From Allosphingosinicella sp. (lineage in GTDB: Bacteria; Pseudomonadota; Alphaproteobacteria; Sphingomonadales; Sphingomonadaceae), in assembly GCF_044225925.1 (NCBI RefSeq), contig NZ_JBGAHY010000020.1: a stretch of 64,000 nucleotides of DNA. One strand, given 5' to 3'. Shown here one piece after another: positions 1-64,000 of this stretch. Made by a program: the position numbers and the translations under genes. Positions within the stretch are counted from its first letter, which is position 1; each line of letters begins with the position of its first letter. The notes beneath the pieces are model-generated. The model saw only the letters and a list, made by a program, of their open reading frames with translations, had not been told where the DNA came from and searched no databases.

Positions 1-891
1 CTGCAAATTCACCTCGAGGAAATTGAGCGTGCCGGTCGCCGCGTCATAGCGGAACTCAAACCGGCCATAATCGAACGGGCGGAATTCCTCGGCCATGTTG
101 AGCGTCATCTCGGTGATGCGCGGCATCACCTCGGCATCCTCGAAATTCACCAGCTCATATTTGCTCGCCCGCTCCACCAGGTCGCGCTTCTCGTAATAGG
201 TGCGCAGATGGGTCGGGTCGGCCTGCTCGAACAGCATCATCGGCATCACCACCGGCTTGCCGTCGATGGTGATGACCGGGACCTCGACGTCGCTGCCGTT
301 GAGGAACGGCTCGACGATCGCGTCATGGCCTTCGCTGTGGATCGAGGCGACCGCGGCCTCGACCCCTGCCCAGTCGTGCGCGTCCTGCACGCCCCAGCTG
401 GCCGAGGAGGCGTTGGGCTTGATCACCAGTCGCTCACCGGCGGGGCAGCGCGCCTGCTCGACCGGGGCGCCGCGGCGGTAGATCGCCCAGGGCGCGGTCG
501 GCACGCCGCGCGCGGCGCAGGCCATCTTGGTGAGGTGCTTGTCGTCGGCGAGGCCGCGCAGGATCGGCGTTGCGCCGAGATAGGGAAGGCCGACCCGCGT
601 GCAGAGCAAGGGCAGCATCATCTCGCTGTTCAGGAAGCCGCCGCGGTTGAGCAAAGGGAAGAGGAAGTCGACGTCGGGCTTCTGGAAGAGAGCCTGATAA
701 TTGTCCTCGAGCACCAGGTTCAGGCCCAGGCCCTGCAGCACCTCGCGCGTCTCGACATGATAGAGCGCGTGATTGCCGTCGTCCGGATGCAGCCCGCCCG
801 CCCATTTGGCGTGCTTGGCGATGAACATGATCCGCAGCCGTTCCTTGGCTTCGGCGGGGATCACGCGCGGCTCGATCGGGGAGATGGACAC
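1..891 (-). CDS. ATP-grasp enzyme, D-alanine--D-alanine ligase-like (3' end lies beyond the window start)
   Basis: Not in the ORF track. The minus-strand frame is open from 891 to 1, with GTG at 891-889 preceded by GGAG. My translation VSISPIEPRV...GERLVIKPNASSASWGV...FDYGRFEFRYDAATGTLNFLEVNLQ matches Ddl/ATP-grasp style motifs. Third-position G+C is strong. Confidence 0.6.
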   Translation of the reverse strand, partial: MSISPIEPRVIPAEAKERLRIMFIAKHAKWAGGLHPDDGNHALYHVETREVLQGLGLNLVLEDNYQALFQKPDVDFLFPLLNRGGFLNSEMMLPLLCTRVGLPYLGATPILRGLADDKHLTKMACAARGVPTAPWAIYRRGAPVEQARCPAGERLVIKPNASSASWGVQDAHDWAGVEAAVASIHSEGHDAIVEPFLNGSDVEVPVITIDGKPVVMPMMLFEQADPTHLRTYYEKRDLVERASKYELVNFEDAEVMPRITEMTLNMAEEFRPFDYGRFEFRYDAATGTLNFLEVNLQ

Positions 892-1011
892 GGGACTCCG
901 GAACTTTCTGATACAAAAAAGCCGGGCGGCCCCCTGTTCCCCTGCCGCGCCAGCCGATATTGACCGCCGTTAGTCGCCCCGCGAGGCGCGTGCAAGGTGG
1001 CAGCAAGTTTG

Positions 1012-2454
1012 ATGACAGTATGCGTTGAGAAACCCGATGCCGCCCGGCTGATGACCACAGGCGGCGATGCCCGCCTCGTCCTGAGCCCCGAGACCGGCCT
1101 GAACCGCTATTATAGCGCGCCGCGGCCGAGCGCCGCGCTGGCTTATGCCTCGTCTACCGCCAATGACGTCAGCGCGGCCGCTTATGCCCGGGCCGAGCAG
1201 GTGCTGGCCGAGCTTGGCCCGGCGCCGTCCGCAGCCGTCTATGCGGAGCGGCTGGAGGCGATTCGTGGGCGGATCCGGGCAGCCTATCGGGTGCCGGACG
1301 ATGTCCGCATCGTCTTCGCACCCTCGGGCACAGACCTTGAATATGTGGCGCTTGCCTTGGTCGCTGGCCGCGCGCCGGCCGGCACCCATGCGGTGCTGCT
1401 CGGCGCGGACGAGGTCGGCTCGGGCTGCATCCACAGCGCCCACGGCCTCTATTTCGCGAATGAGACCGCGCTCGGCAATGTCACCACGCCGGGCGAGCCA
1501 GTGCCCGGCCTGGGCGGCGTCTTTGTCGAGATGGTCGACATCCCGGTCCGCGACCGGATGGGCCGGGTCAGGCCTTCCCACTATATCGTCGAACGGATGC
1601 TGACCTCGGTCGCGGCGGCGACAGCGGCGAGCCGGCACAGCCTTGTCCATATCGTCCATGGCTCGAAGACCGGGCTGATCCTGCCGTCGCTCGAAGGTGT
1701 CGACCGGCTGTCGGCCGATGCGACTCTGGTGGTCGACGCCTGCCAGGCGCGGATCACCAGCCAGGCGGTGAACGACTATCTGGCGCGGGAGGCGATCGTC
1801 TTCGTCACCGGCTCCAAATTCATGGGCGGGCCGCCGTTCAGCGGCTTCGCTCTGGTCCCGGCGTCATTGGCCGAGCGGGCGCCAGCCTTGCCCGAAGGTC
1901 TCGCCACCATCTTCCGCCGTGGTGAATGGCCGGCGGGTTGGCCAGGCGCGCAGGCGCTGCCGGACTCCGCCAATATCGGGTTGCTGCTGCGGCTCGAGGC
2001 GAGCCTGTTCGAGCTGGAGCGCTTCCAGGCGCTGCCTGACGGGGCGGCGGAGCGGGTGATCCTGGCCTTCCACGCCGCGGTGCGCAGCGAGATCGTCGCG
2101 CGGACCGCCGCCCGCCGCGTCGCGCCTTACCCGCCCGGCCATGTCGAGGATGCGGACACCCATCCGATCGAGATGCGCACCCTTTCGACGCTCGATCTGT
2201 CCGCGCTGAAGCCGGGCGGGGCGACGTTCGAGGATGCGCAGGCCTGGCACAAGGCGATGGCTCTCGCGGGTGTCCGGGTCGGCCAGCCGGTCAAATGCGT
2301 CCGCCTTACGGACGGCCGCTGGGGCGCGACTTTGCGCATCGGCCTCGCGATGGGCCAAGTTGTCGATGCCGCGGTGCTGTCCGACGAGGCGCTGGCCGCG
2401 CGCTTCGAGACCGACATGGCCGCGATCCGCGAGGGGCTGACGGCAATCGTCTAG
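1012..2454 (+). CDS. PLP-dependent enzyme, class-V aminotransferase / SelA-like fold, function unknown
   Basis: Track ORF 997..2454; in-frame ATGs at 1012 and 1051 are the likelier starts. Motifs: FAPSGTDLEY and a TGSKFMGGPPFSG lysine motif resembling the SelA/class-V PLP lysine region. Divergent from the ATP-grasp gene. Confidence 0.45.
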   Translation: MTVCVEKPDAARLMTTGGDARLVLSPETGLNRYYSAPRPSAALAYASSTANDVSAAAYARAEQVLAELGPAPSAAVYAERLEAIRGRIRAAYRVPDDVRIVFAPSGTDLEYVALALVAGRAPAGTHAVLLGADEVGSGCIHSAHGLYFANETALGNVTTPGEPVPGLGGVFVEMVDIPVRDRMGRVRPSHYIVERMLTSVAAATAASRHSLVHIVHGSKTGLILPSLEGVDRLSADATLVVDACQARITSQAVNDYLAREAIVFVTGSKFMGGPPFSGFALVPASLAERAPALPEGLATIFRRGEWPAGWPGAQALPDSANIGLLLRLEASLFELERFQALPDGAAERVILAFHAAVRSEIVARTAARRVAPYPPGHVEDADTHPIEMRTLSTLDLSALKPGGATFEDAQAWHKAMALAGVRVGQPVKCVRLTDGRWGATLRIGLAMGQVVDAAVLSDEALAARFETDMAAIREGLTAIV

Positions 2455-3413
2455 TGCCGGCAGTAGCGGGCGCGCTCTTCGGGTGAGGCGCGCAGCCGGC
2501 TGTCGAGATAATAGCCGGCCAGCCGCTCCACGATCTGCTCGCTGCCGGCCGGGATGAAGCGGGCGGCGTCGCGCCGCCAGCCGGCGACGCATTCCGTCTT
2601 GGGCCGGGCCGACTGCCCGCAATCCATGAAAGCGTTGTAGGCGGCCCGCCAGGCGTTGAAGGCGGCGCGGTCCATCGGCGCGCCATGGCCGGGGATGAGG
2701 GTGGTGAAGGAGGTCGCAGCGATCTGGCCCAAAGCCGCGCGCCAGCCCTCGGGACAGGCCGTGTCCATGAACGGCACCGGCCCGACGACGAGATCGCCGG
2801 CGATGACCAGCCGGAGCGAGGGGTCGTAGATCCAGACGTCGCCCTCGGTCGCAGCATAGGAGGCGAGGTTCACCTGCAGGCGGCGGCCGGCAACCACCTG
2901 CATGCCGGAGCGGGTGACGGGCCGGGTCGGGCGGAGGCGATCGGGATGGTCCATCACGTCGAAGGCGCGCGTCAGCTCGGCGCGCATGCTCTCCGGAACC
3001 TGACCCGCCGCCAGCGCCTGCTCGGCGCCGCGCCGGCTGTTCGGAAGGAAGCCGGTCAGCGCGCCCTCGATCGCATTGCTGGCGTAGAGCGGCGCATTCG
3101 GGAAGGCGGCGCGGATCTCCGTGTTTCCGGTGCTGTGATCGAGGTGCCAGTGGGTGTTGACGATCGCGGCGATCGGTCGGCCGCGCTCGCGCGCATAAGC
3201 GAGCAGGGCGGCGGCGTGCTCCGGGTGGCGGCCGGTATCGACGAGAATCAGCCCGTGCGGCGCGTCGAGGAAGATGCTGTTGCCGTCGGGACCCTTTCGG
3301 CCCTGCGGGTCAACCTGCCCGGGGATCAGGTGCCAACCCGGCGCGGTGGCCGCGGCAGGCGCGCAGGCGCCGAGGCTGAGCAGGACGGCGAACATGAGGA
3401 CGAGGTTACGCAT
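2451..3413 (-). CDS. MBL-fold metallo-hydrolase, exported (lipoprotein-type signal)
   Basis: THWHLDHSTG (HxHxDH) motif; N-terminal MRNLVLMFAVLLSLGAC signal/lipobox. Confidence 0.8.
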   Translation of the reverse strand: MRNLVLMFAVLLSLGACAPAAATAPGWHLIPGQVDPQGRKGPDGNSIFLDAPHGLILVDTGRHPEHAAALLAYARERGRPIAAIVNTHWHLDHSTGNTEIRAAFPNAPLYASNAIEGALTGFLPNSRRGAEQALAAGQVPESMRAELTRAFDVMDHPDRLRPTRPVTRSGMQVVAGRRLQVNLASYAATEGDVWIYDPSLRLVIAGDLVVGPVPFMDTACPEGWRAALGQIAATSFTTLIPGHGAPMDRAAFNAWRAAYNAFMDCGQSARPKTECVAGWRRDAARFIPAGSEQIVERLAGYYLDSRLRASPEERARYCRH

Positions 3414-3515
3414 GGCGGATTCCCCCCAGAATCTGTCCCCGCGCCTGTGTAGCCGATGATCCGCGCCCGCCGCGCCCTATTCGGCCAAGTGCAGCCGCGC
3501 TTCGACGAGCAGCGT

Positions 3516-3893
3516 CTAGCGTGGAAGCGGGAACCGGCGCGCCAGATTGACCTCGATCGGGCCACGCGGTCGGGCCGGGATCATCCGGCGAAGATCCTGC
3601 CCCAGCCTGGCTGCGTCCCGGAACCGCCCCGGGTGGATGCAGAGCGTGACCTCGCCCTCGCGGCCCCAGGGGTGGCGGGTGAAATTGCGCACCCGGCGGT
3701 CCGTGCGGAGGCGGCGCTCGACGCGGGTCAGGGCCGGGCCGTCGATGCCCGCGCCGAAGCTGCCGAAGCTCATGCTGATCGGGCAATTGTCCGGCTGGTC
3801 CGGCGCGCGCGGCCCGGACGGCGGGGCCATGCGTGCGTCGGCGGCGGCGGCGGCGAACAGGGCCGTGACGGCGAGCAGGATCGGCTTCAACAT
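3516..3893 (-). CDS. hypothetical secreted protein
   Basis: 125-aa ORF with an N-terminal signal-like MLKPILLAVTALFAAAAADA. No family recognised. Confidence 0.45.
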   Translation of the reverse strand: MLKPILLAVTALFAAAAADARMAPPSGPRAPDQPDNCPISMSFGSFGAGIDGPALTRVERRLRTDRRVRNFTRHPWGREGEVTLCIHPGRFRDAARLGQDLRRMIPARPRGPIEVNLARRFPLPR

Positions 3894-3999
3894 GCCTCCT
3901 TATTGCCTTCGCCCGAATGGCCCGAAGCTGAACGCCGTTGTGGAAAAGTCGGCTTTGCCCTTCGACTTCGGGGGCCGCCCGCCTTAGGCTTACCTCGGA

Positions 4000-4770
4000 A
4001 TGACCGAATCCGACGACGATTTCGAGCTGGATGCCGGGCCCGCCGCGAGCGAGGCCGAGCGGCTGACGCTCGACCTGGACGGGTGGGAAGGGCCGCTCGA
4101 CCTGTTGCTGACGCTGGCGCGCAGCCAGAAGGTCGACCTCGCCAAGATCTCGATCCTGGCCCTGGTCGAGCAATATCTCGCCTTCATCCACGACGCGAAG
4201 AAGCTCCGGCTGGAGATCGCCGCCGACTATCTCGTGATGGCCGCCTGGCTGGCCTATCTCAAATCCTGTCTGCTCCTGCCCAAGGACCCGAGCGTCGATC
4301 CCTCGCCGGAGGAGCTGGCGATGCGGCTGCAGCTGCGCCTGCAGCGGTTGCAGGCGATGCGCGAGGCCGGCGCCCGGCTGATCGGTCGCGACCGGATCGG
4401 CCGCGACGTCTTCATGCGCTCGGCGCCGGCAGGGCTGAAGGTGGTGCGCAAGTCCGCCTGGCAGGCCGATCTCTACGATCTGATCCGCGCCTACGGCATC
4501 GTCCGCGCGCGCACCGAGCCAAGCGTCCATATCGTGTCGCGCCGCCCGGTGATGACGCTGGACGAGGCACTGCACCGGCTGGAGACGATGATCGGCGCGA
4601 AGGTGGAGTGGACGCGGCTGGAGAGCTTCCTGCCAGCCACCAGCGATTCCGGATATCGCCGCTCCGCCCTTGCCTCCAGCTTCGTCGCGACGCTCGAGCT
4701 GGCGCGGCTTGGCAAGATCTCGCTGCAGCAGGACGGCGTCTTCGAGCCGCTTTATGTGAGGGCGGCATGA
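4000..4770 (+). CDS. scpA: segregation and condensation protein A
   Basis: LDLDGWEGPLDLLLTLARSQKVDLAKISILALVEQYLAFI is typical ScpA. The stop overlaps the scpB start. Confidence 0.9.
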   Translation: MTESDDDFELDAGPAASEAERLTLDLDGWEGPLDLLLTLARSQKVDLAKISILALVEQYLAFIHDAKKLRLEIAADYLVMAAWLAYLKSCLLLPKDPSVDPSPEELAMRLQLRLQRLQAMREAGARLIGRDRIGRDVFMRSAPAGLKVVRKSAWQADLYDLIRAYGIVRARTEPSVHIVSRRPVMTLDEALHRLETMIGAKVEWTRLESFLPATSDSGYRRSALASSFVATLELARLGKISLQQDGVFEPLYVRAA

Positions 4771-5381
4771 TCGAGTTGTCTGACGCCGAGCGGGCCGTCG
4801 AGGCCACCTTGTTCGCCGCCGCCGAGCCGATGAGCGCGACCGATATTGCGCTCTATGTCGGCGAGGGGGTCGATGTGAAGGCGGCGCTCGATACGTTGCA
4901 GGGCCATTATGCCGGGCGCGGCGTGGAGCTGGTGGAGCGGGGCGGGCGCTGGCATTTCCAGACCGCCGCCGATCTCGCCCATATCCTGCGCCGCGAGCGG
5001 GAGGAGAGCCGCAAGCTCAGCCGCGCCGCGGTCGAGACGCTGGCGATCATCGCCTATCACGAGCCGGTCAGCCGCGCCGAGATCGAGGCGATCCGCGGGG
5101 TGCAGATCTCCAAGGGCACGCTGGACGTGCTCATGGAGGCGGGCTGGGTCCGCCCCGCCGGCCGCCGCGAAGTGCCCGGCCGGCCGCTCACTTATGCGAC
5201 CACGCAGGAGTTCCTGTCCCATTTCGGGCTGAAGAGCCGTCGCGACCTGCCCGGAATGGACGATTTGCAGGCGGCGGGCCTGCTCGACCCGGTCGATACG
5301 GCGCTCGAAAGGCTCGGTCTGGGGACCCCGGACGAGGGCGATGACGAGGTCGAACTGGAAACTGACGCCGAAGACGCCTAG
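4767..5381 (+). CDS. scpB: segregation and condensation protein B
   Basis: This is the 3' part of track ORF 3456..5381. The ATG at 4767 overlaps the scpA TGA (ATGA). MIELSDAERAVEATLFAAAEPMS...ETLAIIAYHEPVSRAEIEAIRGV is typical ScpB. Confidence 0.85.
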   Translation: MIELSDAERAVEATLFAAAEPMSATDIALYVGEGVDVKAALDTLQGHYAGRGVELVERGGRWHFQTAADLAHILRREREESRKLSRAAVETLAIIAYHEPVSRAEIEAIRGVQISKGTLDVLMEAGWVRPAGRREVPGRPLTYATTQEFLSHFGLKSRRDLPGMDDLQAAGLLDPVDTALERLGLGTPDEGDDEVELETDAEDA

Positions 5382-5409
5382 ATTCAGGCTCGGCATGGGA
5401 GATTCTTAA

Positions 5410-5685
5410 ATGTTCAGCGGTGGTTTCAGCATCTGGCATTGGCTTATCGTCGGCCTTGTCGTCCTGCTCCTCTTCGGCAAGGGGCGCTTTTCCGACATGA
5501 TGGGCGACGTCGCCAAGGGCCTGAAAAACTTCAAGAAGGGCATGAGCGAGGAAGAGAGCGCCGAGCATCGGCGGCTGACCACGGACGCCGCCCAGCCCGC
5601 GCCGCCGCCCGCGGTGCCCGCGCCGCCCGCCGCCGCCGCCGCGCCGGCTGAGCCGACGGCCGAGCCCGATCGCAACCAGGCCTAG
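5410..5685 (+). CDS. tatA: twin-arginine translocase subunit TatA/E
   Basis: [36 protein letters not shown]. Confidence 0.9.
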
Positions 5686-5713
5686 GCCCGGCTGACCCGG
5701 CGGAAAGGGCGCC

Positions 5714-6262
5714 ATGTTCGGAATCGATTCCGGCGAGCTGCTGATCATCGCGGTCGTCGCCCTGGTGGTGATCGGCCCGAAGGATCTGCCGCGCGTGATG
5801 CGCGGGATCGGCAATTTCGTCGGCAAGGCGCGCGGGATGGCGCGTCATTTCCGCGGCGGCATCGACACGATGATCCGCGAGAGCGAGCTGGCGGACATGG
5901 AGAAGAAGTGGCGGGCGGACAATGAGCGGATCATGCGCGAGCATCCGCTGCTGCCGACGCCCGCTTCGCCCGATGGCCAGCCCGCGCCTGAGGGGAAGTC
6001 GGGGTTCGAGGGCAAACCCATGCCCGAGGGCAAGGAAAGCTGGCCGGCCAAGGACGACTGGTTCGGGACGGACGGGGCGCCGATGGGCGAGCCCTGGCCG
6101 GAGCCGAAGGACCTGCCGCCGCCGCCCCGCCGGGCTGCGCGCGCCAACGACAATCGGCCGAAGCCGCCGCCTCGCCGCCCGAGCGCCGCTGCGGCCGGCG
6201 GTTCAGCCCCGCCCATTCCGAAAGCGACTCCCGCCGCGCCGTCCGGGGATGAGGGCGCATGA
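5714..6262 (+). CDS. tatB: twin-arginine translocase subunit TatB
   Basis: MFGIDSGELLIIAVVALVVIGPKDLPRVMRGIGNFVGKAR, followed by a Pro-rich tail. Confidence 0.9.
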   Translation: MFGIDSGELLIIAVVALVVIGPKDLPRVMRGIGNFVGKARGMARHFRGGIDTMIRESELADMEKKWRADNERIMREHPLLPTPASPDGQPAPEGKSGFEGKPMPEGKESWPAKDDWFGTDGAPMGEPWPEPKDLPPPPRRAARANDNRPKPPPRRPSAAAAGGSAPPIPKATPAAPSGDEGA

Positions 6263-7068
6263 GCGACGCCGATCTCAGGTCCGGCGAGGACGAGGAGCTC
6301 GACAAGAGCAAGGCGCCCTTGCTCGAGCATCTGATCGAGCTGCGCCGCCGCCTGCTCTGGTGCGTGGTGGTGCTCGCCGTCTCCTTCGGCCTCTGCCTGT
6401 GGCAGGCGCGGCCGATCTTCGCGTTCCTCGCCCAGCCTTTGGTGAAGGCGATGGAGAGCATGCCCGGCGGGGCGCGGCTGATCTACACCAGCATTTTCGA
6501 GGCCTTCTTCGCCGAGATCACGGTGGCCTTCTTCGCCGCCCTGATGATCTCCTTCCCGTTCGTCGCGAACCAGATCTGGCGGTTCGTCGCGCCAGGCCTC
6601 TACACGAGGGAGAAGAAGGCGTTCGCGCCCTTCCTGATCCTGACGCCCTTCCTGTTCCTCGCGGGCGCGGCCATGGCTTATTATGTCTGCATGCCGCTCG
6701 CCTTGCATTTCCTGCTTGGCTACCAGGGCAATATCGGCGGCGCGCAGACCGAGGCGCTCCCCGGCATCGGCAATTACCTGACCTTCTGCACCCGCTTCCT
6801 GTTCGGCTTCGGGATCGCCTTCCTGCTGCCGGTGCTGCTGATGCTGCTGGAGGCGGCGGGGCTGGTGACGCGGGCGCAGCTCAAGCGCGGGCGGCGCTAT
6901 GCGATCGTGATCGCCTTCGTGGTGGCGGCGGTGCTGACCCCGCCCGACGTGGTCTCGCAGCTGCTGCTCGCCGTGCCGCTCCTGTTCCTCTACGAATTCT
7001 CGCTGCTCGCCATCTGGTTCACCGAGAAGAAGCGGCGGAAGACGGCGGCGGCGCAGGACGCTTCGTAA
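6259..7068 (+). CDS. tatC: twin-arginine translocase subunit TatC
   Basis: 269-aa polytopic membrane protein. LLEHLIELRRRLLW... is a typical TatC N-terminus. The start overlaps the tatB stop. Confidence 0.9.
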   Translation: MSDADLRSGEDEELDKSKAPLLEHLIELRRRLLWCVVVLAVSFGLCLWQARPIFAFLAQPLVKAMESMPGGARLIYTSIFEAFFAEITVAFFAALMISFPFVANQIWRFVAPGLYTREKKAFAPFLILTPFLFLAGAAMAYYVCMPLALHFLLGYQGNIGGAQTEALPGIGNYLTFCTRFLFGFGIAFLLPVLLMLLEAAGLVTRAQLKRGRRYAIVIAFVVAAVLTPPDVVSQLLLAVPLLFLYEFSLLAIWFTEKKRRKTAAAQDAS

Positions 7069-7072
7069 AAAA

Positions 7073-7092
7073 GAGGCGCCCGAAGGCGCCTC
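7073..7092. terminator. GC hairpin between convergent tatC and the entericidin gene
   Basis: gaggcgcc-cgaa-ggcgcctc: perfect 8-bp stem, preceded by aaaaa. Confidence 0.55.
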
Positions 7093-7117
7093 AGTGCTCT
7101 GACCCTCGCAGGGGAGA

Positions 7118-7243
7118 TCAGGTGGCGCGATCGACCGCATTGGCCGCGGACTCGATGTCCCGGCCGGCGCCGCGCACAGTGTTGCAGGCCGCGGTGGCGA
7201 CGATGCAGGTCGACAGCGCCAGTATCGCGAACAGCTTCTTCAT
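7118..7243 (-). CDS. entericidin EcnA/B-family small lipoprotein
   Basis: 41 aa: MKKLFAILALSTCIVATAACNTVRGAGRDIESAANAVDRAT. AGGAGG lies 6 nt upstream of the ATG at 7243. The track ORF 7118..7504 is an over-extension. Confidence 0.8.
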   Translation of the reverse strand: MKKLFAILALSTCIVATAACNTVRGAGRDIESAANAVDRAT

Positions 7244-7394
7244 CAGATCCTCCTGAACCGGAGGCCGGTCTCGGGCGCCGGCCTGTTGATTCAGGTAAAT
7301 GTCCGCCCTTCGGATCGGTTCCCCCGGGCGCGACAGGCCGAAACGATCCGCGCCGAAGCGAGCGGTGTACCGTGGAAGCCAGGCGGGGAGCCCC

Positions 7395-7497
7395 AAAAAT
7401 TTTGAGCCCGGACGCGCTACCGGGGGGGGGAGGTTGGCGCGTCCGGGCTCATGTTCTGGATAGCGAGAGCGGGGGGGCAAAAGGTCACTATCCAAGT
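7395..7497 (-). ncRNA. candidate EcfG-dependent small RNA (GsrN-like), about 100 nt
   Basis: It lies directly downstream of a perfect GGAAC-N16-CGTT motif. Stem-loop 1 spans 7494-7457 (UUGGAUAG/CUAUCCAG, loop with a C7 run). Stem-loop 2 spans 7450-7404 (perfect 14-bp stem GAGCCCGGACGCGC/GCGCGUCCGGGCUC, 19-nt loop with a C9 run) and is followed by AAAAUUUUU. No convincing ORF. Confidence 0.5.
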
Positions 7498-7502
7498 CGC
7501 TC

Positions 7503-7527
7503 AACGAGGCCGGGGGGCGTTGGTTCC
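7503..7527 (-). promoter_or_regulatory. EcfG (ECF15)-type promoter motif GGAAC-N16-CGTT
   Basis: Minus strand: GGAAC (7527-7523), 16-nt spacer, CGTT (7506-7503). It sits in the ecn / lipoprotein intergenic region. Confidence 0.5.
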
Positions 7528-7639
7528 GTCATTCCGAGTCTTTTTTCGCAGGGGCGAAATTTTTCCGCCGCCTGTGGCGATGGCTTGCCTGCGGGGCCGA
7601 AAGGGGAGAGGCTGGCCGCTCCAGAAGGGGGGAGCGATC

Positions 7640-8197
7640 ATGAGGACCTTTATCTTCCTGGCCGGCGCGGCGGCGCTGCTGGCTGGCTGCAACAAGGATG
7701 CGGAGAAGCAGACGGCAGAGGGCATGGTCCGGGCGGCCCTGGTCGGCCAGGGCACCGTGCAAGCGATCAATCTCAGCAAGCAGTCCGACAACAATTATGC
7801 CGGCACCGCGACGCTCCGCACGCCGGACGGTCGGACGGTGACGCTCAATTGCACGGCGCGTCGTACCGGCCCCGATTCGAACGCCAATTTCAGCGCCAGT
7901 TGCGGGCAGGTACTGGACCAGGCCCTGCTCGACGAAATCAAGGGTCTGATGCGCCAGGCGCTCGAGCGGCAGGGAGCCACCGTGGTGCAGCTCGAACTGA
8001 CCAAGCAGGACGAGGATCATGCCACCGGCTCCGGCGAGATTCGCGATCCGGCGGGGCAGACAGTGCATCTGACCTGCAGCGCGACACGGCAGGACAATGG
8101 CCGCTTCAACCCGCAATGCGACCCGGTCGGGGACGCTCAGCCGGCAGCCGCACCCGCCGCGGGCGAGCAGGAAGCGCCCGCGGAAAACGCCCAGTAA
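7640..8197 (+). CDS. hypothetical lipoprotein
   Basis: The ATG at 7640 is preceded by GGGGGGAG. MRTFIFLAGAAALLAGC lipobox. The upstream part of the track ORF (7451..) is not signal-like. Confidence 0.6.
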   Translation: MRTFIFLAGAAALLAGCNKDAEKQTAEGMVRAALVGQGTVQAINLSKQSDNNYAGTATLRTPDGRTVTLNCTARRTGPDSNANFSASCGQVLDQALLDEIKGLMRQALERQGATVVQLELTKQDEDHATGSGEIRDPAGQTVHLTCSATRQDNGRFNPQCDPVGDAQPAAAPAAGEQEAPAENAQ

Positions 8198-8204
8198 CGT
8201 CCGT

Positions 8205-9617
8205 TCAGCCCGCCAGGCGGCGGATCATGTCGGTCCAGTGGTCCACGTCGTCATAGAAGGCGCGGACCGGCAGCCGTTCGTCCCGGCCATGCGCGCGCTC
8301 GTCGGCGGGGATCACCGCCCATGAGCCGTCCACGCCATAGACCGGCACGCCGCGCGCGCGGAAATAGAGTCCGTCCGTGGCGCCGGTGCTCATGTCCGGG
8401 GTGACCGCGCCATTCGGATGGCGGGCGCGCACCGCAGCGGTATAGGCGCCGACGACGTCCGGCCGGAGCGGCGAGGCGTCGGTGGGATGGGCCGGGTCGA
8501 CCGGCTCCACGCCGACGTTGTCAGGCTGGCCGAGTTGGCGGAGCGTGGCGAGCACGCTGGCCGGATCGACGCCCGGGAAGATCCGGCAATTGACCGTCGA
8601 GCGGGCGAGCTGCGGCAGGGCATTGTCGGCATGGCCGCCCTCCAGCCTGGTCGCGACGCAGCGGGTGCGGGTCAACCCGACCTCCGTGTCCGTCGCCTCG
8701 ATCGCGTCGGCGGCGGCCCCGTCATTCGGGTTGGCGAGCCAGCGCCGGATCAGGCCGGCAAGCTCGGGGCTCGCCGATTCCGCGCGATGGGTGAAATAGG
8801 CGCGGGTGGTGTCGTTCTGCATCGGCTCGAAGCGGAAATGCTCCAGCCGCTCCAGCGTATGGGCGAGCGCGTAGATCGCATTGTCCGGCCGCGGGCGAGA
8901 GCTGTGGCCGCCCGGATTGGTCGCGGTCAGATAATAGCTCTGATAGGTCTTCTCCGCAGTCTGGATGCCGAAGCCGAGCAGCCGCCCGTCGGGCAGGAAA
9001 GCGCCGCCGCCGGCATCGGCGTTCAGTGCGAAATCGAGCGTCGAGGTGTCGATCCATTGCGTCGAAGCCAGTTCCGCGCCGCGCCCGCCCGTCTCCTCGT
9101 CGCCGGTAAACAGGACGACGATGTCGCGGGTCGGGCGGAAACCCTCGGCGCGCAGCCGCAGCAAGGCCGCGGTGACGGAGACGACGCCCTGCTTGTCGTC
9201 CATCGTGCCGCGCCCGTAGAAATAATTGTCCACCTCGCCGAGCTGGAAGGGATCGCGTGACCAGTCGGCGCGCCGCGCCTCGACCACGTCCATATGCGCC
9301 ATGATCAGGATCGCCTTGCGGCCCGACGGCCGTGCCGCCGGCCAGCGCAGGATCAAGGCCGCGGTATGATCGTCCGGGCGCACCACATCATAAGGGTGGA
9401 TGGTGACGCCATCGAGCCCGCCGGCGCGAAACTGCTCCTGCAGATATTGGGCCAGCGCCGGCACCTGGCCGCGGCCCTGCACGGTCGGAATGGAGATGGC
9501 ATGCTCGTAGATCTCGCGCGCCTTGGCGTGCCAGCGGTCAGGCGGCGGGGTCTGGGCCGACGCCACGGAGGAGGTGACGAGGCCAAGGGCGGTGGCGGCG
9601 AGCAAGGCGAGGCGCAT
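8205..9617 (-). CDS. M20/M25/M40 family metallopeptidase, secreted
   Basis: Start re-picked at MRLALLAATALGLVTSSVASAQ (signal peptide). Motifs: MAHMDVV and GRGTMDDKQG metal-binding. The track ORF to 10505 runs into the neighbouring kinase gene. Confidence 0.8.
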   Translation of the reverse strand: MRLALLAATALGLVTSSVASAQTPPPDRWHAKAREIYEHAISIPTVQGRGQVPALAQYLQEQFRAGGLDGVTIHPYDVVRPDDHTAALILRWPAARPSGRKAILIMAHMDVVEARRADWSRDPFQLGEVDNYFYGRGTMDDKQGVVSVTAALLRLRAEGFRPTRDIVVLFTGDEETGGRGAELASTQWIDTSTLDFALNADAGGGAFLPDGRLLGFGIQTAEKTYQSYYLTATNPGGHSSRPRPDNAIYALAHTLERLEHFRFEPMQNDTTRAYFTHRAESASPELAGLIRRWLANPNDGAAADAIEATDTEVGLTRTRCVATRLEGGHADNALPQLARSTVNCRIFPGVDPASVLATLRQLGQPDNVGVEPVDPAHPTDASPLRPDVVGAYTAAVRARHPNGAVTPDMSTGATDGLYFRARGVPVYGVDGSWAVIPADERAHGRDERLPVRAFYDDVDHWTDMIRRLAG

Positions 9618-9667
9618 GAGGAAACTCCCGAAAAACCGCGCGGAGAATGGCGCGATTTGGCAGCCGG

Positions 9668-11269
9668 TCAAGCTGTCGCGGCCCCCGTCTGTTCGATGAT
9701 GGCGAGCCGCACCGCGTAGAAGCCGCGCTCCGGCTCGCGCTCCAGCTCGGAGCGGAGCTGGCGGGCGAGCCCGATGACGATCCGCTCGAACCGTTCCCTG
9801 AAGGCCGCGTCGCACTCGGGCGCGCCGGCCAGCGCATCGATCTGGATGGAGAGGCGGGCGAAGCCGGGGCCGTCCCGGTCCAGCGCGACCGAGACCAGGC
9901 CGGCGCTGCAGATCATGCCGAATTCCGCGATTTCGGTGATCAGGAAGGCGACGGAGACAGCGACATCTTGGGTGACGTAGAGCGGGTCGATATCGAGCCG
10001 CATCTGCATCCCCGCCGCACTTGCCGGCGCGGTGGCGCGCAGATTGGCGGTCAACTCGTTGATCAAGGGTTTCAGCGCGACCCCGCGACTTTCCTCCAGC
10101 TCCGCATAATGGTTGCGGTGGACGACCGCGAGCGCGTCGACCCGGCGCTGGATCGAGGCGTAGGCGGCGGCGACGTCCTCGTTGCGCGCGCCCCGCGCAT
10201 GCAGGTTGAGCAAAGAGGCGACGACCTGGAGATTGTTCTTCACCCGGTGATGGACCTCGCGGACCAGCCGGGTCTGGCGGACGACGGCGGCCTCCAGGTC
10301 CGCCTCGTGCCGCGCCACGGTGTGCGTGACGCGGGAAAAGGCCTCGCCGAGCGCGCCGATCTCCTGCGCAGTGCTGTTCACGGCCGGCAGATCGACCGCC
10401 GGATCGCCCGGCTTGTAGGCTGAAATGATGTTCTGGATGCGCTTCAGCGGCCGGAGCAGCACCCGCTGCACGATCAGCCAGCCGATGAAGGAGGCCCAGA
10501 GCCACATCAGGACCGGCGTCAGCATGATGAAGATCTCGTTCGGCCCGACCGGCGGCATGGGGAGCCGGATGCGGAGGGAATATTGGCCGGCCGCGAAGGC
10601 GTTGCTCTCGGTGACCTGATCGCCGCGCTCGCCCGCCGGCGACATTGAGCGCAGCGGCATCACCCGGTCGCCCTGGACCAGCTCCAATGCAAAATCGCCG
10701 GGCAGCCGCGGATCGTCGACAGCGCGCGCCAGCGTCTCCCGGCTATATTCGGTGATGCCCTCGATCGTGCCGTCGGGCTCGTAGAGGAAGATGTCGAGGC
10801 GCGTGCCGCCGGACATGATGAGCGCCCGGGCCGGCTCGCCGCCCGCGGCCGGGATTGCCGGCGGGGCGAAGCCCAGACTCAGGCAGGGCTGCGCGGGATC
10901 GCGCCCGTAAATGGCGAAGCGGCCGGGCACGTTCGGAAAGCGGCCAAGCCGACCCAAAGTGCGCAGGCAGATGCCGCGCGTGTCGCCGACCGTGTCGCCG
11001 AATTCCAGCACCGCGTCGCGGCCGGAGCGGATGGTGAAGGCGTTGCGCGACAAAGCGAGCGTGAAGCGCTGCACATGCCGGGCGAGCAGCGACTGCGCCT
11101 CGGTGCGCGCGGTTTCGCGATTGGCGCGCGCGTTGTTCACCGACGCCACCACGGCGATCACCCCCAGCGGCAGCAAGCCGAGGCTGAGGATGATCCACAT
11201 TTTGAGGCCGGTAGAGAGTCGGTCCCAGCGGGGGCCCGCGGGCGCTTGCTCGGTTTCAGCGCGTGCCAT
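9668..11269 (-). CDS. GSR-locus sensor histidine kinase (HisKA_2 type, PhyK/PhyP-like)
   Basis: Two N-terminal TM segments flank a periplasmic region. H-box EVHHRVKNNLQVVASLLNLH. It starts 9 nt after the nepR stop. Confidence 0.8.
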   Translation of the reverse strand: MARAETEQAPAGPRWDRLSTGLKMWIILSLGLLPLGVIAVVASVNNARANRETARTEAQSLLARHVQRFTLALSRNAFTIRSGRDAVLEFGDTVGDTRGICLRTLGRLGRFPNVPGRFAIYGRDPAQPCLSLGFAPPAIPAAGGEPARALIMSGGTRLDIFLYEPDGTIEGITEYSRETLARAVDDPRLPGDFALELVQGDRVMPLRSMSPAGERGDQVTESNAFAAGQYSLRIRLPMPPVGPNEIFIMLTPVLMWLWASFIGWLIVQRVLLRPLKRIQNIISAYKPGDPAVDLPAVNSTAQEIGALGEAFSRVTHTVARHEADLEAAVVRQTRLVREVHHRVKNNLQVVASLLNLHARGARNEDVAAAYASIQRRVDALAVVHRNHYAELEESRGVALKPLINELTANLRATAPASAAGMQMRLDIDPLYVTQDVAVSVAFLITEIAEFGMICSAGLVSVALDRDGPGFARLSIQIDALAGAPECDAAFRERFERIVIGLARQLRSELEREPERGFYAVRLAIIEQTGAATA

Positions 11270-11278
11270 GCGGCGGCG

Positions 11279-11443
11279 CTAGTCGAGCTTTCCAAGCAAG
11301 GCGAGCAAATCCGCAGGGATTTGCTCTTTCAGTGTATCGTCATAGGCAGCCTTCAGCGCATTGCCGACGTCGCCGCCTGGCGCGCGCCGGCGGGGCTTTT
11401 TGTCCTGGGATTTGGCAGGGGGTTTCGCGTCGGAATCGGACAA
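11279..11443 (-). CDS. nepR: NepR-family anti-sigma factor
   Basis: The C-terminus DVGNALKAAYDDTLKEQIPADLLALLGKLD matches the NepR signature. Start chosen at the TTG at 11443 with GGGAGGG upstream; the start is uncertain. The rest of track ORF 11279..11893 is an extension. Confidence 0.7.
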   Translation of the reverse strand: MSDSDAKPPAKSQDKKPRRRAPGGDVGNALKAAYDDTLKEQIPADLLALLGKLD

Positions 11444-11571
11444 GATTGAACCACCCTCCCACGGCACGGCACGCGCTGCCGGCCTATCGGTTATTGTCAG
11501 CACAGCCGCCCCAATCACATTCGGACAAAAAATAGCGCGGCCCCGGATAAATGAGACCGCACGGGCATGGA

Positions 11572-11596
11572 AACAAAAAACTCCGTGGTTTGTTCC
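11572..11596 (-). promoter_or_regulatory. EcfG-type promoter motif upstream of nepR (GGAAC-N16-TGTT)
   Basis: Minus strand: GGAAC at 11596-11592, GTT at 11574-11572. Divergent from the phyR promoter motif 36 nt away. Confidence 0.5.
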
Positions 11597-11631
11597 AACA
11601 CCAAGCGAGGACGGGGCAGGGCATTCCGGAA

Positions 11632-11656
11632 GGAACCAGTCGCGCCGCTCGCGGTT
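11632..11656 (+). promoter_or_regulatory. EcfG-type promoter motif upstream of phyR (GGAAC-N16-GGTT)
   Basis: GGAAC 11632-11636, GGTT 11653-11656, about 60 nt upstream of the phyR ATG. Confidence 0.5.
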
Positions 11657-11715
11657 GCATTCGTACCGGCTGCGAACCAAAAGCCGGTTACGCGCTTTAA
11701 GGAGTCTCAACCGAT

Positions 11716-12510
11716 ATGTCGCTTGGCCAGGAACTCGCGCCGCACCTTCCCTTTCTCCGCCGCTATGCCCGCGCGCTGACCGGCAGCCAGGCGCATGGCG
11801 ACGCCTTCGTCCGCGCGACGCTGGAGGCGATCGTCGCCGCGCCGGGCGATTTCCCGCGCGACGTCGATCCGCGGCTCGGCCTCTACCGGACATTCCACGC
11901 CATCTGGTCCTCCGCCAATGTCGAGGAGGAGCCGGGCCATGCCGACACTGGCGGGCCGGAGGATATCGCCCGTGCCCGGCTGTCGCAGATTACGCCGCTG
12001 TCCCGCCAGGCTTTGTTGCTTACCGCAATGGAGGGCTTCACCCCCGAGGATGCCGGCTATCTGATCGAGGCATCGGCCGATGAGGTGGAGAATCTGGTCG
12101 CCGAGGCGCTGGCCGAGATCGAGCGCCAGACCCGCGCCGACGTCCTGATCATCGAGGATGAGCCGATCATCGCGATGGATATCGAGACGATCGTCCGCGA
12201 TCTCGGTCATAATGTCACCGGCGTCGCCGTCACGCGGGACGAAGCGGTCGCTCAGGCGATGGCGCACCGGCCCGGCCTGGTGCTGGCCGACATCCAGCTC
12301 GCCGACGACAGCTCCGGCATCGACGCGGTGAAGGACATCCTCGCCGAATTCTCCGTGCCGGTGATCTTCATCACCGCCTTCCCGGAACGGCTGCTGACCG
12401 GGGAGCGGCCGGAGCCGACCTTCCTGATCACCAAGCCGTTCCAGCGTTCGACGGTGAAGGCGCAGATCGCCCAGGCCTTGTTCTTCGATACGGCGACCGT
12501 GCCGGCCTGA
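11716..12510 (+). CDS. phyR: anti-anti-sigma response regulator PhyR
   Basis: N-terminal sigma-like domain (LPFLRRYARALTGSQAHGDAFV...) plus a C-terminal receiver (DVLIIEDEPIIAMDIE...LVLADIQLADDSSGIDAV...TKPF). Confidence 0.9.
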   Translation: MSLGQELAPHLPFLRRYARALTGSQAHGDAFVRATLEAIVAAPGDFPRDVDPRLGLYRTFHAIWSSANVEEEPGHADTGGPEDIARARLSQITPLSRQALLLTAMEGFTPEDAGYLIEASADEVENLVAEALAEIERQTRADVLIIEDEPIIAMDIETIVRDLGHNVTGVAVTRDEAVAQAMAHRPGLVLADIQLADDSSGIDAVKDILAEFSVPVIFITAFPERLLTGERPEPTFLITKPFQRSTVKAQIAQALFFDTATVPA

Positions 12511-12551
12511 GCGAGTTTAGCGACGGTTCGAGGCGGGCTGGGATAAGACAG

Positions 12552-12577
12552 GGAACCCGTTTGGTGGCGGGGGCGTT
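12552..12577 (+). promoter_or_regulatory. EcfG-type promoter motif GGAAC-N17-CGTT
   Basis: GGAAC 12552-12556, CGTT 12574-12577, about 38 nt upstream of the small ORF that precedes ecfG. Confidence 0.55.
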
Positions 12578-12615
12578 GCTCCCCGTAACGAATGGAACCC
12601 GAGTCAGGACCAGTG

Positions 12616-12753
12616 ATGAGCGACCATCGCGAACATATCAGCACGACCGACGCCCGTGCCGGCAGTACGCCGCACATGACGCGCTATATATTGGGCTTCG
12701 GCCTGGTGCTCGTCATCGCGGCATTCATCGCGATTGTGCTTCTCTGGAAGTAA
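12616..12753 (+). CDS. small single-pass membrane protein (45 aa)
   Basis: Below the ORF-track size cutoff. MSDHREHISTTDARAGSTPHMTRYILGFGLVLVIAAFIAIVLLWK: one clear TM segment. Located between phyR and ecfG, behind an EcfG-type promoter. Confidence 0.45.
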   Translation: MSDHREHISTTDARAGSTPHMTRYILGFGLVLVIAAFIAIVLLWK

Positions 12754-12826
12754 TCCCATCTTCAGCGCCAGGCCGCGTCCCGATTCTGGGAGATGCGGCC
12801 CGCGCTTGGCATTCAGGGGCAGATTG

Positions 12827-13504
12827 ATGGCGGGCGAAACGCCGGCAAAGAGTGGAGTTGCGGAGCCGGGAGCCGAATGGCACCCGCTGCCCGACGACGA
12901 ATTCAAGGAACAGCTGGCGCTGGTCATCCCCCATTTGCGCGCCTTCGGCCGCTCGCTCTCCGGTAGCCGGGACCTTGCCGACGATCTCGTCCAGGAAACC
13001 CTGCTGAAGGCCTGGGCGGCGCGCAGGCGCTTCCAGGCCGGCACCAACATGCGGGCCTGGACCTTCATCATCCTGAGGAACCTGTTCCTCAGCCAGATGC
13101 GCCGCGCCCGCTTCAAGGGCGAATGGGATGAGTTGACCGCCTCCAAATTGCTCGCTGCGCCGGCCAGCCAGGACAAGCATATCGAGCTTGGCGACATGCA
13201 GCGCGCCTTGCTGCATCTGCCGCAGCCGCAGCGCGAGGCGCTGATCCTCGTGGGCGCCGGCGGCTTCGCCTATGAGGAAGCGGCCGAGATTTGCGGCTGC
13301 GCGGTCGGCACGATCAAGAGCCGGGTCGCCCGCGGCCGGGTCGCGCTCGAGGCGCTGCTCACAGACGGCAAACTGCCGTCGCGCCGCAGCCATCATACGC
13401 CTGGAGACAAGGGCGCGCTGCAGACGATCATGGATGAGGTGGCCGATCTCAGCCGCGATCGCGATTTCGGCCCGGACGACGACGTGGAAGACGCCGCCGC
13501 CTAA
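12827..13504 (+). CDS. ecfG: ECF sigma factor, EcfG-like
   Basis: ATG at 12827 inside track ORF 12734..13504. Region 2 DLVQETLLKAWAARRRFQAGTNMRAWTFIILRNLF; region 4 QREALILVGAGGFAYEEAAEICGCAVGTIKSRVARGR. Confidence 0.8.
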   Translation: MAGETPAKSGVAEPGAEWHPLPDDEFKEQLALVIPHLRAFGRSLSGSRDLADDLVQETLLKAWAARRRFQAGTNMRAWTFIILRNLFLSQMRRARFKGEWDELTASKLLAAPASQDKHIELGDMQRALLHLPQPQREALILVGAGGFAYEEAAEICGCAVGTIKSRVARGRVALEALLTDGKLPSRRSHHTPGDKGALQTIMDEVADLSRDRDFGPDDDVEDAAA

Positions 13505-13698
13505 TCGAGCTGGCGCAGCAAATCCTCGAACGGCTGCAGCGAACGGATCTGCCCGTCCATCCGGAAGGCCCGACGCAAGGCATTGCCCACGCCGGCATGG
13601 ACAGTGGGCGCGGCCACCTTCACATACCTACGCGGTTGAATTTCGCCCTGCGGCTTCATCTGACTATCCAGCTCCTTCACAACGGGACTAACGTGCAT
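13501..13698 (-). CDS. second NepR-like small protein
   Basis: The C-terminus GVGNALRRAFRMDGQIRSLQPFEDLLRQLD has the same skeleton as NepR (VGxALxxA[YF]...LLxxLD). The stop codon overlaps the ecfG stop (convergent). The start (13698 or further downstream) is uncertain. Confidence 0.45.
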   Translation of the reverse strand: MHVSPVVKELDSQMKPQGEIQPRRYVKVAAPTVHAGVGNALRRAFRMDGQIRSLQPFEDLLRQLD

Positions 13699-13757
13699 TT
13701 GCCCGCCGGGTTTCAATTGTTGCGCGGGCGGCGCGGGGAAGAGCAGCAACCTGTTGT

Positions 13758-16451
13758 ATGGAAGACCCAATTCCTGATCCGGATTTCAAGGGCGCGATCG
13801 CGCGGGCGCGGGCGGGCTCGCCCTTCCTGACCTTCCTCCTCGACAGCCTGCCGGGCAGCGCCGCCGCGCTCGCCGCCGGCGATCTCGACGCCGCCTTCGC
13901 CGCGGCGCGGGCCGCTGGCGAGGCCGCGGATGTGATGACGGCGGTGCGGCGGGAGCGGAGCGCGCTGGCGCTGGCGCTCGGCATCGGCGATCTCGCTGGC
14001 GCGCTCAGCCTGGAGCAGGTGGTGCGGCCGCTCTCCGATCTTGCCGACCGTCAACTGGAGCGGGCGCTGGCCGCTGCCTTTGCCGAGCGGACGCCGGCGG
14101 AGCCCGCTCTGGGGTTCGCCATCCTCGCGCTCGGCAAGCTCGGCGGGCGCGAGCTCAATTATTCCTCCGACCTCGATCTGATCTTTCTCTACGATCCCGA
14201 AACCCTGCCGCTGCGCCCGCGCGAGGAAGCGGGACAGGCGGCGGTCAGGATCGGCCAACGGGTGGTCGAGATCCTGCAGAAGCGGACCGAGGCCGGCTAT
14301 GCCTTCCGCATCGACCTCAGGCTGCGCCCGTCGCCCGAAGTGACCCCGCTTGCCCTGCCCGTGGAAGCGGCGATCTCCTATTATGAAAGCGCGGCCTTGC
14401 CCTGGGAGCGGGCGGCCTTCATCCGCGCGCGCCTTGCCGCCGGAGATCCGAAGCTGGGCCAGGAGTTTCTCGACACCATTCACCCCTTCGTCTGGCGGCG
14501 CTCGCTCGATTTCGGCGCCATCCGGGAAATCAGCGCGATCAGCCGGCGGATCCGCGACCATTATGCGCAAGGCCAGGCCTTCGGCCCCGGCTTCGACCTG
14601 AAGCGCGGGCGCGGCGGCATCCGCGAGATCGAGTTCTTCGTGCAGATCCATCAGCTCATCCATGGCGGGCGCGAGCCGGAGCTGCGCTCGGCGAGCACGG
14701 TGAGCGCATTGGCGGCGCTGGCGGGGGCCGGGCGGATCGGGGCGGAGGACGCCGCGGCGCTGGACAATGCCTATCGATTGCTCCGCACGATCGAACATCG
14801 GCTGCAGATGGTCGACGACCGGCAGACGCACAGCCTCCCCGCCGATCCCGGCGCGCTCGATAATGTCGCCCGGCTGCACGGGCTGACGGATGGTGGCGCC
14901 TTGCTCGATCTGCTCCGCCCCGCGGTCGATCGCGACGCTGCGATCTACGACACCTTGGTCGAGGAGGAAGAGGTCAGGCTGCCGGAAGATCCGGCGGCGC
15001 TGGATGCGGCGCTGGCCGCAGCGGGCTTTTCGGATGCGGCGCTGGCGCGGTCGCGGATCGAGGGCTGGCGGGGCGGCAAGATCCGCTCGCTGCGCAGCGC
15101 CGCCGCTCTGTCGGCGTTCGAGGCGATGCTGCCTGGGCTGATCGAGGCGCTTGGCGTCGCGCCCGATCCGATCGCTGCGATGCACCGCTTCGAGGATTTG
15201 ATCATGGGCCTGCCGAGCGGGGTCAATTTCTACCGCCTGCTGGAGGCGCGGCCGGGCCTGACCCAGCATCTCGCCACGATCCTGAGCCACGCGCCGGCGC
15301 TCGCGGGGCAGCTTGGCCGCCGGCCGGAATTGCTGGACGGGCTGATCGACGCCAGTGCGCTCGAGCCGGTGCCACCGGTCGCGGAACTGGCCGCGCGCTT
15401 CGGCCGGGCGGACGGAGCGGGTGAGGATTATGAGCGCGTGCTCGACCGGGTCCGCCGCCGGGTCAACGAGACCCGCTTCGCGCTGGGCGCGCAGGTCGTG
15501 CTCGGCGCCAGCGACCCGATCGAGGTGAGCCGCGGCTATGCCCGCGTCGCCGAAGCCGCGATCCAGGTGCTGGCCGACGCCACGATCGCGGAATTCGAGA
15601 AGGTGCACGGCCGCGTGCCCGGCGCGCGGCTGGTCATTCTCGGCCTTGGCCGGTTGGGTGGCGCGGCCCTGACTCACGCGTCGGATCTTGACCTCATCTA
15701 TCTCTTCTCCGGCAGTCACGAGGCGGAGTCGGACGGGGCGAAGCCGCTCCGGGCGAGCGACTATTTCAACCGGCTCGCGCCGCGCATCACCGCCGCACTG
15801 TCGGTGCCGACCGCGGCGGGGCGACTCTACGAGGTGGACACCAGGCTCCGGCCCTCAGGCAGCGACGGCCTGCTCGCCATCTCGCTCGACACTTTCGCCG
15901 ATTATCAGCGCGAGAAGGCCTGGACGTTCGAGCATATGGCCCTGTGCCGCGCGCGGCCGGTCTATGGCAGCGAGGCGGACCGAGCGGCGCTGCAAGGAAT
16001 CATCGACGCAGTGCTGCGGTTGCCGCGCGACCCGGCGAGGGTTGCGGAGGATGCGGAGCGGATGCGGCTCGAAATCGCGCGGCACAAGAAGCCGAAGGGC
16101 GAGTTCGACATCAAGCTGACCCCCGGCGGGTTGGTCGATCTCGAATTCGCGGTGCAGACGCTGCAGCTTTCGCACCATGCCGCGCTGGCCCCGCGGCTGG
16201 TGGACGCGGTGGCGGGGCTGATCGAGGCTGGCCTGATGCCCCCCGAACTCGCACGGCACCACGCCTTGCTGGCCCGGATGCTGGTCGTCCTGCGCCTCGT
16301 CGCGCCCGACGGCGAGGAACCTCCGCCCGCTTCGCGCGATCTTGTTGCCAGGGCCAGTGGGACAGGTGGCTGGGAGGAACTGCTTGCGGCGCACAAGGCG
16401 GCGCGGCAAACCATCAACTCCCTCTGGCGAAAGGTGGCGGAGTCGCGCTGA
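13758..16451 (+). CDS. glnE: bifunctional glutamine synthetase adenylyltransferase/adenylyl-removing enzyme
   Basis: 897 aa with duplicated nucleotidyltransferase modules (LGKLGGRELNYSSDLDLIFLYD and LGRLGGAALTHASDLDLIYLF). Confidence 0.9.
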   Translation: MEDPIPDPDFKGAIARARAGSPFLTFLLDSLPGSAAALAAGDLDAAFAAARAAGEAADVMTAVRRERSALALALGIGDLAGALSLEQVVRPLSDLADRQLERALAAAFAERTPAEPALGFAILALGKLGGRELNYSSDLDLIFLYDPETLPLRPREEAGQAAVRIGQRVVEILQKRTEAGYAFRIDLRLRPSPEVTPLALPVEAAISYYESAALPWERAAFIRARLAAGDPKLGQEFLDTIHPFVWRRSLDFGAIREISAISRRIRDHYAQGQAFGPGFDLKRGRGGIREIEFFVQIHQLIHGGREPELRSASTVSALAALAGAGRIGAEDAAALDNAYRLLRTIEHRLQMVDDRQTHSLPADPGALDNVARLHGLTDGGALLDLLRPAVDRDAAIYDTLVEEEEVRLPEDPAALDAALAAAGFSDAALARSRIEGWRGGKIRSLRSAAALSAFEAMLPGLIEALGVAPDPIAAMHRFEDLIMGLPSGVNFYRLLEARPGLTQHLATILSHAPALAGQLGRRPELLDGLIDASALEPVPPVAELAARFGRADGAGEDYERVLDRVRRRVNETRFALGAQVVLGASDPIEVSRGYARVAEAAIQVLADATIAEFEKVHGRVPGARLVILGLGRLGGAALTHASDLDLIYLFSGSHEAESDGAKPLRASDYFNRLAPRITAALSVPTAAGRLYEVDTRLRPSGSDGLLAISLDTFADYQREKAWTFEHMALCRARPVYGSEADRAALQGIIDAVLRLPRDPARVAEDAERMRLEIARHKKPKGEFDIKLTPGGLVDLEFAVQTLQLSHHAALAPRLVDAVAGLIEAGLMPPELARHHALLARMLVVLRLVAPDGEEPPPASRDLVARASGTGGWEELLAAHKAARQTINSLWRKVAESR

Positions 16452-16915
16452 TGCTGAATGTGGGCGATCAAATTCCGGACGTGACCCTGACCGGGATGGA
16501 CGGTGCGCCGCTCAAGCTGTCCGCCTTCAAGGGGAACAAGCTCGTCCTCTATTTCTATCCGAAGGACGACACGTCCGGCTGCACCCGCGAAGCGCAGGAT
16601 TTCACCGGGCTGGCCGGCGCGTTCGAGAAGGCCGGCACCTGGATACTCGGCGTCTCCAAGGACGACCCGAAGAAGCACCAGAAGTTCACCGCGAAATATG
16701 ACCTCAAGGTCGGTCTCGCCTCCGACATGGACGGCAGCGCCTGCGAGGCGTTGGGCACCTGGGTCGAGAAGAGCCTCTATGGCCGCAAATATATGGGGAT
16801 CGAGCGGGCGACCTTCCTGATCGACCGCGACGGCACCGTGGCCCGGGTCTGGCGCAAGGTGAAGGTGCCGGGTCATGCCGCGGAGGTGCTCGCGGCGGCC
16901 CAGGACTTGCCGTGA
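16451..16915 (+). CDS. bcp: peroxiredoxin Bcp
   Basis: ATG at 16451 overlaps the glnE TGA. KLVLYFYPKDDTSGCTREAQDF catalytic motif. Confidence 0.9.
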   Translation: MLNVGDQIPDVTLTGMDGAPLKLSAFKGNKLVLYFYPKDDTSGCTREAQDFTGLAGAFEKAGTWILGVSKDDPKKHQKFTAKYDLKVGLASDMDGSACEALGTWVEKSLYGRKYMGIERATFLIDRDGTVARVWRKVKVPGHAAEVLAAAQDLP

Positions 16916-17514
16916 CCGCCGGGGCGGACAGGGGAACGGGTCGCGCGCGCCGGGGTTTTTTCGCCATGTTCGCCGCCCGTCCCAGCCGCCTCGCTTTGAC
17001 CTCGATCGGAGTCGTCGCCGCGGCGATCATTGGCGTGCAGCTTGGTCAGTCGGCCATTTCCGAGATCAACCCGGTTCATTTCCAGGGTCCGCTGGCGCCG
17101 CAGGCGATCACGCCGCCGCCGGAACCCGCGCCCTACAACCCCTATGCCCAGCAATATACCTGGTCGATGGGTGCCTCGCCGTCCGCGGCGGATTGCCGAC
17201 CGGATTGCGATCGCGATCGGGCGCAGCAGGCGATGCGCCTCGCGCTCGACGATGCGGCTGGACGGGATCCCGCGCTGCCCCCCTGGCGCGACGCGACGCC
17301 AACCACCCAGCTGCAGCCCTGGGCGCCGGGCGCGGTGGTCAGTGGCCGCACCTTCGAGCGCTATATGCATTATCCGGTGGACCGCGAGCAGGCGGAGCAT
17401 CCGATGCCCCAACCGGCCGCTGCGTCCGCGCCCGCTGCCGCGACGCCTGCCGAAGCGCTCCGCGTGCCGCCCGCTGCCGAGCCGGCCCCGGCCCAGCCGG
17501 TCATCCAGGAATAA
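16912..17514 (+). CDS. hypothetical membrane-anchored Pro-rich protein
   Basis: The GTG overlaps the bcp stop (GTGA); an alternative ATG lies at 16966. TM segment LALTSIGVVAAAIIGV. No family recognised. Confidence 0.45.
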   Translation: MTAGADRGTGRARRGFFAMFAARPSRLALTSIGVVAAAIIGVQLGQSAISEINPVHFQGPLAPQAITPPPEPAPYNPYAQQYTWSMGASPSAADCRPDCDRDRAQQAMRLALDDAAGRDPALPPWRDATPTTQLQPWAPGAVVSGRTFERYMHYPVDREQAEHPMPQPAAASAPAAATPAEALRVPPAAEPAPAQPVIQE

Positions 17515-17523
17515 CCAGGCGCG

Positions 17524-18330
17524 GTGACCCTCAGCATCGCCCAGGCCTGCCGCGGCGTCCTGCTGACCGCATCGCCGCGCGCCAAGGTCATGGCGGCGCG
17601 GAAGGTCGCGCGGCTGTGGCGGCAGGGCGCGCTCGGCCATGCTTTCGACGTCGAGATGCCGGCCCGGCCCGCGCGCCCCGACCAGCCAGAATTGCTGCCG
17701 CCGAACCGAATGCCGAAACGGGGCCGCGCCGGCTCCGAGCGCAGCCGGATCGCCTTGCTGCACGCGCTCGCCCATATCGAGTTCGGCGCGATCGATCTCG
17801 CCTTCGACATGGCCGGGCGCTTCGGCGCGGCCTTCCCGCGCAGCTTCGTCGACGACTGGCTGTCGGTCGGCGCGGACGAGGCGCTGCATTTCGCCCTGCT
17901 CGACCGGCGGCTCCGCAGCCTTGGCGCCGCCTATGGGGCGCTGCCAGCCCATGACGGGCTTTGGGAGGCGGCCGCCGAAACCGCGCATGACGCCGGCGCC
18001 CGGTTGGCGGTCGTGCCGATGGTGCTGGAGGCGCGCGGGCTCGACGTCACGCCCGCGACCTTGGCCTCGTTCGAGCGGGCTGGCGACCCGCGCTCGGCGG
18101 TCATTCTGAACCGCATCTACCATGACGAAATCCGCCACGTCGCGATCGGCACAGCCTGGTTCAAGACGTGGTGCGAATCTCGCAATCTTGACCCTGCACC
18201 TGAATGGCGGTGCCTGATTCGCCGGCACTTTCGGGGGATCGTTAAGCCTCCGTTCAACGATTCAGCGCGGGGTGAAGCCGGTCTGTCCCGCGAATTTTAC
18301 GCGGAGGTTGCCCCGAACGAGGCAGCCTAG
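17524..18330 (+). CDS. ferritin-like DUF455 family protein
   Basis: LLHALAHIEFGAIDLAFD... and RIYHDEIRHVAIG motifs are typical of DUF455. Confidence 0.7.
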   Translation: MTLSIAQACRGVLLTASPRAKVMAARKVARLWRQGALGHAFDVEMPARPARPDQPELLPPNRMPKRGRAGSERSRIALLHALAHIEFGAIDLAFDMAGRFGAAFPRSFVDDWLSVGADEALHFALLDRRLRSLGAAYGALPAHDGLWEAAAETAHDAGARLAVVPMVLEARGLDVTPATLASFERAGDPRSAVILNRIYHDEIRHVAIGTAWFKTWCESRNLDPAPEWRCLIRRHFRGIVKPPFNDSARGEAGLSREFYAEVAPNEAA

Positions 18331-18459
18331 CATTCTTGGCCCGGATTTTGGGTGGGCATTTCACAAAATCGGATTCGAGCCGGGCAGGTAGGCCCTTCTT
18401 TGTTCATACGGTCGCCCGGCGCGGCCGACCCGGTCCAGGGGGACCGAGCGGGGATCAGA

Positions 18460-19581
18460 ATGACCAGTTTCGTTGCGACGGCCAATCGGGCGTCCAGGTT
18501 CGGCGATATTTTCAAGCCGCGCGACATCTTCCTGCACGACGGCAAGAGCCTCCGCCGCTTCACCATCGGCGCGAAGCTGCAGATGGCCGTGGTCGGCGCT
18601 TTGGCCTTCCTGATGATCTGGTCGGTGGTCGCCACGATCACCGCGTTCAACGCGATGAGCGGCGACGTCGCCCGCATGCAACGCCAGGTCTCGCAGATGG
18701 AGACGGACATCCAGGCGATGCGCTCCGCGGTCAACGACCGCGCCGCCCAGCTTGAGCAACGTAACGCCTTCCTCGAGAATATGATCTCCGGTCGCGCCAA
18801 TGCGACCCAGCTTTCGCAGCAGCTGCCGGACAACGTCACACCCCCGTCAAATGTGCAGGCCGCGGCCATGGTCTCCGGCTTCAACCGTGTCGATGCCATG
18901 CAGACCGCGATGGCCGATCGCCTCCAGGCGATGACCCGTCAGCGCTACGACCAGGCCGCTGCGGCGCTGCGCGCCCGCGGCTTCGATCCGGCCCGCTTCT
19001 ATACCGGGCAGGGCGGGCCGCTCGAGCCGGCCGATGCCGGCGACGATGCCGATCCGCGCTTCCGCAGCTTGTTCATGACCTGGCGCGCGCTCGACCAGCT
19101 CGAGACCGGCGTTGCCTCGATCCCGTCGGCCCGCCCGATCGTCACCTCCGCGAATTTTACGTCCGGCTATGGCGTCCGCTCCGATCCGTTCCGCGGCAGC
19201 GCCGCCATGCATGCCGGCATCGATCTCGCCGGCCCGCTCGGCACGCCGGTCTATGCCACCGCCGACGGCGTCGTCGGCCGCTCCGAATGGAACAATGGCG
19301 GCTATGGCAATCTGATCGAGGTCAATCACGGTCAGGGCATCCAGACCCGCTTCGGCCATTTGTCGCAGCGCCTCGTCCAGGCCGGCGAGCGCGTCCATCG
19401 CGGGCAGCTGATCGGGCTGATGGGCTCGACGGGCCGCTCGACCGGAAGCCACCTCCATTACGAGGTCCGCATCGACGGTCGCGCGGTAAACCCGATCCCC
19501 TTCATGCAGCAGCCGGCGGCGACGATGGCCTCCCTGCAGCGCCCAGCCGCGATCGGCGGCCCGGCGGCCGGTTCGCGCTAG
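18460..19581 (+). CDS. M23 family metallopeptidase
   Basis: ATG at 18460 within track ORF 18352..19581. TM segment, then a coiled region, then HAGIDLAGPLGTPVYA...GSTGRSTGSHLHYEVR (LytM/M23 motifs). Confidence 0.85.
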   Translation: MTSFVATANRASRFGDIFKPRDIFLHDGKSLRRFTIGAKLQMAVVGALAFLMIWSVVATITAFNAMSGDVARMQRQVSQMETDIQAMRSAVNDRAAQLEQRNAFLENMISGRANATQLSQQLPDNVTPPSNVQAAAMVSGFNRVDAMQTAMADRLQAMTRQRYDQAAAALRARGFDPARFYTGQGGPLEPADAGDDADPRFRSLFMTWRALDQLETGVASIPSARPIVTSANFTSGYGVRSDPFRGSAAMHAGIDLAGPLGTPVYATADGVVGRSEWNNGGYGNLIEVNHGQGIQTRFGHLSQRLVQAGERVHRGQLIGLMGSTGRSTGSHLHYEVRIDGRAVNPIPFMQQPAATMASLQRPAAIGGPAAGSR

Positions 19582-19613
19582 ATCCTCACAGCTAGGGAGA
19601 GGCCTTAAGGCCG

Positions 19614-19641
19614 AAGGCCCCGCCGGCGACGGCGGGGCCTT
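19614..19641. terminator. bidirectional rho-independent-type terminator
   Basis: aaggccccgcc-N6-ggcggggcctt followed by tttcc. It lies between the convergent M23 and CDF genes. Confidence 0.65.
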
Positions 19642-19652
19642 TTCCTTGATGC

Positions 19653-20630
19653 CTAGTGGGCGTGGTCGCCCAGCGCGCAGTCGCCGGTGCCGATCTCGAT
19701 CTGGAAGGTCGAGTGGGTGATACCGAAATGGTGCGCGACCTCATGCGCACAGCCCTGCAGGAAGGGGTCGCCGGGGAAGCCGGCGGGCATGACCAGGTGG
19801 GCGGTCAGCGCATATTCGGTCGTGCTCATCGACCAGATGTGGAGATCGTGGACCCTTGTCACGCCGTCCAGCGCAAGCAGGTGGTCCTCGACATGGTCCG
19901 GATCGATGCTGCGCGGCACGCCCGCCATCGCCATGGTCAGCGATTCCCGGAACAGGTCGGCGGTGGCGAGGAAGATCATGCCGGCGACGATCAGGCTGGT
20001 GACCGGGTCGATCCAGAGCCAGCCGGTGAATTCGATGCCGATGCCCGCGACCACTACCCCGGCCGAGACCGCGGCATCCGCGATCATATGCAAATAGGCG
20101 CCGCGCACATTGATGTCGCTCTTGCGGCCGCGCACGAACATCAGCGCCGTGCCGAGATTGATCGCGATGCCGATCGCCGCGACCAGGATCACCGTGTCGC
20201 CCTTGACCAGGTCCGGCACGATCAGCCGCCAGGCGGCGTGATAGACGATCAGGCAGACCGCGATCAGCAGCAGCAGCGCATTGGCGAGCGCGGCGAGGAT
20301 CGAGGCGCCACGGAAGCCGTAGGAAAAGCGCCGCGAGGCCGGGCGCTTCGCCAGCACCGCGCCGACCCAGGCGGTGGCGAGCCCCAATACGTCCGCCAGA
20401 TTGTGACCGGCATCGGCGAGGAGGGCCATGGAGTTGGCCTGCCAGCCATAGACCGCCTCGACCACGACGAAGCCGAGATTGAGGATGATCCCGATCAGGA
20501 AGGCGCGGCCGAAATCGGCGGGATGATGGTGGTGGCCATGGCCGTGCGCATGGTCGTGCCCGTGAGAATGACCGGCGTGCGAGTGACTATGCGGCAAGGA
20601 CAAAGCTCCGACGCGCCCGCGGACGGGCAA
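19653..20630 (-). CDS. cation diffusion facilitator family transporter (CzcD/ZitB-like)
   Basis: His-rich N-terminus HSHSHAGHSHGHDHAHGHGHHHH; TM core with MALLADAGHNLADV. TTG start is uncertain. Confidence 0.85.
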   Translation of the reverse strand: MPVRGRVGALSLPHSHSHAGHSHGHDHAHGHGHHHHPADFGRAFLIGIILNLGFVVVEAVYGWQANSMALLADAGHNLADVLGLATAWVGAVLAKRPASRRFSYGFRGASILAALANALLLLIAVCLIVYHAAWRLIVPDLVKGDTVILVAAIGIAINLGTALMFVRGRKSDINVRGAYLHMIADAAVSAGVVVAGIGIEFTGWLWIDPVTSLIVAGMIFLATADLFRESLTMAMAGVPRSIDPDHVEDHLLALDGVTRVHDLHIWSMSTTEYALTAHLVMPAGFPGDPFLQGCAHEVAHHFGITHSTFQIEIGTGDCALGDHAH

Positions 20631-20657
20631 TGGATCGGAGGCTAGACGAGAATGTTG

Positions 20658-20744
20658 CCGTCATTCCAGCGAAAGCTGGAATCTCGCTGCCTTTGCAGCC
20701 GTCGGGAAGGGGAAGTGAGATTCCAGCCTTCGCTGGAATGACGG
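20658..20744. repeat. REP/MITE-like double-hairpin element, copy 1
   Basis: Arms ccgtcattccagcgaaagctggaatctc (20658-20685) and gagattccagccttcgctggaatgacgg (20717-20744) are inverted repeats. Each arm also contains its own ttccagc/gctggaa hairpin. A second copy lies at 47206-47292. Confidence 0.75.
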
Positions 20745-20757
20745 GTGGGAACCTCGC

Positions 20758-21537
20758 CTATTTCCCGCGCTTCGCCCGATGCTCTTCCAGATCCAGTACC
20801 GGATTGGCCTCGCCCTCGGGCAGCAGGCCGAGCCGGCGCGCCACTTCCTGATAGGCCTCCGCCTCGCCGCCCAGGTCGCGGCGGAAGCGGTCCTTGTCGA
20901 GCTTCTCGTTGCTGGTCATGTCCCAGAGGCGGCAGCCGTCCGGGCTGATCTCGTCGGCGAGGATGATCCGGGCATATTCATTTTCCCAGATCCGCCCGAA
21001 CTCCAGCTTGAAGTCGACGAGGCGGATGCCGATCGCCGCGAACAGGCCGCAGAGGAAGTCGTTCACGCGGATCGCCATGTCGGCGATGTCGTTCATCTCC
21101 TCCTGCGTCGCCCAGCCGAAGGCGGCGATATGCTCGTCCGCGATCATCGGATCGCCGAGCGCGTCGTCCTTGTAGAAATATTCGATGATCGTGCGGGGGA
21201 GCTGGGTGCCCTCCTCGATCCCGAGCCGCGTCGAGAGCGTGCCGGCGGCGACGTTCCGAACGACCACCTCGATGGGTACGATCTCCACCTGGCGGATCAA
21301 TTGCTCGCGCATGTTGAGCCGGCGGATGAAGTGGGTCGGGATGCCGATTGTGCCGAGCAGGGTGAAGATATGCTCGGAGATACGGTTGTTCAGCACGCCC
21401 TTGCCGCTGATCGTGCCCTTCTTCTGGGCATTGAACGCGGTCGCATCATCCTTGAAATACTGGATGAGCGTGCCGGGCTCCGGGCCCTCGTAGAGGATCT
21501 TGGCCTTGCCCTCGTAGATCATGCGGCGGCGGGACAT
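20758..21537 (-). CDS. purC: phosphoribosylaminoimidazole-succinocarboxamide synthase
   Basis: Start re-picked at [18 protein letters not shown]. Full-length PurC-like sequence. Confidence 0.9.
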
Positions 21538-21629
21538 AAGGAATCGGGCCTCCGGACGGTGAGGTTGCAAGGGAAGCGGCTCTATAGTGAAGGTAGGTCG
21601 TTAGGGCAACGCGGGGGAAGGAGAGCAAC

Positions 21630-22046
21630 ATGCTTGCGAAATACGGGATCGCCTATCTGGCTACCGGCCTGTCCTTCGCCGCGATCGACGCGGCCTGGCT
21701 GAGCCGGATGGGGCCGACCTTCTACAAGAGCCAGCTCGGCGAGATGATGCTGGCCCGGCCACGCTTCGACGCCGCCATCGCCTTCTACCTCATCTACATC
21801 GCCGGCATCGTCTTCTTCGCGGTGGCGCCCGCCTTCGGCCATGGCGGGACGGGGTGGAAGACCGCGCTTGGCTATGGCGCCGTGCTCGGCTTCTTCGCCT
21901 ACGCGACCTACGATCTGACCAACCGGGCAACGCTCAGCACCTGGCCATGGAAGCTGACCCTGATCGACATGGCCTGGGGGACGTTCCTGACCGGCGCAGC
22001 GGCGACGGCCGGCTATCTGGTGACCAAGCTCATCATCCGCGCCTAG
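21630..22046 (+). CDS. DUF2177 family membrane protein
   Basis: 138 aa, 4 TM segments; LSFAAIDAAWLS... pattern. Typical neighbour of DUF1295/DUF1365 genes. Confidence 0.6.
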   Translation: MLAKYGIAYLATGLSFAAIDAAWLSRMGPTFYKSQLGEMMLARPRFDAAIAFYLIYIAGIVFFAVAPAFGHGGTGWKTALGYGAVLGFFAYATYDLTNRATLSTWPWKLTLIDMAWGTFLTGAAATAGYLVTKLIIRA

Positions 22047-22809
22047 GCGGCAGCGGGAAAAAAGGGCTGGTGCGCGTCTTGTAGGCGCGCCACGCGGCGC
22101 CGCGCGAGCGCTCCATATGCGCCTCGAGATGGGGGATGCCGGAGGCGTAGACGAGCAGCCAGTACATCATCGCCGGGCCGATCATGGCGAGCCAGCCCTG
22201 CCAGTAATGCGGGGTGACCGCGATCGCGACATAGGCCCACCAGCCGAACCATTCGAAGAAATAATTGGGATGGCGCGACCAGGCCCAGAGGCCGGTGTCG
22301 GCGACACCGCCATGATGGCTGCGGCCATAGGCACGGACCTGCGCGTCGGCGACGCCCTCGCCGACGACCGCAATGCCCAGCAGTGCGACGCCGAGCCAGT
22401 CCTGCCAATCGAGGCCTGGGCGGGGGGCATGGGCGGCGGCCCAGACCGAGACGGCGAGGCCGAAGCCGCACACAGCCTGGATCTGCAGGAAGAAGAGCAG
22501 CCGGCCTTTCCAGGCGGCGCCCCATTGCTGGACCAAAGCGGCGTAGCGCGGGTCGTCCCTCGTCGCCTTCATGGTGCGCGCGGCGATGTGGCTGGCGAGG
22601 CGGAAGGACCAGGCGCCGGCCAAGGCGGCGCAGAGCCATTGGCGAGGCTGAATGTCGTGGAATGGGGCCAGAGCGAGGAAGACCGCCGCAAGCCCGCAGC
22701 CGCCGGACCAGCAGGCGTCGATCCAGCCGGACTGGCCGGTCCGGAGCCGCACAGCCCATGCCAGCGTCATGATCGCCCCGAGGGTCAATGCAGCGGCGAG
22801 AAGCTCCAT
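22033..22809 (-). CDS. DUF1295 (steroid 5-alpha-reductase-like) membrane protein
   Basis: GLWAWSRHPNYFFEWFGWW motif. Start re-picked at MELLAAALTLG. Confidence 0.7.
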   Translation of the reverse strand: MELLAAALTLGAIMTLAWAVRLRTGQSGWIDACWSGGCGLAAVFLALAPFHDIQPRQWLCAALAGAWSFRLASHIAARTMKATRDDPRYAALVQQWGAAWKGRLLFFLQIQAVCGFGLAVSVWAAAHAPRPGLDWQDWLGVALLGIAVVGEGVADAQVRAYGRSHHGGVADTGLWAWSRHPNYFFEWFGWWAYVAIAVTPHYWQGWLAMIGPAMMYWLLVYASGIPHLEAHMERSRGAAWRAYKTRTSPFFPLPPRRG

Positions 22810-22884
22810 CGCCTCATCCTCCATCTTCGTCGCAGCCTTGTGTCGCATGGCTCGTTAGGGGGAGATAGCAATCTGCGATAGAGG

Positions 22885-24231
22885 GTGGGGATGGAGTCGG
22901 GCTTGAGAGCGAAGATCGCCGTGATCGGCAGCGGGATATCGGGCCTTTCGGCCGCCTGGCTGCTGTCGCAACGCCATGAAATCACGCTGTTCGAGAAGGA
23001 CTGGCGCGCCGGCGGCCATAGCCGCACGGTCGAGGTGGACCTGCCGGGCATGGGCAGCGTGCCGGTCGACACGGGCTTCATCGTGTTCAACGAGGCGACC
23101 TATCCCAACCTGACGGCCCTTTTCGCGCATCTCGGCGTCGCGACCAAGAAGTCGGACATGAGCTTCGCCGTCTCGCTGGATGGCGGCGCCTTCGAATATT
23201 CCGGCGCGGCCGGGCTGACGGGCCTGTTCGCGCAGCGGCGCAACATGCTCTCCCCGCGTTTCTGGTCGATGCTCCGCGATCTGATCCGCTTCTACCGCGA
23301 GGCGCCTGCCCATGCCGGCAAGCTCGGCCTTGCCACGCTCGGCGAGTTCCTCGCCTCCGGAAAATATGGCCCGGCCTTCCGCGACGATCACCTGCTGCCG
23401 ATGGCGGCGGCGATCTGGTCGGCGCCCTGCCATTCGATCCTCGATTATCCGGCGGAGAGCTTCATCCGCTTCTGCGAGAATCACGGCCTGCTGCAGATTC
23501 GCCGCCGCCCGCGCTGGCGCACGGTCGAGGGCGGGGCCCGCGCCTATGTCGAGAAGATGCTTGGCGGGATGAACGGCCGGGTCCAGCTCGGCCGCGGCGC
23601 GACGCAGGTGCGGCGGACCCGCGACGGCGTCTGGATCCACGACACGGACGGCGGCGCCGAGCTGTTCGACAAGGTGGTGATCGCCACCCATGCCGACCAG
23701 GCGCTCGGTCTGCTCGCCGATCCGACGCCGGCCGAGGCCAGTCTGCTCGGCTGCTTCCGCTACAGCCGGAACAGCGCGATCCTGCATGACGATCCAAAGC
23801 TGATGCCGCGCCGGCGCAAGGCCTGGTCGAGCTGGAACTATCTGGGCCAGCGCGTTCCCGGCGGTGGCACCAACGGGCTTTGCGTGTCCTACTGGATGAA
23901 CCGGCTGCAGGGGATCGATCATCCCCGGCCGCTCATCATGACGCTCAACCCGAATCGCGAGCCGACGCCGGGCAGCATCATCGATGCCACCGAATTCGAT
24001 CATCCGCTGTTCGACAATGCGGCGATGGCGGCGCAGCGGGACTTCTGGCCGATCCAGGGCGAGAACCGGACTTATTATTGCGGCGCCTGGCTCGGCGCAG
24101 GCTTCCATGAGGATGGACTGCAGGCAGGGCTTGCTGTGGCGGAGGCCATCGGGGCCGAGCGGCCCTGGCAGCTGGCCGAGCCCAACGGCCGCATCCATGT
24201 AACGCCGCCTGTGCTGGCGCGGGCGGCATGA
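22885..24231 (+). CDS. NAD(P)/FAD-dependent oxidoreductase (amine-oxidase-like)
   Basis: KIAVIGSGISGLSAAWLL dinucleotide-binding motif; 448 aa. Confidence 0.8.
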   Translation: MGMESGLRAKIAVIGSGISGLSAAWLLSQRHEITLFEKDWRAGGHSRTVEVDLPGMGSVPVDTGFIVFNEATYPNLTALFAHLGVATKKSDMSFAVSLDGGAFEYSGAAGLTGLFAQRRNMLSPRFWSMLRDLIRFYREAPAHAGKLGLATLGEFLASGKYGPAFRDDHLLPMAAAIWSAPCHSILDYPAESFIRFCENHGLLQIRRRPRWRTVEGGARAYVEKMLGGMNGRVQLGRGATQVRRTRDGVWIHDTDGGAELFDKVVIATHADQALGLLADPTPAEASLLGCFRYSRNSAILHDDPKLMPRRRKAWSSWNYLGQRVPGGGTNGLCVSYWMNRLQGIDHPRPLIMTLNPNREPTPGSIIDATEFDHPLFDNAAMAAQRDFWPIQGENRTYYCGAWLGAGFHEDGLQAGLAVAEAIGAERPWQLAEPNGRIHVTPPVLARAA

Positions 24232-24992
24232 ACTCGGCGCTCTATGCCGGGCCGGTGATCCACCAGCGCCTCCGGCCGAAGCGCCACCGCCTGAAATATC
24301 GCATGGCGCAGGGCCTGTTCGACCTCGATGAGCTGGACGAAGTGGCGGGTCGCTTGCGTTTCCTGTCGCGCAACCGCTTCAATCTCTTCGCCTTCCACGA
24401 CCGCGATTATGGCGATGGCTCGAACACGCCCTTGCGCGACCAGATCGAGGCCCATTTGCGCGGCGCCGGGCTGGCGCCGGACGGCGGCCCGATCCGCCTG
24501 CTCGCCATGCCGCGCGTGCTCGGCCATGTCTTCAATCCGATCGCGATCTGGTTCTGCCACCGGCGCGACAACAGCCTGCTGGCGATCATCTACGAGGTCA
24601 CCAACACGCTGAAGCAGCGCCACTCCTATCTGATCCCGGTGACCGAGACGGCCGATGGGACGATCCGCCAGAGCTGCGCCAAGACGCTCTACGTCTCGCC
24701 CTTCATGGACATGGACATGGCCTATGATTTCGCCATCCGCCCGCCGGGCGAGAAGGTTCAGATCGTGGTCAACGGGCGGGACGGGGAGGGGCTGCTTATC
24801 TCCGCGAGCTTCGCCGGCAAGCGCCGGGCGCTGACCGACGGCGCGCTGATGCGGGTCTTCTTCACCATCCCCTTCGTGACGCTGAAGACGGTGATCGGCA
24901 TCCACTGGGAAGCGCTGAAGCTCTGGCTGAAGGGCATCCGCATCCGCCGTGCCCCAGCGCCGCCAGAGGCGAAGGTGACGCTGGGGCGCTAG
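24228..24992 (+). CDS. DUF1365 family protein
   Basis: HQRLRPKRHRLKYRMAQGLFDLDEL...NRFNLFAFHDRDYGDG is typical DUF1365. The start overlaps the upstream stop. Confidence 0.75.
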   Translation: MNSALYAGPVIHQRLRPKRHRLKYRMAQGLFDLDELDEVAGRLRFLSRNRFNLFAFHDRDYGDGSNTPLRDQIEAHLRGAGLAPDGGPIRLLAMPRVLGHVFNPIAIWFCHRRDNSLLAIIYEVTNTLKQRHSYLIPVTETADGTIRQSCAKTLYVSPFMDMDMAYDFAIRPPGEKVQIVVNGRDGEGLLISASFAGKRRALTDGALMRVFFTIPFVTLKTVIGIHWEALKLWLKGIRIRRAPAPPEAKVTLGR

Positions 24993-26212
24993 GTGACCTT
25001 GCTGCGCACCGCGAACTTCGGGTCGCGCCAGGTCTCGTTCGCCATGATCCCCGCCAATATATCGACCGCCTGCCAGATCTCCTCGAAGCCGAGATAAAGG
25101 GGCGTCAGGCCGAAGCGGATCACGTCGGGGGCGCGGAAGTCGCCGATCACGCCGGCGGCGATCAGGGCCTGGCAGATCTCGAAGGCGTGCTCGTGGGCGA
25201 ACGAGATATGGCTGCCGCGCTGGTCCTCGCCGCGCGGGGTGATGCATTTGAATTCGGGCAGCCTCGCCTCCATCAGCCCGACAAAGACATCGAACATGGC
25301 GCGGGACTTGGACCAGAGCCGTTCCATGGTGACGCCGTCAAAGGCATCGAGCGCGCTTTCGAGGGCGGCGAGGCCGAGGATGGGCGGGGTGCCGGCGAGG
25401 AAACGGTCGATGCCACGGGCCGGGCGGTAGTCGTCGGTGAAGGCGAAGGGCTCGGCATGGCCCATCCACCCGCGCAAAGGGGAGAGGAGTTTCTCCTGCA
25501 GAGCTTCCGCGATGTAGAGGAAGGCCGGCGCGCCCGGTCCGCCGTTCAGATATTTGTAGCCGCAGCCGACCGCCAGCTCCGCGCCCGCATCGTTGAGGTG
25601 CAGCGGCACGGCGCCAACGCTGTGCGAGAGATCCCAGACGGTCATCGCCCCGGCGCGCTTCGCCTTGGCGGTGATCCGCGCCATGTCGAACCGCTCGGCG
25701 GTCTTGTAGTGGACGTGGGTGAGGAGGAGGACATTGGTGTCCTTGCCGATCCGCGCCTCCACCTCGGCGCGCGGGGCAATGTCGAGGGTCATCCCGAGCA
25801 CATCCGCAACGCCGCTCGCGATATGGAGGTCGGTGTGGAAATTGCCGCTCTCCGAGAGCAACGTCTTGCGATCCGACAGGCGCGCCGCCGCAACCAGCAG
25901 TTTGAACAGGTTTATCGAGGTGGAATCGGTGACGATCACCTCATGGGGCTTGGCACCGATCAGCGGGGCCAGTTTGGCGCCGACCCGCTGCGGGGCGTTG
26001 ATCCAGTCAGCTGTGTTCCAGCTGCGGATCAGCCCGTCCGCCCATTCCTTCTCCACCACCTCGCGCTGGTGCGGCGCGACCGCTTTGGGCAAAGGCCCAA
26101 GCGAATTGCCGTCGAGATAGATGACGCCCGCGGGCAGGTGGAACCGCTCCCGTAAGCCGCGCAGCGGATCGGCGGCGTCCGCGGCTTTCGCCTCCGCGAG
26201 AGTGAAGCTCAT
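24989..26212 (-). CDS. kynU: kynureninase
   Basis: 407 aa. VIYLDGNSLGPLPK..., WNTADWINAPQRVGAKLAPLIGA... are typical KynU. Confidence 0.85.
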   Translation of the reverse strand: MSFTLAEAKAADAADPLRGLRERFHLPAGVIYLDGNSLGPLPKAVAPHQREVVEKEWADGLIRSWNTADWINAPQRVGAKLAPLIGAKPHEVIVTDSTSINLFKLLVAAARLSDRKTLLSESGNFHTDLHIASGVADVLGMTLDIAPRAEVEARIGKDTNVLLLTHVHYKTAERFDMARITAKAKRAGAMTVWDLSHSVGAVPLHLNDAGAELAVGCGYKYLNGGPGAPAFLYIAEALQEKLLSPLRGWMGHAEPFAFTDDYRPARGIDRFLAGTPPILGLAALESALDAFDGVTMERLWSKSRAMFDVFVGLMEARLPEFKCITPRGEDQRGSHISFAHEHAFEICQALIAAGVIGDFRAPDVIRFGLTPLYLGFEEIWQAVDILAGIMANETWRDPKFAVRSKVT

Positions 26213-27117
26213 CGGTGAAGTGCCCTTTGCAATTCCTCGACCGCCGCGGCCCAGGCGGCCGTCTCTGGCGCGACCAGTTCGACATGGCCGGTATGGTCCA
26301 GCATTCGGATGCGAACGTCGTCGCCGGCGGCGCGCATTGGCCGGGCATAGCCTTCGGCATAGGGGATCGGAATGATCCGGTCCTGCCGGCCGTTGATCAG
26401 TACCTGCGGGAGGCCGAGCGGCGCGAGGCGGGGGACGGAGGTGTCGGCGAAATGGCCGTTCGTCAGTCGGCCGATGACCTCATTGCCGCAGCCATTTTCA
26501 GAGCGCGCCGTCTCTTCGAGATCGGGCAGCCCGCCGAGGCTGACCACTTCGGCGATCGGCAACGGATTCGCCGTCCGGAGCGGAGAATCCGCGGGGAGCC
26601 TGGGGCGACCCGCGAGCCAGAGCGCGAGATGGCCGCCGGCGCTGTGCCCGATCGCGACCACGCGGCGCGTGTCGAGATGATAGTCGGCGGCATGCGCCCG
26701 CAGCGCATCCGCCGCCGCTGCCGCGTCCTGGAAGGTGCCGGGATAGCCGCCGCCCGGCCGGTCGACGCCGCGATAGTCGACATTCCAGACCGCGATGCCG
26801 CGCCGCCTCAGGTCGTCGGCGATCCAGTTCATGATCGTGCGGTCGGCGATCTCGGTCTGCCAGCAGCCGCCATGGACCATCAGCACCACGGGGTGGGGGC
26901 CGGCGCCCGCGGGCACCCAGACGTCCACGACCTGCAGCGGATCGGCGCCATAATGGACGGTGGCCGTTGGCGCCGGACGCGGCCGCCCCAGCAGGTCCGG
27001 CCAGGTCATCAGGGCCTGGGCCCCGTTTCCGTTCTGATTGTCCGCCGTCTGCCCCATGGCACAGGCCGCTAACGCGATGCCCGAGATCAGGGCAAGGGCT
27101 TTCAGGAAGGAGCGCAT
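26209..27117 (-). CDS. alpha/beta hydrolase with lipoprotein signal (arylformamidase-like HGG / GHSAG motifs)
   Basis: MRSFLKALALISGIALAAC lipobox; VLMVHGGCW oxyanion motif; IGHSAGGHL nucleophile elbow. The stop overlaps the kynU ATG (ATGA). Confidence 0.7.
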   Translation of the reverse strand: MRSFLKALALISGIALAACAMGQTADNQNGNGAQALMTWPDLLGRPRPAPTATVHYGADPLQVVDVWVPAGAGPHPVVLMVHGGCWQTEIADRTIMNWIADDLRRRGIAVWNVDYRGVDRPGGGYPGTFQDAAAAADALRAHAADYHLDTRRVVAIGHSAGGHLALWLAGRPRLPADSPLRTANPLPIAEVVSLGGLPDLEETARSENGCGNEVIGRLTNGHFADTSVPRLAPLGLPQVLINGRQDRIIPIPYAEGYARPMRAAGDDVRIRMLDHTGHVELVAPETAAWAAAVEELQRALHR

Positions 27118-27186
27118 GGCGGCCTCTCGCGAGATAGGTCCGCGATAGCCGCCCTGCGTGTCAGTTCAAGGCCAATCGGCCCGGGT

Positions 27187-27306
27187 TCAGTTGCAACGCG
27201 AGCGCTGCGGCGCCCAGGGCGCCTCGAACTGGATTTCGGTCAGCCGGCAGAAGGCGTCGTTGACGGTCCTGCCCAGCTGGCGAAGCGAATGAAGCAAATA
27301 GCTCAT
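27187..27306 (-). CDS. small ORF, 39 aa, two Cys
   Basis: Below the track cutoff as a stand-alone ORF. MSYLLHSLRQLGRTVNDAFCRLTEIQFEAPWAPQRSRCN. AAGGAGAG lies 5 nt upstream of the ATG at 27306. High third-position G+C. Confidence 0.4.
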   Translation of the reverse strand: MSYLLHSLRQLGRTVNDAFCRLTEIQFEAPWAPQRSRCN

Positions 27307-27317
27307 CTCAGCTCTCC

Positions 27318-27515
27318 TTATGCGCTGGCGGTCGAAGTGAAGCCCAGGCTGGTGATCACCAGGGCGGCGGCAATCGCGAGCAGCTGGTGGGTCGTGCCGT
27401 CCCAGCTGGCGAAGCGCGCGAAGCCCTGGCGCAGGCGGCCAAGCGCCCGGCCGGCCCACAGGCTGAACTCATTGTGATGGGCCACCCAAAGGCGACCACC
27501 CATTTCGTCGATCAT
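27318..27515 (-). CDS. small membrane protein, 65 aa
   Basis: MIDEMGGRLWVAHHNEFSLWAGRALGRLRQGFARFASWDGTTHQLLAIAAALVITSLGFTSTASA. AAGGAA upstream of the ATG at 27515. One C-terminal TM segment. Confidence 0.4.
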   Translation of the reverse strand: MIDEMGGRLWVAHHNEFSLWAGRALGRLRQGFARFASWDGTTHQLLAIAAALVITSLGFTSTASA

Positions 27516-27616
27516 GGTCAGGTTCCTTTTCTTGTCCCGTCGAAATCTTGCTTTCGGCGTGCGGCTCAAATGGCAGGTCGGAGGCCGTACCGCCAACGAA
27601 ACGCTGGACAACTAGT

Positions 27617-27631
27617 ATAAGCAGTGCTTAT
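27617..27631. promoter_or_regulatory. LysR-type T-N11-A palindrome ATAAGCA-G-TGCTTAT
   Basis: Perfect 15-bp palindrome 12 nt upstream of the LysR ATG, in the divergent intergenic region. Confidence 0.55.
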
Positions 27632-27642
27632 GGAGATGACCC

Positions 27643-28563
27643 ATGGCCCGCTTGCCTCCGCTCAGCGCTGTTCGCGTCTTCGAAGCCGCCGCGCGCCACC
27701 AGAATTTCACGCAGGCCGCGGGCGAATTGGGGATGACCCAGGCCGCGGTCTCCTATCAAATCAGGATATTGGAGGAGCGGCTCGGCGCGCCCTTGTTCGC
27801 GCGGGTGAAGGGGCGGGTGCAGCTGACCGAGGCGGGGCGGCGGATCGCGCCATTGGTCGGCAAGGCGTTCGAGACGCTGGAGGATGCCTTTTCCGGCTTC
27901 GTCGCCGAGGACCAGGCGGTGCTGTCGCTCAGTGCCGCGCAGACCATGGCGACGACCTGGCTGGCGCCGCGGCTCGGCAGCTTCCAGGTCCGCCATCCCG
28001 ATCTCGCGGTGCGGCTCTCCACCGACAACCGGCTGGTCGATTTCTCGACCGGCGAGTTTCACGCCGCGATCCGCGTCGGCCGCGGCGACTGGCCGGGCCT
28101 CAGAAGCCATTTCCTGTTCCGCATGTATTTCAGCCCGATCTGCAGCGCCGATTTTGCCGCGGAGCAGAAGTTCACGCGGCCGGAGCAATTGCTCGACGTC
28201 GCGCGACTCAGCCCGCGCGACGAATGGTGGCGGGACTGGCTAGGCGGCGTCGGCGTGGACGACCCCGGCTGCCAGAACGATTCCGGCCTCGTCCTCGACA
28301 ATCAGGTGATGGAAGCCAATGCCGCCTTTGCCGGGGCCGGCATCGGCATGATGACGCCAATGTTCTGGCGCGAGGAGCTGAAGGCGGGCCGGCTCGTCCA
28401 GCCCTTCGACCACGTCCACATCACCGACCGCAGCCACTGGCTGGTCTATCCCGAGAGTCGCCGCAACCAGCCCAAGATCGCCGCCTTCCGCGAGTGGATA
28501 TTGGCCGAGGTGGCGAAGCAGGCGGAGAGCGAGCCCGCGGAGGTGTTCCGGCTTCCCGCCTGA
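27643..28563 (+). CDS. LysR family transcriptional regulator (GcvA/AmpR-like)
   Basis: MARLPPLSAVRVFEAAARHQNFTQAAGELGMTQAAVSYQIRILEERLG helix-turn-helix region. Confidence 0.9.
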   Translation: MARLPPLSAVRVFEAAARHQNFTQAAGELGMTQAAVSYQIRILEERLGAPLFARVKGRVQLTEAGRRIAPLVGKAFETLEDAFSGFVAEDQAVLSLSAAQTMATTWLAPRLGSFQVRHPDLAVRLSTDNRLVDFSTGEFHAAIRVGRGDWPGLRSHFLFRMYFSPICSADFAAEQKFTRPEQLLDVARLSPRDEWWRDWLGGVGVDDPGCQNDSGLVLDNQVMEANAAFAGAGIGMMTPMFWREELKAGRLVQPFDHVHITDRSHWLVYPESRRNQPKIAAFREWILAEVAKQAESEPAEVFRLPA

Positions 28564-28569
28564 AAGTTC

Positions 28570-28626
28570 GGGGGTGGGTGACGGCGCCCCGGCGAGGAAC
28601 GGAGCATCCCGGCCGCACCCACCCCC
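28570..28626. terminator. long hairpin between convergent lysR-type and DUF4349-like genes
   Basis: gggggtgggtg (28570-28580) and cacccaccccc (28616-28626): perfect 11-bp inverted repeat. A further cctccccggggagg palindrome follows. Confidence 0.4.
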
Positions 28627-28661
28627 TGTCCCCTCCCCGGGGAGGAGGGAGGGGGAAACGT

Positions 28662-29621
28662 CTAGGCCTCGGTCGGCGCCGGGGGATTGGCCGGACGGCG
28701 CTTCCGCCAGGCGCGGAAGCCGAGCCAGCCGAGCAGGCCGGTCAGCGCCCAGGGCGAGATCGACACGAACAGGATCAGGATGGTCCTGAGTGCGCCGAGG
28801 AAGTTGCCGGCGGCGCGTGCGGTCGCCTGACCGACCGTCGGCCCGTGCCCCGGCCCCGGCGCGAGCGTGCCCGAGCCGTAGCGGAACTGGATCGGCACCG
28901 TCGCCAGCCTGTGCTCCTGCTCACCGGTCTCCTCGTCGAGCGCGGAGATTTGCTGGCGGAGCGACTGGCGCTGCTCGTTGAGCTGCGTCCGCTCGCCCCT
29001 CGGCAGATTGGGCAAAGCGAGCCGGGCCTGGATGCGGTCCAGCTCGGCCTGCAGGTCTTCCAGCTGGCCGGTATTGGCCTTGAGCGGGGTGCCGACATCG
29101 GTGCCGTTGACGCCGCTTTCGGTCAGCTCGCCATCCGCCGCGGTGACGGCGCGGACGCTCTCGCGGCCGAACTGGTCGGCGATCGCGCTGTCGACAGAGA
29201 AGGAGAGGCTTGCCTCGACATCCTCGTCATTGACCGCGCGATAATCGATGCCGGTGACCTGGCAGCGCGGGCCGTAGCGGGCGCAGAGCTCCTGATGCTC
29301 GCGCTGCATGCCGGCGATGCGGTCGGCGTCGAGCCGGAAGGAATAGCGGTAATCGAAGGCGATGCCGGGCGCCAAATTCGGGTCGATGGCGGGCGCGGTG
29401 CCCTGGTCGGCCTGACTACTGCGCGGGGCAGGCAGCTCGGGCGGAATGGCATTGGCCTCGCTCGCGCTGGTGCTCGCATTCGCGCTGGCGCTGACGTTGG
29501 ACGCGTTGGTCCGCGGGGCGGGAGTCGGCGTGGCATTGGTGCCGTTGCCGTCATGGCCGGCCTGGCCGCAGCCGGCGGTGGTGGCGAGCAACAGGGCCAG
29601 CAAGGGGGAAAAGCGTTTCAT
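28662..29621 (-). CDS. DUF4349-like lipoprotein, paralog 1
   Basis: Start re-picked at MKRFSPLLALLLATTAGC. Central coiled-coil region and a C-terminal TM region LILFVSISPWALTGLLGWLGF. Confidence 0.6.
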   Translation of the reverse strand: MKRFSPLLALLLATTAGCGQAGHDGNGTNATPTPAPRTNASNVSASANASTSASEANAIPPELPAPRSSQADQGTAPAIDPNLAPGIAFDYRYSFRLDADRIAGMQREHQELCARYGPRCQVTGIDYRAVNDEDVEASLSFSVDSAIADQFGRESVRAVTAADGELTESGVNGTDVGTPLKANTGQLEDLQAELDRIQARLALPNLPRGERTQLNEQRQSLRQQISALDEETGEQEHRLATVPIQFRYGSGTLAPGPGHGPTVGQATARAAGNFLGALRTILILFVSISPWALTGLLGWLGFRAWRKRRPANPPAPTEA

Positions 29622-29678
29622 GTCAGGTCTCCTCTTGTTGATATTTATTTCTATCAAATCAGTAGAGAATGAGTCGGA

Positions 29679-29733
29679 GGTGGGTGGCGCCCAGGTCCCG
29701 CAAGGGCCGGGAGATTGCCGCGCCGCCCACCCC
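29679..29733. terminator. hairpin downstream of DUF4349-like paralog 2, homologous to 28570-28626
   Basis: ggtgggtggcgc / gcgccgcccacc (one mismatch), followed by a cccctcccccggggag palindrome. Confidence 0.35.
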
Positions 29734-29770
29734 CTTACCCCTCCCCCGGGGAGCGGGGAGGGGAGGGAGC

Positions 29771-30709
29771 TCAGGCCTCCGCCGGCTCCGTTGCGGTCTC
29801 CGCGGCCGGGGCCTTCGGGAACCAGCGGCGCCGGACGTAAAGGCCGAGCGCGCCGATCAGCAGCAGGGTGAGCAGCCAGGGGGCGACGCGGATCAGGGCG
29901 GCGAGCACGGCGGTGCCGCCATGCTTGAAGTCGGTCCAGGCCTTCCCCAGTGCTTCGCCGAGGCTCTCCGGCGGCTTGTAGCCGGGGACCAGATCGCCTG
30001 AGCCGTAATTGAACACCATCGGGGTGGTCGCGAGGCTTTCCTGCGACGCTTGCCGCTGGTCGCCGAGCGCGCGGATCTGCTCGCGGAGCTGCTCCGCCTG
30101 GGCCTGCAGCTCGGCGCGTTCCTCGTCGCCGATGCGGCCGGCGAGGCGTTGCTGGATGCGGGTCAGGTCGGCCTGCAGCCGCGCGATGTCGGTGCCCGCC
30201 TGGCGAATCTGGCCGCCGGCATCGACGCCGCTGATCTCATTCTCGGTCAGCTGGCCCTCGGCCTGCAGCACCGCCTCGGTCGCCTGGCGGCCGAAGGCGC
30301 GAGCGATGCCCGGATCGAGCTTCAGCTCCAGCCGCGCCCGGATGTCCTCCGGGCCGAGCACCTGATAATGCATGCCGGTGATCCGGCACCGGGCGACGGT
30401 CAGCGCCTCGCACATCGCCGCATGCCGCTCCTGCAGCTCGGCGACGCGCTGCCAGGCGAGGGCGTAGGAATAGTTGTAGTTGAAGGCGACGCCGGGGGCG
30501 GCGGTCGGCGAAATGTTCGGCCCGCCGGCGGCGCGGCCCGAGGCGCTGTCCGCCGACATCGAGGCGGGGGCGGGGGGAGCCGCTTCGGACACGGCATTGC
30601 TCGCGACAGCGTCGCGCATTGGTTCCTGATTTTGGGGGCTGCGATTGCCACCGCCGCAGGAGGCGGTGCCGGCGAGAAGCAGAACAAGGAGGGGGAGTGA
30701 ACGACGCAC
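29771..30709 (-). CDS. DUF4349-like lipoprotein, paralog 2
   Basis: GTG start with AGGAG upstream. VRRSLPLLVLLLAGTASC lipobox. Same architecture as paralog 1. Confidence 0.6.
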   Translation of the reverse strand: MRRSLPLLVLLLAGTASCGGGNRSPQNQEPMRDAVASNAVSEAAPPAPASMSADSASGRAAGGPNISPTAAPGVAFNYNYSYALAWQRVAELQERHAAMCEALTVARCRITGMHYQVLGPEDIRARLELKLDPGIARAFGRQATEAVLQAEGQLTENEISGVDAGGQIRQAGTDIARLQADLTRIQQRLAGRIGDEERAELQAQAEQLREQIRALGDQRQASQESLATTPMVFNYGSGDLVPGYKPPESLGEALGKAWTDFKHGGTAVLAALIRVAPWLLTLLLIGALGLYVRRRWFPKAPAAETATEPAEA

Positions 30710-30932
30710 GATCAGGTCTCCTCTTGTTATAACGTCTCATTTTCTATCACAAAGGTAGAGATTAGCAAGCGGTTCTAATTACGCTTTCTCAAGGGGTTAA
30801 AGATTCTCCGGTCAATCCCCGGGCATGTCCGCAGCGGCCGAGTCGCAGCGCCGCACCCAGCCCTCACAGAAGGCTGTGGATGTTTCCTCGAACCGGCTCG
30901 CCAGCGAGAATCCACGCTGCTAACGCACCCGC

Positions 30933-33182
30933 ATGAGTGACGAATTCGATACGCTTACCAAACAGCCGTTCGACGATGCGCCCTTCGGACAGGCCCTGTC
31001 CCAGCGTTACCTGGTCTATGCCCTGTCCACGATCACCGCGCGTTCGCTGCCGGACCTGCGCGACGGGCTGAAGCCGGTGCAGCGCCGGCTGCTGTGGGCG
31101 ATGCGGCAGCTGAAGCTCGATCCCGGCAATCCCTACAAGAAGAGCGCCTCGGTGGTCGGCGAGGTGATCGGCAAGTATCACCCGCATGGCGACGCCTCGA
31201 TTTACGATGCGATGGTCCGCCTCGCGCAGGATTTCTCGCTCCGCTACCCGCTCGTCGACGGGCAGGGCAATTTCGGCAATATCGACGGCGATAACGCCGC
31301 CGCCTTCCGCTACACCGAGGCGCGGCTGACCGCGGTCGCCGCCGACCTGATCCAGGGCCTCGACGAAGGCACGGTCGAGTATCGCAAGAGCTTCAGCGGG
31401 GAATATGAAGAGCCCGAGCTGATGCCGGGCCTCTTCCCGAACCTGCTCGCCAATGGCGCGAGCGGCATCGCCGTCGGCATGGCGACCTCGATCCCGCCGC
31501 ACAATGCGGCCGAGCTGATCGACGCCGCCACCATCCTGATCGACGAGCCGAAGGCGAGCGACGCGCAATTGCTGGAGGTGGTGAAGGGCCCGGACTTCCC
31601 GACCGGCGGCGTGCTGGTCGATGCGCCGGAGATCATCGCTCAGGCTTATGCCACCGGGCGCGGCGCCTTCCGGGTGCGCGCGCGCTGGACGATCGAGAAG
31701 GGGTCGCAAGGGTCGTGGACCGCGGTGGTCAGCGCAATCCCCTACCAGGTGCCGAAGGGCAAGTTGATCGAGCAGATCGCGGCTTTGATCTCCGACAAGA
31801 AGCTCCCGATCCTGGCCGACGTGCGCGACGAATCCGACGAGCAGGTGCGGATCGTCATCGAGCCGCGCAGCCGCACCGTCGACCCCGACGTGCTGATGGA
31901 AAGCCTGTTCCGGCTCACCGATCTCGAAGTCCGGGTGCCGCTCAACCTGAACGTGCTCGACGCGACGCGGACTCCGGGCGTGCTGAGCCTGCGCGAAGTG
32001 CTGGTGCAATGGGTCACGTTCCAGCTGGAGGTGCTGGTCCGCCGCGCGAACCACCGGATCGGCAAGATCGACGACCGGCTGGAACTGCTCCGGGGCTATA
32101 TCATCGCCTTCCTCAACCTCGACCGGGTGATCGAGATCATCCGCACCGAGGACGAGCCCAAGCCGGTAATGATGGATGAGTTCGCCCTGACCGACCGGCA
32201 GGCCGAGGCGATCCTCAACATGCGGCTGCGCAGCTTGCGGCGGCTGGAGGAGATGCAGCTCAAGAAGGAGCAGGACGAGCTCAGCAAGGAGCGCGAGAGC
32301 CTGCAGCAGCTGGTCGATTCACCGGCGCGCCAGCGTACCCGCCTGAAGAAGGATCTCGCCGCGCTCCGGGTGAAGTACGGCCCGGAGACCGCGCTCGGCG
32401 CCCGCCGCACCGCGATCGAGGAGGCGGCGCCGGCCCGCGAGATCCCGCTCGAGGCGATGATCGAGCGCGAGCCGATTACCGTGATCCTCTCCAAGCGCGG
32501 CTGGATCCGCGCGATGAAGGGCCATGTCGAGGTCACCAATCCCGAGGCGCTGAAGTTCAAGGAAGGCGACGAGCTCGCCTTCATGTTCACCGCGCACACC
32601 ACGGACAAATTGCTGCTCGCTTCATCGGACGGCCGCTTCTACACGCTCGCCGCCGACAAGCTCCCTGGCGGGCGCGGCTTCGGCGAGCCGGTCAAGCTGA
32701 TGGTCGACATCGAGGGCGAGGGGAATGTCGTCGCCTTGCTTCGCGCCGGCGCGGCGGAGAAATTGCTGCTCGCCTCGTCCGACGGGCGCGGCTTCGTCAC
32801 CTCCTCGGCCGGCGCGATCGCCGAGACCCGCAAGGGCCGGCAGATCGTCAATCTGCGCCCCGGCCAGACGCTGCGCGTCGTGCGGCCGATCCCGGTCGGC
32901 CATGACTATCTCGCGGTGGTTGGCGAGAACCGTAAGCTGGTCGTCTATCCGGTCGCGGAGCTTCCGGAGATGGGCCGCGGCCAGGGCGTGCAATTGCAGC
33001 GTTACCGCGACGGCGGCCTTGCCGATGCGAAGACCTACAATGCGGCGGAAGGCCTGTCCTGGCCGATGGGCGGGGAGGGCGGCCGCACCCGCACCGAGGA
33101 TATGAGCCCCTGGCGCACCGCCCGCGGCGCGGCGGGGCGGATGCCGCCCCAGGGCTTCCCGCGGGACAACCGCTTCGGCTGA
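30933..33182 (+). CDS. parC: DNA topoisomerase IV subunit A
   Basis: [51 protein letters not shown] active-site Tyr region; 749 aa. Confidence 0.9.
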
Positions 33183-33421
33183 AGACTTGTCGCAATCTTT
33201 CCTGCAGGGCGCGTCCTACCCTTGGGACCCGTAGTTCCCGCACACAATTTGATACAATTTTGGCCGGCCGGCCCACTTGCCGTTCATCCTGCAACGCATA
33301 AATGCGCCCTTCACCGCCTCGCTCCAAAGCGCGGGGCCTATAGCCCTTGGGGGGGTCCTAAGCGTGCGGTTCAGCAAAGTGTCCATCCTGCTGCTGGCGG
33401 GAACCAGTCTCTCGCCAGCCT

Positions 33422-36160
33422 ATGCGCAGCGTGGCCCCGGCGCCGGCGCCCGCTCAGGCGACGCCGCCGGCCGCGCAGCCGGAGGCGACCGAAGCGCAGG
33501 TCCCTGCCGCCGCCGCACCTGCCGCGACCGAGGGCGACGGCCAGGACATCGTCGTCACCGGCCAAAGGCTGCGCGGCGAGGTCGAGGGCAATATCCGCCC
33601 GGAGCAAAGGCTCGATGAAAATGCGATCCGCTCCTACGGCGCCGCGACGATCGGCGAGCTGGTCGACGCGCTCGCGCCGCAGACCCGTTCCGGCCGCGGC
33701 CGCTCGGACGGGCCGCCGGTCATCCTGCTCAATGGCCAGCGCATCGCCGGCTTCGGCGAGATCCGCGAGCTGCCGCCCGAGGCGATCGAGCGGGTCGACA
33801 TCCTGCCGGAGGAAGCCGCGCTCAATTATGGCTACCGGCCCGACCAGCGGGTCATCAACATCGTCCTCAAGGAGAATTTCCGCGCCCTCACGATTGCGGG
33901 CGGCGCCTCTTTCGCCACGGCGGGAGGGCAGACCACCCTGGACACGAATTCCAATTTCGTCCGGATCAGCCGGACCGCGCGCTGGTCGATCGACGGCCGC
34001 TATACGAGAAGCGATTCGCTGCTGGAGAGCGAGCGCGACCTTATCCAGTCGGCGCCGGCGCTGCCCTTCGATCTCGCCGGCAATGTCGGCTCTTTCCCCT
34101 ACAATCCGGCGAACCAGGTCGATCCGGCGCTGAGCGCGCTGGCGGGCCGGCCCGTTACCGTTGCCGGCGTACCCGTCTCGGCCGCGACGGGCGCGCCGAC
34201 GCTCGCCTCGTTCGTGCCGGGTGCGAACAACCCGAATGTCACCGATCTCGGCCCCTATCGCTCGTTGCTGCCGAAGACCGACACGTTCAACATCAACGGC
34301 ACCTACAGTCGCCGCTTCGGCCGGGTCGGCGCGACCGTGAACGCCCGCTTCAACCGGGTGACGAACGAGAGCCGGCTCGGCCTGCCGTCGCTGGCCCTGA
34401 CCCTGCCCGACACCAATCCCTATTCGCCCTTCTCGCAGGACGTCAGCCTGTTCCGCTATTCGGACGCGGGCGGCGCGCTGCTCCGCGAGAGCGAGACGAA
34501 TACTGCCCATGGCGGCCTCACCCTGGACAGTAATATCGGGCGCTGGCGCTGGACCTTCACCGCCAATTACGACGTGGCGAAGAACGACACCCACACCGAC
34601 ACCAATCTCGATCCGTCGGCGATCCAAGCCCGGCTCAACGCCAATGATCCGGCGCTCAACCCGTTCGGGACGTTCGATCCCAGCCTGCTGGTGATGCGGC
34701 CGCAGGACCGGGCCCAGTCGACCAACAGCTCCGGCGACGCGCAGATCGTGTTCAACGGCTCGCCCTTCCGGCTGCCGGCTGGCTCGGTGACCACCAGCCT
34801 CACCCTGCAGGGCACGACGCTCGATCTCAGCAGCGAGACGCTGCGCGCCGGTGTCACCACCAATCGCGATCTCAGCCGCGACCGGGGCGCCGTGCTCGGC
34901 AGCATCGACCTGCCGATTACCAGCCGCCGCGAAGGCTTTGGCGGGAAGATCGGCGACATCTCGCTGAACTTCAATTTCGAGGTCGAGCATCTCTCCGACT
35001 TCGGCACGATGCGGACGCTTGGCTATGGCGTGCGCTGGTCGCCGATCGAGATGCTCGATCTTGCCGTCTCGATCACCGACGAGGATGGTGCCCCGACCGT
35101 CTCGCAGCTCGGCGACCCGACCCTGGTCACGCCGAATTCCCGCGTGTTCGATTTCGTCCGCGGCGAGACGGTGGACGTGACCAGCATCTCCGGCGGCAAC
35201 CCATTGCTCAGCGGCGACAATCGCCACGTCTTCGGCGCGCGCGCGAATCTGCGGCTAATGGGCGGCGGCGGCCCCGGCCAGCCGAACCTTTCGTTCAGTG
35301 CCAATTACACAGAGACCCGGATCGACAATCCGATCTCCTCTTTCCCGATCGCGACCTCGGAGATCGAGGCGGCCTTCCCGGGCCGGTTCCTGCGCGGGCC
35401 GGACGGGCGGCTGCTGCAGATCGACACGCGGCCGGTCAATTTCGCCCGCTCCGAGCGGCGCGAATTGCGCTGGGGCTTCAACTTCCAGAAGCCCTTCGCG
35501 CCGCCCCCTGGCGCAGCCCGTCCGGGGATACCGGGCGTCGGCGGCGGGCGTGGCGAGGGTGGCCGTGGCCCAGGCATGGGCGGCGGCGGACGCGGCGGCG
35601 GCTTCGGCGGGCCCGGCGGCGGCGGTTTCCGCGGCGGCGGCCGCGGCGGCTTCGGCGGCCCGGGCGGCGGCGGCATCCAGGTTTCGCTGTTCCACACCTG
35701 GCGCTTCGCCGACAATGTGCTGATCCGACAGGGCGTACCCGAGCTCGATTATCTGAACGGCTCCGCTTACAGCGGCCGCGGCGGCCGGCCGCGCCACGAG
35801 CTCGAGCTCTCGGCGGGCGTGTTCAAGAACGGCTTCGGCGGCTTCCTCCAGGCGAACTGGAACAGCGGCACCACCGTCAATGGCGGCCCGATCGCTGGCG
35901 GCGGGGCGAGCAGCGACCTGCATTTCTCGTCCTACTCGACGGTCAATCTCAACCTGTTCGCCGATCTCTCGCAGCGGCCACGCCTGATCGCACGCTATCC
36001 GTGGCTGAAGGGGACGCGGCTGTTCGTCGGCGTCCAGAACGTCTTCGACACGCATCTCAACGTGCGCGACGCGAACGGCGCGGTGCCCTTGTCCTACCAG
36101 CCCGATTATCTCGATCCGCTCGGCCGCTCGATCCGGGTCGGTATCCGCCGGCTCTTCTAG
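33422..36160 (+). CDS. TonB-dependent-receptor-like outer-membrane protein (its signal peptide lies in another frame upstream, 33364-33429)
   Basis: Plug-like DIVVTGQR...VILLNGQRI...IERVDILPEEAALNYG, a long beta-rich body and a C-terminal ...GIRRLF. No signal peptide is present in this frame. Confidence 0.7.
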   Translation: MRSVAPAPAPAQATPPAAQPEATEAQVPAAAAPAATEGDGQDIVVTGQRLRGEVEGNIRPEQRLDENAIRSYGAATIGELVDALAPQTRSGRGRSDGPPVILLNGQRIAGFGEIRELPPEAIERVDILPEEAALNYGYRPDQRVINIVLKENFRALTIAGGASFATAGGQTTLDTNSNFVRISRTARWSIDGRYTRSDSLLESERDLIQSAPALPFDLAGNVGSFPYNPANQVDPALSALAGRPVTVAGVPVSAATGAPTLASFVPGANNPNVTDLGPYRSLLPKTDTFNINGTYSRRFGRVGATVNARFNRVTNESRLGLPSLALTLPDTNPYSPFSQDVSLFRYSDAGGALLRESETNTAHGGLTLDSNIGRWRWTFTANYDVAKNDTHTDTNLDPSAIQARLNANDPALNPFGTFDPSLLVMRPQDRAQSTNSSGDAQIVFNGSPFRLPAGSVTTSLTLQGTTLDLSSETLRAGVTTNRDLSRDRGAVLGSIDLPITSRREGFGGKIGDISLNFNFEVEHLSDFGTMRTLGYGVRWSPIEMLDLAVSITDEDGAPTVSQLGDPTLVTPNSRVFDFVRGETVDVTSISGGNPLLSGDNRHVFGARANLRLMGGGGPGQPNLSFSANYTETRIDNPISSFPIATSEIEAAFPGRFLRGPDGRLLQIDTRPVNFARSERRELRWGFNFQKPFAPPPGAARPGIPGVGGGRGEGGRGPGMGGGGRGGGFGGPGGGGFRGGGRGGFGGPGGGGIQVSLFHTWRFADNVLIRQGVPELDYLNGSAYSGRGGRPRHELELSAGVFKNGFGGFLQANWNSGTTVNGGPIAGGGASSDLHFSSYSTVNLNLFADLSQRPRLIARYPWLKGTRLFVGVQNVFDTHLNVRDANGAVPLSYQPDYLDPLGRSIRVGIRRLF
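35534..35674 (+). repeat. GGC-rich coding repeat (Gly/Arg/Phe low-complexity insertion)
   Basis: Encodes GVGGGRGEGGRGPGMGGGGRGGGFGGPGGGGFRGGGRGGFGGPGGGG. It contains two roughly 33-nt near-identical units, at about 35591-35626 and 35642-35674. Confidence 0.7.
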
Positions 36161-36249
36161 GTAAATCCGCGAGCATCCGCAGATATTTACCGCGTTTGCC
36201 GAACGCAAATCTCAACGCGGCGTTAACCCTGTTTGGCTAAGGCCGAGGG

Positions 36250-38016
36250 ATGCAGGGTACGAAGACTGGCGCGCGGGGCAAGCAGACGGAGGGGACGCCC
36301 CCGCCGTCCGGAAGCTTGCCTGCCGGCGTCGAACCCCAGCTCCAGCATGTCCTGGAGATCGTCCGGCAGCGTTATCTGGACGCGCTGCCCATCGCCGCCG
36401 CGATCATCACCATCTCCGACGACAGCTTCATCGATTGCGCCAACGACCAGTTCCGCCTGCTCGCTGAATGGGACGAACGGCTTGGCGAGCGCCGCATCGC
36501 GCAGGTGCCCCTGCTCCGCTCGGGCCCGATCGGGACGCGGCTCAACGCCTTCGTGAAGAAGGACGACCCGGCCTTCCAGTTCGACACCGCCGATGGCCGC
36601 TCGATCGGCGGCCGCCATTTCACCGTCCGCTTCGCCCGCCTTACCATCCTGCCCGGCCAGCCTGAGCGCTGCATGATCTCGCTGATCGACAAGACCGCCC
36701 AGGTCGAGACCGAGCGCAGCCTTCGCTCCGAAATGCTGCGCGACAGCCTCACCGGCCTGCCCAACCGCTTCGCCTTCAACGAGCGGGTCGAGGAGGTGAT
36801 GGCCGATCCCGGTTTCGCCGACCAATGCTATGCCGTGCTCGCCGTCGACATGACCCGCTTCAGCCGGGTTAACGAATGTATGGGGGCGATCGCCGGCGAC
36901 GAATTGCTGATCACCTTCGCCCGCCGACTGGTCTCGGCGCTGCGTCCGTCCGACATGCTGGCCCGCATTTCCGGCGACGAATTCGGCGTCCTGCTCCGCC
37001 TCGACCGCGGCCTTGCCGATGCGATGCGCGCCGCCGAGCGCATCAAGGCGGTGCTCACTTTGCCATTCCGCCTCTCCGAGCTGGAAATCCGCGTCGATTG
37101 CGCGATCGGCTGCGCGATCCTGTCGGACAGCGTGTCGAGCGCCGACGAGGTGCTCCGTAACGCCCAGTTCGCACTGAAGAACGCCAAGCAGAATGGCACG
37201 ACCCAGGTCTATGAGCCGACCCAGGCGCAGGAGGTCCGCCGCCGCTTCTCGATCGAGACGGAGCTGCGCGTCGCCATCGAGGCGGGGCAGCTGGAGCTCG
37301 CCTACCAGCCCTTGATCGAACTCAGCACCGGACATGTCGCCGGCTTCGAGGCGCTCGCCCGCTGGACGCTTGACGGCGAGCCGGTCACGCCGAGCGAGTT
37401 CATCCCGGTCGCCGAGGAATCCGGGCTGATCGTGCAACTCGGCCGCTGGGCGCTCGACACCGCCACGCAGACGCTCGCCGACTGGGACCGCAAGACCGGG
37501 ACCCGGCTCCCGATCAGCGTGAACGTCAATCTCTCCCCGGTGCAGATCAGCCGTGACGATGTCGCCGCCGCCGTCTCCGGCGCGCTCAGCGCCAGCGGCA
37601 TCGACGGCGACCGGTTGACCCTGGAGCTGACCGAGGGCGCGATCATCCAGGACCCGGAGCGGGTCGCCCGCGCATTGAAGGCGCTGCAACGCTTCGACGT
37701 GAAGATCGCGATGGACGATTTCGGCTCGGGCTATACCTCGCTCGCCTCGCTCCAGATGCTGCCGATCGACATCCTCAAGATCGATCAGCGCTTCATCTCC
37801 GGCATGCTGGAGGATGGCGACAGCGCCGCGATTGTCGACGCCATCCTCAGCCTCGCCCGCGCGCTCGGCATGGCGACGACCGCGGAGGGCATCGAGACCG
37901 AGGCCCTGGCCGCGGCCCTGCTGGAAAAAGGCTGCACCTACGGGCAGGGCTATTTCTATTCCGCAGCCCTTCCGGCCGACGAGGCGCTGGCTTACTGGCT
38001 CGACCGCAATAACTGA
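36250..38016 (+). CDS. PAS-like / GGDEF / EAL c-di-GMP signalling protein
   Basis: SLTGLPNRFAF; ISGDEFGVLL (SGDEF in place of GGDEF); ELAYQPLIEL...GFEALARW; DDFGSGYTSL. Confidence 0.85.
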   Translation: MQGTKTGARGKQTEGTPPPSGSLPAGVEPQLQHVLEIVRQRYLDALPIAAAIITISDDSFIDCANDQFRLLAEWDERLGERRIAQVPLLRSGPIGTRLNAFVKKDDPAFQFDTADGRSIGGRHFTVRFARLTILPGQPERCMISLIDKTAQVETERSLRSEMLRDSLTGLPNRFAFNERVEEVMADPGFADQCYAVLAVDMTRFSRVNECMGAIAGDELLITFARRLVSALRPSDMLARISGDEFGVLLRLDRGLADAMRAAERIKAVLTLPFRLSELEIRVDCAIGCAILSDSVSSADEVLRNAQFALKNAKQNGTTQVYEPTQAQEVRRRFSIETELRVAIEAGQLELAYQPLIELSTGHVAGFEALARWTLDGEPVTPSEFIPVAEESGLIVQLGRWALDTATQTLADWDRKTGTRLPISVNVNLSPVQISRDDVAAAVSGALSASGIDGDRLTLELTEGAIIQDPERVARALKALQRFDVKIAMDDFGSGYTSLASLQMLPIDILKIDQRFISGMLEDGDSAAIVDAILSLARALGMATTAEGIETEALAAALLEKGCTYGQGYFYSAALPADEALAYWLDRNN

Positions 38017-39188
38017 TCGACGAGGCGCCGGGCCATCGCCCGGACCATCCCGGTGTCCGCCGGGAAGCCCGCGGCGATCCATTCTTCCTCCAGCGCGTGC
38101 ATCGTCTTCGCGACGACAGGGCCTGCGGTCAGGCCCATATCGATCAGATCGCCGCCGCCGACCGGCATGTGCGGCCGCCGCCAGCTCTCCAGCTGCGCCA
38201 GCCCCGGTGCCGCCCGCCCGTGCAGCAGGATGCGGTCGACCGCCTCGGCCGCGCCGATCCGGTAGGCGAGCGCCTCTGGCGTAGCGAGCGTGGTGCCAGC
38301 GCCCGTGACCAGGCGGGCCGCGAGCTTGTTGGACAATCTGAGCCTGGCGCCGACCGAAGCGGCAACCTGCGGATCGGCGGGCAGCAAGGCGGCGAGGCGA
38401 CGGATCGCCGCCGGCCCGATCCCTGCAGCCTGTTCGGCGGTGACGAGCGCGTCCAGCCGGTCGGCGCTTTCAATCTCGGGCAGAACCGGGCGGAAGATGC
38501 CACGCGCGATCATCAGTCGGACGGTGGCACTCGGATCGGGCAGGGCCAGCAGTTTGAGTAATTCGTCCGCGATCCGCTCTCGGGAGAGGGCCATCAAATC
38601 ATTGGCCCGCGCCGCGCAGGCCTCAAGCCCTTCGGCGTCGGGTTCCCCCTGGCCGAAGCGGGCGTGGAAGCGGAAAAGGCGCAGGATGCGGAGATGATCC
38701 TCCGCGATCCGCTGTAGCGGGTCGCCAATGAAGCGGACGCGGCGGGCGTCCAGATCGGCGAGCCCGTCGAAATAGTCATACACCTCGCCGCTCAGCGGAT
38801 CGGCGGAGAGCGCATTGATCGTGAAATCACGGCGGGCGGCGTCCGCGCGCCAGTCGTCGGTGAAGGCGACGGTGGCGCGGCGGCCGTCGGTCGAGACGTC
38901 GCGGCGGAGCGTGGTGACCTCGACCGGCGTGCCGGCGCTGACCGCGGTGATCGTGCCGTGGGCGATCCCGGTCGGGACCGCCTTGATGCGCACGGCCTCA
39001 AGCCGCTTCACGACTTCGTCCGGGGTGAAGCGCGTCGCCAGATCGACATCGCTCTGCTCCAGCCCGAGGAGGGCGTCCCGCACGCAGCCGCCGACATAAC
39101 GGGTCGCGCCGCTTTTGGCGTCGAGCGCGGCGAGCAGCCGGTCCATGCCGGGGCGCGTGCGCCAGGGTGCGTCGGGCAAAGCCGTCAT
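37992..39188 (-). CDS. cca: CCA tRNA nucleotidyltransferase
   Basis: Start re-picked at MTALPDAPW. YVGGCVRDALLG...DVDLATRFTPDEV...TGIAHGTITAV. Confidence 0.85.
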   Translation of the reverse strand: MTALPDAPWRTRPGMDRLLAALDAKSGATRYVGGCVRDALLGLEQSDVDLATRFTPDEVVKRLEAVRIKAVPTGIAHGTITAVSAGTPVEVTTLRRDVSTDGRRATVAFTDDWRADAARRDFTINALSADPLSGEVYDYFDGLADLDARRVRFIGDPLQRIAEDHLRILRLFRFHARFGQGEPDAEGLEACAARANDLMALSRERIADELLKLLALPDPSATVRLMIARGIFRPVLPEIESADRLDALVTAEQAAGIGPAAIRRLAALLPADPQVAASVGARLRLSNKLAARLVTGAGTTLATPEALAYRIGAAEAVDRILLHGRAAPGLAQLESWRRPHMPVGGGDLIDMGLTAGPVVAKTMHALEEEWIAAGFPADTGMVRAMARRLVDQLLRSSQ

Positions 39189-39784
39189 GTCGCCAGCGCC
39201 AGACGCCGGCTTAGGTTCACGATCATTGCCGCCGTCGCCCCCCAGATGCGCTGCTCCTGCCAATCGATCTCATAATAGGTCCGCTCCCGCCCGCGCCAGA
39301 AGGCGGTGCGCACCTGCTGGTGCGCCGGATCGAGGATATGGTGGAGCGGCGCCTCGAACACCGCCGCCACTTCGCCCGGATGCGGGGTCAGCGGGAGGTC
39401 CGGCGGAACGATGCCGAGCACGGGCGTCACCTCGAAGCCGGTGACGGTGAGATAGGGATCGGCGATGCCGATAATCTCCACCTGCGCGCGCGCGAGGCCG
39501 ATCTCCTCCTCCGCCTCGCGGAGAGCCGCATCGACCGGGCCGGTATCGCCGGGATCGATCCGCCCGCCGGGGAAGCTGACCTGGCCCGGATGCTTGCGCA
39601 TCGTCTCGGGGCGCAGGGTCAGGATCACGGTCGGCGCGGGCCGGTCCACCACGGCGACCAGCACGGCCGCCGGCGTAACGCCCTGCGCTAGCGCCTCTGC
39701 GTCCAGGCCATCGCCGCCGATCAGCTCGGGGCTCAACCGGTGGCCCGCCTCCAGAGCGGCGCGGAGTCTGTCGGCGAGGTTCAT
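39185..39784 (-). CDS. NUDIX hydrolase, CoA pyrophosphatase-like
   Basis: Start re-picked at MNLADRL. GQVSFPGGRIDPGDTGPVDAALREAEEEIG Nudix box. Confidence 0.8.
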   Translation of the reverse strand: MNLADRLRAALEAGHRLSPELIGGDGLDAEALAQGVTPAAVLVAVVDRPAPTVILTLRPETMRKHPGQVSFPGGRIDPGDTGPVDAALREAEEEIGLARAQVEIIGIADPYLTVTGFEVTPVLGIVPPDLPLTPHPGEVAAVFEAPLHHILDPAHQQVRTAFWRGRERTYYEIDWQEQRIWGATAAMIVNLSRRLALAT

Positions 39785-40341
39785 TCCGCCTGCTCCAGCG
39801 CGAAGAAAGCGCCGCCGCTCCACACGCCCGGCGGGGTCGCGCCCTCGGCCAAAGCGATCTCGGCCAGCTCGTAATAGACCGGGCGGCAGACCAGCGCGTC
39901 GAGGCCTTTGCGCACTTCCACATAGGGATGCGGGCCCGCCTCGAAGCGCAGGGGATGGTCCGGCCCGGCCACGACCAGATCGCCGGTATTGAGCCGGAAG
40001 GCGAGGCTGCGTTTCTCCCCCTCGCCTTCGCTTTTCAGCTCGACCGCAACGAAGGGCGCATCCTCGATGTGGATGTTCAATTTCTCGGCCGGGGTGACCA
40101 GCACGAAGCCGCCGTCCGGCTCGCGCCGCAGGATGGTCGAGAAGAGGCGGACCATGGCCAGCCGGCCGATCGGGCTGCCCTGATGATACCAGGTGCCGTC
40201 GCGCGCGATCCGCATCTCGCTGTCGCCGCAATGGGTCGGGTGCCATTTCTCCACCGGCGGCAGGCGTTTCTCCTCCGCCAGCCGCGCGATCTCGGCGAGG
40301 CTGAGGCCGGAGAGATCCTCGGGTGGCGGCGGCATCGGCAT
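39781..40341 (-). CDS. DUF1285 family protein
   Basis: VEKWHPTHCGDSEMRIARDGTWYHQGSPI pattern. The DUF1285 / CoA pyrophosphatase / cca gene order is conserved in Alphaproteobacteria. Confidence 0.7.
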   Translation of the reverse strand: MPMPPPPEDLSGLSLAEIARLAEEKRLPPVEKWHPTHCGDSEMRIARDGTWYHQGSPIGRLAMVRLFSTILRREPDGGFVLVTPAEKLNIHIEDAPFVAVELKSEGEGEKRSLAFRLNTGDLVVAGPDHPLRFEAGPHPYVEVRKGLDALVCRPVYYELAEIALAEGATPPGVWSGGAFFALEQAE

Positions 40342-40386
40342 AAGGTCGCCTTAGCCTCCCGCTGGCCATGCGCAAAGCGCGCCGCT

Positions 40387-41130
40387 ATGCGCCGCCCCAT
40401 GAACACGGCAATCGTCACTGGCGGCGCGAAGCGGATCGGCGCGGAGCTCGTCCGCGCCCTCGCGGCCGACGGCTGGCATGTGCTGATCCACTACAATCAC
40501 TCCGAAGCCGAGGCGAAGGCGCTTGCCGCGGAAGTGGGCAGCGCCACGATCGTGCAGGCGGACCTCGCCGATCCGGCGGCGACCGACCGGATCATCGCCG
40601 CGCTCGACGGCCTGCCGCCGGCGCGGCTGCTGGTGAACAACGCCTCGCTTTTCGCGCATGACGACATCCGGGATTTTACCCCGGAAAGCTGGGCTGCGCA
40701 CCTGGACGTGAACCTGCGCGCGCCGGCCCTGCTCAGCCGCGCCTTCGCCGCGGCGGCGGGGGAGGGGCTGATCGTCAATCTGCTGGACGCCAAGCTGGCC
40801 GGACCCAATCCCGACTTCTTCAGCTACACCATCTCCAAATATGGCCTGGCCGGCGTGACCGAACTGTCTGCCCGCGCCTTCGCCCCGAACATTCGCGTCT
40901 GTGCGATCGCGCCGTCCGTCACCATGGTCTCCGGCCCCCAGAGCCGCGCCAATTTCGACAAGGTGCATGGCCTCAACGCTCTGGGCCGCGGCGTCCGGGT
41001 CGAGGAGATCGTGGCCGCCTTGCGCTTCCTGATCGCCACGCCGAGCATCACCGGCCAGACCATCCTTCTCGACGGCGGCCAGCGCTTCCTCGGCCTGCCC
41101 CGCGACGTTCAATTCCTGGAGACCCCATGA
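40387..41130 (+). CDS. SDR family oxidoreductase (pteridine-reductase-like)
   Basis: AIVTGGAKRIGAEL Rossmann motif; YTISKYGL catalytic Y-x-x-x-K. The start is either 40387 or 40399. Confidence 0.8.
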   Translation: MRRPMNTAIVTGGAKRIGAELVRALAADGWHVLIHYNHSEAEAKALAAEVGSATIVQADLADPAATDRIIAALDGLPPARLLVNNASLFAHDDIRDFTPESWAAHLDVNLRAPALLSRAFAAAAGEGLIVNLLDAKLAGPNPDFFSYTISKYGLAGVTELSARAFAPNIRVCAIAPSVTMVSGPQSRANFDKVHGLNALGRGVRVEEIVAALRFLIATPSITGQTILLDGGQRFLGLPRDVQFLETP

Positions 41131-41534
41131 CCCAAGATAATATCGCCAGGCTGGACGGTCTCGTCCCCGACCGGCTTGCCCCCAAGACCCGCAAGATCGT
41201 GCTCGACGGCTATGACGTGCCGGTCGACATCGGTTTCCACGATTTCGAGGTGGGTGTGCCGCAGCGCCTGCTGATCACCGTCGAAGTGTGGGTCGACGAG
41301 GCGAGCTTCGCCGCGACCGACGAGCGCAGCCAGGCCTGGGACTATGATTTCCTGCGCACCGAGATCGGCGCGCTCGCGCGCTCGCGCCGCTTCAACCTGC
41401 AGGAGACCTTCGTGCGCGAGGCCTATGACCTGATCGCGGCGCGGCGCGGGGTCACGGCGCTGCGCATTTCCACCCGCAAGCCGGACATCTACCCCGATTG
41501 CGTCGGCGTCGGCGTCGAGCTGTCCTCTTTCTGA
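41127..41534 (+). CDS. folB: dihydroneopterin aldolase family protein
   Basis: 135 aa. IGFHDFEVGVPQRLLITVEVWV pattern. The start overlaps the SDR stop. Confidence 0.65.
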   Translation: MTQDNIARLDGLVPDRLAPKTRKIVLDGYDVPVDIGFHDFEVGVPQRLLITVEVWVDEASFAATDERSQAWDYDFLRTEIGALARSRRFNLQETFVREAYDLIAARRGVTALRISTRKPDIYPDCVGVGVELSSF

Positions 41535-41541
41535 GCAGGCC

Positions 41542-42384
41542 CTAGCGGGTGGGGACGCGGGTGCGGGCGCAGCGCCCCAGGCCGTTCACGATCACCTGAT
41601 AATCCGCCTGGATCGCGCGGCTCTCGTCCGGCGTCGCCTCGCTCAGCACGTCGCCGGGGAGGCGCGCGGGCAGGGTGCAGGCGAGGCGGTACCAGAGCAA
41701 GGTATTGGGCTGCGGCGGCGCGGCGCCCTCATCGACGATCTCGCCGAGCGACACGGACCAGCGCACCTGCTCACCGGGCCGGCGCAGCACGCTGAGCGAG
41801 ATCGGCCGCTGATCCGCGGTCTGCAGAAAGAACTGGGTCTCGCTCTCTCCCGGCAGATTTCCGGGGACGCTGAACGCGCGGCCGATGCCGGTGATCCGCG
41901 GCGCAGGGCTGGCCCCGCTCGCCTCGCGGACGATGCCGCGCAGCATCTCCGCAGCGGCGGGTGAATAGGGCACCTGCGCGTCGGCGGTGACCAGCCGGAC
42001 CTCGTCCGGGCGACTCGGCACCCGATTCGCCATGATCAGATATTCGGCCCGCCTGGCGATTCGCGCCGGCCGGCCGCGCGAGTCGTTCGGCAGGTCGACG
42101 AGATAGCGGAGCCGGGCCGGCAGGCCGCTCGTCCCACGAATCAAGGCGACCAGTTCGGCCTCGATTTCGAAGCGGGTGAATCCGGCCCGGACCGTTGTCG
42201 CCTCACGTGCGTTCAACCGGTCGGCACCGTGCACCCTGACATAAGCGACGATCGGGGCGCCGGCGCCGAGGTCCGCCAAATCGGCGTAAGTAAGAGTTTG
42301 TAAACCCTGTTGATTCTGCGGCTGTGCAACGGCCGGCGAAGTGGCGGCAAGCAAGGCGGAAAGGGCGAAAATTGGCGCTTTCAT
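41542..42384 (-). CDS. hypothetical secreted protein
   Basis: Signal peptide MKAPIFALSALLAATSPAVAQ. No family recognised. Confidence 0.5.
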   Translation of the reverse strand: MKAPIFALSALLAATSPAVAQPQNQQGLQTLTYADLADLGAGAPIVAYVRVHGADRLNAREATTVRAGFTRFEIEAELVALIRGTSGLPARLRYLVDLPNDSRGRPARIARRAEYLIMANRVPSRPDEVRLVTADAQVPYSPAAAEMLRGIVREASGASPAPRITGIGRAFSVPGNLPGESETQFFLQTADQRPISLSVLRRPGEQVRWSVSLGEIVDEGAAPPQPNTLLWYRLACTLPARLPGDVLSEATPDESRAIQADYQVIVNGLGRCARTRVPTR

Positions 42385-42626
42385 ATCATGTCCCGTATCG
42401 ATCCAGCCCCCCGCTAGGGCCGCCCGGATTAACCCCCGATTGCGACGGAAATCCAGCGCGCGTGACGATCAGGTTACAAAGTTACGTGGAGGATTGCCTG
42501 ATCCAAAAGGCCGCGATAGAGACCTCGGCCTTGACTACATCCGATTAACGGATGATCGGTTTCGAGGTCACCGCGCGGCCAAACGCGGATGTGCCTTTAA
42601 TGCGATGAGAGGAGCCTGGCGGATAA

Positions 42627-43280
42627 ATGTCTTACACAGACCAGCCAGTTAGTCGCGGACGCACCTATGCGATTATCATCGTCGCATTGCTGCATGCGCT
42701 CCTCGCCTATGCGTTCGTGACGGGTCTCGCCTACCGGTTCGTGAAGGGCCTGAACCCCGACATGAAGACCTTCGACGTGAAGGAGGAGCCGCCGCCCCCG
42801 CCCGAGGAGCCGCCGCCCCCGCCGCCGGACCAGCCCAATTCGCCGCCGGTCACTGCCGTGCCGTCGCCGATTCCGCTGCCGTCGCCGATGCCGGTGCCGC
42901 CGACGCCGCCGCAGATTTATCGGCCGCCGGTCCCGGTTCCGGCGCCGCCGGCGCCTGTACCGTCGCCGCCGCCGCCTCGCGTGGTGCCGCCGCAGCGTGC
43001 CCGGGCGAACCTGAACTCGTACTTCTCGACGGACGATTATCCGGCGGGCGCCCTGCGTAACAACGAACAGGGCACCACCGCATTCTCGCTCACGATCGGC
43101 ACCTCCGGTCGCGTCGAGGCTTGCACGGTGACTTCGTCGAGCGGCTCGTCCGCGCTTGATCAGGCGACCTGCCGGATTCTGCGCAGCCGCGCTCGCTACA
43201 CACCGGCGCGGGATGAGAACGGGAATCCGGTTGCGGGCCACGATTCAGCCCGGGTCACCTGGCGACTTCCGGCAGAGTAA
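42627..43280 (+). CDS. tonB: energy transducer TonB
   Basis: N-terminal TM segment, a Pro-rich EEPPPPPEEPPPPPPDQP spacer, and a C-terminal TonB domain (YPAGALRNNEQGTTAFSLTIGTSGRV). Confidence 0.85.
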   Translation: MSYTDQPVSRGRTYAIIIVALLHALLAYAFVTGLAYRFVKGLNPDMKTFDVKEEPPPPPEEPPPPPPDQPNSPPVTAVPSPIPLPSPMPVPPTPPQIYRPPVPVPAPPAPVPSPPPPRVVPPQRARANLNSYFSTDDYPAGALRNNEQGTTAFSLTIGTSGRVEACTVTSSSGSSALDQATCRILRSRARYTPARDENGNPVAGHDSARVTWRLPAE

Positions 43281-43323
43281 GTTTTTCAGCACCCAAAATT
43301 TAGAGTGAGAAGGAATTAATCAA

Positions 43324-44097
43324 ATGGCAGCACCAGCAGCAAATGGAGCAGCGCCGGTCGGGGCCGATCAATTCGGCTTCCTGCAGGCTCTCAAGGAAGG
43401 CGGCGTCATCGCGTGGCTCACGCTTTCCGTGCTCGTCATCATGTCGGCCGGTTCCTGGTACATCTTCTTCGTGAAGCTGATCGACCAGAACCGCATCATC
43501 CGTGAAGGCCGGCGCGCGCGCACGACTTTCTGGCAGGCGCCGAATCTGCGCGATGCCGCCAACAAGCTCGACAAGAATGGCGCCTATCGCCAGATCGTCG
43601 AGGACGGCCTGCTGGCCGAGGAGCAGCACAACAAGCTGACCGATCCGACCGACCAGCATGAGTGGATGATGAGCTCGCTGACCCGCAGCCAGGGCGCCAT
43701 CTCCGCCAAGCTGTCGGGCGGTCTCGCCTTCCTCGCCACCGTCGGTTCGACCGCGCCGTTCGTCGGCCTGTTCGGCACCGTCGTCGGCATCTACCGCGCG
43801 CTGATCAAGATCGGCGCCGCCGGTCAGGCGTCGATCTCCGCGGTCGCCGGCCCGGTCGGTGAGGCGCTCATCATGACCGCCCTCGGCCTCGTCGTCGCGG
43901 TCCCGGCCGTGATGCAGTACAACTGGCTGATGCGCCGCAACAAGAACATCAGTGAGCAGCTCGCCCGCTTCGCGGTGGACGTGCATGGCTACATGATGTC
44001 GGGTGGCTCCGTTCGTCCGGCGGTTCCGTCGCGTCCGGCTCCGGCTGCGAAGCCGGCGGCCCCCGCGGCTGGTGCGGCCACGACCGCCAAATCGTAA
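43324..44097 (+). CDS. exbB: MotA/TolQ/ExbB proton-channel protein
   Basis: LATVGSTAPFVGLFGTVVGI...AGPVGEALIMTALGL. Confidence 0.85.
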   Translation: MAAPAANGAAPVGADQFGFLQALKEGGVIAWLTLSVLVIMSAGSWYIFFVKLIDQNRIIREGRRARTTFWQAPNLRDAANKLDKNGAYRQIVEDGLLAEEQHNKLTDPTDQHEWMMSSLTRSQGAISAKLSGGLAFLATVGSTAPFVGLFGTVVGIYRALIKIGAAGQASISAVAGPVGEALIMTALGLVVAVPAVMQYNWLMRRNKNISEQLARFAVDVHGYMMSGGSVRPAVPSRPAPAAKPAAPAAGAATTAKS

Positions 44098-44184
44098 GTG
44101 AGGCAGCGGCGGGCCGCTCCAGGCCCGCCGCGTCCCTCCGGCGGCGCGCCCGCGGGCGCACAGGCTAAGAACGGGAATTAGATT

Positions 44185-44673
44185 ATGGCTATGCAGGTCG
44201 GCGAAGCAGGCGGTGAAGAAGACACACCGATGTCCGACATCAACACGACGCCGCTGGTGGACGTGATGCTCGTGCTGCTGATCATCTTCCTGATCGCCGT
44301 GCCGATTGTGTTGCAGTCGGTCCAGGTCGATCTGCCGAAGGTGCGCTACCAGGTGACCGAGACGAAGCCCGAGAACGTGAACCTGTCGGTCCGGCTGGAG
44401 CGCGACGGGACGTGCGGGGTCTATTGGGATCTCACCAAGATGACCACGGACACCTTGTTCGACCGTGGGCGGCGGCATCTCGAGGACCGGATTCGCGATC
44501 TTGGCGGCCGGCAGAACCTCACCGAGGACAATATGCCGGAAGCGCATATCCGCGGCGACATCAACACGCCCTACCGGTGCATCGGGGCTGCCATCTACAC
44601 GATGCAGCGCGCGGGTTTCGCCCGGATCGGCTTCATTTCCGCACCGCCGCCCGAAGGCGGCCAGCGGTTGTGA
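44185..44673 (+). CDS. exbD: biopolymer transporter ExbD
   Basis: DINTTPLVDVMLVLLIIFLIA. Confidence 0.85.
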   Translation: MAMQVGEAGGEEDTPMSDINTTPLVDVMLVLLIIFLIAVPIVLQSVQVDLPKVRYQVTETKPENVNLSVRLERDGTCGVYWDLTKMTTDTLFDRGRRHLEDRIRDLGGRQNLTEDNMPEAHIRGDINTPYRCIGAAIYTMQRAGFARIGFISAPPPEGGQRL

Positions 44674-44700
44674 CCGCGGCGACATTAGGAGTGAATTAAA

Positions 44701-45126
44701 ATGGGCGCAGCCGTTCAAGGTGAATCCGGCGAACCGATGATGGACATCAACACGACGCCGTTGATCGACGTCATGCTGGTGCTGCTGATCATGTTCATCA
44801 TCACGATCCCGGTGCAGACGCACGCGGTGAAGCTCGATCTGCCGCAGGCGACCGACGCTCCCCCGCCGCCCGTCGAGCCGCAGAAGAACAAGATCGTCGT
44901 GACGGCCGATGGCCAGATCCTGTGGAACGGCGCGCCCGTCGATCTGCAGCGCCTGCGCCAGTATCTCGACATTACGGCGAACATGAACCCGACCCCCGAG
45001 CTGCACCTGCAGCCGGACCGGCTTGCCAATTACGGGATCGTCGACGAGGTGCTGGCCGTGACCAAGCGCGCCAACATCACGACGATGGGTTTCGTCGGCA
45101 ACGAATATTATTCGCGCGAATTCTGA
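44701..45126 (+). CDS. exbD: biopolymer transporter ExbD (second copy)
   Basis: DINTTPLIDVMLVLLIMFIIT. Confidence 0.85.
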   Translation: MGAAVQGESGEPMMDINTTPLIDVMLVLLIMFIITIPVQTHAVKLDLPQATDAPPPPVEPQKNKIVVTADGQILWNGAPVDLQRLRQYLDITANMNPTPELHLQPDRLANYGIVDEVLAVTKRANITTMGFVGNEYYSREF

Positions 45127-45150
45127 CGCGCGGCGGAATACCTTCTCACA

Positions 45151-45176
45151 GGGCGGCGCCTCGGCGCCGCCCTTTT
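45151..45176. terminator. rho-independent terminator after the tonB-exbBDD operon
   Basis: gggcggcgcc-tc-ggcgccgccc followed by ttttcgttt. Confidence 0.7.
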
Positions 45177-45195
45177 CGTTTGGGGTCTATGCGCT

Positions 45196-45378
45196 TTACG
45201 AGCCCGCCGGTCTGGCAGGTCTGAGGGCCATGTAGATTAGCGCCGGTGCGCAGAGCAGGAAGACGACGCTGTCGAAGCCTCGATGTGCGATGTCAGCAGT
45301 TCCCAGCCACCCCATCGAGACGACCAATCCGCCCATAGCCGACAACGCGCCGAGGATGAGCAGGATGGGGCGCTTCAA
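45196..45378 (-). CDS. small membrane protein (60 aa)
   Basis: The TTG start overlaps the ABC transporter stop. Two hydrophobic segments. Mostly G/C at third positions. Confidence 0.35.
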   Translation of the reverse strand: MKRPILLILGALSAMGGLVVSMGWLGTADIAHRGFDSVVFLLCAPALIYMALRPARPAGS

Positions 45379-53549: not shown

Positions 53550-55498
53550 CCGCACCTCCGCAAATGGTGGTGGTGAACCCCGGCTCGACGATGGCGAGGC
53601 CGGTGTCGATGCGGCGCGGTGGCCCCCTTGTCCGTGACGAAGCTGCCTTCGGAGGCGGATGGTTTCCAGCTGGCGCTGGCCCAACAGCGTGACGACCCTG
53701 TTCCCCTGGATCCGCACGGTCTGGACGTTGGCGGCATTGCCATCGACGCACCAGCGCCCGGCCGCCCAGCTGCGGTCGGGCGCCGCCGGGCGACAGGCGC
53801 GGGGCCAGGTGTTGCGAGCTGTCCGCCCTGGCCGTTCCTGTCCGGCGTCGGTGCGGGTGCCGCGCCCAACGGACCATCAGCGCCACCGCCACCAAAGCCA
53901 CGGGCGCGGTCAGGCGGGCGCCGAGCCAGAGGCGTGACCGGCGCGGGGACCGGCGCGGGGGCGGGCGGCGCCGGCACGATAATGGTCGGCGGCTCCGCCT
54001 CCTCGCGCGCTGGCGCCGGAGCGGGCGCCGCCAGCCGCGCGATCACCGCGTCCATCGACCGCAGGCGCTGCGCGGGGTCCACTTTTAGCATATCCGCGAG
54101 CAAAGGCCTGAGGCCCGCGGGCGCCGCGCTCAGGTCGGGCCCCTCGCGGCGCTTGCGGATCGCGTCGGCGAAACTGCCGGACATGTCCACTTTCTTGCCC
54201 CCGGCCACAGAGAGGATCAACAGGCCGAGACTGTACACATCCGTCCAGGCGCCGATCTCGCCACCATGTTCGCCGAGTTGTTCCGGCGCGACATAGTTGA
54301 GCTTGCCGGCGAAACCCTGGCCGATCAGAGTCGGGAGATTGCCGCCCAGATCCTTGGCGATGCCGAAATCGATGATCTTCGCCTCGTGAATGTCGCCGCC
54401 GGGCAGCATGACATTGTCCGGCGAGATGTCGCGGTGAATGGCGCCGAGGCGGTGCGCGGCGGCGAGGCCCGCCGCGAGCCGGGCGAGCAGGCGCCGCAAT
54501 TCGCCTTCGCTGCGGTCGACCCGGTCCAGCGCCTCGCCGAGGTCGACGCCGTCGATAAACTCGGTGACGATGTAGAGATTGCCGCGCTCGGGCTCGCGCG
54601 CCAGCACGCGATACTGGACGAGGGCCTCGTGGCTCAGCCGCGTGAGGGTCAGCGCCTCGCGCTGGAACATCTCGATGACCTTGGGGTCCGCCGCCAGCGC
54701 CGGGAGCAGCGCCTTCACCGCCACACGCTCCCCGCTATTGACGTTGCTGCCCTCGAACACCTGGCCCATGCCGCCGGCCTTGATGAAGCGCTTCACCTCG
54801 AAAATGTGGTTGAGCACGTCGCCGACCTCGATCGGGCGCGCGGGCGGCACGGTCGTCGGAGCGGCAGGTTCCGCCGGCCTTTCCGGCGCAGCCGACTCGC
54901 CCGTGCGGCGCGCCGTGCTGCCGGGCTTGCTCCTGAGCAAAGTGCGCATGCTCCCGGCAAGATTCTCGATGGCCTCGCGCACCGGCGCCTCGTCGAAGCC
55001 GCGATGGCGGAACGGCCGGAAATCGAACCATTGCAGCTTCTCGAGCGCGGCGAAGGCCTCGGGATTCTCCGGGTCGATATCCTCGACGCCGATGAACAGG
55101 ATCGGGAAGATGCGGCCCTTGTCCTTCAGCTCGGGGTGAACTTCCCTGAGCGCCGCCTCCCGCTCCAGGAACAGCTCGACCTCGCGGGCGCACCATTCGC
55201 TCTGCACGAAATTGGGCGTGATGATCGGAATGAAGAAGGTCGCCTCGTTGAGCGCGCGCGAGATTTCCTGCTCCCAGTTCGAGCCATGCGGGATCGTCTC
55301 GGCGTCCTGGAACAGGCGCACGGGCTCGCGGCCATATTGTTGCTGAAGCTCCTGGACCAATTTGGTCCGGAGCTGGCTCAAGCGGCCGTCGGAAAGCTGG
55401 TCGTCCTGACGGGCGTAGCTCCAGAAGCCGACGGGCGCCAACCGGGTCGGCGCGGGGGCGCGCGCTTCGGCCTTCACCTTATCCTTGTCCGACGGCAT
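53546..55498 (-). CDS. TIR-domain / Hanks-type Ser/Thr protein kinase fusion (3' ~400 nt of uncertain frame)
   Basis: ATG at 55498 with GGGGGAG upstream. TIR-like FWSYARQDD...GSNWEQEISRAL...FFIPIITPNFVQSEWCAREVELF. Kinase motifs AGGMGQV, VAVK, HRDISPDN, DFG, YVAPE. The stop overlaps the GTG of the next gene. Confidence 0.7.
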   Translation of the reverse strand: MPSDKDKVKAEARAPAPTRLAPVGFWSYARQDDQLSDGRLSQLRTKLVQELQQQYGREPVRLFQDAETIPHGSNWEQEISRALNEATFFIPIITPNFVQSEWCAREVELFLEREAALREVHPELKDKGRIFPILFIGVEDIDPENPEAFAALEKLQWFDFRPFRHRGFDEAPVREAIENLAGSMRTLLRSKPGSTARRTGESAAPERPAEPAAPTTVPPARPIEVGDVLNHIFEVKRFIKAGGMGQVFEGSNVNSGERVAVKALLPALAADPKVIEMFQREALTLTRLSHEALVQYRVLAREPERGNLYIVTEFIDGVDLGEALDRVDRSEGELRRLLARLAAGLAAAHRLGAIHRDISPDNVMLPGGDIHEAKIIDFGIAKDLGGNLPTLIGQGFAGKLNYVAPEQLGEHGGEIGAWTDVYSLGLLILSVAGGKKVDMSGSFADAIRKRREGPDLSAAPAGLRPLLADMLKVDPAQRLRSMDAVIARLAAPAPAPAREEAEPPTIIVPAPPAPAPVPAPVTPLARRPPDRARGFGGGGADGPLGAAPAPTPDRNGQGGQLATPGPAPVARRRPTAAGRPGAGASMAMPPTSRPCGSRGTGSSRCWASASWKPSASEGSFVTDKGATAPHRHRPRHRRAGVHHHHLRRCG

Positions 55499-55589
55499 CC
55501 CGACTCCCCCGTCGCGATCGGGAGAGGATTCCACTCTAAGTGTCCGGCGTCAAATCTGACATGCCCGGGGCGGGACTGCGGGCGCCTCG

Positions 55590-56264
55590 TCAGGCCGGCT
55601 GGCCGACCATCTCCAGCAGGCCTTCGAACAGGCGGCGGCCGTCGGTGAGGCCGTGGGCCTCCTCCACCGCGCGCTCGGGGTGCGGCATCATGCCAAGCAC
55701 GTTGCCAGCCTCGTTGAGGATGCCGGCAATGCCGCGCGCGGAGCCGTTGACGTCGGCAACGTAGCGGAAGGCGACCCGGCCTTCCCCCTCGAGCCGGTCG
55801 AGCGTCGCCGCGTCCGCCTGGAAATTGCCGTCATGATGGGCGACCGGGATGACGATCTCCTCGCCGGCATCGTAGCGCGCGGTGAAGACCGACTGGCTGT
55901 TCTCCACCTTCAGCGCGACATCGCGGCAGACGAAATTGATGCCGGCATTGCGCATCAGCGCGCCGGGCAGCAGCCGCGCCTCGGTCAGCACCTGGAAGCC
56001 GTTGCAGACGCCCAGCACCGCGACGCCGCGCTCGGCCGCTTCCTTCACCGCCCACATCACTTCGGACTGGGCCGCCATCGCGCCGGAGCGCAGATAATCG
56101 CCATAGGAAAAGCCGCCGGGGATCGCGATCAGGTCGAGCCCGTCTGGCAGGCGATCCTCGCGGTGCCAGACCATCGTTGGCGCGCGGCCGGTGACGAGGC
56201 GGAGCGCCTCGGCCATGTCGCGATCGCAATTGGAGCCCGGGAAGACGATGACGGCGCTCTTCAC
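55590..56264 (-). CDS. purQ: phosphoribosylformylglycinamidine synthase subunit PurQ
   Basis: The GTG at 56264 overlaps the purS stop. [16 protein letters not shown]..., [14 protein letters not shown] catalytic Cys, MPHPER. Confidence 0.9.
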
Positions 56265-56503
56265 GCCGTCACTCCCTCGCGCTCGATGCGGTAATTCTCG
56301 ATCACCGTATTGGCGAGCAGCTTGCGGCACATCTCCTCGATCTCGGACTCATGCACGTCGTCGGCGAGATCGAGCTCGATCAATTTGCCGGCGCGCACGT
56401 CGTTGACGCCGGCGAAGCCGAGGCCGTCCAGCGCGTGGTGGATGGCCTTGCCCTGCGGATCGAGGACGCCGTGCTTGAGGGTGACGAAGACGCGGACCTT
56501 CAT
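56261..56503 (-). CDS. purS: phosphoribosylformylglycinamidine synthase subunit PurS
   Basis: 80 aa. [30 protein letters not shown]. Confidence 0.9.
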
Positions 56504-56545
56504 GGCCCGCGCCTATGCCCCGAACGCCGCCCGCCCGCAAGCGGG

Positions 56546-57187
56546 TCAGTCGCCCGTTGCGTCAGTTGTGGCGACTTCCCCGCGCTTCGGCGACGGCTTG
56601 AGCAGGACCGAGAGGAAGAAGCCGAAGATCAGCTGCCAGGGCAGGAAGATCGGCAGGATGTAGTTCAGCGCGGTCGGATTTTCCGCGTCCGCGTTGAGCA
56701 GCAGCATGGAAATGCCGCCCCAGGCGGTCAGCAGGACGATGCCGGCAAGGAAGACCACGACACCCGCCTTGGCCGAACGCAGGCCGAGCACGAACAAAGC
56801 GAGGAAACTCAATGCCGAGCCGACGAAGCCGGCGAGGAGTCCGGGCAGCAGCCCGGGCGTCGCGGCGACGCCGGTCTCGGCCGCCTCCGCGCCGCTGGAC
56901 CCCAGCCAAAGGAACGCGGCGATCGCGCCATAATGCACGGCGGGAATGAGGATCAGGACGAAGAGGATCGCCAGCCAGTTGGTCCGCCGGGTCAGCTCGA
57001 AGACCGCATAAGGCAGGCCGAAGGCGATCGTGTAGAGCGCCACTAGGATCGCCGGATCGAGCGCCGGCTCGCCCATGTCGTTCACCGACCAGCCAAGGAT
57101 GGAATAGGTGGTCGCGGCGTAGAAGAGGGCGGCAAACAACAGGGCGCCGAGCGCGAACAGGCCCAGTGCGGTGCGGTTGATCATCAT
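56546..57187 (-). CDS. hypothetical polytopic membrane protein
   Basis: Start re-picked at MMINRTALGLFALGALLF. About 6 hydrophobic segments. Confidence 0.5.
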   Translation of the reverse strand: MMINRTALGLFALGALLFAALFYAATTYSILGWSVNDMGEPALDPAILVALYTIAFGLPYAVFELTRRTNWLAILFVLILIPAVHYGAIAAFLWLGSSGAEAAETGVAATPGLLPGLLAGFVGSALSFLALFVLGLRSAKAGVVVFLAGIVLLTAWGGISMLLLNADAENPTALNYILPIFLPWQLIFGFFLSVLLKPSPKRGEVATTDATGD

Positions 57188-57295
57188 CCTCTCCTCCTCA
57201 GGTCCGCGCCTGCTTAACCGGTTCCGCGGGCCGAACAAAGGCCGCACAGGCCGGCAAGGCTGGTTTTCCTGCGCCAGCGCCCCTATTTTACAGCG

Positions 57296-57622
57296 ATGAG
57301 CGAAATCGCCCTTTCTCCTTCCGCGGCGGCGCGCGTTGCGGCGATCGCGGCCCGGCAGGCCAAGCCGGCGATCCTGCGGCTGTCCGTGGACGGCGGCGGC
57401 TGCGCCGGCTTCCAGTATAAATTCGAACTGGCCGATGCGGTGGCGGGCGACGATGAAGTGGCCAGCGAGGACGGAGTGACCCTGGTCGTCGATCCGGTCT
57501 CGCTCGATCTGGTCCGCGGCTCGGTCGTTGATTTCGTCGAGAGCCTCGGCGGCGCCGCCTTCCAGGTCACCAACCCCAATGCGGCCTCGGGCTGCGGCTG
57601 CGGGACGAGCTTCAGCATCTAG
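57296..57622 (+). CDS. erpA: iron-sulfur cluster insertion protein (HesB/IscA/ErpA family)
   Basis: LRLSVDGGGCAGFQYKF...SGCGCGTSFSI C-terminal Cys motif. Confidence 0.85.
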   Translation: MSEIALSPSAAARVAAIAARQAKPAILRLSVDGGGCAGFQYKFELADAVAGDDEVASEDGVTLVVDPVSLDLVRGSVVDFVESLGGAAFQVTNPNAASGCGCGTSFSI

Positions 57623-57644
57623 AGACGGAACGCGGGACGGGCTG

Positions 57645-58166
57645 ATGATCGGACAGGGCTTTATTCTGCTCGCCAGCGTCTTTGCGCAGGCCCCCGCCGA
57701 TGATCCGTTGGCGCTCGCTCGATCCGGCCAGTTGCAATGCTACACGCCGAATGCGGCGCAGAAGACATGTCGTGCGCTCGCGGGATATCGGCAGGATGGG
57801 GGGGAGGCGCAGTATATCAATCGTGCCCAACTCCCGATCACCCCGGATGGGTCGATGACGCTAACGACGACGTCACGCGTCCGAATTGTGTCGGGCGCGG
57901 TCTGCGGCACAATCCAGGCCGAGGATATTGCCGGTGCAGAGCTGGCGGTTGCGGGCAGCGCGATGGATGCAGACCGGGCAGCGCCGCTTTTGACACAGAT
58001 CGCGCAGGCGCTGACCTCCATCATTGGTCACGAAATCTGCACCCGGTACGTGCAGCACGGCGACGGTCTCGTCGCCGAGGGCTCAATGGACGGGACGCGC
58101 CGTCCGGATCTGGATCAACCGGTCATATGGGTCGGTCCGTCAGACGGTTATCGCGTTTCGCAATAG
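57645..58166 (+). CDS. hypothetical secreted protein
   Basis: ATG at 57645. MIGQGFILLASVFAQA signal peptide. Four Cys residues. Confidence 0.45.
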   Translation: MIGQGFILLASVFAQAPADDPLALARSGQLQCYTPNAAQKTCRALAGYRQDGGEAQYINRAQLPITPDGSMTLTTTSRVRIVSGAVCGTIQAEDIAGAELAVAGSAMDADRAAPLLTQIAQALTSIIGHEICTRYVQHGDGLVAEGSMDGTRRPDLDQPVIWVGPSDGYRVSQ

Positions 58167-58209
58167 CCCGCTCTTCCGCTCCGCCGCGTTCGGCTGCTAA
58201 GCCTCGCCC

Positions 58210-58995
58210 ATGAAAATCGTCACCTACAATCTCAACGGCGTCCGCGCCCGGCTCCCGCGCCTGCTTGAATATCTGGAGGAGCAGAAGCCCGCGGCGGTGT
58301 GCCTGCAGGAGATCAAGTGCGACGACGACAACTTCCCGATCAAGGAGATCAGGGAGGCGGGCTATGACGGCATCTGGCATGGACAGAAGGGCTTTAACGG
58401 CGTCGCCATCCTGACCCCCGCCGCGACCCCGCCGACGCTCCGCCGTCTCGGCCTGCCCGGCGATCCGGACGACACGCACAGCCGTTATATCGAGGCGGAG
58501 GTGCAGGGCGTGACTTTGGCCTCCATCTACCTGCCCAACGGCAATCCGGTCGGCACCGAGAAGTTCGCCTACAAGCTCGCCTGGATGGAGCGGCTGCGCG
58601 TTCACGCGCTGGAATTGCTCGCCGAGGAGCGGCCCACGATCCTCGCCGGCGATTTCAACGTGATCCCGACCGACGATCCGGACGACGTCTTCTCCGCCAA
58701 AGCGATGGCTTCCGACGCGCTCTCCCAGCCGGAGAGCCGGCAGGCGCTGCGCCGGATCCTCAACCTGGGCTATACGGACGCGATCCGCGCCCGCTATCCG
58801 ACCGGCCAGGTCTATACCTTCTGGGATTATACCGCCGGCTGCTGGCAGCGCGACGCGGGCTTCCGCATCGATCATTTCCTGCTCAGCGCCCAGGCCGCTG
58901 ACCGGCTCCGCGATGCCGGCGTCGACAAGGACTATCGCGGACGGGAGAAGGCCAGCGACCATGCCCCGACCTGGGTCGAGATCGACGACGAATAA
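58210..58995 (+). CDS. xthA: exodeoxyribonuclease III
   Basis: MKIVTYNLNGVRARL...CLQEIK...ASDHAPTWVEI. Confidence 0.9.
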   Translation: MKIVTYNLNGVRARLPRLLEYLEEQKPAAVCLQEIKCDDDNFPIKEIREAGYDGIWHGQKGFNGVAILTPAATPPTLRRLGLPGDPDDTHSRYIEAEVQGVTLASIYLPNGNPVGTEKFAYKLAWMERLRVHALELLAEERPTILAGDFNVIPTDDPDDVFSAKAMASDALSQPESRQALRRILNLGYTDAIRARYPTGQVYTFWDYTAGCWQRDAGFRIDHFLLSAQAADRLRDAGVDKDYRGREKASDHAPTWVEIDDE

Positions 58996-59447
58996 TCTGC
59001 GATATATTGGCGCGCGGTGGGACTTGCGTTCCCCACAAAGCGTTCGGTCGGCCTGAGGGCCGGACCCGTGCTACGGCAGCAAGATTTACCGTGTCACGCG
59101 CGCCGGGGCGGAGACTAGCAGAAAGCCGTCGCGTCGGGAATATGAAGGCGGCCCCGCCCCGCCGCAGCCGGCGCTCAATCCGTCCCGCTGAAGTGAAATT
59201 CGCCAGGCCGGTCTATTTAAGACGATTTCAGGAAGACAGCGCCCCCCGCAAATAATATGCACCAATCCGTCAGGTCGGCAGGGAAAAAGGGGAACAACTT
59301 TACTTGCCTGATCTTGGCCCGACCGTCCGGGTGCCGATTCCCTCCGCTCGGCCCCAACCCCCGGACGACCGGACCGGCCACCCGCGGCCAAGCGGGCCGG
59401 CCGGTTCGGCAGGGGCACATTCAAAATGATGAGCGGATCGCGCCGCC

Positions 59448-59870
59448 TCAGGCGACGTGGACATCGTCGAAATGGACGTTGCCGAGATCGCCGGCGCAGC
59501 GCGTCGAGCGGTCGTGCGAGCCGTCCTGGCCGATCACTTCCATCGTGTTCCGGTCGATCGGGATGATCGTAAGGGTGGTGGCCCCGGCCTCGCCGCTCAG
59601 GGTCAGCCTGTCGCCGGTCAGGCTCCATTGCCCCTCGCTGCCGTCCGCGGTCGCATAGCCACCGTCCGCAGTGAAGGCGACGGTGGACGTGCAATCGCCC
59701 TGGTCGGACCAGCTGCCGATCAGGAACTCGCGATCGACCGCCCGATGCGTGGCGGCGGGCGCGTGTGCGGGAAGCTGGGCGTAGGCGGCCGGGCCGCTGG
59801 CGGCGAAGGCGAACAGGGCAGCGGCGGCGGTGGCAGTACGGAACATCGACACAAGCGCCTGCCTCTTCAC
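59448..59870 (-). CDS. small secreted protein, paralog family A
   Basis: Signal peptide, then DREFLIGSWSDQGDC...FTADGGY...WSLTGDRLTL...DGSHDRSTRC. Confidence 0.55.
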   Translation of the reverse strand: MKRQALVSMFRTATAAAALFAFAASGPAAYAQLPAHAPAATHRAVDREFLIGSWSDQGDCTSTVAFTADGGYATADGSEGQWSLTGDRLTLSGEAGATTLTIIPIDRNTMEVIGQDGSHDRSTRCAGDLGNVHFDDVHVA

Positions 59871-59882
59871 CTTATTCCTCCC

Positions 59883-60386
59883 TCAGGCTGCCCCCTGGCA
59901 CCGCGTGGATCGCCCGGTCGAGCCGTCCGGATTGACCACGTTCAGCGTATTCTGGTCGGCGGCGCTGACCGTCAATGTCCGTGGCGCGGCGCCATCGAAG
60001 GTCAGGGTCAATTTGTCGCCCTCGAGCGTCCAGGCGGCGTTCTGTCCGGTCGTGTTGGTGTAGCGGCCGTCGGCGCTGAACTGGCCCGATTCATGACAGT
60101 CACGCCCGTCGGTCCAGCGGCCGATCAGGAAGGCGCGGTCGACCGCCGGGGTGAGCGTCGAGGTGGCGGGAATCGCGTTGGGATTGCCGGCAAGGCCTTG
60201 GCCGTTCGGCTCGGCGCTGTGCGCGGGCAGGCCGGCGGCGGAGGCCTGGATGGCGGTGGGGCCGGTGCTGTGCGCCGGCTGGCTCTGCGCCTTCTGGGCG
60301 GAGGCGCCCTGCCCGGAGGGCGCCCGATTGCACGCGCCGAGGCTGCACAAGACAGCGGTCGCGGCCAGAGAGGTGACAAGCTTCAT
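59883..60386 (-). CDS. small lipoprotein, paralog family A
   Basis: MKLVTSLAATAVLCSLGAC lipobox, then DRAFLIGRWTDGRDC...FSADGRY...WTLEGDKLTL...DGSTGRSTRC. Confidence 0.55.
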   Translation of the reverse strand: MKLVTSLAATAVLCSLGACNRAPSGQGASAQKAQSQPAHSTGPTAIQASAAGLPAHSAEPNGQGLAGNPNAIPATSTLTPAVDRAFLIGRWTDGRDCHESGQFSADGRYTNTTGQNAAWTLEGDKLTLTFDGAAPRTLTVSAADQNTLNVVNPDGSTGRSTRCQGAA

Positions 60387-60532
60387 TCACGGGTCCCCGA
60401 AAAAGCAGAGGGGAAACATAGCGACTGCCGGCCGCGAGTAAAAGGGGCGTCGCAAGGGGGCTGCCCGCGATGTGTAGTTTCGGGGCGGATCGGCACAGGC
60501 CGTTACCGCCGTAACGAACGCCCGAAGCCGCC

Positions 60533-61699
60533 CTACAAAGCCTTTTCGTAGATCCGGTAGGTGCGGTTGTTCCGGCTCTCGATCGCCTCCGCAATGGAGA
60601 TCATCGGGCCATTGTCCTCCAGCACCCAGCCCACTTCGGCGCGGGTGATGCCGTAATGGCCGTTCCCGGCCCGGCGGATATATTCGATCATCATGAAGGC
60701 GAGCTGGCTGGCCATGCGGGTTGCGTGAAGTTTGCGAAGCACGCCCATAAGCGGCACACGCCCGCCCTTGGGCCGCATCTTTTTCAGCCGCCAGAGCAGC
60801 TTCACGAGCGCGATCGGATTGTCCGCGCCCTTCAGGTCCATGATGAATTCGTTGATGTCCGGCAGGGCGATCATGAAGGCCACCGGCTCGCCCTCATATT
60901 CGGCGACCAGGATCATGTCCTCCAGCACGATCGGCTTCAGCTTCTTGCCCGCATAAGCGATCTCGCTGTCGGTCAGCGGGATGAAGCCCCAATTCTCCGA
61001 CCAGGCCTCGTTGAGGATGTTGAGGATGAGCGCCGCTTCCTCGTCGAACTTCTTCTTGTTGATCTGGCGGATGCGGATGCGCGGGTTCTTCTCGCCGGCC
61101 GCGACGATCCGCTGGACGATCGGCGGGAAGGGCCGGTCGACCGGGACATCATAGGTCAGCAGATCCTTGATGCCGTGATAGCCGGCATGCTCGACCCAGG
61201 CTTCGTAAGCGGCCTTGTTATGCCCCATCATCACCATCGGCGGATGATCATGGCCTTTGATGAGCAAACCGGGCTTGTCCCAGATGCCGAGCGAGAAGGG
61301 GCCCATGGACCGGGTCATGCCCTTGTCGCGCAGCCACGCTTCCGCCGCCGCGAGCAAGGCATGGGCGGTGGCCTCGTCCTCGGCCTCCAGGAAGCCCCAC
61401 TGGCCGATGCCGGCGCCCATATGCTCGAGCACAAGCTGGTCGATCTGCGCCGAAATCCGGCCGACCGGCTCGTTCCGTCCGGCGCGCCAGGCGAGGAACA
61501 GCTCGGCCTCGCCATGCTCGAACCAGGGATTCTTCCCCGGCGTGATCAGGCCGCGCTCCTCCATCTTCAGCTCCGGCACCCAGTTCGGGTCGCTGAGATT
61601 CAGCCGGTAGGCGAGCTCGACAAAGGCCTTCTTGTCGGCCTTGGAGGAGACGGGGCGGATGCTGAGGCCGTCGGCGGACGGGGCAGGGGCGCTGGTCAT
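60533..61699 (-). CDS. GNAT-like N-acetyltransferase family protein (often annotated as dATP pyrophosphohydrolase)
   Basis: 388 aa. Conserved alphaproteobacterial family, recognised only by overall sequence pattern. Confidence 0.55.
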   Translation of the reverse strand: MTSAPAPSADGLSIRPVSSKADKKAFVELAYRLNLSDPNWVPELKMEERGLITPGKNPWFEHGEAELFLAWRAGRNEPVGRISAQIDQLVLEHMGAGIGQWGFLEAEDEATAHALLAAAEAWLRDKGMTRSMGPFSLGIWDKPGLLIKGHDHPPMVMMGHNKAAYEAWVEHAGYHGIKDLLTYDVPVDRPFPPIVQRIVAAGEKNPRIRIRQINKKKFDEEAALILNILNEAWSENWGFIPLTDSEIAYAGKKLKPIVLEDMILVAEYEGEPVAFMIALPDINEFIMDLKGADNPIALVKLLWRLKKMRPKGGRVPLMGVLRKLHATRMASQLAFMMIEYIRRAGNGHYGITRAEVGWVLEDNGPMISIAEAIESRNNRTYRIYEKAL

Positions 61700-61752
61700 G
61701 CGCGTCTTCCTAAGCCCTCCAGGGGGACTTGTCTCGCCTCTCTTGCGAGGGG

Positions 61753-62100
61753 TCAGCGCAGGAGCGCGCCGAGCTCGTCCAGCGCGGTTTCCAGCTGCTG
61801 CGCCAGCCGGCCGGCGGCGGCGCGCGACGGCGGCGCGTCACGGGAGGCGAGCAACGCCTCGACCCCGGCGGCGGCCCAGAGCGCGGTCTCGCTGGCCAGC
61901 GCCTCGAAGCGGCGCCGCACCACCGGCAAAGCGAGATCATAGGCGTCGGAGATCCGGGCTGCTTCCTCGAGCGCGCGATCGTTCAGGCGGGGCTGGCCGG
62001 CGATCCGCTCGACCAGCCGCAGCGCCTCGTGCAGCTGCGCGATCTGCCGCCCGGGATCGGGCCCGTCTGCGGCGGGGGAGGGCGGCGCCTGATGCGTCAT
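61753..62100 (-). CDS. hypothetical protein
   Basis: 115-aa helical, Ala/Leu-rich ORF. No family recognised. Confidence 0.4.
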   Translation of the reverse strand: MTHQAPPSPAADGPDPGRQIAQLHEALRLVERIAGQPRLNDRALEEAARISDAYDLALPVVRRRFEALASETALWAAAGVEALLASRDAPPSRAAAGRLAQQLETALDELGALLR

Positions 62101-62146
62101 GGCTCCGAGGCTAGGCCCCGGATGCCTAATGAAGCGCTAAGATCGC

Positions 62147-62566
62147 CTAGTTGGGAACCGCGACCGCAGCTTCCTGGCCGTCGCCCTGCGGCAGCGCCAG
62201 CATGGTCTGGACCAGGGTGCCGCGGCTCACCACGGCGGTGCGCGGATCGCCGGCGACCGAGCGGGCGCCGAGCGCGGCGCGCTCGCTATGCGCGACCTGC
62301 AGCATGTTGTTCTCGACAGCGCTGCGCGGCTGCGGGCCGCCGAACAGGGCCTGCAGCGCCTGCGCGCGCGGGTCCTGGGCGCCGACATCGGCCTCGCCCG
62401 GACGCGGCGGGGTCAAGGCGAAATCGGGCGGCACCACCAAAGGCGCGTTGCGCGCGACCGCGAATTCGTCGGGGCCGCGGCCGCGGCTGAACGGGCCGTT
62501 CGCGGCACAGCCGGCGATGAGGGTGGCGGCCGATGCGGCCAGGACGAGACGGGCGGCGCTACGCAT
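62147..62566 (-). CDS. DUF3035 family lipoprotein
   Basis: Start re-picked at MRSAARLVLAASAATLIAGC. GPDEFAVARNAPLVVPPDFALTPP motif. Immediately downstream of lspA. Confidence 0.65.
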   Translation of the reverse strand: MRSAARLVLAASAATLIAGCAANGPFSRGRGPDEFAVARNAPLVVPPDFALTPPRPGEADVGAQDPRAQALQALFGGPQPRSAVENNMLQVAHSERAALGARSVAGDPRTAVVSRGTLVQTMLALPQGDGQEAAVAVPN

Positions 62567-63155
62567 GATCAACTTCCTTCTTGGGCGCCTTGCCATCGCG
62601 CATCAGAAGCGCGCGCACAAGCAAAAGCAGCACGCCGATGGTAATCGCGGCGTCGGCGACATTGAAGACCAAAAAGGGTCGGAACTCGCCGAAATGCAGG
62701 TCGGCGAAGTCAACGACATAGCCGAGCCTGATCCGGTCGAGGATGTTGCCGAACGCGCCGCCGAGCACCATCGCCAGCGCGATCGAATCGGTGCGCTTGC
62801 GCTCGCGCCACAGCCAGAAGGTGACGAAGACGGCGATCGCGCCGGTCAGCAGCACCAGCAGCCAGCGGCCCCAGAAGCTGCTCGCCGAGAGGAGGCCGAG
62901 CGACACGCCATTATTCTCCACCCAGCGCAGGTTGAAGAAATCGGTGATCCGGATCGTCCAGTCCGGCTGGCCGCGCAGGTTCAGCGGATAGGTCACCGTC
63001 CACTTGATCGCCTGGTCGCAGACGAAGACGAGGAAGGCGATGACCAGCCCCTGGGCGCGCAGCGCCTTCAGCCGGGCCCGGTCCGCCGGCGACAACTCTA
63101 CCGACCCCGTCTCGGCCGGCCGTTCCGCCTCGGCGCTGTCCACAACGTCACCCAT
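62559..63155 (-). CDS. lspA: signal peptidase II
   Basis: NNGVSLGLL, GGAFGNILDRIRLGYVVDF, FNVADAAITIG motifs. Confidence 0.9.
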   Translation of the reverse strand: MGDVVDSAEAERPAETGSVELSPADRARLKALRAQGLVIAFLVFVCDQAIKWTVTYPLNLRGQPDWTIRITDFFNLRWVENNGVSLGLLSASSFWGRWLLVLLTGAIAVFVTFWLWRERKRTDSIALAMVLGGAFGNILDRIRLGYVVDFADLHFGEFRPFLVFNVADAAITIGVLLLLVRALLMRDGKAPKKEVDHA

Positions 63156-64000
63156 GCACCACTCCCTCGCAGCGCCCGCAGAGATCGCCGTCCTCCGCCA
63201 CTTCGGGCAGCAGGCGCCAGCAGCGGCCGCATTTATGATATTCGCTTCGCGTCACGCCGATTCCCTCGCCCGCATGGGGCACGACTTCGGACGTGATGAA
63301 GATTTCCGCCAGCGCGGCCAAGTCCCCGCCGAGCGCCGCCAGTGCCGTTTCGGGATAGGCGACCCTGGCCTCCAGGCTCGATCCGACCACCTTTTCGCGC
63401 CTGAGCGGCTCGATCGCTTCGGTGACCTGCACGCGCGCGGCGCGGATGCCGTCCCACTTCGCGGCCAGCGCATCGTCACGCCAGCCGGCGTCGATCACCG
63501 GCCATTCCAGCAGGTGCACCGAGCCATGCCCCGGGAAGCGCGTCTCCCACACCTCCTCCGCGGTGAAGCAGAGGATCGGGCTCAGCCAGCGCACCAAAGC
63601 GTGGAAGGTGACGTCGAGCACGGTCCGGTAGGCCCGCCGCTTCGGATCGCCGGGCGCGTCGCAATAGAGGCTGTCCTTGCGGATATCGAAGAAGAAGGCG
63701 GAGAGATCGTCATTGGCGAAGGCCATGAGCGCGCGCGAATAGCGGTTGAACTCATAGCCCTCCGACGCCTCGCGCAGCTCCGCGTCCAGCTCGGCGAGCC
63801 GGTGCAGCACCCAGCGCTCCAGCTCCGGCATGTTCGCCGGCGCCATCTTCTCCGCGTCCGTGAACCCATCCAGCGCGCCGAGCAGATAGCGGAAGGTGTT
63901 GCGCAATTTCCGATAGGCGTCGGACGTGCCCGCAAGCACCTCCTTGCCGATCCTGACGTCCTCGAAATAGTCGGTCGAGGCGACCCAGAGGCGCAGGATA
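63148..64000 (-). CDS. ileS: isoleucine--tRNA ligase (C-terminal part; 5' end beyond the window)
   Basis: The frame is open to the window edge. C-terminal zinc-finger HKCGRCWRLLPEV...CGRCEGVV. The stop overlaps the lspA start. Confidence 0.85.
   Translation of the reverse strand, partial: ILRLWVASTDYFEDVRIGKEVLAGTSDAYRKLRNTFRYLLGALDGFTDAEKMAPANMPELERWVLHRLAELDAELREASEGYEFNRYSRALMAFANDDLSAFFFDIRKDSLYCDAPGDPKRRAYRTVLDVTFHALVRWLSPILCFTAEEVWETRFPGHGSVHLLEWPVIDAGWRDDALAAKWDGIRAARVQVTEAIEPLRREKVVGSSLEARVAYPETALAALGGDLAALAEIFITSEVVPHAGEGIGVTRSEYHKCGRCWRLLPEVAEDGDLCGRCEGVVHG

What the first reader, a model, noticed from the sequence alone, without database searches (positions are those of the whole stretch)
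7395..7527. Candidate EcfG-dependent small RNA with two C-rich loops (GsrN-like)
In the 400-nt gap between the entericidin gene and a lipoprotein gene, the minus strand carries a perfect EcfG/ECF15-type promoter, GGAAC-N16-CGTT (7527-7503). About 8 nt downstream comes an 8-bp stem-loop (7494-7457) whose 24-nt loop holds a C7 run. A perfect 14-bp GC-rich stem follows (7450-7404), whose 19-nt loop holds a C9 run, and then AAAAUUUUU. That is the layout of a roughly 100-nt terminator-bounded sRNA. Caulobacter GsrN is a sigma-T (EcfG)-dependent sRNA that acts through an exposed cytosine-rich loop and is encoded near the GSR locus. Here the GSR locus starts only about 2 kb away. The C-runs are complementary to G-rich Shine-Dalgarno regions, for example GGGGGGAG in front of the adjacent lipoprotein gene at 7627-7634. 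One caveat: a split 9-nt motif is expected by chance roughly once in a window of this size on two strands, so the promoter motif alone is weak. The argument rests on motif, intergenic position and two hairpins together. The homopolymeric C9/G9 tract could also be length-variable.
Basis: partly seen in the sequence, partly recalled or inferred. Interest (0 to 1): 0.7.

Follow-up and report, generated by a model that had tools for sequence, protein, structure and literature searches.

The report
Stress-sigma small RNA with C-rich loops
This is very probably a roughly 100-base regulatory RNA gene switched on by the general-stress sigma factor EcfG. It sits in or next to the stress-response gene cluster of many Sphingomonas-type bacteria, resembles Caulobacter GsrN in design but not in sequence, and I found no earlier description of it.

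Summary
On the minus strand a perfect EcfG promoter (GGAAC-N16-CGTT, 7527-7503) lies 9 nt before a 10-bp hairpin (7494-7457; 18-nt loop with C7). A 14/15-bp terminator hairpin follows (7451-7403; C9 loop) and a U5 tail ends at 7395.

- **Conservation.** The element occurs once per locus in 43 of 45 tatC-anchored genomes, in about 116 of 120 metagenome contigs that share the loop-1 18-mer, and in named genomes (Allosphingosinicella humi and Sphingomonas hengshuiensis, abietis, tabacisoli).
- **Promoter.** All 133 copies with enough upstream sequence carry GGAAC-N16/17-NGTT. The -10 box ends 9 nt before hairpin 1 in 128 of them.
- **Structure.** 20 of 29 base pairs show compensatory changes (0 of 500 shuffles reach this). 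Both C tracts are predicted to be unpaired.
- **Position.** It is nearly always the last unit of nepR-HWE kinase, opposite phyR-ecfG and facing tatC.

The best reading is an EcfG-dependent trans-acting sRNA that pairs with G-rich mRNA sites. It works like GsrN but has no sequence similarity to it. It is absent from Rfam 15 and from the literature I could search. Expression, the 5' end and targets are untested, and the suggested lipoprotein target is not supported.

The parts
7523..7527 (-). -35 box GGAAC of the sRNA promoter
   Evidence: Present in all 133 homologous copies that have at least 50 nt of upstream sequence.
7503..7506 (-). -10 box CGTT of the sRNA promoter, 16 nt after the -35 box
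   Evidence: CGTT in 128 of 133 copies, GGTT in 4, TGTT in 1. These variants were shown to work with EcfG in vitro in Sphingopyxis granuli TFA (PMC7083833).
7395..7494 (-). Predicted sRNA of about 100 nt. The 5' end at 7494/7493 is inferred, and the 3' end is placed after the U5 tail.
   Evidence: The -10 box ends 9 nt before hairpin 1 in 128 of 133 copies. GsrN has the same 9-nt offset to its mapped +1 (derived). Covariance model R1 scores the window copy at 108.7 bits, E = 4.6e-22.
7457..7494 (-). Hairpin 1: 10-bp stem (7494-7485 with 7466-7457)
   Evidence: 7 of 10 pairs show compensatory changes in alignment A2, and 95% of cells are paired.
7467..7484 (-). Loop 1, CCUUUUGCCCCCCCGCUC, with C7 at 7471-7477. 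This is the candidate seed region.
   Evidence: Nearly invariant in the 40 tatC-anchored copies, with only 1-nt indels. Mean unpaired probability of the C tract is 0.88.
7403..7451 (-). Hairpin 2, the intrinsic terminator: 14/15-bp GC-rich stem
   Evidence: 13 of 19 pairs show compensatory changes in A2.
7418..7436 (-). Loop 2, CAACCUCCCCCCCCCGGUA, with C9 at 7422-7430. This is the second candidate seed, and its length is polymorphic.
   Evidence: A C tract of 6-14 (mode 10) is present in all copies. Its length differs among otherwise identical sRNAs. Unpaired probability is 0.99.
7395..7399 (-). U5 tail of the terminator
   Evidence: A run of at least 3 T is present in the tail of 57 of 88 variants.
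7298..7322 (-). Separate EcfG-type promoter, GGAAC-N16-CATT, of the downstream entericidin gene. It is a neighbour, not part of the sRNA.
   Evidence: Conserved in front of all 21 downstream ecn genes found and in 5 named genomes. CATT is a validated EcfG -10 variant.
7118..7243 (-). Entericidin (ecnAB-type) lipoprotein gene, the next transcription unit on the same strand
   Evidence: Pfam Entericidin at 20.8 bits, below the 23.3 cut-off. Called as Entericidin in named genomes.
9668..11470 (-). nepR (11279-11470) and the HWE/HisKA_2 histidine kinase (9668-11269). In most relatives the sRNA directly follows this operon.
   Evidence: Pfam and synteny.
11716..13504 (+). phyR (11716-12510), EcfG promoter (12552-12577), 45-aa ORF (12616-12753) and ecfG (12827-13504)
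   Evidence: Pfam and the promoter match.

Best explanation
The region 7494-7395 (minus strand) is an independent gene for a small regulatory RNA of about 100 nt. [quoted passage not shown]

Proposed mechanism:
1. Under stress, phosphorylated PhyR captures NepR and frees the sigma factor EcfG.
2. EcfG-RNA polymerase starts transcription about 9 nt after the consensus promoter GGAAC-N16-CGTT.
3. The transcript begins directly with hairpin 1 and ends at hairpin 2, an intrinsic terminator.
4. Each hairpin displays a single-stranded cytosine tract: C7 in the invariant 18-nt loop 1, and C6-C14 in the terminator loop.
5. These tracts pair with G-rich stretches in mRNA leaders or Shine-Dalgarno regions elsewhere in the genome and change translation or stability. 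This gives the GSR a post-transcriptional arm, as GsrN does in Caulobacter.

Shown here by comparative sequence analysis: the promoter, the two helices, the exposed C tracts, single copy per locus, and placement in or next to the GSR locus.

Inferred only: transcription, EcfG dependence, the 5' and 3' ends, trans-action, and the identity and direction of target regulation.

I put about 0.85 on 'EcfG-driven sRNA gene' and about 0.6 on 'acts by C-loop pairing with G-rich mRNA sites'.
For: **Promoter.**
- The perfect EcfG motif occurs only here and in front of ecfG in the window.
- All 133 homologous copies with enough upstream sequence carry GGAAC-N16/17-NGTT (128 CGTT, 4 GGTT, 1 TGTT). The -10 box ends 9 nt before hairpin 1 in 128 of them.
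- In the N16 promoter class most spacer positions are only 32-60% conserved.
- The metagenome copies were selected only by the loop-1 18-mer, not by the promoter.
- CGTT gave optimal EcfG transcription in vitro in another sphingomonad, and CATT, TGTT and GGTT also work (PMC7083833).

**Structure.**
- z = -6.1 for the window copy.
- In 88 distinct variants, 92.7% of cells are paired. The figure is 32-41% when partners are slid by 1-3 columns.
- 20 of 29 pairs have compensatory changes (100 cells), and 0 of 500 shuffles reach these values.
- The C tracts have unpaired probability 0.88 and 0.99.

**Gene-like behaviour.**
- There is one copy per locus. It was found in 43 of 45 tatC-anchored loci, 3 of them cut by contig ends.
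- It is present in A. humi, S. hengshuiensis, S. abietis and S. tabacisoli.

**Position.**
- In nearly all loci it lies 70-130 nt after the stop of the HWE kinase of the nepR-kinase operon, opposite phyR-ecfG and convergent with tatC.
- In most lineages no gene follows on the same strand. Where ecn follows, it has its own GGAAC-N16/17-CATT promoter. So this is not a leader.
- In the window's lineage, a lipoprotein gene and an M20 peptidase gene separate the sRNA from the kinase. The sRNA has kept its own promoter there.

**Precedent.** GsrN has a sigma-T/EcfG promoter, a 5' C-rich loop and G-rich targets (PMC5869019).
Against: - No expression data of any kind could be consulted.
- In 31 of 88 variants the tail after hairpin 2 lacks a run of at least 3 T, so termination at that point is not assured.
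- Base-pair counts hardly separate the two strands: 92.7% paired on this strand against 90.9% on the other. The strand call therefore rests on the promoter, the T-rich tail and the C-rich (not G-rich) loops.
- No target was found. No conserved complementary site of 10 nt or more exists in about 1.3 Mb of neighbouring sequence.
- In this GC-rich window, duplex energies with translation start regions barely differ from random windows (-16.8 against -15.4 kcal/mol for loop 1, and -15.5 against -14.0 for loop 2).
- Complete invariance of the 18-nt loop 1 across genera is more than a C-tract seed needs. It could mean a protein or a structured partner binds there.
- Loop-1 invariance in the metagenome set is circular, because that set was selected by the loop sequence.
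Confidence: 0.72

Rival explanations
1. It is a cis-acting end or leader element rather than a trans-acting sRNA. Hairpin 2 would simply terminate the nepR-kinase operon and, in the other direction, tatC. Alternatively the whole unit would be a terminator/attenuator leader controlling read-through into the entericidin gene.
For: In most relatives the element starts 70-130 nt after the kinase stop, and its hairpin 2 abuts the convergent tatC stop. In the window and many Sphingomonas lineages, ecn follows about 150-250 nt downstream on the same strand.
Against: - A plain terminator needs no promoter of its own. Here a consensus EcfG promoter at a fixed 9-nt distance is conserved in 133 of 133 copies.
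- A terminator also needs no invariant 18-nt loop or conserved first hairpin.
- ecn is absent in the majority of lineages (Sphingomicrobium). Where present it always has its own GGAAC-N16/17-CATT promoter between the terminator and the gene.
- In the window's lineage the element is detached from the kinase operon by two inserted genes and is still intact.
Confidence: 0.08
2. It is an EcfG-induced RNA that acts by binding a protein or by acting as a sponge, not by pairing with mRNAs. The invariant loop 1 would be a protein recognition site or a decoy.
For: All 18 nt of loop 1 are conserved across genera whose TatC proteins are only about 60% identical, which is more than a short seed needs. No convincing mRNA partner was found.
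Against: - Exposed C-rich loops that pair with G-rich mRNA sites are a recurrent, experimentally supported sRNA design. Examples are GsrN (PMC5869019) and the 6C and sX13 papers listed.
- Only 64 kb of the host genome could be searched for targets, so the failure to find one carries little weight.
- No candidate partner protein is encoded next to the element in a conserved way.
Confidence: 0.1
3. It is a true, highly diverged ortholog of Caulobacter GsrN (common descent), not an independent analogue.
For: - The same promoter type and the same 9-nt distance from CGTT to the 5' end.
- In both RNAs the transcript starts with the 5' arm of a hairpin.
- A GCCCCCC tract starts at about +15 to +18 in both.
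- Both are linked to the GSR locus in most genomes.
Against: The local alignment score of 15 equals the mean of shuffled sequences (15.6-16.0). At least 616 of 1000 shuffles score as well. The architectures also differ. GsrN has a long 5' stem with an internal C-rich loop plus a separate small terminator. Here there are two simple hairpins, and the terminator loop also carries a C tract. Homology can be neither shown nor excluded with sequences this short.
Confidence: 0.25
4. It encodes a small peptide from the AUG in the linker (AUG at 7452-7450; MSPDAPTSPPR in the window).
For: ATG is present at that place in 72 of 88 variants.
Against: The ATG is missing in 16 of 88 variants. No Shine-Dalgarno sequence lies upstream. 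The reading frame after the variable C tract changes between close relatives (PPPGGA, PPPVAL, PPRWRF), and most versions have no stop codon within the RNA.
Confidence: 0.02

Closest known systems
GsrN (CCNA_R0081) of Caulobacter crescentus and its Caulobacteraceae homologs (Tien et al. 2018, PMC5869019)
   Same: - It is transcribed from a GGAAC-N16-CGTT (sigma-T/EcfG) promoter.
- It is about 100 nt long.
- The 5' end starts a hairpin that exposes a cytosine tract.
- It is usually encoded next to ecfG-nepR-phyR.
- It belongs to the GSR regulon (sequence).
   Different: - There is no detectable sequence similarity.
- GsrN's C tract lies in an internal or multibranch loop of a long 5' stem, and its terminator loop is a plain tetraloop. 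Here two simple hairpins each carry a C tract, one of them in the terminator loop.
- BLASTn homologs of GsrN were limited to Caulobacteraceae, and the authors saw no gsrN-like gene in the sphingomonad Erythrobacter litoralis.
- Processing, Hfq dependence and katG activation are unknown here.
6C RNA of Actinobacteria (M. tuberculosis 6C/B11; PMC6486639, listed)
   Same: Two hairpins whose loops each carry a run of six or more cytosines. The paper's title reports binding of multiple mRNA targets via C-rich loops independent of RNA chaperones. The host genomes are high in GC.
   Different: It comes from an unrelated phylum. No Rfam match to 6C appeared even at E up to 10. 6C is not known to me as an ECF-sigma-dependent gene (own knowledge). 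The resemblance is convergent.
Cuckoo RNAs: alpha-r14 / NfeR1 (Rfam RF02344) and CcsR1-4 / RSs0680 (PMC4615179)
   Same: These are alphaproteobacterial, stress-induced sRNAs built of 2-4 adjacent hairpins with anti-Shine-Dalgarno C-rich loops. Loop 2 here (CCUCCCCCC) differs from CCUCCUCCC by one base. RF02344 was the best, though weak, Rfam hit.
   Different: - The score is 21.9 bits against a gathering score of 58.8. The alignment also uses the promoter DNA as its first 'hairpin'.
- Loop 1 has no CCUCC motif.
- The cuckoo paper (PMC4615179) describes homologs in Rhodobacterales and Rhizobiales and does not mention sphingomonads.
- CcsR RNAs depend on RpoHI/HII, not EcfG (own knowledge).
RepG of Helicobacter pylori (own knowledge: Pernitzsch et al. 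2014, not consulted here)
   Same: The C/U-rich loop of the terminator hairpin is the seed and pairs with a homopolymeric G tract. A length-variable homopolymer tunes the interaction.
   Different: In RepG the variable tract is in the target mRNA (tlpB leader). Here the variable C tract is in the sRNA itself. The lineages and regulators are unrelated.
Sigma-E-dependent sRNAs MicA, RybB and MicL of enterobacteria (summarised in PMC8103513)
   Same: The concept is the same: an ECF sigma factor gains a post-transcriptional arm through sRNAs with strong sigma-dependent promoters. MicL, like this RNA in most relatives, is made from its own promoter at the 3' end of another gene (own knowledge).
   Different: The sigma factor group, the promoter motif and the seed chemistry all differ. 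Those seeds are 5' single-stranded rather than C-rich loops.
SuhB sRNA of Sphingopyxis granuli TFA (10.64898/2025.12.09.693200)
   Same: [quoted passage not shown] Its deletion sensitises cells to the same stresses as loss of EcfG.
   Different: SuhB is activated by a LysR-type regulator, and its regulon is largely independent of the GSR. No Rfam suhB match was found at this element.

Membership tests
GsrN / GsrN-like sRNAs (criteria of Tien et al. 2018) | [quoted passage not shown] | tested here: met
   Window 7527-7503. Present in 133 of 133 homologous copies.
GsrN / GsrN-like sRNAs (criteria of Tien et al. 2018) | Proximity to the ecfG-nepR-phyR locus | tested here: met
   2.1 kb from the HWE kinase in the window. 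In most relatives it lies directly after the nepR-kinase operon. Exceptions are L095, L154 and L156.
GsrN / GsrN-like sRNAs (criteria of Tien et al. 2018) | Exposed cytosine-rich loop in the 5' part of the RNA | tested here: met
   The loop-1 C7 tract has predicted unpaired probability 0.88 in 88 variants. The supporting stem covaries. This rests on prediction, not probing.
GsrN / GsrN-like sRNAs (criteria of Tien et al. 2018) | Sequence homology to C. crescentus GsrN (BLASTn) | tested here: not met
   Only 7-nt GCCCCCC matches (E = 0.93). The local alignment score is no better than shuffles.
GsrN / GsrN-like sRNAs (criteria of Tien et al. 2018) | Intergenic transcription that depends on the GSR; Hfq-stabilised; processed to a stable 5' isoform; activates katG | not testable with these tools
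   No transcriptome or genetic data were available.
Rfam RF02344 alpha-r14 / cuckoo RNA family | Score at or above the Rfam gathering threshold | tested here: not met
   21.9 bits against 58.8. The alignment spans promoter DNA. No hit in 10 other members.
Rfam RF02344 alpha-r14 / cuckoo RNA family | CCUCCUCCC motif in every hairpin loop | tested here: not met
   Loop 1 is CCUUUUGCCCCCCCGCUC. Loop 2 is CCUC(6-14), one mismatch from the motif.
Rfam RF02344 alpha-r14 / cuckoo RNA family | 2-4 adjacent hairpins of similar size | tested here: met
   Two adjacent hairpins.
6C RNA (Actinobacteria) | Two hairpins, each with a loop of at least six cytosines | tested here: met
   C7 and C9 in the window. 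C7/8 and C6-14 in relatives.
6C RNA (Actinobacteria) | Match to the Rfam 6C covariance model | tested here: not met
   No 6C hit at E up to 10 in the window region or at E up to 1 in 10 members.
Any Rfam 15 family | Gathering-score match anywhere in the window | tested here: not met
   0 matches in 64 kb.
Intrinsic (Rho-independent) terminator | GC-rich stem followed by a U tract | tested here: met
   The window has a 14-bp stem plus U5. The U tract is weak or interrupted in 31 of 88 relatives. The simple terminator scan missed it because its loop exceeds 8 nt.

The most novel reading that the evidence does not exclude
The homopolymeric C tract in the terminator loop may be a contingency tract carried by the sRNA itself. 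It ranges from 6 to 14 C and differs among otherwise identical sRNA sequences. Slippage would change its length within populations and so retune, or switch, which G-rich mRNAs the stress sRNA can reach. That would be phase-variable riboregulation located on the regulator rather than on the target, the mirror image of RepG/tlpB.
Probability: 0.1. Interest if true: 0.8.

Novelty: new member of a known kind. Interest (0 to 1): 0.6.

Why it matters
The alphaproteobacterial general stress response is studied mostly at the level of its PhyR-NepR-EcfG protein switch. Caulobacter GsrN showed that much of the protective output can run through a single sRNA. The paper that described GsrN found sequence homologs only in Caulobacteraceae and saw no gsrN-like gene in a sphingomonad.

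Here a different, very strongly conserved sRNA gene sits inside the GSR locus of many Sphingomonadaceae. It was found in Allosphingosinicella, Sphingomicrobium and several named Sphingomonas species, and it is abundant in soil and rhizosphere metagenomes.

If it is expressed as predicted, it has three consequences:
- Transcriptome-based GSR regulons that counted only coding genes are incomplete. An example is the 104 coding genes reported for Sphingopyxis.
- Sphingomonas stress, phyllosphere and desiccation phenotypes gain a concrete post-transcriptional candidate.
- It offers a second, independent example for asking whether a C-rich-loop sRNA is an ancestral or a recurrently invented part of the EcfG module.

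It is directly testable in culturable, sequenced strains.

Tried and rejected
1. **Rfam.** No gathering-level match in the window. With permissive E-values, only a weak alpha-r14 hit appeared, and it aligns promoter DNA. Nothing matched at the element in 10 other members.
2. **Plasmids.** No similar sequence in PLSDB.
3. **GsrN homology.** The sequence was taken from the paper's gene-block table. Similarity is no better than shuffles.
4. **SuhB of Sphingopyxis.** Its regulator and regulon are different.
5. **Target prediction.**
   - RNAduplex of both loops against 56 crude translation start regions of the window gave distributions almost equal to random windows. The lipoprotein ranked 4th.
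   - An exact-complement search over all fetched loci found only the antisense of the element itself and scattered 10-11-mers.
   - The lipoprotein Shine-Dalgarno sequence is G-rich in most but not all relatives, and the gene exists only in the window's lineage.
   - I therefore dropped this as a specific claim.
6. **Leader-of-entericidin idea.** Rejected because ecn has its own conserved promoter and is absent in most lineages.
7. **Small-ORF idea.** Rejected.
8. **Strand assignment from wobble pairs.** Not decisive: 92.7% against 90.9%.
9. **Taxonomy of the odd-context copies L095 and L154.** The nearest named homologs of the L095 nuclease are about 60% identical and come from Sphingomonas and Caulobacteraceae MAGs.
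10. **Reaching S. melonis Fr1.** I used the PDB chain 2lfw PhyR domain as query. Only the PDB sequence itself came back at 100% identity. The closest genome-borne relative (85%; L173, a noisy long-read assembly) does carry the element. L172 does not, but that locus has no GSR synteny.
11. One script call returned nothing and was repeated in two parts.
Full report
**1. What is in the window**

- The promoter is GGAAC (7527-7523), a 16-nt spacer, then CGTT (7506-7503).
- Nine nucleotides later a hairpin begins. Its 5' arm is 7494-7485 and its 3' arm is 7466-7457. That makes 10 bp including one U-G pair.
- The loop is 18 nt, CCUUUUGCCCCCCCGCUC, with C7 at 7477-7471.
- After a 5-nt linker comes a perfect 14-bp GC-rich stem (7450-7437 with 7417-7404), or 15 bp with U7451-A7403.
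- Its 19-nt loop contains an inner ACC/GGU helix and an apical U+C9 loop (C9 = 7430-7422). AAAAUUUUU follows and ends at 7395.

The 108-nt stretch folds at -50.2 kcal/mol against -30.6 +/- 3.2 for shuffles (z = -6.1).

**2. Is the promoter motif meaningful here?**

Alone, it is not. Two perfect GGAAC-N15-17-CGTT matches occur where 1.0 is expected. But the other match (12552-12577, +) lies in front of a 45-aa ORF and the ECF sigma gene, which is the classic autoregulated position. Relaxed matches lie in front of nepR and phyR.

Pfam confirms the neighbours:
- TatC (6259-7068)
- an entericidin-type gene (7243-7118, weak hit)
- a lipoprotein (7640-8197)
- an M20 peptidase
- a HisKA_2/HWE kinase (9668-11269)
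- NepR
- PhyR (11716-12510)
- an ECF sigma factor (12827-13504)

**3. Conservation, first set (anchored on TatC, independent of the RNA)**

A scan of species-representative genomes with TatC gave 45 loci from Allosphingosinicella, Sphingomicrobium and related MAGs. TatC identity to the window was 61-83%.

The element is present on the strand opposite to tatC in 40 complete and 3 contig-truncated copies. It could not be assessed in 2 loci, whose contigs end before it. It is absent in 1 locus, L006.

The promoter boxes are identical while the spacer differs. Hairpin 1 and its loop are almost invariant, and the hairpin 2 stem differs between clades by paired changes. A covariance model built from these 40 sequences finds exactly one copy per locus and one in the 64-kb window. 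The next-best hits are the antisense of the same site.

**4. Conservation, second set (anchored only on the loop-1 18-mer)**

Four are not intact copies: three look like chance matches (L067, L123, L155), and L056 lacks the 5' arm of hairpin 1 at a contig end. The rest are the same gene with much more diverse stems.

Pooling both sets gives the following.
- All 133 copies with at least 50 nt upstream carry GGAAC-N16/17-NGTT (128 CGTT, 4 GGTT, 1 TGTT).
- In 128 of them the -10 box ends exactly 9 nt before hairpin 1.
- In the N16 class most spacer positions are only 32-60% conserved.

The promoter was not part of the search pattern, so this is an independent test. In Sphingopyxis granuli TFA, in vitro transcription showed CGTT to be the optimal EcfG -10 box and TGTT, CATT and GGTT to be functional variants (PMC7083833).

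**5. Secondary structure**

I tested 88 distinct sequences aligned with MAFFT.
- The two-hairpin structure pairs 92.7% of cells. Sliding the partners by 1-3 columns gives 32-41%.
- 20 of 29 pairs show compensatory changes (100 cells), against 2.5-9 pairs in the controls. None of 500 shuffles reach the observed values.
- Examples in hairpin 1: GGACGGUGA/UCACCGUCC (L062), GGAUCGCGA/UCGCGAUCC (L154), GGACAGCGA/UCGCUGUCC (L092).
- The C tracts are predicted to be unpaired in all 88 variants, with mean probability 0.88 and 0.99.

Caveats: loop-1 invariance in the metagenome set is by construction. Base-pair counts do not discriminate strands (92.7% against 90.9%). The strand follows from the promoter, the T-rich tail and the C-rich loops.

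**6. Genomic position**

tblastn of the window's proteins against all loci shows one dominant arrangement:

ecfG <- 45-aa ORF <- phyR | nepR -> HWE kinase -> sRNA (-> ecn in some) | <- tatC <- tatB

- The sRNA starts 70-130 nt after the kinase stop. S. sediminicola is worked out.
- The window's lineage (also L046, L127, L139, L163) has a lipoprotein gene and an M20 peptidase gene inserted between the kinase and the sRNA. This explains the 2.1-kb distance and shows that the sRNA keeps its own promoter when it is detached from the operon.
- Three contigs (L095, L154, L156) carry a copy outside any recognisable GSR locus. [quoted passage not shown]

**7. Taxonomic range**

The PhyR proteins of divergent metagenome loci fall into 90%-identity clusters with named species. 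These include S. tabacisoli, S. chungangi, S. abietis, S. oryzagri, S. morindae, S. yantingensis, S. kyeonggiensis and S. hengshuiensis.

I fetched the GSR loci of named genomes and searched them with the model.
- S. hengshuiensis CP010836.1: 100.5 bits
- S. abietis CP115174.1: 84.6 bits
- S. tabacisoli: 100.7 bits
- Allosphingosinicella humi: 103.3 bits
- A contig carrying the S. yantingensis-type PhyR: 85.6 bits

All hits lie between the kinase and ecn, and all have GGAAC-N16-CGTT. S. hengshuiensis has AU instead of CC at the 5' edge of loop 1, so the loop is not absolutely fixed.

I could not reach S. melonis Fr1. The closest available relative of its PhyR domain (85% identity; L173) carries the element. 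Whether Erythrobacteraceae, Sphingopyxis, Novosphingobium or Zymomonas have it is unknown.

**8. What it is not**

- **Not an ecn leader.** ecn is missing in most lineages. All 21 ecn genes detected downstream of the element, and those in 5 named genomes, have their own conserved GGAAC-N16/17-CATT promoter between the terminator and the gene. In the window this promoter is at 7322-7298.
- **Not a peptide gene.** The linker ATG is absent in 16 of 88 variants, and the frame after the C tract is not conserved.
- **Not a known RNA family.** Rfam 15 gives nothing at gathering level. A weak alpha-r14 hit (21.9 against 58.8 bits) aligns promoter DNA, and 10 other members hit nothing.
- **Not on plasmids**.

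**9. Relation to GsrN**

[quoted passage not shown] They found BLASTn homologs only in Caulobacteraceae and noted no apparent gsrN-like gene in Erythrobacter litoralis.

All three sequence-based criteria are met here. Sequence homology is not. With the GsrN sequence recovered from their supplement, the local alignment score is 15 and shuffles average 15.6-16.0.

Two details are shared.
- GsrN's mapped +1, deduced from primer coordinates, is the 9th nucleotide after CGTT. That is the same offset at which hairpin 1 starts here.
- In both RNAs a GCCCCCC tract begins at about +15 to +18.

I therefore file it as 'works like GsrN'. Its membership by descent is open, and I give that rival 0.25.

**10. 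Mechanism**

- **Shown comparatively:** promoter, structure, exposed C tracts, single copy, linkage to the GSR locus.
- **Inferred:** EcfG-dependent transcription under stress, a 5' end at 7494/7493, termination at hairpin 2, and trans-pairing of the C tracts with G-rich leader or Shine-Dalgarno sequences.

Precedents for C-loop seeds are GsrN, 6C and sX13, cuckoo RNAs and RepG (own knowledge).

Targets could not be identified.
- Start-region duplex energies in the window are hardly better than background. For loop 1 they are -16.8 against -15.4 kcal/mol, and for loop 2 -15.5 against -14.0.
- No conserved complementary site exists in the fetched loci.
- The complete conservation of the 18-nt loop 1 hints at an extended interaction or a protein partner, which I keep as a 0.1 rival.

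**11. The C tract of loop 2**

Its length ranges from 6 to 14 with a mode of 10. It differs among sRNAs that are otherwise identical. In the window's own sequence type it is 9, 9, 10 and 12, and in the closely related CCGACCU type it is 8, 8, 9, 10, 11 and 11. Loop 1 is C7 in 38 of the 40 tatC-anchored copies.

Several contigs end at or just after the tract, so assembly or sequencing error contributes. Real hypervariability remains possible, and it is the most novel reading I cannot exclude.

**12. Literature**

Full-text searches used these terms: GsrN; EcfG + sRNA + Sphingomon*; general stress response + S. melonis + small RNA; S. melonis + EcfG + RNA-seq; and EcfG/sRNA/C-rich. None found a description of an EcfG-dependent sRNA in Sphingomonadales. 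The Sphingopyxis regulon paper counted coding genes only. The library lacks most subscription-journal papers, so prior description elsewhere cannot be excluded.

**13. Verdict**

The element is a robust, widely conserved candidate sRNA gene of the GSR regulon in Sphingomonadaceae. It is a new member of the known kind 'ECF-sigma-dependent sRNA with C-rich seed loops'. Interest is 0.6. The result is not surprising in principle, because such sRNAs were predicted. But it is unusually well supported, sits in a model-relevant clade where none was known, and can be tested at once.

Noticed in passing
window 7298-7322 (-), upstream of the entericidin gene 7243-7118 (-): The entericidin gene has its own EcfG-type promoter, GGAAC-N16-CATT. 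The same promoter, with variable spacer sequence, precedes all 21 downstream ecn genes found in relatives and those in 5 named genomes. The minus strand therefore carries two tandem GSR transcription units.
   Followed up: yes
window 12616-12753 (+), behind the promoter at 12552-12577: A conserved 45-aa ORF with one predicted transmembrane helix (MSDHREHISTTDARAGSTPHMTRYILGFGLVLVIAAFIAIVLLWK) lies between phyR and ecfG, directly behind the perfect EcfG promoter. It is present in the related loci where the promoter was found and is called as a 45-aa gene in four of the five fetched genome loci that carry the sRNA. It has no Pfam family. It may be an unstudied membrane component of the GSR module.
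   Followed up: partly
window 13501-13770 (-), convergent with ecfG: A small ORF ends in ...ALRRAFRMDGQIRSLQPFEDLLRQLD, which resembles the C-terminal NepR motif (compare nepR: ...ALKAAYDDTLKEQIPADLLALLGKLD). A 48-77-aa gene is called at the same place in the named genomes. It has no Pfam hit. It may be a second NepR-like anti-sigma factor.
   Followed up: partly
window 7640-9560 (lipoprotein on +, M20 peptidase on -): These two genes are an insertion specific to the window's lineage (also L046, L127, L139, L163), between the HWE kinase and the sRNA. In most relatives the sRNA follows the kinase stop by 70-130 nt.
   Followed up: yes
window 7073-7092 (-): A strong 8-bp GC hairpin followed by T6 sits after the entericidin gene, 5 nt beyond the tatC stop codon (7068) on the other strand. 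It probably terminates ecn. In Sphingomicrobium, which lacks ecn, the sRNA's own hairpin 2 occupies this position against tatC.
   Followed up: partly
L095 13045-13149 (+); L154 2900-3004 (+); L156 about 5115-5219 (+): These three metagenome contigs carry the sRNA with an EcfG promoter but without any GSR gene nearby. The neighbours are an S1/P1 nuclease and a HAD hydrolase in L095, and a topoisomerase IB, MscS and a Rieske oxygenase in L154. L095 has the most divergent stems. Its host is unidentified: the nearest named homologs of its nuclease are about 60% identical and come from Sphingomonas and Caulobacteraceae MAGs.
   Followed up: partly
L047, L049, L070, L111, L145, L156 (contig ends): Several metagenome contigs stop at or just after the loop-2 poly-C tract, or show scrambled sequence right after it. 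The homopolymer disturbs assembly, which limits how far tract-length differences can be trusted.
   Followed up: no
window 16933-16957 (+): A further EcfG-like motif, GGAACGGGTCGCGCGCGCCGGGGTT (-10 box GGTT), lies just downstream of the AhpC/Redoxin-type gene region. I did not examine what follows it.
   Followed up: no
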